Shown: piece after piece, positions 1-64,000 of the stretch
Numbering within the stretch: the stretch's first letter is position 1
How the letters are laid out: each line of letters opens with the position of its first letter
Assembly: GCF_009914755.1 (NCBI RefSeq)
Contig: NC_060925.1
Origin: the human T2T-CHM13v2.0 reference genome, Homo sapiens
DNA: 64,000 nt
Reading direction: 5' to 3' (one strand)
The notes under the pieces: generated by a model
Told to the model about the DNA's origin: nothing
Databases searched by the model: none
What the model saw: the letters and a program-made list of their open reading frames with translations, nothing else
Position numbers and translations under genes: made by a program

Positions 1-34
1 TATAAATACATAAGTAAGTGTATGTATAGTCCTA

Positions 35-1410
<1,376 letters not shown>

Positions 1411-1886
1411 GTCCTAATGTTAAGACTATCAACAGGGACTTCATCATCAAAGATGAACGCCCACATCAGTAGTATTCTTTAGTCTTGAGTTAAGGAGCTT
1501 CATTTAAAAGTCTACTGTTAAAAGACTCAAATTAAGTCTGAATTCCACTTAGAAATAATTTAATGATACAGCTGGTGTTTCATTATTTTTAAAGAATCAG
1601 ATTTAAATTCCCCCTTTGGAAGCACTGGGAAGAGGGGGATTCAAAGAAGTCTATCTAGGTGAGGAAGGAAAGAGTCTCCTGGGCAGAACTCATCCTAAGG
1701 GAGCTGGAGCCAGACTGGACCCAGCTGAGCCCGTAACAAAACCCTGAGGGAGGGAGGGTAGATGGTGTCGGTCACTCACTTGCCTTCTAGCCTGGGTGCC
1801 CATGGACTCATAGCTCATCTCAGTCCTTTGGAGGATGGTATAAGAAGGGAGGGCTGCAAGTAAAAATGTAAAGAACTTTTAGGAAT

Positions 1887-2443
1887 TGTGTTAGGGTTCT
1901 CCCGAGAGACAGAACCAATAGGATAGATCTAGATCTATAGATATATGAGAGGGGGTTTATTAGGGAATTGGCTCACTGGATTCTGGAGGCTGAGAAGCCC
2001 CTCAATAGGGTGCATCTGCAAGCGGGAGCCCCTGGGATGCTGGTAGTGTGGCTCAGTCCAAGTCTGAAAGCCCTAGAACTAGGGAAGCTGATGGTGTACT
2101 TCTCAAACTGAAGTCAAAGGCCCAAGAACCTAGGGGGCTGCTGGTGTAAGTCCTGGAGTCCCAAGGCCAGAGAGCCGGGAGTTCTGATGACTGAGGGCAG
2201 GAGTAGGAGAGTGTCCCAGCTCCAGGAGAGAGGAAATCCTTTTCTCTCCTTTTTTTGTTCTATCTGGGCCCCCAGCCAGTTGGATGGTGCCCGCCCACAT
2301 TGAGGGTGGGTCTTCCCCACTCAGTCCACTGACTCACACACCAGTCTCCTGTGGAAACCCTGGCAGACACACCCAGAAACAGTGCTTCACCAGTTCTCTA
2401 TTCCTTAATCCAGTCAAGTTGGCACCTAAAATTAACCATCACA
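1887..2443 (-). mobile_element. MLT2 (ERVL) solo LTR
   Basis: Ends in CAGTCAAGTTGGCACCTAAAATTAACCATCACA (reverse of the MLT2 start TGTGATGGTTAATTTT); GAGACAGAACCAATAGGA at the other end. Confidence 0.88.
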
Positions 2444-2607
2444 GTGGTAATTTCAGAAAACACTGGACATAAGCTGTACCTGCCTTTGATGTCATATTAC
2501 AAAGAGGGCATTGTCCCTTACCTTGTAATAAACCCCCATTGCTTTGGCAACTTATGGCAGGACCACCAGAGGTGTCCCCATGGCCAGTAGGAGTGAAGGT
2601 AGTAGAA

Positions 2608-2880
2608 ATAATAGCTGGCATTTATTCAGTGCCTGCTCTGCTTTAGGCACTATTCTAAGTACTTTATAAATATTAACCCATTTAATCATCACAAGCACCT
2701 CCACAAGGTAGGCTAGAGGTTAGTTAATGAAAATAATAACATTATTATTGTTTTTACAAGGGTAGAAACTAAGGCACAGAGGGGCTACATAATTTGCCCA
2801 GGGTCACACAGCTCGTCAAGGGCAAAGCCAGGATTCCAACCTAAGCTGGCAGTCACTAGAGCCCATGCTGTTAACATTAT
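2608..2880 (-). mobile_element. MIR SINE
   Basis: GAAACTAAGGCACAGAG...TTGCCCAGGGTCACACAGCT core. Confidence 0.8.
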
Positions 2881-2891
2881 ATAGTCTTTCA

Positions 2892-3107
<216 letters not shown>

Positions 3108-3812
3108 TCAGAAATAAACTGGAGATCCTCACAGAGCATCTTGATAGATAGCTGACTGTACTTGCTTTTGAGTACCTGTGAGATGTCCCTTGAGGACTGT
3201 CAGAATTATCTTGGAATGGAAGTGGGGCTACTTTGGAAGAGGCTGGGGTTAAATTAGCAATTAAAGTCAAGAAAAATGGAACAGGGGAGGTAATTATAAT
3301 TTGATCTTTAGATCAGATTCAGACTTAAGAAACATTACATTCATTGATGTTTTCAAGTTTGTCACCTTAAAGTTTTCTTGGAGTAAGTGGGATCATGACT
3401 TCTGATCTGTTCTTTCTCTGAGGTGACAGGCACATCTATATTTAGACCAATAGTCATGCGTCCATGGTGATGGATCAGTGTGTGCCTCCCAAAATGGCCG
3501 TGCAGTGCAATCCCACGTGTATCGTTATGAACAGATAAATCACCAGCACTGCACATTTCATGTACCCACACCAGAGGGACTTCTGTACGCATTTACTTAT
3601 TCAGCAGATAAACTCATATTTATGCTAGGACCATAGATAGCCACTTGGGCAAGTATCCATGAGCTCATGCAAGCAAGCCAACTCAGATTCAGTCACCTCA
3701 CAGGCAGAGTGAATTTAGAGCTCCAGAGGCCTCGTGCCTGCCTGAGAGCTATTCATTTCCATGAAGAATGTCACAATTTCTCCCACTGACACGAATCAGA
3801 AGCTGGGATTCT

Positions 3813-4113
<301 letters not shown>

Positions 4114-4199
4114 AGAAACTGGGATTCTCTTTAACCCCATCCATTCTTTCACCTCCCGCATCTCCTGTGTCACTAAACTCTATTGATCCTACCCTTTTC

Positions 4200-4700
<501 letters not shown>

Positions 4701-4789
4701 CCAGTCACACCAGACCTCTTGGGGCTCCTGGAACCTGTGGCCTGCTTTCAGTTGTGGATATTTGCTGAATGGATTCTTCCATTCATCCA

Positions 4790-5380
4790 AACCATCCATT
4801 CATTCTTTCAACACACACACACACGTATATATACACATACACACATTATACACGCACACACACACACACACACGCACACACATACATATATGTATATATT
4901 ATTGGGAAGCCCCCTGAGCCAGAATAGGTTCAGAGACTCCCTCAACAAATATTTTTTGAGCACTTGCTATATGCAAGACACTTCAAGGTGCTAGAAATAT
5001 GCAGTGAACAAGACACAAAATCTTTACTTCCATGGAGCTTATATTCTTATAAGCTTACACAAACTTATATTCTAGTCTTGTATTGTGTCTCCTAGGGAAG
5101 ACCAGCAAAAAGAAATAAATAAACAGGAAATGCATCAAAAAGAAAGAAACAGGAAATGTATCAGGTGGTGTGACGGTATGATGGTATGACGTGCTAGGCA
5201 GAGAATTAAAGAAGGACCACATGACATAGTGCGTGGGAAGACCCTGTCTACTGAATGGCCAGGGAGGGCCTCTCTCAGGGGTACCCTTGAGGCTGAGATC
5301 TGAATGAACTACTCTCGTGAAGATCAGGGTAAAGAGCATTCCAGGCAGAGGGAACAGATAATACAAAGGACTTAGGGTAA
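4790..5380 (-). mobile_element. L2 3' end
   Basis: CATTCATTCTTTCAACA...CAAATATTTTTTGAGCACTTGCTATATGCAAGACAC...CATGGAGCTTATATTCT. Confidence 0.7.
4812..4899. repeat. Compound (CA)n/(TA)n microsatellite
   Basis: Direct reading. Confidence 0.9.
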
Positions 5381-6659
5381 GAACGAACTGACTTTTAGAA
5401 TAAACACCCTGGTTAGCTAAAGCCAGGGCATTAAAAGGACACAATGAAGAAAATGCCTCTAAGGGAGATAGAACCGAAGGGAGATCATAGCTGGTTGTGG
5501 AGCCAAAGGTAAATTATTCTTTAAGATGTACTAGATACTTATTGGCAGCTGCTAATAGCAAAATAAAAAAGGTCCTGTTGTTCACAACTGAGGCACAAAA
5601 GTACTTAGGAATGTAGGGAGCAGACACCCCCTCCACATTTCACTTGGAGCCATGCGGTCTGTGTCAAGATGGCCTGTGTGAAGAGCCACCAGTTATAGTT
5701 CATGTGGGTTTCCATTATTCTTTGGGCCTTCACTTTGCCCAAGGCACACAGTTAATATAACCACAAGAATGTGAACACTTTTATTTGTTCTGAAATATGC
5801 TTTTAACCTTTACAGTGGGAAAGGCCCTTAATTTATCTATTCCTTATTATTTTCCAGCCTCATATTTTCTATTTCCTTTCTGTGCTCCCTGAAAAACAAG
5901 ATGCCATGTCTAAAATCCTGTGTGCCTTTGTGCAGGGCAAAGCCATGTCCTCGTGCACAGTCATGGGGTATGGCCGAGGGTTATGTAACAAGAGCTGTTC
6001 CTAGTGCAGTTGGCTCCTGCAGGAGACCATGATGTGGCAACTACAAAGCTCATCGCAGGTAGGCTGAGCATGAACTTGTCAAGCAAGAGCCGTGGCTCGG
6101 GGCAGCCTCTTGGTCAGCTTTGTTCTGACTCAGAATTATTCCCTTGAAATGCTTGGTTTGGGTTCAAAAGACCCAAGAGTTCTGTTTCATAGAGGGGTGC
6201 TCCTGCCAGAGTCATGATGTACTAGAGATCAATACTTTTTTTCTCTCCCCAGTGGGTGGGTAGATATTGGAAACTAGATCTGTTCTGATAAAAGTGTTCC
6301 CATTCTTGTGGTTATGTTAACCGAATAGCTTGGTCACACCAAGGCTGTGTCTAGACAATGTAATAGAGCCTGCTATGGCACAATGATCTAGTTTTGTTTT
6401 TCATTTAATTATGTTCCTGGTTATTCTTGTGAGTATTGACTATCTAGAAAACTTATTCACCCATATGCCATATTTTAGGATTGAAAGGAATTTTGGACCT
6501 CTAAACTTTTCAGACAAGGCAACTGAGGCCCAGAATGATTAGATCTTTGGCCCAGGGGAAGAAAATAGGTTGGTGTCAGCTGGCTTTAACAGTCTTGGCT
6601 CCCTGACTTCCAGAACAGTTCTATCCCCAGTCAGATTGCTTCTGGTTCGTAAAGTGGGG

Positions 6660-7299
<640 letters not shown>

Positions 7300-7337
7300 A
7301 AAGTGGGCTGTATTTCAAGAAGAAATGGATATTTTAA

Positions 7338-7658
<321 letters not shown>

Positions 7659-7688
7659 TCAGGGCCAAAAGAAGATAGCTTAAGATTA

Positions 7689-8338
<650 letters not shown>

Positions 8339-8477
8339 TCATGATACTATGAAACAAATCTATTTGGCACCTGTAGTCACTGGAAGTTGCAACTCTTATG
8401 CTAAGTTCTAACACCATAATCAGAAGAACTTTGGATATTTCACTGTGAGGTTGTTGCATGCCTTTGACAAGGTGGGA

Positions 8478-8655
8478 TTTTTTTTTTTTTTTAATTTTTA
8501 GAGATGGGTTCTTGTTATATTGCCCAGACTGGAATGCAGAGTGCAGGCTATTCATAGGCATGATCAAAGTGTACTACAGCCTCAAAATTGTGGGATCAAG
8601 CCATCCTTCTGCCTCAGCCTCCTTCATGGCTGGGACTACAGGTGCCCTGCTACCT
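8478..8655 (-). mobile_element. FAM (fossil Alu monomer)
   Basis: GGCTATTCATAGGCATGATC 7SL-like segment; flanking repeat CCTTTGACAAG. Confidence 0.75.
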
Positions 8656-9799
8656 TTGACAAGTTTTGAAAGATTTTCATAGCATTGAGGGGAGAAGAAA
8701 AGTGAAACAAAGAGAAGAAATGGGACCCTTCTTTATCCTCCCTCCCCTCAACAGAACTATTAAAACCCGAGATCAGTTTGTTTAGACACTAGTCATATTG
8801 TCCAAAAGATTGCGCATTAAGAATCTCTGTCTTAACTTTAGGCAGAATTATCTTGAACTGTTCTAGTAGGATGGTAATCATGACAGCACAGCTACTGGGG
8901 AAATTAGAACTGAGGTTTCCTCTCTTCCGTTTGCTGAAATAACAGCAAAACTGCTTGAAGAAAACGCACTATATTATTCTAAGAAGTAAATTACAAATAA
9001 GCAACACCCAAAATGTCCCTTACTCATGGTTCCTTGAGTAAAAGGTGCTATGCTTTATCTACCCAATATTGTGAGTAGTATCATTTACAGGCTCATTTCT
9101 ACTAGTAAGTTTTTTTTTTTTTTTTTCAGATCTCTGCTTCTAGCTGTCCTTCCACTCTATCAACTAATATTTCTTTTGCAAAGCTAGGAGGCTTGGTAAG
9201 GTTAAAAATAATTCAACTATATTGTGTTGAACATAATTGAAATGTCATAAACCATCCAGAGAGCAGGAGAACCAGTTCTCTCTTGTTTCTATTGGTGTAG
9301 TCTGTTTACATTTCTGGTCCCGTCCCTGAAGCTTGGACTGAGAGACCTGGTGAGGAATGTTTCCTCTGTAGTTTCGACAGGCACAGCTATTTGTCACTGC
9401 CTCAGAAGCTGCGTGGCTGCAGGTGAGGAAGGCTGCCCTTATGGGAGGGATAATTATGGTCAGTGACCTGTCTGAGCTTGGCCTCACTCTGCACCCAAGC
9501 TCGTGACTGGCTCAGAAAGTCTTCTGCTTCTGTGTTCACATCAATGATTTCCTTCCTTGCTTTCTAGAAGAGAATCGGCCTCTGGTACTGGTGAAGAGAC
9601 CGGAGATTTTCAGTTAGGCATTTTACCTGGCTGAGTGCAGGGCTTGGAGGTGGAGTCGCTTGTGGAAGGATTAACTAGAGGGAGGAGTCACTGTCATTAG
9701 GATACCATACACATGGCAAAACCAAATATAACCACCCACCTCCTCTGACTCACCTACTTAAAGCATGAATAACCTGGAGGGGGTGGTGGCAAGCAGGTA

Positions 9800-10159
9800 C
9801 AGAGATGCTCCTTGACTTTCAGTAGGTTTGTATCTCAATAAACCCATTGTAAGTAGAAAATATTGTAAGTCGAAAATGCATTTAATCCACCTAACCTACA
9901 GAACTTCATAGCTTAGCCTAGCCTACCTTAAACGTGCTCAGAACACTACAGTAGCCTACAGTTGGGCAAAATCATCTAACACAAAGCCTATTATATAATA
10001 ATGTCGAATATTATGTAATTGAATACTGTACAGAAAGTAAAAAAACAGAATGGTTGTATGGGTACTCAAAGTATGGTTTCTACTGAATGTGTATTGCTTT
10101 CACACCATCATAAAGTTGAAAAATTGTAAGCTGAACCATCATAGGTCAGGGACCATCTG
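9800..10159. mobile_element. TcMar-Tigger MITE (MER47A-like)
   Basis: TA TSD at 9798 and 10160; CAG...CTG terminal inverted repeats; internal CATAGCTTAGCCTAGCCTACCTTAAACGTGCTCAGAACAC; 360 bp. Confidence 0.88.
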
Positions 10160-11252
10160 TATTTGAATGAGTGAGGTGGGGGCCTGAATCCACCCTCCTC
10201 CTCCTCTCACCACCCCATCCTCAAGATACACATAGACCAGTGAAGTCTGTCTTGGCCTTGTGAAACCCTTACCATCTGAATGGCCTAATGAAGTAGAACT
10301 TGTGACTGATAGGAAGACTTTGGAGAGGTTTGGAATGTTCTTTGACTTACCAGGAATCTAGTAGACCCAGGATTATCCAAATGTCACCAAACAGTGAGTT
10401 CAGTGCCCAGAGGGGAGGCCCATTATTAACCCTTCCTTGAGGTAGACACACCCAGTGTAGATGAGGGTGATGCTGGGTGGTCCCTGCCCAAGGCTTAGTC
10501 TGACCCTACTCAGGAAGGGGATATAATAGGAATAGCATTATGAGAGGTTCTTTCTGTTCTGTACCCCTTATGTGTTATAAGATAATGGAGGAAAATCTCA
10601 GTTGCCAAACCTGTGTCGGCCACATTAAAGCAACAGTTACTATATCAGTCATGGTAAATGAATGGTGGTCCAGGTATAAACATTGTTTTACCCCTTGATA
10701 TTTTTATATGAAGCATTTGGCTTGAACCTTATGTTTGAAACATCAAACATAGTGTATTGTCATATTGAATATGAATACTACCAGTGTTTTAATAATAACT
10801 GACATTATATTTGTGGCACCACAGGTGTATCATTTTAAATTCTCTATATATAGCATTTAAAGTGTATAGTGACTAAAGTAATTACTGTTGCTTCATGTGG
10901 TGAATATGGGATGTGCCAGTTTAGCAGATGTGGTTACTCAACTCACATAAAAAGGTCACCTTAATCTGTCAGAAATCGTGGAAGTCACATCTCAAGTAGG
11001 ATTGAAACATGCATAATATGGTCCATGAAGAGGGCACTCTTTTCTTCCCTGCTCCCCTCTCCTCACACCACCTCCTGCTTCTTTTCACAAGCTCTGCATT
11101 GTTCTGCATAGCAACGTTCCATCCACAAAAAGCTCCAGTGTGTAGGGGGTCTGAATCCTGTCTGATCCCTTCCCTAGCCCCATAGCTCAGACATGAGATG
11201 TGGTCCAGGGAGCAGCCTAGACAAGTGCCAATGGGACATGTAAAGATTCCCC

Positions 11253-11562
11253 TTTCTTTTCTTTCTTTAAGTGTTTTTTGGAGACAGGGTCTCACTTTGT
11301 TGCCTGGGCTGGAGTGCGGTGGTGCAGTCACGGCTCACAGTAGCCTGGACCTCCCGGGCTCGAGCCATCCTCCCACCTCAGCTTCCCAAGCAGTTGGGAC
11401 AATAAGTGCGTGCCACCACACCCAGCTAATTTTTGTATTTTTTGTAGAGATAGGATTGTACCGTGTTGCTCAGGCTGGTCTCAAACCCCTGGCCTCATGA
11501 GATCCTCCCACCTCGGCCTCCGAAAGTGCCGGGATTACAGGCATGAGCCACTGTGCCCGGCC
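11253..11562 (-). mobile_element. Alu (AluJ-like)
   Basis: TSD AAAGATTCCCC at 11242 and 11563. Confidence 0.95.
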
Positions 11563-12118
11563 AAAGATTCCCCCTGTCTTTTTGACACTCTTCAGCTGTG
11601 CCCTCCCAGGGAAGACATTAGCTCACTCTGCAGCCACTTGTGCCATTCTCGTGCCCTCCTTGCACAAGGCCTTGTCATAACTGCTTCACTCTCCTGGTCT
11701 GCCAGTGCAGGTATCAGTGATCCAAGAAGATACAGGAAGAGGCTTGTGTGGGAGTCGCCTGGAGCCCTCCATGGTATGTTGGCTCTACAAGAGCTAGGCA
11801 TGTGGTGCCAGGGCGTGGGAGCAGCAAGGCCACCCCGCTCAGGCCTCTGCCCTGGAGGAAGGGTGGTGTAACTGCCCCTGGACGACAGCCTGGATGTGGC
11901 GAGGGGAGACGGTCCACACCCTGCTCTCAAGCATGGAGGTCGAATGTTTCTAGGTCAGCAGCTCAGGACAGCAGGCAGGTCAGGCCTGGTAGAGGAAGTG
12001 CATGTGAGGAGTCAGTGGGAAGTGAGTAAGAGATGGTGGTGGTAAACTAGGAGGTGCTCCTACAAACAGAATTGGATTTTCCCTTTTAAAACAAGGATGG
12101 CCGTAGCTGAGCCCTCCT

Positions 12119-12121
<3 letters not shown>

Positions 12122-12162
<41 letters not shown>
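12122..12162. repeat. (TG)20 microsatellite
   Basis: Direct reading. Confidence 0.97.
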
Positions 12163-12164
<2 letters not shown>

Positions 12165-14041
12165 GTGTCCTCTTCTGTTCTCCGCCCCTACTGAAGGAAG
12201 GAGATAGCTCTGGCTTCCAAAAGTAGCCTTGCAGCTGTAGGAGGACTGACTCTGCCTAGCCTTTACATTTCCCATGTAAAATTTAACAGTGCTTTCACAG
12301 AGCTTCTCTAAAGATCAAAGGGTACCCAACTGAATGGGAATCTGTGGTCTGGGGATTTTTTTTTTTTTTTTTTTTTTGTCTGTAGCTTCCCTTCCTCCCT
12401 CCCTGCAACACTAAGTAGACGAAATATTGGGCCAAAGGGCCAAGGAATCCTGTTAAGGGAGGAATCTCGCGGTCTCATTTCCAGCCAGGCACTTTTCTGT
12501 TCTTGTAACTTTCCAGTCGTAATTTGGGGATTACTGTTGATAACTCTGACACCTGGTGGTCATTTCAAAAACTGCACTCTGGAAGAATTAAACGTTCACT
12601 TTTATCATTTTTAGTTGTTTTTCCACCTCCAATGTCAGTGTCAATAATATGCATTTTATAAATTAGTGATTATTGTTAGTTGAATGATCTATAAGTAAAA
12701 TCCTTGCACATGCATTCAACAGAATACACTAGGATAGAAAATTTCTGAAAGGTATACCAGAAGCTATACATGGTGGTCCCTAGAGAGTGCAGCTAGGTGT
12801 GGGGAGGAAGCAGACTTATTTTACTTTATGCCAGTTAGTGCCCTTTGAAATGGTCTTAAACAGAAATAGTGTATTACTGTAATAATTATAGTGAAGTACT
12901 GCACTTGGGCAGGATATTCCCTTCCAGGGCTCCTACCCTCTCCTGATTTTGCATCCAGGGACGTCCTCTGTGCTTTTGAATGTATTAAGGAGTGACGTAC
13001 GGCTGGATTCACTCTGATCTCATTCACTGACAGTGGTGGGAGAGCCCAGAGCTGAGTAGAAACTGGTTCTGGGGCATCGTGTGGCTAGGGTGCCAAAGCC
13101 GAGAAAGGTCCCGTAGTCCCTGTGTGGTCAGCAGGGAAGGCAGCAGTGCTCTGTCAGTATTGATTCTTCAGGGGCAGGCTGCCCACTTACCAAAGTTATG
13201 CTTAGCAGAGGGGCTCTGGCTCACTCCCCGTCCCTCATCCTACCAGGTGTGAGGCTGCCAGGAGCCGATCGCACAAGGCTTGGCAAGGCAGATGCTCCCC
13301 AGCTCCTGACATCAGAGAGAAGGGCTGGGATTGTGGCCTGCGGTTGGTGGGCAGGAGAGCCTGGTCTGATGACAGCAACCACCCTTTGACTACCTTCTCT
13401 GTGGCTGTTACTGTCTGATTCCAACCTTCCACTGTTGAACAGACCTCCTACCACTTTCCTACTACTCCCCCTAATGATAACATACTGAACTCACTTTTAT
13501 GAATTTGTTGAGACCTTACCACTTTTCAAGTGTGTGTTCAGGAACAGCAAACTTTTGTCTTGCTTGGATCCACCCACATACCCAAATCACCATGGGTATC
13601 AGACACACTGGGTAGCTGAGTGCTCAGAGGAAGATGCGAGGTATTCAGGGAAAGTGTCAGTGGGGTCTCCCAGTGCCTGTTTGGTCCACAGTTAGGAGAG
13701 GCCCTGCTTGCACTTCTAATACAGTCCCGGAAAGACGGGGCCAGAACTTAGGAGGGGAGCGCTTTGCAGCAACTTTTCAAGAAAAGGGGAAAATTTAAGC
13801 ACCATACTGTTATGTGGTCCTTGTACCCAGAGGCCCTGTTCAGCTCCAGTGATCAGCTCTCTTAGGGCACACCCTCCAAGGTGCCTAAATGCCATCCCAG
13901 GATTGGTTCCAGTGTCTATTATCTGTTTGACTCCAAATGGCCAAACACCTGACTTCCTCTCTGGTAGCCTGGCTTTTATCTTCTAGGACATCCAGGGCCC
14001 CTCTCTTTGCCTTCCCCTCTTTCTTCCTTCTACTGCTTCAG

Positions 14042-14405
14042 CAGACATCATGTGACCTTGAGGATGGATGTCACATGCTGGAGGAAACAGAAGGCCGAAA
14101 CCCTGATGACTTCACAGAGCTGCCAAAACAGTTCCTGACTGTTTATTCCGGGTCTTTAACAAAGTGATGAAAAGAAATCCTTGCAGTATGAAAACAACTT
14201 TTCTATTCCATGGAGCCAAACCTCATTATAACAGATAACGTGACCCTCAGCGATATCCCAAGTATTTTCCTGTTCTCATCTATACTATGGCAAAGGGGCA
14301 AATACCTCTCAGTAAAGAAAGAAATAACAACTTCTATCTTGGGCGAGGCATTTCTTCTGTTAGAACTTTGTACACGGAATAAAATAGATCTGTTTGTGCT
14401 TATCT
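14042..14405 (+). ncRNA. Candidate terminal exon of a spliced non-coding transcript; the 5' part resembles an MLT1 LTR
   Basis: Long polypyrimidine tract and CAGCAG acceptor at 14039-14044; AATAAA at 14378-14383 followed by U/GU-rich sequence; no expression evidence. Confidence 0.4.
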
Positions 14406-14713
14406 TTCTCCTTAGAATTATTGAATTTGAAGTCTTTCCCAGGGTGGGGGTGGAGTGAAGCTGGGGTTTCATAAGCACATAGATAGTAGTGTCTCTTAGC
14501 TTCCGTTTAAATATGGGGGTAGCGATGTGGAGGGCCCAGAAGTATCAGAGAGGAGAGACAGGCTGCTCTGATTGCCTTTGTAAAATGCACATTTGAGCTT
14601 GTGCAAAGCCCTGGGCCTGAGCTCAGAAAAAGCAAGGCCAGGAATGAGGCTCTTGGTTCAGTTCCCCTGCACACCCTGGGCGGGGAGGGGTTGTTAGAGT
14701 CATGGAACCCCTA

Positions 14714-15023
14714 TTTTTTTTTTTTTTTTTGACCGGGTCTTGCTTGGTCACCCAGCCAGAGTGCAGAGGTATGTGCACAGCTCACTGCAGCCTCAACTTC
14801 CTGGGCTCAAGCGATCTTCCTGCCTCAGCCCCCAGAGTTGCTGGAGCTACAGCCCCATGCCACTACACCTGTCTAACTTTTGTACTTTTTGTAGAGACAG
14901 GGTTTTGTCATATCGCCCAGGCTGCTCTCGAACTCCTGAGCTTAAGACCAGGTTGCTCAAGTGATCCACCCACGTCGGCCTCCCAGGGTGCTAGGATTAC
15001 AGGCATGATCTACCCCTCCTGGT
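14714..15023 (-). mobile_element. Alu (AluJ-like)
   Basis: Poly-T followed by antisense Alu. Confidence 0.92.
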
Positions 15024-15607
15024 TTATCTTTCTTAAGCTTGGAGTCATCTTTTTAAAACAGCCACAATGAGGTATAATTGATATACAATACACTGCTTAT
15101 ATTTAAAGTGGATAATTTGATAAGTTTTGCCATATGTTTACATCTGTGAAACTGTCACCACAATCAACAGGGGGATCATATCCATCACCCACAAAAGTTT
15201 TCTTAGGCCTCTTCCCCCTGAGAAAACCCTCTCTCTGGCAGCCACTGAACTGCTTTCTGTCCCTGCAGATTCGTTTGCATTTTCTTAAGTTTTATATAAA
15301 TGGAATCATAGAGTACGTGCTCTTCTTTTGTCTGTCTTCTTTCACGCAGCATAATTATTTTTTAGATTCTTGTGTCTTGTGTGTGTCAATTCTTTTCTTT
15401 TTATTGATGAATAACATTCCATTGTATGGATATACCACATCTGTACAGTTTGTTTAATCCATTCACCTGTCGATGGACATTTGGATCACTTCCAATATTT
15501 GGCTATTAAAATAAAGCTACTCTGAACATTTGTGTATGTGCCTTTGTGTTATTCTTGGGTATATATCCAGCAGTAGAATGCTAGATCATGTGGTAGGTTT
15601 TTTGGGT

Positions 15608-16135
<528 letters not shown>

Positions 16136-17171
16136 TCCATTGTATATTTTAAACAAAGGATGTTTAATACAGACTTATTTTTGATGCATTATACATTTTA
16201 AACAACATGAGTTTATAGCCAGTATGGCTTTTACTCCCCTTTCTTTAAGGGGAGATAAGCATACCAGTATTCTATAGAATAGTATCAGCACACAAGGCAC
16301 ACTTGCTTCCCTTTGCTTACCTCTGATTTAAGATCATAACTAAAAGGAATTTATTGAACCTATGGACGTATGTATTTACTTCTGAGTATATATCTCTTCC
16401 TCACATGCATATACCTTACATAAATGATTTCTTCAGTTACCATAGTGATTTAAACAGTTTTAAAACATCTTTATTAAGATTTTAACATACTACAAAATTC
16501 ACCCATTTAAAATGGACACAATTCATTGGTTTTTAGTAGATTAACAAAGTTGTGCAACAACCAGCACCACAATCTAAGTTTAGAATATTTCACCCCAAAA
16601 GAAAACCCATATCAATTAGCAGTCATTTCCCATTCTCTCCTCCATATGCCTCAGTTGTAGGCCACTAATCATGTACTTTCTTTTTCTATATATTTACTTA
16701 TTCTGGACATATATAAATGGAGTCATACAGTATATAGTTTTTTGTGACTGGCTTCTTTCACTTAGCACAGTGTTTTCAATGTTCATCCACGTTGTAGCAT
16801 TTATCAGTACTTCTTTCCTTTTTTTTAAAAAAAAGACTTTTACTTTTTAGAGCTGTTGTAGGTTCACAGCAAAATTGAGCTGAAAGTACAGGGTGTTCTC
16901 ATATACACCCTGCCCTGCTCCATGTAAACCCTCCCCCATTATCACCATCCGCACCGTTGGTGTATTTGTTACCATCAATGAACCTACATTGACATCACTA
17001 TCACTCAGTCCATAGTTTACAGTAGGGTTGGTTCACTCTTACCCTAATGTAGGGTTCATGTGGTGTCGTACATTCTATGGGTTTGGACAAACCTTTAATG
17101 ATGACATGTATCCACCATCGTAGTGTTGTACAGAGTAGTTTCACTGCCCTAAAAATCCTGTTATGTTTAAA

Positions 17172-18028
<857 letters not shown>

Positions 18029-18247
18029 TGTTTAACTTTTTAAGAAGCTACCAAAATGTTTTACAAAGTGCTTGTACTGTTTTCCATTCCCAATGATGTG
18101 TGAGAGTCCGGTTTCTTCATATCCTTGCTGACTCTTGGGATGGTCAGTCTTTTGTTAAAATGTTTTGTTAAAAATCCTTTGGCCATTTAAAAAATTGTGT
18201 TGTTTTCTCGTTATTAATTTTTGGAGTTATTAGCATGAATACAAGTC

Positions 18248-18539
<292 letters not shown>

Positions 18540-18577
18540 TGATACAAGTCTTTTATCAGATATGTGCTTTGTGATGA

Positions 18578-18916
<339 letters not shown>

Positions 18917-19132
18917 TGGATTGTCTTCATTCTTTTCGGAGTATCTTTTGAAGAGCTTAACCTTTAAATTTTGATGGAGTTCACTTTATATTTATTTTTT
19001 ATGGGTTATGCTCTTGGTGTCATGTCTAAGCAATCTTTGCCCCAAGGCCACAAAATTTTTCTCCAGTGTTTTCTTCTAGAAGTTTTATAGTTTTAGGTTA
19101 TTCATTTAGGTCAATGCTCTATTTTGAATTGA

Positions 19133-19257
19133 TTTTTTTTTTGAGATGGGGTCTCTATATGTTGCCCAGGCTGTTCTTAAATTCCTAGGCTCAAGGGATC
19201 CTCCTGCCTCAGCCTCCCAGGTAGCTGGGACTACAGGCATGTGCTACTGCACCCAGC
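19133..19257 (-). mobile_element. FLAM (Alu left monomer)
   Basis: About 125 bp antisense monomer. Confidence 0.8.
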
Positions 19258-19616
19258 TAGTTAGTTTAATTTTTGAATAGGTAATACTTTTCCGTGCCTG
19301 GCTTTAAGCTAATTTTTATGTATGGTGTGAGTTATGGATCAAAGTTCATTTCTTTCTTTTTTGCATGTGGATATCCAATTGTTCCAGAACTATTTCTTGA
19401 AAAAACTATCCTTTCTCCATTGGATTGCCTTGGCACCTTTGTAAAAAATTAGTTCTCCATTTATGTATGGATCTATTTCTGATTTCCATATTCTGTTCCA
19501 TTTATCTATTTTCCTTATTTATACCAAACCACACTGTTTTGATTCCTGTAGCTTTTAAATAAATCTTGAAGTCAGGTAGCATAAGTCTTCCAGCTGTATT
19601 CTTCTTTTTTTTAAAG

Positions 19617-20303
<687 letters not shown>

Positions 20304-20560
20304 TAAGTTTACAGGAGTCTACCTTTGTTTCCCTCCTCATAGCTTTTATGCTGTTGTTGTCATACGTTTTACTTACACATTTGTTATAAACCACAGTCTA
20401 TACTATTATTTTTGCTTGAACAGCCAGTTTTCTTTTTTAGATGTTTTATTTTGAAATAATTATAAACGGGATATTGCAAATAAATGTATAGAAAGGTCCT
20501 GTGCATCCTTCACTCCTCCTCCCTCAATGTTGACATTTTGCATAACTACATACCGTATCA

Positions 20561-20922
<362 letters not shown>

Positions 20923-21869
20923 TCAGATTTTACCAGTTACACATGCACTCATTTGTGTGTGTATGTAGTTCTATGCAGTTTTATCATACATGTAGCTTTG
21001 TGTAATTGCCACCACAATCAAGATACAGACCCATTTCATCACCATAAGCCTCCCTGATGCTTTTATAGTCACATCTACCTTCTTTCTCCCCAGTCCATAA
21101 CCCCAGCAGCCATTCTTCTGTTCTCCATCTTTTAATATTGTTATTCAAATACATTACGTAAATGGAATCACTTATGTAGTGTCATACAGTCTGTAGCTTT
21201 TTAAAAAAATCAATCAGCATAATTCCCTTGAGAACCAGCCAAGGCCTAATTCTATCGTAGTTTTTTCCTTTATGTTGCAGAGTAGTATCTGTGGTATGGA
21301 TGTACTACAGTTTCTTCAACCATTTATACATTGAAGGACATTTGGGTGGTATCTAGTTCTTGGCTATTATAAATAGAGTTGTTATCAACATTCATGTATA
21401 GATTGCAGAGCGCATATAGGTTTTCATTTGCCTGGGATAAATGCCCAAGGGTGCAATTGCTGGGTTGTATGGTAAGTGCACTTTTAGTTTTAAAAGAAAA
21501 TGCCAAAATATTTTCCAGAGTAGCTATCCCATTCTACATTCCTGCCAGCCATGTAAGAGTGATCCAGTTTTTCCCATATCCTTGCCAGAATTTGACATTT
21601 TTTATTTTATCACTCTGTTAGGCATGTAGTGATAATGCATTGTGGTTTTAATTTAGATTGCCCTAATCACTGAGGTTGAACATCTTTTTATTAGCTTGTT
21701 ACCTGTATCTACTCCTCAGTGAAATGTTTTTAGTACACTTGCTAATTATATTGTTTGCTTTTCTACTGTTGAGTTTTGGAAATTCTTTATATTCTAGATA
21801 CTAAATCCTTTGTTGGATATTTGGCTTGCAAATATTTTCTCCCAGTCTGTAATTTATCTTTTCATTCTC

Positions 21870-22551
<682 letters not shown>

Positions 22552-23537
22552 GGGATCATAGTTTTGATATCAAGTTGAAGTACTGTTCTCCCAGCCGTAG
22601 GTTTTGAAGATTTCCTCCTGTTTTTTTTTTTTCCAAAAGTTTCATAGTTTTACATGGTATGTTTAAATCAATGATTCATTTTAAGTTAATTTTTGTAAAA
22701 GGTATGAGGCTCTTCTTTTTTTTTCTTGGCCTACAGACTTTTTTTTTTTCTTCACCAATTGTTGAAAGGGCCGTCCTTCCTCTATTAAATCATGTTTGTA
22801 CCTTTTTTCTTTAAAAAAATCAGTTGTACATTCTTTTGTGATTCTATTGTTTCCTCTATTATATTTCATTGATCTACATATTTATTCTTCCACCAGTACT
22901 CTACTGTCTTGATTACTGAAGTTATTTAGTAAGCCTTAACATTGGGTAGAATGATTCTTCTTACAACATTCTTCTTTTTCAAAATTGTCGTAACTATTTT
23001 AGGTCCTTTACCTTTCCATATAAATTTTAGAATAAGTTATTTATATCTATAAGAAGCCTTGCTGGAATTTGGATAGGAATTATGTAAATCAATTTGGGAA
23101 AAATTGATGTTTTTAGTGTTGAGTTTTCTAAGTCATAAACACAGTATTTCTATTTATTTAGGTCTTCTGTGATTTCTTTCATCAACATTTTGTAATTTTC
23201 AGCATACAGCTCTTATACATGTTTTGTTAGATTTATAACTAAGTATTTCATTTGCTTTGTAGCAATTGTAAATGGTATTGTGTTTTCAGCTTTGGTTTCT
23301 ACATGTTTGTTGATTTTTGTGTGTTGATTCTGTGTCCAGTGACCTTCCTTATTAATTTTTAAAATTGCAGTTAAAAATAGATTTATTAGGATTTTCTGTG
23401 TAGATAATTGTCATCTACAAATAGGGACAATTTTATTTCTTTCTTTCCAATCTGTCTGCATTTATTGTTTTTCTTTCTTTATTGCATAGGCTAGAACTTT
23501 CAGTACTGTGTTGAATAAGAATGATGAGAGTACGTCT

Positions 23538-23677
23538 GTGGTAGGAGAAGGTGGGAGCATCACTTGAGGCCAGGAGTTAAAGGCTGCAGTGAACTATGAT
23601 CATGCCACTGCCACTGCACTCCAGCCTGCGTGACAGAGTGAGACCCTGTCTCAAAAAAAAAAAAAAAAAAAGAAAGA
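23538..23677 (+). mobile_element. Alu right-arm fragment
   Basis: CACTTGAGGCCAGGAGTTAAAGGCTGCAGTG...poly-A. Confidence 0.85.
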
Positions 23678-23903
23678 ATGGTGATGCCATGTTCCTGATA
23701 TTAGGGGGAAAGCATTCAGTCTTTCAGTCTTTCACCACTAATTATGCTGTTACCTGTAGTTTTTTGGTAGATGCTCTCTATCAAGTTGAGTCAGTTCCTC
23801 TCTAATCCTAGTTTGTGAAACTTTTTTTTTTTTGTGCACGTGAATGGGAACTGGATTTTGTAAAATGCTTTTTCTATATCAATATGGTCATATGACTTTT
23901 CTT

Positions 23904-25585
<1,682 letters not shown>

Positions 25586-25639
25586 ATCTCTTTCAGTTCT
25601 TTAAAGATGTTGTTCCATTGTCTTCTTGCTTGCATTGTT

Positions 25640-27114
<1,475 letters not shown>

Positions 27115-27128
27115 TTCTATATGATAAT

Positions 27129-27640
27129 AGAAGTCATTATATAAAAAAGATACTTGCACATGCATGTTTATAGCAGCACAATTCACAATTTCAAAAATAT
27201 GGAACCTGCCCAAATGTCCATTAATCTATAAGTGGATAAAGAAAACATGGTATATATGTATACATCATGGAATACTACTCAGCCATAAAAAGGAGAGAAA
27301 TAATGACATTCGCAGCAACCTGGATGGAATTGGAAATTATTATTCTAAGTGAAGTAACTCAGGAATGGAAAACCAAACATTATATATTCTTACTAATATG
27401 TGGGAGCTAAGCTATCAGGACGCAAAGGCATAAGAATGATACATTGGACTTTGGGGACCTGGGGAAAAGGATTGAGGATGGTGAGGGATAAAAGACTACA
27501 CGCTGGGCACAGTGTACACTGCTAGGGTGATGAGTGCACCACAATCTCAGAAATCACCACTAAAGAATTTATTCATGTAACCAGACACCACCTGTTCCCC
27601 AAAAATCCTATTGAAATAAAAAAATTAAAAATCAAAAACC
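27129..27640 (+). mobile_element. L1PB-type 3' end with A-rich tail
   Basis: AAGTCATTATATAAAAAAGATAC...GAAATCACCACTAAAGAATTTATTCATGTAACC...GAAATAAAAAA. Confidence 0.85.
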
Positions 27641-28853
27641 ACAAAATTCAGAATTACAGGAGCTTTCCTCTCCCACAACCACCTAAGATTCTGGACAACT
27701 ATATTTATAATGGGTATCTCAGATGATTCTCATGAATAAGTCATCCTGATAGATTTTAGGGCCAATTTTTCATAAGAATTCAAGGAAACTGTCTTTGCTG
27801 GGCTATGTGAAATTACCCAGAGCTGCTTATCTCTCATTGGCAGGAGGGTTTGGCATCAGTTGCAGGTGACTTATTTCCTTTTACTGTGGATGATAGAGAT
27901 AATTGAAGAAAAAGCCTTAGTTTGTATTTAAAAAAATAAATAAAATAATGGGTTTGGAAGATATTATTTGCAAGCCTCATGGTAACCTCAAATTTAAAAA
28001 CGTACAATGGATACACAAAAATTAAAAAGCAAAAAATTAAAACATACCACAAGAAAATCATCACCTTCACTAAAAGGAAGACAGGAAGGAAGGAAATAAG
28101 AGAAGACCATAAAACAACCAGGAAACAACAAAATGACAGGAATAAGTCCTTACTTATCAATAAAATAAGTAATTGGTAATCGACTACACTCAACAATCAA
28201 AAGGCATAGAGTGGCTGAATGGATTAAAAACAAAACAAAACAAAACAAGACCCAGTGATCTGATGCCTAAAAGAAATACACTTCACCACTTCTATGCAAA
28301 TGGGAACCTAAAAAGAGCAAGAGTAGCTATACTTATATCACACAAAATAGGTTTCAATACAAAAACTATAAAAAGCGACAAAAAGGTCATTATATAATGA
28401 TAAAGAGGTCAGTTCAGCAAGAGGATATAACAATTATCAATATATATGCATCCAACATGAGAGCACACAGGTATGTAAAGGAAATATTACTAGAGCTAAA
28501 GAGAGAGAGAGAGAGACAACAATAGCTGGAAACTTCAACACCCCACTTCCAGCATTGGGCACATCTCCTAGACAGAAAATCAACAAAGAAACATTGGATT
28601 TAATCTGCACTATAGACCAAATGGACCTAATAGATATTTACAGAACGTTTCATCCAATGGCTGCAGAACACACATTCTTTTCCTTAGCACATGGATCATT
28701 CACAAGGAAAGACCCTATGTTAGGGTACAAAACAAGTCTTAAAACATTCAAAAAATGGAAATAATATCAAATATCTTCTCTGACCACAATAAAATAAAAC
28801 TAAAAACCAATAACAGGAGGAATTCTGGAAATTATACAAACACAAGGAAATTA

Positions 28854-29210
<357 letters not shown>

Positions 29211-29575
29211 GTTTTTCAAGAAAAAGTTTTCTTGAAACAAATGATAGTGGAAACACAACATACCAAAAACTATGACATACATCAAAAAAGGGAAGTTTAT
29301 GGGTATCAGTGCCTACATCAAAAAAGAAGAAAAACTTCAAATAAACGATATAATGATGTATCTTGAAGAATTAGAAAAGCAAGAGCAAACCAAACCCAAA
29401 ATAAGTAGAAGAAAAGAAATAATAAAGATCAGAGCAGAAATAAGTGAGATTGAAATGAAGAAAACAATACAAAAGATCAATGAAACAAAAAGTTGGTTTT
29501 CTGAAAAGATAAAATTGACAAACCTTTATCCAGACTAAGAAAAAAAGAAAGAAGGCCCAAATAAGGGAAATCGGA

Positions 29576-30286
<711 letters not shown>

Positions 30287-31329
30287 TTATATGCTAATAA
30301 ATTGGAAAGTCTAGAAGAAACAGATAAATTCCTAGACACATACAACCTACCAAGACTGAACCATGAAGAAATCCAAAACCTGAACAGGCAAATAACAAGT
30401 GATGAGATTGAAGCCATAATAAAAATTTCGTCAGCAAAGAAAAGCCTGGAACCTGATGGCTTCACTGCTGAATTTTACCAAATATTTTAAAACTGATAAT
30501 ACCAACCCTGCTCAAATGATTCCAAAAAATAGAGGAAGAGGGAATACTTGTAAACCTAATACTTGTAAACTATGCACTATGAGGCCAGTATTACCAGTAA
30601 ACTAGACAAAGCCTCACCAATAAAAGAAAACTACAGGCCAATATTCCTCATGAACATTGATGCAAAAATCCTCAACAAAATAGTAGAAAACCAAATTCAA
30701 CAACACATTAAAAAAAGCATTCATCATTACCAAGTGGGGTTTATCCCAGGGATGCAAGGATGTTTCAACATATGCAAATCAGTCAGTGTGATACATCATA
30801 TCAACAGAATGAAGGACAAAAACTATATGATCATTTAAGTTGATGCTGAAAAAGCATTCGAAAAAATTCAACATCCCTTCATGATAAAAATCCTCCAAAA
30901 AAGTGGGTATTAAAGGAACATACCTCAATACAATAAAAGCCATCTAGGACAGACCCACAGCTAATATCATACTTAAAGTAGAAAACTGAAAGCATTTCCT
31001 CAAATATCTGGAACAAGACAAGGATGCCCACTTTCACCACTGTTATTCAAGTCCTAACTGGAGCAAACAGACAAGAGAAAGAAATAAAGGACATCAGAAT
31101 TGAAGGAGGAAGTCAAATTAGCCTTGTTTGCAGATAATACATCTAATATTCAGAAAAACCTAAAGACTCCACTAAGAAAACTATCAGAACTGGTAAACAA
31201 ATTTAGTAAAGTTTCAGGATACAAAATCATCATACAAAAATCAGTAGCATTTCTATATGCCAACAGTGAACAATCTGAAAAAGAAATCAAGAAAGTAATA
31301 CCATTTACAATAGCTACAAATAAATTTAA

Positions 31330-31402
31330 CCCATTACCCATTTGCCCTGAGAAATGAGCACTGGCAGCGAGCTGCACTTTTTTTGTCTGAATAGGAAATG
31401 GG
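31330..31402. mobile_element. piggyBac-family MITE (MER75A-like)
   Basis: TTAA TSD at 31326-31329 and 31403-31406; CCCATT...AATGGG TIRs; AAATGAGCACTGGCAGCGAGCTGCAC core. Confidence 0.88.
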
Positions 31403-31695
31403 TTAAATACTTAGGATTTAACCAAATAAGTGAAAGATTTCTACAATGAAAACTATAAAACACTGATGCAAGAAACTGAAGAAGACACCAAAAACTGGTA
31501 AGATAGTCCATGTTCATGGACTGGAAGAATCAATATTATTAAAATATCCATACCACCCAAAGCAATCTACAGAGTCAATGCAATCTCTATCAAAATACCA
31601 ATGATATTCTTCACAGAAATAGAAAAAAAAATCCTAAAATTTATATGAAACCACAAAAGACCTGGAATAGCCAAAGCTATCCTAAGCAAAAAGAA

Positions 31696-32171
31696 CATTC
31701 TGTGTCTTTTAGGTGGAGTGTTTAGGACATTTACATTCAATGTTAGTTTTGAGATGCGAGGTACAGGTTGCTAGGGAACTGGGGGAAAGCCGGCAGTTAC
31801 AGGCCTCACCCTGCTCCCAAGCAGCCCACAGTCCTAAAGCTGATCTTACTCCCACCATGCCCCTGCAACAGCACCAAGTTTATTTCTAAGCAGCTGGTGA
31901 CCAGGGCTGAGAACTTGCCCCATTGAGAAAGCAAGCAGCCTCCCCATGAGCCTCCCCATTGAGAAAGCAAGCGGACTCACAGTTTTTTGGCATCTCAGGG
32001 AGCCTGCAGGGGTGATGAAGTTCCTTCAAAGGGTGTGTGGATTCTTTCGGCTTTCTTGGTATGTTCCTATGGTAGTTCTTGGAGCAAAAGTTCACGATGT
32101 GAGTCTCCACATGCTGTTCTGTCCATCTGAGTGGGACGCGCAAGCTAGTCTTTCCTCGTATCCACCATCTT
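31696..32171 (-). mobile_element. L1PB 5'UTR joined directly to the ORF2 start (ORF1 absent)
   Basis: Minus strand AAGATGGTGGATACGAGG...CAACCT followed by GTACCTCGCATCTCAAAACTAACATTGAATGTAAATG ([12 protein letters not shown], the L1 ORF2 N-terminus). Confidence 0.75.
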
Positions 32172-33541
32172 AATCTCCTAAGTCGAATTCTGAATTTCAA
32201 ACAAATTCTTTAGGAGATTCTTCTGCCTGCTTATATTGGAGAACCCCAAATCCAGTCCTATAGTTTAGATGGAGTAACTGAAATGCCCACAAACCCATTA
32301 TTTTAAACTGATGACAATGCTGCCTGCATAAACAAACAAGCAAAAAACAAATGAACAAAACCCCCAAAATTAATAAAAACTCTACACTTTAACTTTGTCT
32401 TCCTGCATTTTAACTTATTGTTGTTTATATTTTATTATACTGTCTATGTCATGAAAGTTGTTTTAGTTATTTTTGTTGATCAGTTCATCTTTTCGTCTTT
32501 CTACTTAAGATATGAGTAGTTTACATACCACAATTACAGTGTTAATGACATTCTGTGTTTTTCTGTGTGCTTACTGTTACCAGAGAGTTTTGTACCTTCA
32601 GATAATTTCTTATTGCTTATTAATGTCTTTTCCTTTCAGGCTGCAGAACTCCCTTTAGCATTTCTTGTAGGAAGGGTCTGGTATTGATGAAATCCCTTAG
32701 TTTTTGTTTGTCTGGGAAAGTCTTTATTTCTCCTTTATGTTTGAAGGATTTTTTTTTCCAGATATACTATTTTAGAGTAAAAGTTTTTCCCTTTAGCACT
32801 TTAAATATGTCATACCACTCTCTCCTGGCCTGTAATGTTTCCACTGAAAAGTCTGCTGCCAGACATATTGCCATTGTATGTTATTTGTTTCTATTCTCTG
32901 GCTGCTTTTAGAATCCTTTCTTTTTCCTTGACCTTTGGGAGTTTGATTATTAAATGCCTTGATGTAGTCTTCTTTGGGTTAAATATGCTTGGTTTTCTAC
33001 AACCTTTTTGTACTTGAATATTGTTATCTTTCTCTAGGTTTTGGAAGTTCTCTGTTATTATCATCTTGAATAAACTTTCTACCCCCATCTCTTTTTCTAC
33101 CTTCTCTTTAAGGCCAATAACTCTTAGATTTGCCCTTTTGAGGTTATTTTCTAGATCTTGTAGGCATGCTTCATTCTTTTTTATTTTGTCTCCTCCGTGT
33201 ATTTTCAAATAGCTTCTTCTCAAGCTTACGGATTCTTTTTTCTGCTTGATCAGTTCTGCTATTAAGAGATTCTGATGCATTCTTCAGTAGATCATTGCAT
33301 TTTTTAACTCCATAATTTCTGCTTATTTTTAATTATTTCAATTTTTGTTAAATTTATGGGATAGGATTCTGAATACATTTTCTGTATTATCTTGAATTTC
33401 TTTGAGTTTTCTCTAAACAGATATTTTGAATTCCGTCTGAAAGGTCACATATCTCTGTCTCTCTGGGATTGGTTCCTGGTACCTTATTTAGTTCGTTTGC
33501 TGAGGTCCTGGATAGTCTTGATGTTTGTGGATGTTCATCAG

Positions 33542-36139
<2,598 letters not shown>

Positions 36140-38028
36140 ATCAGTGTCTAGGCACTGAAGAGTTAGCTATTTATTGTGATCTTTGCAGTCTGGGCTTGTT
36201 TGTACCCATCCTTCTTGGAAAGGCTTTCCAGGTATTTGAAGGGACTTGAGTGTTGTGATCTAAGTTTTTGGTCAGCGCAGCCATAGCTGCATTAGGGGGT
36301 ACCTCAAGCCCAGTAACACTGTGGCTCTTGCAGACTCATAGAGGTATAACCTTGTGGTCTTGGATAAAATCTAGAAGAATTCTCTAGATTACCAGGTAGA
36401 GACTCTTCTTCTCTTCCCTTAAATTCTCCCAAAGAGTTTCTCTCTCTGTGCTGAGATACCTGGAGCTGGGGAAGGGGTGACACAAGTATCCCTGTGGCCA
36501 CCACCACTGGGATTGCACTGGGTCAAACTTGAAGCCAGCACACCACTGGGTCTTGCCCTAGGCCTGCTGTAACCACTACCTGGCTACTGCCTATGTTTGC
36601 TGAAGGCCCTAGGGCTCTACACTCAGCAGGTGGTGAAGCCAGTCAAACTTGTATACTCCCCTTAAGAGCGGTGAGTTCCCTTGGGCCTTGGATGGGTCCA
36701 AAGATGCTGTCCAGGGTTCAGAGCCTTAGAAATCTACCTGGTGCTCTATTCTACTGTGGCTGAGCTGGCACCAAATCCACTGGAACGAGTCTTTTCCACT
36801 CTTCCCTCTCCTTTCCCCAGCAGGCAGAGGAGTCTCTCCTCATGCACCACTACAGGCCCATGGGGAGCAGTGCTAGGATACTGCGGATGTTCATTTAAGG
36901 CCCAAGGCTGTTCAGTCAGCTTGTGTTGAATGCTCTCAAGCCTGGGACTCACCCTTCAGGGCAGTGGGTTCCCCTCTGGCCCAGGATAGGTCTAGAGATG
37001 CTGTTCAAGAACTGAAGTTTGGAATCAGGGACCCCAAGAGCCTGGTTGGTGCTCTTCCCCACTGTAGCGAAGCTGGTACCTAAGCTCCAGACAGAGTCCT
37101 CTTTATTCTTTCCTCTGCTTTTCTCAAGCAGAAGGGTTCTCTCCTCGTAGCGACCACAGCTGTGAATGTGCGGGGTCACAACTGAAGCCAGCATGTCCGA
37201 GTCTAACCCAAGGCCCTCAGTATGTACTACCTGATTACCACTGCTGATTATTCAGGGCTCAAGGGCTCTTTAGTCAGCAGATGATAAATCCTATCAGGAA
37301 TAGGACCTTCCCTTCAAGGTAGCGGGCTCCCTTCTGGCCTAGGGTGTGTCTAGAAATGTTGTTTAGGAGCTAGGCCCTAGAATGGGGGCCTCATGACTCT
37401 GCCCAGTGCCCTATCTTTCTGTAGCTGTGCTCATATCCAAGTTGCAAAACAAAGTCTTCTTTACTCTTTCCTCTCCTCTCCTCAAGCAGAAGGAAGGGGT
37501 CACTTTTGGAGCTGTGAGCTGTACTACCTAGTTTTGGGGGAGAGGTGATGCAAGCACTCCCTTAGCCACCTCAGCTGGTGTCTCATTAGGTCGTGTGCTC
37601 CTCAGGTCCTTTGGCTCTGAGCCCAGCACAGCACTAGAAGTCATCTAGGAGTTGTACTCTTTATGGCCTAGACAGTCTTTCAAGTTAATTTAGGGCTCAG
37701 AGCACGTTAGCCTGCGGTGACAAGGCTTGCTGAAATTCAAGTTCTGACCAGTGGAGTGGGCGATTCCCCTCTGGCTAGGGTTGATCTAAATCATCCCTCC
37801 TTGGGCCCTGGCTGAGTTCTGCCCAGTGTTGGCAGTACTGCATTCCAGTGCAAAATCTCACAATCAATGCACTCTCCCTTCCTTAAGCACACAGATTCTC
37901 TCTCTGTGCCACACAGCTGACCACTGGCAGGGGAATGGGGAGGGATGGTGTTGGCAATTCAAAACTGTCTTTCCTACCCTCTCCAGTGCCTCTTTGAGTG
38001 ATATGAAGTTAAAACCAGGTACTGTGAA

Positions 38029-39960
<1,932 letters not shown>

Positions 39961-40327
39961 CCCTCTGTTACATACCTGCCCTTCGTTCATAAACTTATAT
40001 AGTCACTCTCTGCTTCTCCATATTGGGCCACTGGGTGCACCTTCCAAGATGGTAGCTTTTCTTGGTTATTCAGAATCCCTTACAGGTAAGAACTCAGGTT
40101 TTAACAGGAAGATCTTTCCTTTTCTTCACTGAGCTTTCTCCTCCTAAAACACTACAACTACTGACCAATAGAAGAGAAGCTCCTTTGTAGGTCATTTATT
40201 CTTTCAGAGTTTCTCTTTTGTTTCTAGGCATCAGCCTTCTTCCATTCCAGGTAGACTGCTATGTTTCTTTCTCTTTCTTTTCCCACACCTTCTTTCCTTC
40301 CCCTCACCTCACCCCACCACCGCCCCC

Positions 40328-40593
<266 letters not shown>

Positions 40594-40856
40594 CCTCTTC
40601 TTTCTTTTAAAACTTTAATTATGGAAAATTTTAAGCGTGCAAAGAAAAATAGACTGATACAATGAATTCCCATGTATCCATCCACAATCATCAACTTGTA
40701 AAACTTCAGTTTTCTAATGCTTCTGATTTGGGAACACTGGGAACTTGTTTTCAAGTTACATTAGAAATCATGCAGTAGGGAATGCACAACTTTTTTTATC
40801 TTGTCAGTCATATGGAAGGGACGCTTTCCCTTTGAGGTGGTTTATTATCCAGGTGA

Positions 40857-41235
<379 letters not shown>

Positions 41236-41474
41236 GTTTTATGCATAGTCCTTAAGTGCAGCCTGTAGCTTTCACTGTGTTTTGTTTATACTCTCTAGAT
41301 GATTTGGGCCATATTTCATCTTTCATCTAGGTTTATATTCCTTGAATGTAATCACTAAGTTTTTTTCCTGTATACACACATACACTTATATGCCTATATA
41401 TACATGAATATATACGTATACATACCTAGAATGCTCTTTCTATATCAACTATGCCAAGTGAATAAAAGCAAACT

Positions 41475-41700
41475 AGCATCATGTAGTAAGAGGCACCTGA
41501 TAGAATCCTGGCATCACACCTCACTAGTTGGTGCAGCTTTTTAAAGGTTGCTAAAACTCTATGAGATTCAGTATTGTCATCTGCAAATTGAATAACACTA
41601 CCTTCAAGATGATTGTTTGGATTAGAAATAATGCAAGTAGAGTGCTTATCACAGTGCCTGATGCACAGTACTAACGCAATAAGTGATATCTATTATGATT
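41475..41700 (+). mobile_element. MIR SINE
   Basis: CAGTATTGTCATCTGCAAATTG...ACAGTGCCTGATGCACAGTA. Confidence 0.65.
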
Positions 41701-43029
41701 ATGACAGATGCAGCATTGCTGTGAAAAGGATAGCAAAGAGTATTATCCCCAGGTCGGCTGACTAAACAGGCTCCGGATGGACTAAAACACTGACGAAAGT
41801 CACGTAAAGAGCCAGTGACAGATCTATAACCAAACTCATAAATGTCACATCCTAGACCCAGAGTCTCCTGTAAACATACCAAAATCTAATTTCTGCTTAT
41901 ATCTTTATGGGAGAATTCTATTTTCTAACAGAAATAAGACATTCTCAGCAGCTCATTTCAAGGGGATTTACTAAATTTATGATTCCAGGCATATAGTTTC
42001 AGGCTTTGTGCCTGAAACCATGTCCTTACATTTACAATCATATTTGAGGTGAGCCTATCAGACCAGTACAACCAAAACACCAGCTGTGATATTTTTACTG
42101 AGTTTATTTGTAGACAGGTTGGTTCTCAGAATCGTAGACTATTAGTGGACAGTTTGTAAACAGATGGAGAGAAGTGCTTCAAGAATTCACACAGAGAAAG
42201 GAATGTTAGGAGCCCTTCCTCCTTCTGTCTTTCTGTTCCTCTCTCTCTCACACACACATATTCCTTTTGATCTTTTACCCTCTAGGTTCTGGAGAGGTAT
42301 ACACACTTCTGTATTTTCTCCCCAAAGTGGAGAAATGGTTTTTCTCAGCTGTTTCCCTCCATATTTTACTGACTGATAAAAATATGTCATAGTTACAGCT
42401 ATCATCTGCAGCTATTTAAAGGATGTAAGTTCTGCCTAAAAGGTAAAGGCAACTTCAAGCAAAAACAGTGAAAATTGTATAGAAGAAGCTTCCCTTTCTG
42501 TTCTAAACAGTTAGGTGAGAAAAGCGCTATTTGAAGCGGTTCTGGAAGGATGTACCTGTAACTATGGCCTACTGATATGACATCCCTTCTCACTCTGGAT
42601 CACAATGTTACATTCTCCTTTTAGCAGGGATCGCCATAAGCAAGTTAGATCAAATCATGATGAATTACCTAGGAAAGAGTAAAAAACAGAGGCCATTGGA
42701 AACCCTTTCCTTCTTTAAAAACCCTTTCCTTCTTTATTGTTTCTTTAAAAAGAAACAATAAATCTTCTTTCTCTTAATCTTTTTGAAAACCCTATTCTTT
42801 CATTAAGCACAGGGCATGTTTGTGTCTCTACACCATTCCTGGTGCTTTACACATAGCAGGCACTCAGTAAATAATTATTTTTGATGCTGAATATATAAGT
42901 TGATACTAGTTGAGAATCTAGTATGTGACCTAACCTTGTTAGGTATGATATGATACGAGCTACTAAAGAGGTATAAGTCAAAAATCCTGGCTTTTATTAA
43001 GCTTGCACTCTAAATGGGGCCATAGCAAT

Positions 43030-44500
43030 TTTGAGAAGAGTTTGGCTATTATTTCCTTGAGTGTTTTGGCTACCCCATTCTATTTCACTCCTTTTGGTAC
43101 TCCAATTGTACTTACGTTAAATCTTTTGATAAGGGCCCACAGGTTCCTGAAGCTCTGTCAATTTTTTTTCCCATCTTTTTTCGCTCTGATCTTTAAATTA
43201 GATAATTTATCTATCTGTTAATCAATCTTCAAGTTCACTGACGCTTTCTTCTATATCTTTATTCTGCTGTTAAGCCCATTCAGTAATTTTTTTTTGGGGG
43301 GGTGGGGGGGAACAGAGTCTTGCTTTGTCATGCATGCTGGAGTGCAGTGGCACAATCATAGCTCATTATAGCCTCGAGCTCCTGGGCTCAAGCAATGCTA
43401 CTGCCTCAGCCTCCTGAATAGGACTGCAAGAACTACAGACATGTGCCACCATGCCCGGCTAATTTTTCAAAATTTGTTGTAGAGACTAGGTTTCTCTATG
43501 TCACCCAGACTAGTCTCAAACACCTGGCTTCAAGCAATCCTCCTGCCCCGTCTTTCCAAAATGCTTGGATTATAGGCATGAGCCATCATGCCTGGCCCCT
43601 ATCTAGTAATTTTTAAATTTTAGATGTGTTTTTCAGTTCTATAATTTCTATTTAGTTATTTTTTAGAGTTTCTATTTACCTGCTGACAATTCCTATTTTT
43701 TCATTTATTAACAAGTGTATTTCCCAAGCGCATTTTCCTTTAAGTCCTTGAGCTTAGTTGTAATAATTGTTTCATATAACCCTGTCTACTAATTCCAATG
43801 TATGAATCATTTCAGGGTTGATCTTCATTGATTTTATTCTTTTTCTTGATATGAGTAGTGTCTTCCTGTTTCTTTGAATATTGAATAATTTTGAACTGTA
43901 TCCTGAACATTGTCAATACATTGCAGAGATTCTGAGTTCTGCTATGTTTCTCTGAAGAGTATTTTTCTTCTTTTTTTTAATGGTAGGCAGTTAACTTGGC
44001 TGAATTCAAATGCTAAACTTTATCTTCCCTGCTGTGAGTGGTAGCTCACATTTCTGCTCAGGTCTTTTATTCTTCAAGTCTGACTCACACACATGTGGTT
44101 CCAGCATCAGCTGGACAGTTGGTCAGAATTTATATACACAATTTGGGGCTCCCCCTTTCTGGCCCTCTCCCTTTCAGGATTTCCCCCACTTTGCTTTCCA
44201 GCATCTATATTTCCCTCACATCCCATCCTTTGGTTCACACCAGTAAGACTTTGGTTTTTTTTTCTGACTTTTAGCTGCCCTGCATAGTGCCATTTGGGGG
44301 CTTTCCCTCAGGATAAAAGCCGTAAAAATGGGATGCTCCCTTAGTGCTTTTCCCCTCTTTCAAATGTCCACTCCCCTCCAGCATCTACCTACTTTCGGTT
44401 GCTCTTTTGTGACTTTAGAAAGATGTTTTTATTTTCTGTCCAGAGCTCACTGTTGTTATCTGTGAGAACATTGGTCTGATAGGAGCTATTAATACATGGC
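43030..44500 (-). mobile_element. Old L1ME-like ORF1/5' fragment with an AluJ (-) at 43285-43597
   Basis: CTTCAAGTTCACTGA...TTCTGCTGTTAAGCCCATTCAGT antisense L1M motifs. Confidence 0.65.
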
Positions 44501-44516
44501 CATGACTGGGAGCAGG

Positions 44517-44838
44517 TGTCTTAGTCCATTTGGGCTGCTGTAACAAAACACCATAGACTGGGCAGCTTGTAAACAACAAACATTGATTTTTCGGTGCTGG
44601 AGGCTGGGAAGTCCAAAGTCAATATGCCAGCAGCTTTGGTGTCTTGTGAGAGCCTGATTTCTTGTAGATGGTGTCTTCTTGCTGGGTCCTCACGTGTTGA
44701 AAGGGGGCAAGGCAGTTCTTGGCACTAATCCCATTGATGAGGACCCCACCCTCATGACCTAATTGCCTAATCGTCACACTAGGGATTAAGTTTTCAACAT
44801 ATGTATTTCAGTGGGACACAAACATTCAGATCATAGCA
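44517..44838 (-). mobile_element. MaLR solo LTR (MLT1A/MST-like)
   Basis: TGTCTTAGTCCATTTGGGCTGCTGTAACAAAACACCATAGACTGGG...CATTCAGATCATAGCA. Confidence 0.88.
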
Positions 44839-45562
44839 ATAGGTATGTAGGACCAAAAAAATAGGGACAAGTAAGCAAGTTACTATCAAAGACTCAGACA
44901 AAAGCATTTAGAAGAGAAAGCAACTTTATTTGTAGTGAGTGTTGCAAGGGAATCCAGGCTTTAGAAAGACAGGCTCATCCAATAAAAAATGCAACAAGTA
45001 TTTAAAGGAAAAAATTACCAAATCACTGAGTTTACTGTTTATGGTGGAAAACCGGTGTTTTTCTTGTGTGATATTAATATTTACAAAGGTTGAGACATAT
45101 CTTCAGGCATTAGCATTGCAAAAGTTAGGGATAGAGATGTTTTTGTTAGGGAGTCACTACAGGAATGGTTCAGGGTTTCATATTTTGGGGACTAGAATTA
45201 TAGAGAGTAATCCTGGTTTTTGTGTTTTGTTTTGTCTCTGGGTGCAAAGTGGTTTTCTCCCTCTGCTCCCCCATGGGATGTGGCCCAGGAGGGTATTAGT
45301 TTAGTCGTGTTTTCACAGTTTTTCTTTATGGTCAAGTTCTTTTCTCGCATGCAGATTTGACCTCCTAAATTGTTTTGAGATTTTTCTGATTCCCTATAAC
45401 TCATTTGAAATTTTGTTTTATTTACATCATGTATAAGAGATGTTAATACACCAATACATCCTTGTTACAGACTTCAAAAACCAGAGCCTTCTGGTTTGAG
45501 ACTTAACTTGTAAATCCTCCATATCTGTAATGTACTTTTATGTGTCACATTATTTTATGGCC

Positions 45563-45992
45563 TGTTAAAAGAGAAACTTCAGCGGAATTAAATTTAAAGG
45601 AGTTTAACTGAGCAATGAATGATTTGCGAATCGGGCAGCTCCCAGAATCACAGCAGGTTCAGAGAGACTCCAGGGATGCCTCATGGTCAGAACAAATTTA
45701 AGACAAAAAAAAGAGAAATGACATACAGAAATTGGCAGTGAAGTACAGAAACAGCTGGATTGGCTATGGGTTGGCATTTGCCTTATTTGAACACAGTTTA
45801 AACACTTAGCAGTCTATGAGTGGTTGAAGTATGGCCACTGGGATTGGCCAAGACTCAGCTATTGTTACAGGCGCATACTCCTAAGTTAGGTTCTCAATCT
45901 TGTCTGCCTATTACAAGGTTACAGTTTGTCCACAAGTACTCAAATATAGAAATACGGAGTCCTTCTCAGGCCATATTTAGTTTGCTTTAACA
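45563..45992 (-). mobile_element. MER57-like ERV1 solo LTR
   Basis: TG...CA ends, 4 bp TSD GGCC; GATTTGCGAATCGGGCAGC...CAGAGAGACTCCAG. Confidence 0.85.
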
Positions 45993-46174
45993 GGCCCTTA
46001 TTAGTGTATTTACTGAGCTGAGGAACAAAAACCATCCAGTTTGCTTCTATGAGGTTTCGTTTGTCTGAGACCCCTCCAAATTAGTCATTTTCCTAACTTG
46101 CTAGGCAATTCTTTACTATCTGTAAAGCTGATATTCCATAAACCACAGAATAAGTTCCAGGGCAGTTTTCTGGG

Positions 46175-47132
<958 letters not shown>

Positions 47133-50100
47133 TGTGTAGGCATTCCTCCCCAACCTGTAAAGCATAGTTCTTGTTCCTTAAAAGTGGCTTGTCATATCTA
47201 ATTAAATGAGATTTGGGTCTTGGTTATTGTTGCAAATTTGATTTATTCAGTTTAATCTTACAGGAAAGAGGATGGATTTTTATTGAGCCTAAGTAAATAA
47301 CCTACATGACGTAAAGGTGAAGGAACTGAATAAAAGCACTTTGAATAATATTTAACCATTGTTGCCATGGTTTTGGGTAGTTTATAGATAAAATCTATTA
47401 ATATATTCTACATAATCATTATTGTTTGAAGTTTTTCCTTTCAATTTTCTAGTTTAACATATATACAAAGAATTTTAATAAGAAGATTTTATTTTGCTGA
47501 TCTTGGGGTAGACAGTCTGCTTTCTTGAAGTCATCTCTTTCTGTGCTAGACATCCTGGAAGGCCTGAGTCCCCAGTATAGAGTCACAGGTGTCTGTGGTA
47601 ATAACATCAGCTCCTGCTCAAAAGCCTGTGCTCCGAGTCTACCTGTTACAGTTTTTATTGCATATTTTTTTGACGTTTCTTCAAAAAGTTCCCATTTTAT
47701 TTCTGAGTTTGTAACAGAGGCTTTTAGGCAAGTATGAGAGAAAAGCAGGCACCATCTGTTGATAGTAAGACTGAATGACTTTGGCTATTTTACTATAATC
47801 ACCAACAATATCAGAATGGAGGACAGTGATCCATGGAATCCATTTATAAGGATTGAGTCAACGATTTCCCTGGAGAGTGAGGGCATTGACCCAGGGTCTT
47901 TAATCATCCCTTGAAATCTTGTTTTATTTGTCACCAGTTGACAAAGGTACTTTAAGCCTAGAAACAAAATTTTCCTTCTTTTTATTTTTTGTTTTTTAAA
48001 GAAATCCATTTGTTGGAAGTTATTTGGCTAGTCTTTGTATATAAACTTGATATGGTGGGTAAGTAGGGTAGGTGACTGATTCGTGTAATATATATGCGGA
48101 AATTTTAAATTTGCAGAACATAAAGGAAGTTTGCAAGTCATTTTTTGGCTTTTAAAGTTGTCTTTAGCAAACCAAAAGGTCAGGGAAACCTACCTGGGGC
48201 GCTGAACGTTTGTGTGTGTGTGTTAATAGGTGTGTTTATGATGTTTTGGGAGTGGGGTAGGGAGACCTAGTGTGCTTCTTTAAATGTAGTTTCAACCTAC
48301 CCCGAGGGCTCAAGGAAGGGGTGTGATTGCTGTTAGCAAAAATTATGAAAAGTAAACACCTGGGAGTGGCAGAGAGGGGAGCAGGTGGTTTCCAGTACAG
48401 AACAAAGCACAAAGTTGAGACGTCCCAATGAGTTGCAAGGTTTATCAAAGTGACTTGTTTCAGTTACAGTAAAAAGTATTGGAATTTGGGGATGATTTGC
48501 TTTTACCATATCTTGTAGATAATTCAGGTCACTCTCATTCAGTGGTACTCCCAAAAGCACATGGGAGAAACAAAGGTAGGAATCAAGCTGTTTGTGTAGG
48601 TTGGAGGTGAGAAGAATGGCAGGGGAGAGAGTGCGATTCCTTTCTCCTCTCACGCACCTGGAGGAGACTCAATAATTTCCTCTCCAGTCTGCAAAGGACA
48701 GCCCAGAGTCCCGTCATTAACACCACTTTGTGCTTATCACTGCCACAGAACCAATCGGGTATGTAAATTTGCTGCAGTACTGCAGCATTTTAACTGACAA
48801 TACACTTGAAGGTATTGATCTGATGAGAAAGGACAATGGAAGATCAGATGTGGTTCTTCAAATTAACTGCAAAATCAGTAATAATGTCTTTCAGTCTTTT
48901 AGCCTTAAAAGCCACCAGGGTCGATTTTTAAATATGTCTTATCACAGATGTCAGGTCAAAAGCTGTGGTAATATAATTTCTGAATATTTTATCAGCAGTG
49001 TTGGTATTTCACATCCCTTATTGATAAAATTGACTAAAGGAACCTTGAAACATTAGATCTTGTATAATTTTCATACAGGATTTCAGAAATCACAGAGCCT
49101 CTCAACGTGCTATCTAGTCCAAGGGAGTAGAATTAACTAATTCTGCTCACATCTTTCTCAGCATGCTGGGTCCTCTTGATTTATCCCTGTGTCCTTCTAA
49201 TGCTCTCAGACCAGTAGGCCCAGAGAATGTATGTCAGGCAGAAACCAGTGCTACATCTTGTGTTCCCCCTCAGCCTACATCTTGGAAGCAGGGAGGGGAG
49301 GATGATAGAGGAGACCAGAAGAAGTAACTGATTTATCAAGCCTGCTGCCTGACAGTCCTGATTTTTGAGTTCACATTCCTGCCAAATCTTTGCTTGTGGC
49401 TGAAGCCGTGTGATAACCAGCTTGATGGTACTAAATACTGGTTTCTGTAGTTTAACTTCTATGGTTCTTTCGGGGTTCCTTTTGCAGCCACTTTATCTTA
49501 AAGACCTCTTTGGGATTCTGCCCTAATCAAAACTGAATTCCAACTTCCACAGCTCCAATAACAGGTGGCCCAGGTCAGGGCCTGGTAAAGAGAGTATTTT
49601 TGAGCCCTGAGGTGCCCACCAGATTGATTCTGAACTGGACTCATGCCCAACGCCCTCTGGATCTTTGTCTCACAAAATCAGATTATTACACTAAAGTCTC
49701 TCAGATGTTTTTGGAGGGTTGTTTTGAAAGTGGCTTGCTTTCTTCTGCCCTCTCTGCCTACCTCCACTTTCCCCTATTCAGGGGCTGCGCCTGAGCCCCC
49801 CAAGCTGCTCCTTACCTGAATCTGGAGTACAGGACAAATACACACACATGTACTCATACACGCATGCACACATGCACACACACACACTCTCTACCAGTTC
49901 ATGCCTTAGAGGCCTATCAGAACTGCCCCATAGTGAGAGTAGTTCCCGTGGTAGGCAGGGGAGACCTTCCTGAGACCCCTACCTGAGACTCATCAATTTT
50001 TTGGCTGTTCAGTGAGCCTCCTCATGTAAGGACTTGAGACTACCTCACACAATGAGCCCAGTCCTGATCCCAGCCCCCTTCTCTCCCATGCCAAGGTATT

Positions 50101-50261
50101 GTCCTTCCTATGGCAGAAGGAGAGGGTCCCAGGACATGCCTTGTATATACCTTGAGTTTTGTCAATCCAATATGATTTTTTACTACAAGATCAATGGGAA
50201 GGTCTTGTATCCTTAACTACTTAAAAATTGGACTTGTTTCCTTCCTGGAAAAAAACGATGA

Positions 50262-50620
50262 ATTCATTCGTTCATCAAATATTTATTGCCCTGCTAGGTG
50301 TCAGGCTAGGTGCTGGGGATACAAAGCTGAGCCAAAATAGTCTCTACTTTAATGGAGTGTTTGTGTAGCTGGGCATCAATATGAATGAATCACTCCATAG
50401 ATGCAGTCTTACAGCAGTGGTGTCACAAAGACGCTGATGCAGCTGTGAGGGCTTAGAGGAGAGGATTTTACTGCTCCAAGGGGTCCTCCTGGAGGAAGTG
50501 ATGCTGAGCTGAGATCCCAGGAGGAATGGGCATTCACCAGGGGAAGGGCATTTGCTATTGGAGAGAAGTGGCTGGAGGAGGGGGTCGGGGAGCAGCAGTC
50601 CATGTGCAAACTCTCTGGGC
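50262..50620 (-). mobile_element. L2 3' end
   Basis: ATTCATTCGTTCATCAAATATTTATTG...GGTGCTGGGGATACA...CCTGGAGGAAGTGA. Confidence 0.75.
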
Positions 50621-50630
50621 AAGAGGAGCG

Positions 50631-50773
50631 GGCTGAGTGTGGGCATCATGGCTCACTCCTATAATCCCATCACTTTGGGAGACTGAGGCAAGAGGAACCC
50701 TTGAGGCCAAGAGTTTGAGATCAGCCTGTGAACACAGTGAGACCCCATCTCTGCAAAACACAACAATGAAAAA
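50631..50773 (+). mobile_element. FLAM/Alu left monomer
   Basis: GGCTCACTCCTATAATCCCATCACTTTGGGAG. Confidence 0.8.
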
Positions 50774-51208
50774 GGCATCTGTGAGCTATCCGTGGGCAGA
50801 GAGAGCGCAACTAAGCAGTAAGATATGCTCTTTTCATGTGGAGTGAAACATAATCTGGGAAGTGAAAAATTATTCAAGATCTCATGTAGTGGCAGAGACT
50901 CAGCCCCTTGTCCTCCCAGCTGCACGAGTCTGTTGTCTCAGCCTCTCTGCCAGCCCAGCAGTTACTGAACAACTACATGTCGTTCTCAATACCCTAGAAC
51001 TTCTGCTTCCTCAGGGCTGCTGCTTGCTGCCTCCTCTCTTGTGTCTCTTGGCTTATACCAACCACCATCCACTCGAGGAGGGTCTAATTGATCCATTCCT
51101 GCCTGAGGAGACTGTGGGGAGAACTTCCATGTCTGAGCACTTTCTGTGCTGCTGGCTGTCCCGTGGGCAGATGTCAACTCCAGTCCATTCAGCTCTGGCC
51201 CACCTAAC

Positions 51209-51435
51209 TAGTGTTGCTGATGACACCCCTTCTGCTACCACCATCGCTCCTGCTGCTGCTGGGGCCTCCATGTTAGCCTGATACTAGGAGAGCAAGAAAC
51301 TGAAGCCTCCTGATTTTCTCTTCCAGGTGGTATAGCAGTATGAGCACAGGCCAAGCAAGGCTGGCCTTGAGATGAGGAGGCCAGATGGTCCCTGAATCAG
51401 GGTGGTTTCAGCATGCCCAGGAAGGTGCTGCTGCT
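51209..51435 (+). repeat. Left arm of a non-Alu inverted repeat (227 bp)
   Basis: Reverse complement of 52914-53160 at ~92% identity (manual alignment). Confidence 0.97.
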
Positions 51436-51708
51436 TCACAGACAGGTAGCGACTTATACTTAAGAAATTGTTTACAGTGAACAGGATGGGTCCCTTCCCT
51501 CAAAGAGCACTCCATGCAGTTGTGGAAACAGACTCAGTGTGACGGGTACAATACTACAGGTGGCATAGGATATCATGGTGGGAATACTGCAAATCCTTAT
51601 TGAAAACAGGCATATTATAAATACCTTGTAATGAATGCAATACCATAGCTGATACTCATTTCTTTTAGACTTACCTATGTTTTCAGATATATAAAAACTC
51701 TAGGAATT

Positions 51709-52253
51709 CCCAAGGTAATTGAAAACATATGTCCACACAAAAACTTGTACAATAATGTTCATAGCAGCGTTATTCACAATAGCTGAAAGGGGGAAGCAAC
51801 TCAAGTGTTCTTTGATGGATGAATGGATAAACAAAATGTGGTATATCCATACAATGGAATATTATGCAGCCATAAAAAGGAATGAAGTACTATTATATGC
51901 TACAACATGGATGACTCTTGAAAACATGCAGTGAAAGAAGCCAGTCACAAAAAAACTACATTTTATGATTCCATTAATATGAAATGTTCAAATAGGCAAA
52001 TCTATAGAGACAGAAAGTAGAGGAGTGGTTGTCAGGGAGAGAGGCATAGGGAGGAATTGGGAGTGACTGCTAATAGGTACAAGATTTCTTCCTGGGGTGA
52101 TGAAAATGTTCTAGAATTAGCTAGTGGTGATGTTTGCACAACATAGTGAATATACTAAAAACCCCTGAACTGTATACTTTAACAAATGATAGATTTTATG
52201 TTTACTTTAAAAAATGATAGATTTTATGTTATGTGAATGATATGTTGATTTTT
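51709..52253 (+). mobile_element. L1MB-type 3' end in the spacer of the inverted repeat
   Basis: GAAAACATATGTCCACACAAAAACTTGTAC...GGGGTGATGAAAATGTTCTAG; TSD AAA(C/G)TCTAGGAATT at 51695 and 52254. Confidence 0.9.
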
Positions 52254-52913
52254 AAAGTCTAGGAATTAATCAATTATACTGTGATGGAATATGATATTTT
52301 AAGTCAGAAATTTACTTGTGGCATCATCTTCACTGTTCATCTGTAGAATCAGGAGAAGTGATGTTTCCTAGGTTGCTGTGAAGATTAGATAAGATAATGC
52401 ATATGACAGACTTAGCTGCAAGAATATGGGTTGGGAACCCTTTGTTGTTATAGATGCATTTCTAAAGCAACTTTTTTTATGTGTTGCTGTTTGTTGGAGC
52501 CCTCCAGGAGGATCTTGGCACTGAGAGAAATCCCTAAACTAGAGTCATGGCTGAAGAGTGCTGAACACTTCCTGCACTGCTGGCTGTATGGTGGTCAGAT
52601 GCTCCTGACTATGACCCTGCAGTGAAGCCCGGATCTGGGCAAAACTGAGAAGTAGTTGACACTTGCATCTCTTTCCTGACTGTCTTTTCTGGCCTGGTAG
52701 TCTTTTGGGTTATAATTCAGCATCTCTTCCATCTGCATGTCTCAAGTGATTAGTATTTTCCAAAGTGAGCTCATCACATTAATCATATTAGGGTATGAGC
52801 AGCCCTTTTAAGCTGTATTTGTATCTTACAGGAAGACCAGAAAAGCTCAGAAGGAGGAAGAATCTTCAGGCACTGTGCAAAGGGAGGGCAGGGAGAGGGG
52901 GAAGTTATTCTGC

Positions 52914-53160
52914 AGCAGCAGTGCCTTCCTGGGCATCCTGAAACCACCCTGATTCAGGGCCCATCTGGCCTCCTCATCTCAAGGCCAGTCTTGCTTGGCC
53001 TGTGCTCACTGCTGCCACTGCAATGCCATCTGGAAGAGAAAATCAGGACAATGGCTTCAGTTTCTTGCTCTCTTAGGATTAGGCTAACATGGAGGCCCCA
53101 GCAGCCCCAGCAAAAGCAGCAGTGATGGTGGTGGCGGTAGGGGTGTCATTAGCAACACTA
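52914..53160 (-). repeat. Right arm of a non-Alu inverted repeat (247 bp)
   Basis: Reverse complement of 51209-51435, with 9, 4 and 7 nt extra segments. Confidence 0.97.
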
Positions 53161-54607
53161 ATGAATCACTGCTGGGCCCGGTTCTCTTCTCTGACTCAGC
53201 TTGAAACTTCTTTCAGTTAACAGGAAGCCAGTAACCAGTAAAGTCAAAAGCTTATATGCAACTCTCTGGATTGGAAACCACTGGGGTGTTTTTTAAGCTT
53301 CTATTTCTAAAATAAGAAGGGAAACCAATGGACAGAAGCTTCCCTGTCTTCTTTGATGCAGATAAACTATGTTGGTAGAGGGTGATTGTGAGCTGGGGCC
53401 CTTGTTTCTTATGAAACTAAAAAATTCTACATGAGTTTACAAAAACAGGAAGCTGGCAGTGAAAGCTATTGGAATTATGTAAATGAAACAGTCAGTTTGG
53501 AATGCAGGTGGGAGTGTGCCTGTGGGAAAGAATGGAGAATGCATCAGAACACGGGCAGCCAGGTTACCATGCGCTGCTTCAGCACAGGGGAAGATGCGGG
53601 GGGCAAGGAACCTTCACTGCCCTGGCGTCATCAGCCCAGTGCTGCAACAGTGCAGCAGAAAGGGCAGCGGGGAAAGGCGACAGGAAGAGGAATCAAGACA
53701 CTTACATTGCTCTAGGAGAGATTCGCATTTTTTTGTGGATCTGAGGATGGGAGCTCTGGGAGCTCTGGAGCCTCTTCCTGTCCGCAGGCACTGCAAAGCT
53801 TTAGCACACCAGTAGCTCCCCAGAGGGCTGGGAACCCATGCCAGGACTGGCACCCGCTCCGGGAAGGGGTGCTGGGAGTGCCATGATTTAGATCAGTGAT
53901 TCACAAACTTTTGGTAGTGAAGACACTCCGTTAAAGCTTATTGTTTTGGGGTTGTATCCTACTCCCCGCCTTTTAAAAATGTTAGTTAAAAATTTAAATT
54001 AAAATGGACTTTGTTTTAAAATTAAAAATTTCCTGTTGTTTGAAGCTTCTATGACAACTGGGTAGCCTTCTGAGGTATTGTAATACAGTATTAGGATTTG
54101 GACTCTCTGCTGTATACACTAAGCTCTTAAGGGTGAAGGGCAGGCCATTGGTTCTGATAAGAAGAGAGGTTGCCATAGGTATCTCTGCTTTCTTACTCTT
54201 CCCCACTCCAGGCCATGTGGACATCTGGAGATATTTGATAAAATGTCCTTTACCAGCCGAGACTCATGACTAATCAATCGTTGTTTTTGTTGGTTTGCTT
54301 CTAATCCCTCTCCCTTCCAGTCTATCTTTCATCCTGCCATCAATTTCCTAAAACAGATTTGATGTGCCACCTCCCTCCTCAACAGTTTTCAATGGGATTT
54401 CCTACTGCCTGCATAAAGTCTAATGCCTTAGAATGGGGCAAGGAAAGCCTTTCATGATTTAACCCTCTAATACCTTTCTAGTTTCAATTTTTTATAACTC
54501 TCTATTTCGGGTCATTTTTTGAACATCAAGAAACTGAAAAGCATAGCTCAACTGCCTTATACAATACACGCCGTTATTTGCTTCTGGGACAAAAGAAGTC
54601 TAGAGTC

Positions 54608-55760
<1,153 letters not shown>

Positions 55761-56116
55761 TGCATTCCACACACCCTGCACCATCACATCTCCATGCCTC
55801 CCCTTCTGCCACTTCCTGGAACCTACCATCTGCTTCCACTGATCAGAGCCCTGCTTATGCTTCAAAGCCTTGCTCGTGGGCCACCTCTGCTGCTGTGCCT
55901 CTTCTGTTCTGGAAACAGTAATCTTTTTTTTCATCTCTCTACTCTCTAAAGCATATCATGTTTCTATCTCATGTGCATTTACTAATTCTGCTTTGTTTTA
56001 TGTCCACTTGTTTGTATATTTGACTCCTATATTGAACAGAAAGACACTTGAGGTAGGCGGAGTCATACTTTGTTCATTGTAGGGGTTTAAGAGTGTTGAA
56101 TAAATGGTCATGGGCA

Positions 56117-56762
<646 letters not shown>

Positions 56763-59559
56763 TGATTCTGTGGTGAGGAGGCTGGAGGAAGGTAGGGTGG
56801 AGGGGCAGAGGACCTGGAGGCTTCATGAGCAACTGGAGGGAGGTGCTGAAGAATGTGGGGAGGGCAGGTGAGCAGAGGATCCTCTGGGCCTTGTTCAGAA
56901 TGGTTTGCCCAGAGGGGTCTTCCCTGAGGATACCACTTGTGGGCAGAACCCAGGAGTGCTGCAGATACGGCTCCCGGAGAGTGAAGCCCTGGTTTTCTTG
57001 GGGTCCTCAGAAACAGAGGGAATCAAGTCACTTTACTGGCCCAAGGGAATGGAAATTAGGGGCCGAAACAAACATCTACTGGGATAAAATAAGTGGTGTG
57101 AGTGAGATTGCAGCCAGAAATGATCTCTGTGAACGTAGCTGGTCAGCAGAAGTATCTCGTGATAGAGACTCCATGTGGACAGCATGGAGGAAAGAGGAGA
57201 AGGGCAGCCTTTGGAGCCGAAAGCCCAGCTCTCCTGAAAGGCACAGCCATGGAGCAAGAGCCGAAAGCCTTTTATTTGGAGGCTGGCCTATTTCTTTATC
57301 GCTAAACCCACTTTGCCTGTTTCCAGAGCCTCCTGGCTTGCATGAGCAGAACGAACAGCCTTCCTCCTGGTCTAGGCACTCTTGCACCAGTGTAACCTGC
57401 AGCGTGGGGAGGTGGATTGCCATTCCACCTCTAGAGTTAGGGAGGGCGGGGCCCGTGCCAGGGGAATGGAGTCCAGTAATTACTGAGCAACCCCCCTGCT
57501 TACATTCCCTGCCGAGTTCTACATAAACAATCAGCTGAAAAGACTGTCCCCTTTTCATAGTTTTCACCGCTGGGTGTTTTCAGAAGCAATTTAAACACTG
57601 GCAAACATAAAGGGAAGCTTTTATCCCTTCTCTAACCACTGAAAGGAAGCCGTGGATTTAAACACCATATGAATGGTGGGGAACAGAGCCCAGAGACATA
57701 AAAGGTGGAGGGAAGGGTGAGATGTTGAAAGCCTGTGAGTTGACAGGGGGTAGAACACAGGCTAAGGTGATGGGATCGGAGCTTTGGAGGGTGAGGGAGG
57801 AGGAGGAGGGAAGAAACAGCTGGGTGCCAACCCCAGAAGGGCAGAAGGAAGGCAAACAGCTCTCCCGGGGAGGGAGGGAGGGAGGGAGGTGGGGGCAGGG
57901 GCGGAGGAAACCTGGGAGACTTCTGCACGGATGAAGTCACCACCTTTTTGGGAGGAGGATGAGAAAGAAGATGGCCTTTAGTTTGTATTCAAATCCAATA
58001 CACTATTTAGAACACAATGTACTAAATGTCATATACAATTTAATTGTGTGTAATTAAAATTCCTATCAGCTAGGGAGAGCCTGAGGCACGGGTGCTGCAC
58101 TTGCTGAAAGCCAGGACCGCAGAGTGTTCCACATCTCCTTCCCTTGTCGGTCTTTTGGCCCTAATTCCTCTCTGTCTTTTCCTCCCTTGCTTCTGTCTTT
58201 GTTCCTCTTGTCTCTGTCACCCTCCCCCCTCTTATTTCCTTCTTCCTCCTGTTTTGACCCCACAGGCAGCCTGGACTCTCACTCTGAAACAGCCAGGTGG
58301 CTCCCCTGCAGGAGGAGGGCTGTCGCTGCTGTCTGCAACCCCACCGGGCCTCCCAGAGCCGAGGTGACAGCCTGGGCCTCGGGGAAGCCCGTGTCTCATG
58401 GGCGGTTGTCCAGCTGCTCAGGCCTGCACAGGGGCGGGTCCCCTCCTAATCTTATCCTCACACAACCCTGGCAACCGCACAGGGCTGCCTGGTGTTTAGC
58501 AAGGGGAGGTGGAGTGTGGTCCTCCCCCAGGAGAGGCAGCAGGCGACTTCCCTATTGAAAACACAGCTGTGGCAAGGGAGATAGACAGGAAACCCGACCC
58601 AGCCCTCTGGCAGGGATTGCCGTGGGAGTGCCAACTACTGTGGAATAACAGGCCCAGCCCTGCAGGCTCGGGCACGCTGTGCTGTAGGCCACAGCAACCA
58701 CAGGCTCTGAGGCCTCTGGCCGCTCCAGGAGGGAGGGGTGCCGGGACAGAGACGCCCTCAGGCCTGGGAAGGCAAACTTGGAGGTGGGGTGGAGGGGACT
58801 TGAGGACTGGGTGATAAAACCTGGTTTAGTTATTAGTGGAGTTAAATTATTCATTTCCTTGCTCCCTTTAAGTCTCAGTTTCTTCATCTGAAAAATGGAT
58901 ACAGTACTTGCCCTACTTACTTAAACAGGCTGTTTTGAGGACTGTATGGATGATGCCTTCCCGAGTTAGACCTAGGTTCAAACCTGAAACCCTACTGTTG
59001 CCACATGTTAGCTGACCTTGGTCTCTGTTTTCTCACCTGGGAGGGACAAGACTACAACCTACTTCCTAGCACCCTGTTAAGGCTGGAATGAGCTAGTGTA
59101 GTGCCTGGTTTATTATAAATTTCTCAGTAAATGTTACCCATTGTCATCATCAAATGGGACAGTTTTGTGCAAGCATTTTGTAAACTATGGTGTGTTCTTT
59201 AAAAATGTAGGACATTATTCTTATGCAGACTGGCTGAAATTCTGGGCTCCAAGCGACATTTGGTAAAGGGATTCCTCTTCCAATTTCCTCTCCCCCTAAG
59301 AAAGTTCCCCTTTCCTCCTGCGGTCTTCTGGAGGCTTCAGCAGGAGACTGCTCCCATGACCCCCTCCCCTCCCCTCTCCTCCCCTCCTGTACCCACCTGC
59401 CTTCCATGTTTCCTCTAGAGCCCAGCTGAATTCCTCCAAGGAGTCATGTGTCACTAGTCCAACCCCACCTTAATCTTTTTCTGGGTTCTCCTGTGACTTA
59501 GTTGTAACTGGTCTTTGCATGCCGCTGCTTATAGATTCACACTGCTTGAGTTCAAAGCC

Positions 59560-59740
59560 CACATCTTAACTCTGTGACCTTGGGGTAAGTAATTTAACCT
59601 TGCTAGGCCTCAGTTTTCTTATCTGGGAAATGGGACATTGCAATAGCTATCTCATCAGGCTGTTTAGAGGATCAGATGAGACCCTGTTCCTGAGGTGGTC
59701 AGCATGATGCCTGACACATTGTAAGTGCTCAATGGAGGGC
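59560..59740 (+). mobile_element. MIR SINE
   Basis: TGTGACCTTGGG...GCCTCAGTTTTCTTATCTG. Confidence 0.75.
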
Positions 59741-59819
59741 AAGTATGGCTTTTATGCCACTGAGTGTTTAATATGAACGTTTTTATTCCCTGACTTGAGT
59801 GTAAGCTCTTTATTATTTT

Positions 59820-59895
59820 CCCTTTCCCTCCCTCCCTCCCTCCCTCCCTCCCTCCCTCCCTCCCTTCCTTCCTTCCTTCCTTCCTTCCTTTCTTG
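59820..59895. repeat. (CCCT)n(CCTT)n polypyrimidine tract
   Basis: Direct reading; flanked by direct repeat AGTGTAAGCT. Confidence 0.92.
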
Positions 59896-59937
59896 TGAGA
59901 GACAGGTCAAGTGTAAGCTTTTAAAGAGTGGATTATG

Positions 59938-60147
59938 AGCCTAGGCAACATGGCCAAACTCTGTCTCTACAAAAAATACAAAAATTAGCCAGGTATGGTA
60001 GTGCGCGCCTGTAGTCCAGGAGGCTGAGGTGGGAGGATTGTTTGAGCCCGGGAAGTCAAGGCTTCAGTGAGCTGTGTTCATGCCACTGCACTGTAGCCGG
60101 GGTGACAAAGCAAGACCTTGTCTCAAAAAGGAAAAAAAAAAAAAAAA
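59938..60147 (+). mobile_element. 5'-truncated AluJ-like element
   Basis: Alu middle A-box, right arm and poly-A. Confidence 0.9.
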
Positions 60148-60319
60148 GTCTTTTTTGCCATATCATGAATTGTGGTATACACGTAGTGGGTACTCAGGTA
60201 CCTTGAATACACTTTCCCCTTCATTTTGGTTAGGTTGTCTGTAAATCTGCAGAGTGACGTTACTTCACAATGATGACATATTACTTTTCTTTATTTTCAC
60301 AGGGGAGAGAACTAATATT

Positions 60320-60530
60320 TTAGTAAACACTTATTTTTGCATCATGCTGAAAACTTTTACATATTATCTCCTTTAACTTTCACAGGAAAATCAAACCCCT
60401 AGGGTAGGTGTAATTATCCCCATTTTACCCACAAGAAAACTAGGGCTCAAAAAGATTGAGTAACTTGACTAGGATTACGTAGCTGCCAGAGCTGGAATTC
60501 AGACTCAGGTCTGTTTGACTCTAAGATCTT
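60320..60530 (-). mobile_element. MIR SINE
   Basis: ATTATCCCCATTTTAC...GAAAACTAGGGCTCA...GAGCTGGAATTCAGACTCAGGTCTG. Confidence 0.7.
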
Positions 60531-61081
60531 GTTTCATTTTATTTAGATTGTTTGTGCCTTTCAGTAACACTGTCTTTGTAGAGCAGATTCTAAACTTTAA
60601 TTTTATTTACTGTTTATACCAACAGCATATGAACCATTGGCGTTCAATAAAATTGGTAAACTGCCAATTGATTACCAAAAAAATCTGGAGGTGCAAAGTC
60701 CTTTGAACAAGCCAAAGCTTTAACCGAAAATAGTACATTGATCCCTGTGACCTATTGCACTAAAAGTTTGGTTATTTCTCTTGAAATGATTGGCTTAAAG
60801 GCTTCATCTTGTTTGCCACTTTGGAAGTATACTCCCTCCCCTGCTCCCAGTTGGAAAGATTGCTCCCAAGACCCAAGCCTTTTTATTTTAAGGAATCTTG
60901 GTTTATACAATACTGAACAATTACGATCTTTCGAGAATGAATCTTTTGAAAATAGTGAATCTCTGAGGAATGAAATTCCTTTGTAACAAAGGCAGCTGAG
61001 TATTAAATAAACCAAAAAATCAGCAGTGAAGTGCTGTTGGTGTGTCACCAGGCCTGGGGCCACATTCCCATTCCTTACACT

Positions 61082-61133
61082 CATATGCACGCACACGCGC
61101 GCGCGCGCGCGCACGCACACACACACACACACG
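61082..61133. repeat. Alternating purine-pyrimidine tract with (CG)8 and (CA)n
   Basis: Direct reading; (CG)8 at 61096-61111. Confidence 0.95.
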
Positions 61134-61701
61134 GTCACTCCTCTTTGTCCCAGAACCGTGGGATGTAAAAGACTTCAGGCACAGTGATGAAGCTAGCACA
61201 TTCCGTTTTTACTGTCTTCCCTCCTTCCTCCTTCAGCCTTGGCTTCTGCTCTGCCAGGCCCCAGGGCCCTGCTCGATGCCACCCTCCTGGCCCCAGTGCA
61301 GAGGATCTGCTGGCAGTCCCCGCTGCTCAGTGGAGTTTTAGTCTGCATGTTACTCTGTAGGGCGTGTGCAAGGAGGGGAGGATGAGTGAGAGCTGAGATT
61401 GCATCGTCCCTGTTCTAAGGGCTTCCCTGAAGTTAAACCTGATACAGCCCTTTTAGGGTAACAATGTGAGATCAGAAGGGCAGCCAACAAGCCACGTGTC
61501 TAGCAGCCACCCTTGGGAAATGGAGTTGCTTGCTTTTCCATTAGACCCTTCTCCATACTAGAACTTCACATATGTTAAGCAATTAGACCATGCCCAGAAC
61601 TGGACTAGAGAGAAAGTGATCACATTTTAATTATCAACAAGCTCAGTATCTACACGTTGATGAGAAGTATTCATACTCATAAAAGAAGGAAGCACCAATT
61701 C

Positions 61702-61992
61702 TTTTTTTTTTTGAGACAGGGTCTCTGTCTCCCAGGCTGGAGTGTAGCAGTGTGATCACAGCTCACTGCAGCCTCAACTTCTTGGGGCTCAGGTGATCCT
61801 CCTACCTCAGCCTTCTGAGTAGCTGGGACCACAGGTGTGAGCCACCACACCTGGCTAATTTTTGTATTTTTTTGTAGAGACGGGGTTTCACCGTGTTGCC
61901 CAGGCTGGTCTCAAATTCCTGGGCTTGAGTGACCTGCTGGCCTCAGCTTCTCACAGTGCTGGGATTACAGGCATGAGCCACCATGCCCAGCC
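61702..61992 (-). mobile_element. Alu (AluJ-like)
   Basis: Antisense dimer. Confidence 0.94.
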
Positions 61993-62084
61993 ACCAGTTC
62001 TTATAAACGTATCAACATGTATGTATCCCTCCAGATCCAACAAACCAAATAGAGAATTGTAGCAACCCAGAAAAGAGCGGTGCA

Positions 62085-62340
62085 CGAGGCCAGGTGTTGT
62101 TAAGACACAGACTTGGAGCCAGACAGATCGGGTTCAAATCTTGACTCTGTCACTTAATAGCAATGTGACCCTGGGCAAGTGTCCTCTCTGTGCCTCAGTT
62201 TTCTCATTTGTAAATGAGGATAATAATAGTGCCTATGTTCTGGGGTTTGTTCTGAGAATTACATTAAATGGGTTAATATTTTTAAGGTGATTAAAATAGT
62301 GCCTAGCACATCATAAATTCTATTTAATGTTTGCCAAATA
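62085..62340 (+). mobile_element. MIR SINE
   Basis: GGGTTCAAATCTTGACTCTGTCACTT...TGTGACCCTGGGCAAG...GCCTCAGTTTTCTCATTTGTAAATG. Confidence 0.85.
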
Positions 62341-63780
62341 TATATGTGTATGCGATCTTTCTCTGGTGTATATGTATCCCCATGATGTTAGATGCTGCAG
62401 CCTGAGGGCCCATAGTTAAATCAAAATGCTTTTGAATATAACACAGTCTAAGCCCCAAAACTCACCTTCATCTCTGCTCTGTTATCAAGGGTGTCTGCAA
62501 GCAAGGGGTACCTGGTGTCTTGTCCTGTAGTTGGATTCTTGCTGAACTGCAGAAACCCCATAGACTTACCAGTGCGGGAGGCCAATTTATCTTTATACCT
62601 CAAGAGTTCAGGCTTCTTATTAAACTATGTATGTTCACATTTAGAGATATTTACTATGTGCAATGCACTGTGGTGATATGAAGATGAATAAGACTTAGTC
62701 CCTGCTCAGGAATGGTGTTTGTATTCCATATACAGGTTTGATACCTGAGGGCAAGGGGTTAAGCATTTCTGCATACGCTAGACAACTCCTCATTGTTTTA
62801 TAGGCTTTTCTCTCTGAAAGCAAAGTCCATTTCCCTGAATATCAGGAGAGGGCCATCTGCCATGCCAGAGTAGTGAATGAGAGGTATTTCCATTTGAGAC
62901 TGCTATTTTCTGGTATATGTATGTTTTGTGAGAATCTACTCCTGAAATGTATTTGGCAATAGATAAATTTATAAAATAGAAGCTAGGTGGCTTGAGATAA
63001 AACATGTCCTTCTCTTCTTTTCCCCACAAAGTTTTCCTTTCTCTCCAATCCTTCAGATATGTTTTTTTCTAGACAATGATCATTAAAGCCAGATGTGGGC
63101 CTTTTCAAACTCACAACATGGCACAGGCTCAGATCTGGGAGAGTTGTAAATTCTTCTGGCATTTGAAGGGGCAGGCTTTCCCAGTAAAGACAGAAATATT
63201 CGGACTAGCACAGTTGGATTTTATACTGTATTTGTCTGTGTCTTAATTGGAATTCCTAAGATGTGATTTTTAACTTAATGGTCAATGACTTAGGTTGCAG
63301 TCTGTAGAATGGGGCCATGGACCATTAGTTATACCCTGTGCAGGAACTCTTTATGATAAAATATTGCTGTAACTTTCTGTTAATCTTACTTCCAGTTCCT
63401 TCCTGCTTTATTCCATAAAACATCTTGCCCAGTTTAGTTTCCTAAGCATAGCTCTGATAAAATTACTCTCCTCATGAAACTTCAATGATATCCCATTACT
63501 TAGAGTATCAAATATATCTTTAATTCAACATTCTTCAAAATATAGTACAACTCTAACTTCCAGCTTCTCCCACTAATCATATATGGTTTGTCATAATCAT
63601 ATGGATATAAATGTATGTATATATGTATTCCTGTATTCTAGCCAATGAGACTTTGTTTATTAAACACGTGATATATGTGAGGTACAGTATTAGACCCTGG
63701 GGGGTTCAAAGATAACTACGATTTTTATTCTAAAGTAGTTTAGGGTTTAGTAGCAGAACTAGGCATTTGAGTAAAAGCTA

Positions 63781-64000
<220 letters not shown>

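What the first reader, a model, noticed from the sequence alone, without database searches (positions are those of the whole stretch)
51209..53160. Non-Alu long inverted repeat whose substitutions favour G-U pairs: candidate long hairpin/dsRNA on the + strand
Seen: 51209-51435 is the reverse complement of 52914-53160, with a 1478 bp spacer. The arms match no repeat family I recognise. Manual alignment gives 227 aligned positions, 17 unambiguous substitutions, 1 ambiguous position beside a gap (51340), and three extra segments (9, 4, 7 nt), all in the right arm. All 11 unambiguous transitions (left-arm G at 51219, 51246, 51280, 51287, 51327, 51360, 51427; T at 51233, 51236, 51331, 51426) give G-U wobble pairs in a + strand RNA, and none gives A-C. 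The two-sided sign test is about 0.001, or about 0.006 if the ambiguous site is counted as A-C. Four of these changes are at CpG/TpG sites and all went C>T on the + strand. About 220 of 227 left-arm bases could pair, including 51341-51435 (95 bp with only 2 mismatches). Inference: selection is preserving an RNA duplex in a + strand transcript. Known biology that would engage such a stem includes ADAR editing, Dicer endo-siRNA production from hairpin RNAs (described in fly and mouse oocytes), PKR/MDA5 sensing and Staufen binding. Alternative: transcription-linked mutational asymmetry on a neutral inverted duplication.
Basis: partly seen in the sequence, partly recalled or inferred. Interest (0 to 1): 0.9.

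Follow-up and report, generated by a model that had tools for sequence, protein, structure and literature searches.

The report
Unique inverted duplication in CNIH3 intron
A one-off 230-base inverted duplication inside a CNIH3 intron could fold into a long RNA hairpin, but the sign that selection preserves that hairpin is weak, so it looks like an ordinary neutral duplicate.

Summary
Arms 51209-51438 and 52911-53160 align over 250 columns: 211 identical, 11 transitions that give G-U on the + strand, 1 A-C-type site beside a gap, 7 transversions and 3 right-arm insertions. In the whole T2T genome the arms match only each other, so this is not a recognisable transposon pair. The + strand RNA folds into a ~220-bp stem, 34 kcal/mol more stable than the - strand version.

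The selection inference is not shown. Other inverted repeat pairs in the same window already lean to G-U (55-56%). That weakens the sign test to P about 0.008-0.011, or 0.0014-0.0018 if the ambiguous site is left out. Pair-breaking changes are not depleted: ts/tv is 1.7 against 2.2 in the control, 20 nt are bulged, and G-U against all pair-breaking substitutions gives P about 0.065. No orthologues, RNA or variant data could be reached.

Best reading: a neutral, locus-specific inverted duplication, roughly 20-45 Myr old, that passively forms intronic dsRNA.

The parts
51209..51438 (+). Left arm of the inverted duplication (230 nt); 5' strand of the predicted stem in a + strand transcript
   Evidence: apart from itself it matches only the right arm in the whole genome
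52911..53160 (+). Right arm (250 nt), reverse complement of the left arm. It carries all three extra segments (53106-53114, 53049-53052, 53010-53016). It overlaps RefSeq functional-element rows 52635-53164 and 52890-53089.
   Evidence: annotation rows
51439..52910 (+). Spacer or loop, 1472 nt. It contains an L1-like 3' piece. Within it, 51714-51918 is soft-masked, ORF 51719-51934 lies in it, and 51874-52173 matches 16518-16823 in inverted orientation at 75%. The rest is unique.
   Evidence: for uniqueness of the non-L1 parts; the L1 identification is from recall of the ORF2-like peptide
51341..51388 (+). Longest uninterrupted helix of the + strand stem (48 bp including one G-U), pairing with 52961-53008
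   Evidence: helix run lengths; alignment

Best explanation
This is a locus-specific inverted duplication of about 230 bp of unique DNA, not a transposon pair. It lies 61.5 kb downstream of the upstream CNIH3 promoter and 118 kb upstream of the canonical one, inside a long intron of the + strand upstream-promoter isoforms. The arms have since drifted apart by about 8% plus three indels. That corresponds to roughly 20-45 Myr, depending on the substitution rate assumed. When those isoforms are transcribed, the two arms can pair co-transcriptionally into an imperfect dsRNA stem of about 220 bp with a 1.47-kb loop. By inference it behaves like other intronic inverted repeats: it would be bound and probably A-to-I edited by ADAR, and it would be degraded with the intron in the nucleus. 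The run of G-U-type transitions is most likely a mild local strand asymmetry of substitution (55-56% in this direction) plus sampling luck on 12 events. Shown here: the repeat, its uniqueness, its fold and the local asymmetry. Inferred: transcription across it, editing, the age and neutrality.
For: Only the two arms match each other in 3.1 Gb. This holds for BLAST-type searches with each arm and its flanks and for a sequence-only profile, where the next best hit has E=0.036 and 150 of 18318 first-look candidates were scored. There is no Rfam match in the arms, no soft-masking of the arms, and no target-site duplication beyond a palindromic TA (read). The intron position comes from RefSeq transcripts.

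Fold: -440.5 kcal/mol for the + strand, with 220 arm-to-arm pairs kept in the full-length fold.

Controls in the same window: G-U-type fraction 0.551 over 302 pairs and 0.564 over 9 disjoint pairs, with all 9 at 0.50 or above. The fraction is the same in CpG (0.549) and non-CpG (0.552) context. One presumably neutral element at 140-450 reaches 26:6 and 29:7.

Pair-breaking changes are not depleted. The target ts/tv is 12:7, against 2.15-2.26 in controls, and P(7 or more transversions of 19)=0.36-0.40. There are three bulges of 9, 4 and 7 nt. Substitution density in the inner 95 bp is not lower than in the outer 132 bp (Fisher P=0.32). Nearby inverted pairs, which could really pair in the transcript, show no extra G-U bias: 0.533 for spacers under 2 kb against 0.564 for over 20 kb.

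Literature passages read: a preprint, PMC11838218, predicts 5,134,754 human dsRNAs. About half a million of them are non-repetitive, and over 99% have phastCons below 0.5.
Against: Even against the local background, 11 of 12 G-U-type transitions remains nominally unusual: P=0.008-0.011, or 0.0014-0.0018 for 11 of 11. None of the 302 control pairs has a fraction as high (maximum 0.81), although each has more events. The shortage is specific to A-C: 1 A-C-type against 7 transversions has P=0.03-0.04 if both are neutral. The exact multinomial test of 11:1:7 gives P=0.023-0.034.

I cannot name the cause of the background asymmetry. A 80-kb control in a - strand gene (TMCO4) also leans to + strand G-U: 0.537 over 614 pairs, and 445:377 in 21 disjoint pairs. 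The method itself is unbiased, because reverse-complementing the input gives 0.449 and 0.463. So 'transcription-associated' is not established.

Neutrality is inferred without any orthologue or polymorphism data.
Confidence: 0.6

Rival explanations
1. One reading: purifying selection keeps a + strand RNA duplex. On this view A-C-creating transitions were removed while G-U-creating ones were tolerated, and the stem serves ADAR, Dicer, Staufen or a splicing or processing role.
For: There are 11 G-U-type transitions against 0-1 A-C-type. P=0.008-0.011 against the local control. The + strand stem is 34 kcal/mol more stable, and its longest helix is 48 against 28 bp. The arms lie in a + strand intron.
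Against: The 7 transversions produce U-U, C-C, A-G, A-A and U-C oppositions and are not depleted. Three bulges total 20 nt. G-U against all pair-breaking substitutions gives only P=0.065-0.069. If A-C changes and transversions were equally selected against, 1 of 8 being A-C has P=0.03-0.04, so this model fits no better than neutrality. From recall, ADAR edits A opposite C best, which would mend A-C pairs in the RNA. No Rfam family matches. No other genomic locus is complementary to the arms, so there is no trans target for siRNAs. In the dsRNAscan preprint, conserved human dsRNAs are short (median 65 bp) and weak. The test was post hoc.
Confidence: 0.08
2. A mutational process specific to this hairpin, not selection. 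For example, the + (non-template) DNA strand or an extruded structure is single-stranded more often here and suffers C-to-T and A-to-G deamination. That would give G or T on the + strand in both arms.
For: Every one of the 11 transitions can be read as C>T or A>G on the + strand. All 4 CpG-context ones read as C>T on +, including both arms at the 51426/51427 site. It would explain why A-C-type changes are missing while transversions are not.
Against: Other closely spaced inverted pairs in the window show no extra bias: 0.533 for spacers under 2 kb. Passages of PMC2927911 say the C>T over G>A asymmetry in mammals is confined to the first 1-2 kb of transcripts, and this site is 61.5 kb in. Paired stems would protect bases from deamination (inference). 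The whole case rests on 12 events.
Confidence: 0.12
3. The structure is the lone surviving copy of an old or low-copy DNA transposon with about 230-bp terminal inverted repeats. The arms were then born as a pair rather than by local duplication.
For: The architecture is long terminal inverted repeats around a 1.5-kb interior. Both outer ends carry TA (51209-51210 and 53159-53160), as a TA target-site duplication would (recalled for Tc1/mariner). The arm divergence is in the range I recall for the last primate DNA transposons.
Against: No other copy was found in the genome by BLAST-type or profile search. The best weak hit (L009, 67% over 155 columns) is itself unique. No transposase-like ORF is present; the 12 ORFs of 40 aa or more are all short, and I searched none of them against protein libraries. 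TA is self-complementary, so it extends any inverted repeat by chance 1 time in 16.
Confidence: 0.08
4. What matters is DNA, not RNA. One arm is part of a regulatory element and the other is its duplicate, so any constraint acts on factor binding.
For: The right arm lies inside the RefSeq rows 'NANOG-H3K27ac hESC enhancer' 52635-53164 and 'active region_2613' 52890-53089, next to 'OCT4-NANOG-H3K27ac-H3K4me1 hESC enhancer' 53165-53696. Only 8 such rows exist in the 64 kb.
Against: The left arm has no such row. Reporter-assay rows do not show function in place. This reading does not explain a strand-specific substitution pattern. I tested nothing about binding.
Confidence: 0.1

Closest known systems
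Non-repetitive intramolecular dsRNAs predicted genome-wide by dsRNAscan (preprint PMC11838218; passages read)
   Same: Two reverse-complementary arms of non-repeat sequence lie in one transcript and are mostly intronic. The loop of about 1.5 kb is close to that class's medians of 509-1407 nt. The class has about 497,000 predicted members, of which 4,597 have editing on both arms.
   Different: This one is in the upper tail. It has about 220 bp paired and -440 kcal/mol, against medians of 144 bp and -185 kcal/mol for edited non-repetitive members. Whether it is already in that catalogue I could not see, because supplements and the web resource are closed.
Inverted Alu pairs (IRAlus) in introns and UTRs
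   Same: The length (about 230-300 bp), imperfect pairing and intronic setting are the same. From recall, so are the expected fates: ADAR editing and nuclear retention or degradation.
   Different: The arms are single-copy sequence, not a SINE. They pair only with each other, so there is no competition among partners. At 92% identity over aligned bases, they are more alike than the repeat pairs of this window, where 286 of 302 pairs are below 85%.
hpRNA / endo-siRNA loci of Drosophila and mouse oocytes, and plant MIRNA genes born by inverted duplication (recalled)
   Same: Origin by inverted duplication, and a long near-perfect hairpin transcribed from one strand.
   Different: Those hairpins derive from, and target, another gene. 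Here no other locus in the genome resembles the arms. There is no own promoter or annotated transcript. Small RNAs were not testable. LIRBase, the hpRNA-oriented catalogue, requires arms over 400 nt, so this repeat is outside it.
Long, highly paired putative MDA5 substrates (over 300 bp and over 96% paired; PMC11838218)
   Same: A long stem with a 48-bp perfect run.
   Different: It is shorter than 300 bp, 222 of 250 columns pair (89%), and it is intronic, so it is not expected to reach the cytoplasm (inference).

Membership tests
Transposon-derived inverted repeat (inverted SINE/LINE pair, MITE or DNA transposon with long TIRs) | Arms belong to a multi-copy family elsewhere in the genome | tested here: not met
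   BLAST-type searches found 2 matches (arm and its partner), 3 (the third is 41 nt at E=5.6) and 2. The profile search found only the two arms below E=0.03; 150 of 18318 candidates were scored and closed regions are not shown. Very old families below about 70% identity could be missed. No Dfam or RepeatMasker was on hand.
Transposon-derived inverted repeat (inverted SINE/LINE pair, MITE or DNA transposon with long TIRs) | Target-site duplication flanking the outer ends | tested here: not met
   Read: the 8 bases left of 51209 and right of 53160 do not match. Only a self-complementary TA sits at both ends.
Non-repetitive intramolecular dsRNA (dsRNAscan class) | Two reverse-complementary arms within one transcript, neither overlapping an annotated repeat | tested here: met
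   Arms. Both lie in one intron of + strand RefSeq isoforms. The arms are not soft-masked and are single-copy.
Non-repetitive intramolecular dsRNA (dsRNAscan class) | A-to-I editing sites on both arms (the 'edited' subclass) | not testable with these tools
   No RNA-seq or editing database was available. A search for 'CNIH3' plus 'RNA editing' listed 15 papers, and the titles and abstract openings shown suggest no locus-specific hit (listing only).
hpRNA / endo-siRNA locus | Arms homologous to a target gene elsewhere | tested here: not met
   No other genomic match.
hpRNA / endo-siRNA locus | 21-23 nt phased small RNAs from the arms | not testable with these tools
Conserved structured RNA | Match to a curated RNA family | tested here: not met
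   Rfam scan of 50500-53900 at E up to 1 gave 4 weak matches (E 0.12-0.55), all below their gathering scores and none in the arms.
Conserved structured RNA | Covariation or compensatory changes across species | not testable with these tools
   No primate or mammal genomes were reachable; only the two arms of one genome.
Conserved structured RNA | Depletion of pair-breaking substitutions relative to neutral expectation | tested here: inconclusive
   G-U against A-C gives P=0.008-0.011. G-U against all pair-breaking substitutions gives P=0.065-0.069. Transversions are not depleted, and there are 3 bulges.
LIRBase long inverted repeat | Both arms longer than 400 nt | tested here: not met
   The arms are 230 and 250 nt. 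The criterion was read in PMC8728187.

The most novel reading that the evidence does not exclude
A primate-age, non-transposon hairpin of about 220 bp in the upstream-promoter CNIH3 pre-mRNA is held under constraint that tolerates only wobble-forming transitions. Alternatively, it marks a hairpin-specific, strand-asymmetric mutational process. Either way, the G-U against A-C count between the arms of unique inverted repeats would become a usable single-genome test for functional or structurally active long dsRNA in human introns.
Probability: 0.08. Interest if true: 0.65.

Novelty: new member of a known kind. Interest (0 to 1): 0.25.

Why it matters
If the stem were under selection, it would be a rare human case of a long, non-repeat, evolutionarily maintained dsRNA in a gene for a neuronal AMPA-receptor auxiliary subunit. 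That would bear on ADAR substrates and on self against non-self dsRNA sensing. As it stands, it is one more unique intronic inverted repeat of a kind already catalogued in the hundreds of thousands. The useful outcome is methodological. The sign test on G-U against A-C must be calibrated against the local strand asymmetry, which is 54-56% in both regions tested. It must also be paired with a check that transversions and indels are depleted too.

Tried and rejected
Transposon pair: rejected at the sensitivity available. Three BLAST-type genome searches and a sequence-only profile search found only the two arms. I inspected the weak profile hits L008, L009, L011 and L014 (62-69% identity over 94-198 columns). 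The arm-like part of L009 has no further copies; the 40 hits all fall on its neighbouring masked repeat. I take these hits for chance.

Known RNA family: nothing in the arms.

A 41-nt direct repeat, 51133-51173 against 52561-52601, is 80% identical with E=1e-4 locally and 5.6 genome-wide. I treat it as chance.

ORFs: 12 of 40 aa or more overlap 51100-53300 and none is longer than 139 aa. I did not search them against protein libraries.

Transcription as the cause of the background asymmetry: I expected a - strand gene to mirror the window. It did not: TMCO4 gave 0.537 and 0.541 towards + strand G-U. The reverse-complement check shows the method is unbiased. So I report the asymmetry as local and of unknown cause. 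The window has T/A=1.155 on the + strand, whereas TMCO4 has 0.992.

Proximity effect, meaning closer inverted pairs are more G-U-biased: not seen in the window.

Literature: 'CNIH3' with 'RNA editing' listed 15 papers, and the titles and abstract openings shown suggest no locus-specific hit (listing only). I ran no search of papers for this inverted repeat itself, so I make no claim about whether it is in print.

Supplement tables of PMC11838218 (its Tables S2, S5 and S7) and its web resource could list this locus.
Full report
OBSERVATION. The repeat finder reports four collinear inverted blocks that together cover 51209-51438 and 52911-53160. A gapped blastn self-comparison joins them into one match of 250 columns with E 3e-65. 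My own gapped alignment and MAFFT agree on the details:
- 211 identical columns.
- Three extra segments of 9, 4 and 7 nt, all in the right arm (53106-53114, 53049-53052, 53010-53016).
- 19 substitutions.
The one A-C-type site (51340) abuts the 7-nt gap. Four of the 11 lie in CpG context. The repeat runs 3 nt further inward than stated, so the spacer is 1472 nt.

WHAT THE ARMS ARE. In the 3.1-Gb reference each arm matches only itself and its partner. This holds whether I search with the arm alone, with arm plus flanks or with a sequence-only profile of the two arms. In the profile search the next best hit has E=0.036. Only 150 of 18318 first-look candidates were scored, and matches in closed regions are not shown.

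I inspected the weak hits. The best of them, L009, is 67% identical over 155 columns. Its arm-like part has no copies elsewhere either; the 40 hits all fall on an adjacent masked repeat. The arms are not soft-masked. However, the mask covers only part of the L1-like piece in the loop, so it looks word-based and says little about old repeats. There is no flanking target-site duplication beyond a self-complementary TA (read). No Rfam family matches in the arms. The local ORFs are short and I did not search them. Among inverted matches in the window that avoid masked repeats there are 3, and this is the only one longer than 43 nt. I conclude that it is a locus-specific inverted duplication of unique DNA. 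A very old or single-copy transposon cannot be fully excluded without Dfam.

SETTING. The canonical CNIH3 mRNA (NM_152495.2) starts at window coordinate 171120, which is 118 kb downstream of the repeat. The repeat is intronic only in the isoforms that start at -10302 or -10511. It lies between exon 9130-9195 (or exon 1) and the next exon at 70568, 121020 or 235757. Transcription of both arms on the + strand therefore rests on those RefSeq isoforms. I had no expression data.

The right arm lies within two RefSeq functional-element rows: 'NANOG-H3K27ac hESC enhancer' 52635-53164 and 'active region_2613' 52890-53089. The left arm has none, and the whole window has 8 such rows. A ChIP-STARR-seq study of hESC enhancers exists (PMC6084406, search listing only). 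That it is the source of these rows is my recollection.

FOLD. The two arms cofold at -440.5 kcal/mol as + strand RNA and -406.4 as - strand RNA. In the full 1952-nt minimum-energy fold, 220 (+) or 211 (-) arm-to-arm pairs persist. On the + strand 222 of 250 columns pair and the longest uninterrupted helix is 48 bp (51341-51388). On the - strand 212 columns pair and the longest helix is 28 bp. The + strand advantage is simply the G-U pattern restated in energy.

IS THE G-U EXCESS MORE THAN BACKGROUND? I used every other inverted homologous pair in the same 64-kb window as a neutral control. These are mostly Alu-like copies, compared pairwise as they stand. Pairs of 150 columns or more were kept, and the two pairs touching 51000-53300 were dropped.

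The 302 non-independent control pairs give 6174 G-U-type transitions, 5040 A-C-type and 4960 transversions. The G-U fraction is 0.551, and it is the same in CpG (0.549) and non-CpG (0.552) context. Nine disjoint pairs give 276:213:227, a fraction of 0.564 that differs from 0.5 at P=0.005, and all nine are at 0.50 or above.

Against this background, 11 or more of 12 has P=0.008-0.011 and 11 of 11 has P=0.0014-0.0018. Empirically, 141 of 7892 sliding runs of 12 consecutive control transitions (1.8%) reach 11 or more G-U-type. Control pair fractions have mean 0.552, SD 0.086 and maximum 0.81. One element at 140-450 gives 26:6, 29:7 and 29:9 against different partners. Four-to-one skews therefore occur in presumably neutral DNA here.

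CAUSE OF THE BACKGROUND. I expected transcription-associated asymmetry. Passages of PMC2927911 describe A>G over T>C along whole mammalian transcripts, and C>T over G>A only in the first 1-2 kb. The window has T/A=1.155 on the + strand. But an 80-kb control inside a - strand gene (TMCO4) also leans to + strand G-U: 10962:9437 (0.537) in 614 pairs and 445:377 (0.541, P=0.019) in 21 disjoint pairs, with T/A=0.992. Reverse-complementing either input flips the fractions to 0.449 and 0.463, so the method is unbiased. I therefore report the asymmetry as real and local, but of unestablished cause.

DOES THE REST OF THE PATTERN FIT SELECTION FOR PAIRING? It does not.
- A constraint on the duplex should remove transversions and indels as much as A-C transitions. 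The target has 12 transitions to 7 transversions (1.7), against 2.15-2.26 in the controls. P(7 or more transversions of 19)=0.36-0.40.
- The transversions give U-U, C-C, A-G, A-A and U-C oppositions.
- Twenty nt are bulged.
- The direct test of pairing-kept against pairing-broken substitutions (11 against 8) gives P=0.065-0.069.
- If A-C changes and transversions were equally selected against, seeing only 1 A-C among 8 has P=0.03-0.04. The selection model therefore fits no better than the neutral one, whose exact multinomial P is 0.023-0.034.
- Substitution density in the inner 95 bp is not lower than in the outer 132 bp (P=0.32).
- Closely spaced inverted pairs in the window, which could really pair in the transcript, are no more G-U-biased (0.533 for spacers under 2 kb) than distant ones (0.564 for over 20 kb).
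- The test was chosen after the pattern was seen.

What remains odd is a specific lack of A-C-type transitions. Read as mutations, all changes are C>T or A>G on the + strand. I keep a hairpin-specific mutational asymmetry as a rival at 0.12.

AGE. The Jukes-Cantor distance between the arms is 0.084-0.088. This gives 19-44 Myr for assumed rates of 2.2e-9 to 1.0e-9 per site per year. The rates are from general knowledge, and gene conversion between the arms would make this an underestimate.

COMPARISON WITH WHAT IS KNOWN. A preprint, PMC11838218 (passages read), predicts 5,134,754 human dsRNAs. Of these, 4,597 edited and 492,832 unedited ones are non-repetitive. 96% of genic ones are intronic, and over 99% have phastCons below 0.5. 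Conserved ones are short (median 65 bp, -42 kcal/mol). The present stem belongs to that known kind, in its upper tail for length and stability. It fails that paper's 'long, highly paired' criterion of over 300 bp and over 96% paired. LIRBase requires arms over 400 nt (PMC8728187), so this repeat falls outside it. Unlike hpRNA loci, it has no homologous target elsewhere. With about half a million such repeats in the genome, one showing a 1% tail statistic is expected many times over.

VERDICT. The hairpin potential is real and the arms are non-transposon, as far as I could test. Selection on an RNA duplex is not shown and is disfavoured by the undepleted transversions and indels. The most likely account (0.6) is a neutral inverted duplication, roughly 20-45 Myr old, that passively forms an intronic dsRNA, which is probably edited and then degraded with the intron. 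Orthologous arms, variant spectra and RNA data would decide, and none could be reached here.

Noticed in passing
window 52635-53696: The right arm (52911-53160) lies inside the RefSeq functional-element rows 'NANOG-H3K27ac hESC enhancer' (52635-53164) and 'active region_2613' (52890-53089). It abuts 'OCT4-NANOG-H3K27ac-H3K4me1 hESC enhancer' (53165-53696). The left arm has no such row.
   Followed up: partly
window 53049-53052: The 4-nt segment present only in the right arm creates an ACAATG / CATTGT string. I recall this as a SOX-type core motif. It was not tested against any motif library (alignment).
   Followed up: no
window 51133-51173 and 52561-52601: A 41-nt direct repeat, 80% identical, lies just upstream of the left arm and inside the loop. 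E is 1e-4 locally and 5.6 genome-wide. It is probably chance.
   Followed up: partly
window 51700-52250: The loop holds an L1-like 3' piece in + orientation. 51714-51918 is masked, ORF 51719-51934 has an ORF2-like peptide (recalled), and 51874-52173 matches 16518-16823 inverted at 75%. Whether it arrived before or after the duplication is unknown.
   Followed up: no
window 1-64000 and G000:C1:19520001-19600000: Inverted repeat pairs lean to + strand G-U-type differences in both a + strand gene (0.551-0.564) and a - strand gene (0.537-0.541). The method is unbiased under reverse complement. The cause is unknown; replication direction is a candidate.
   Followed up: partly
window 140-450: One Alu-like element shows strongly skewed G-U:A-C counts against several partners: 26:6, 29:7, 29:9 and 32:13. 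This could be a subfamily difference or an element-specific mutational history.
   Followed up: no
window 54617-55524: A dense cluster of Alu-like copies in both orientations forms a large imperfect palindrome. It lies next to H3K4me1 hESC enhancer rows at 55072-56073.
   Followed up: no
window 171120 (outside the window, same gene): The canonical CNIH3 transcript starts 118 kb downstream of the repeat. The whole 64-kb window is intronic only to upstream-promoter isoforms. How much it is transcribed is therefore an open question.
   Followed up: partly
window 53089-53220 (+) and 51053-51271 (-): Because of the inverted repeat, two ATG ORFs (43 and 72 aa) share the same start, MEAPAA.... There is no evidence that either is coding, and neither was searched.
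   Followed up: no
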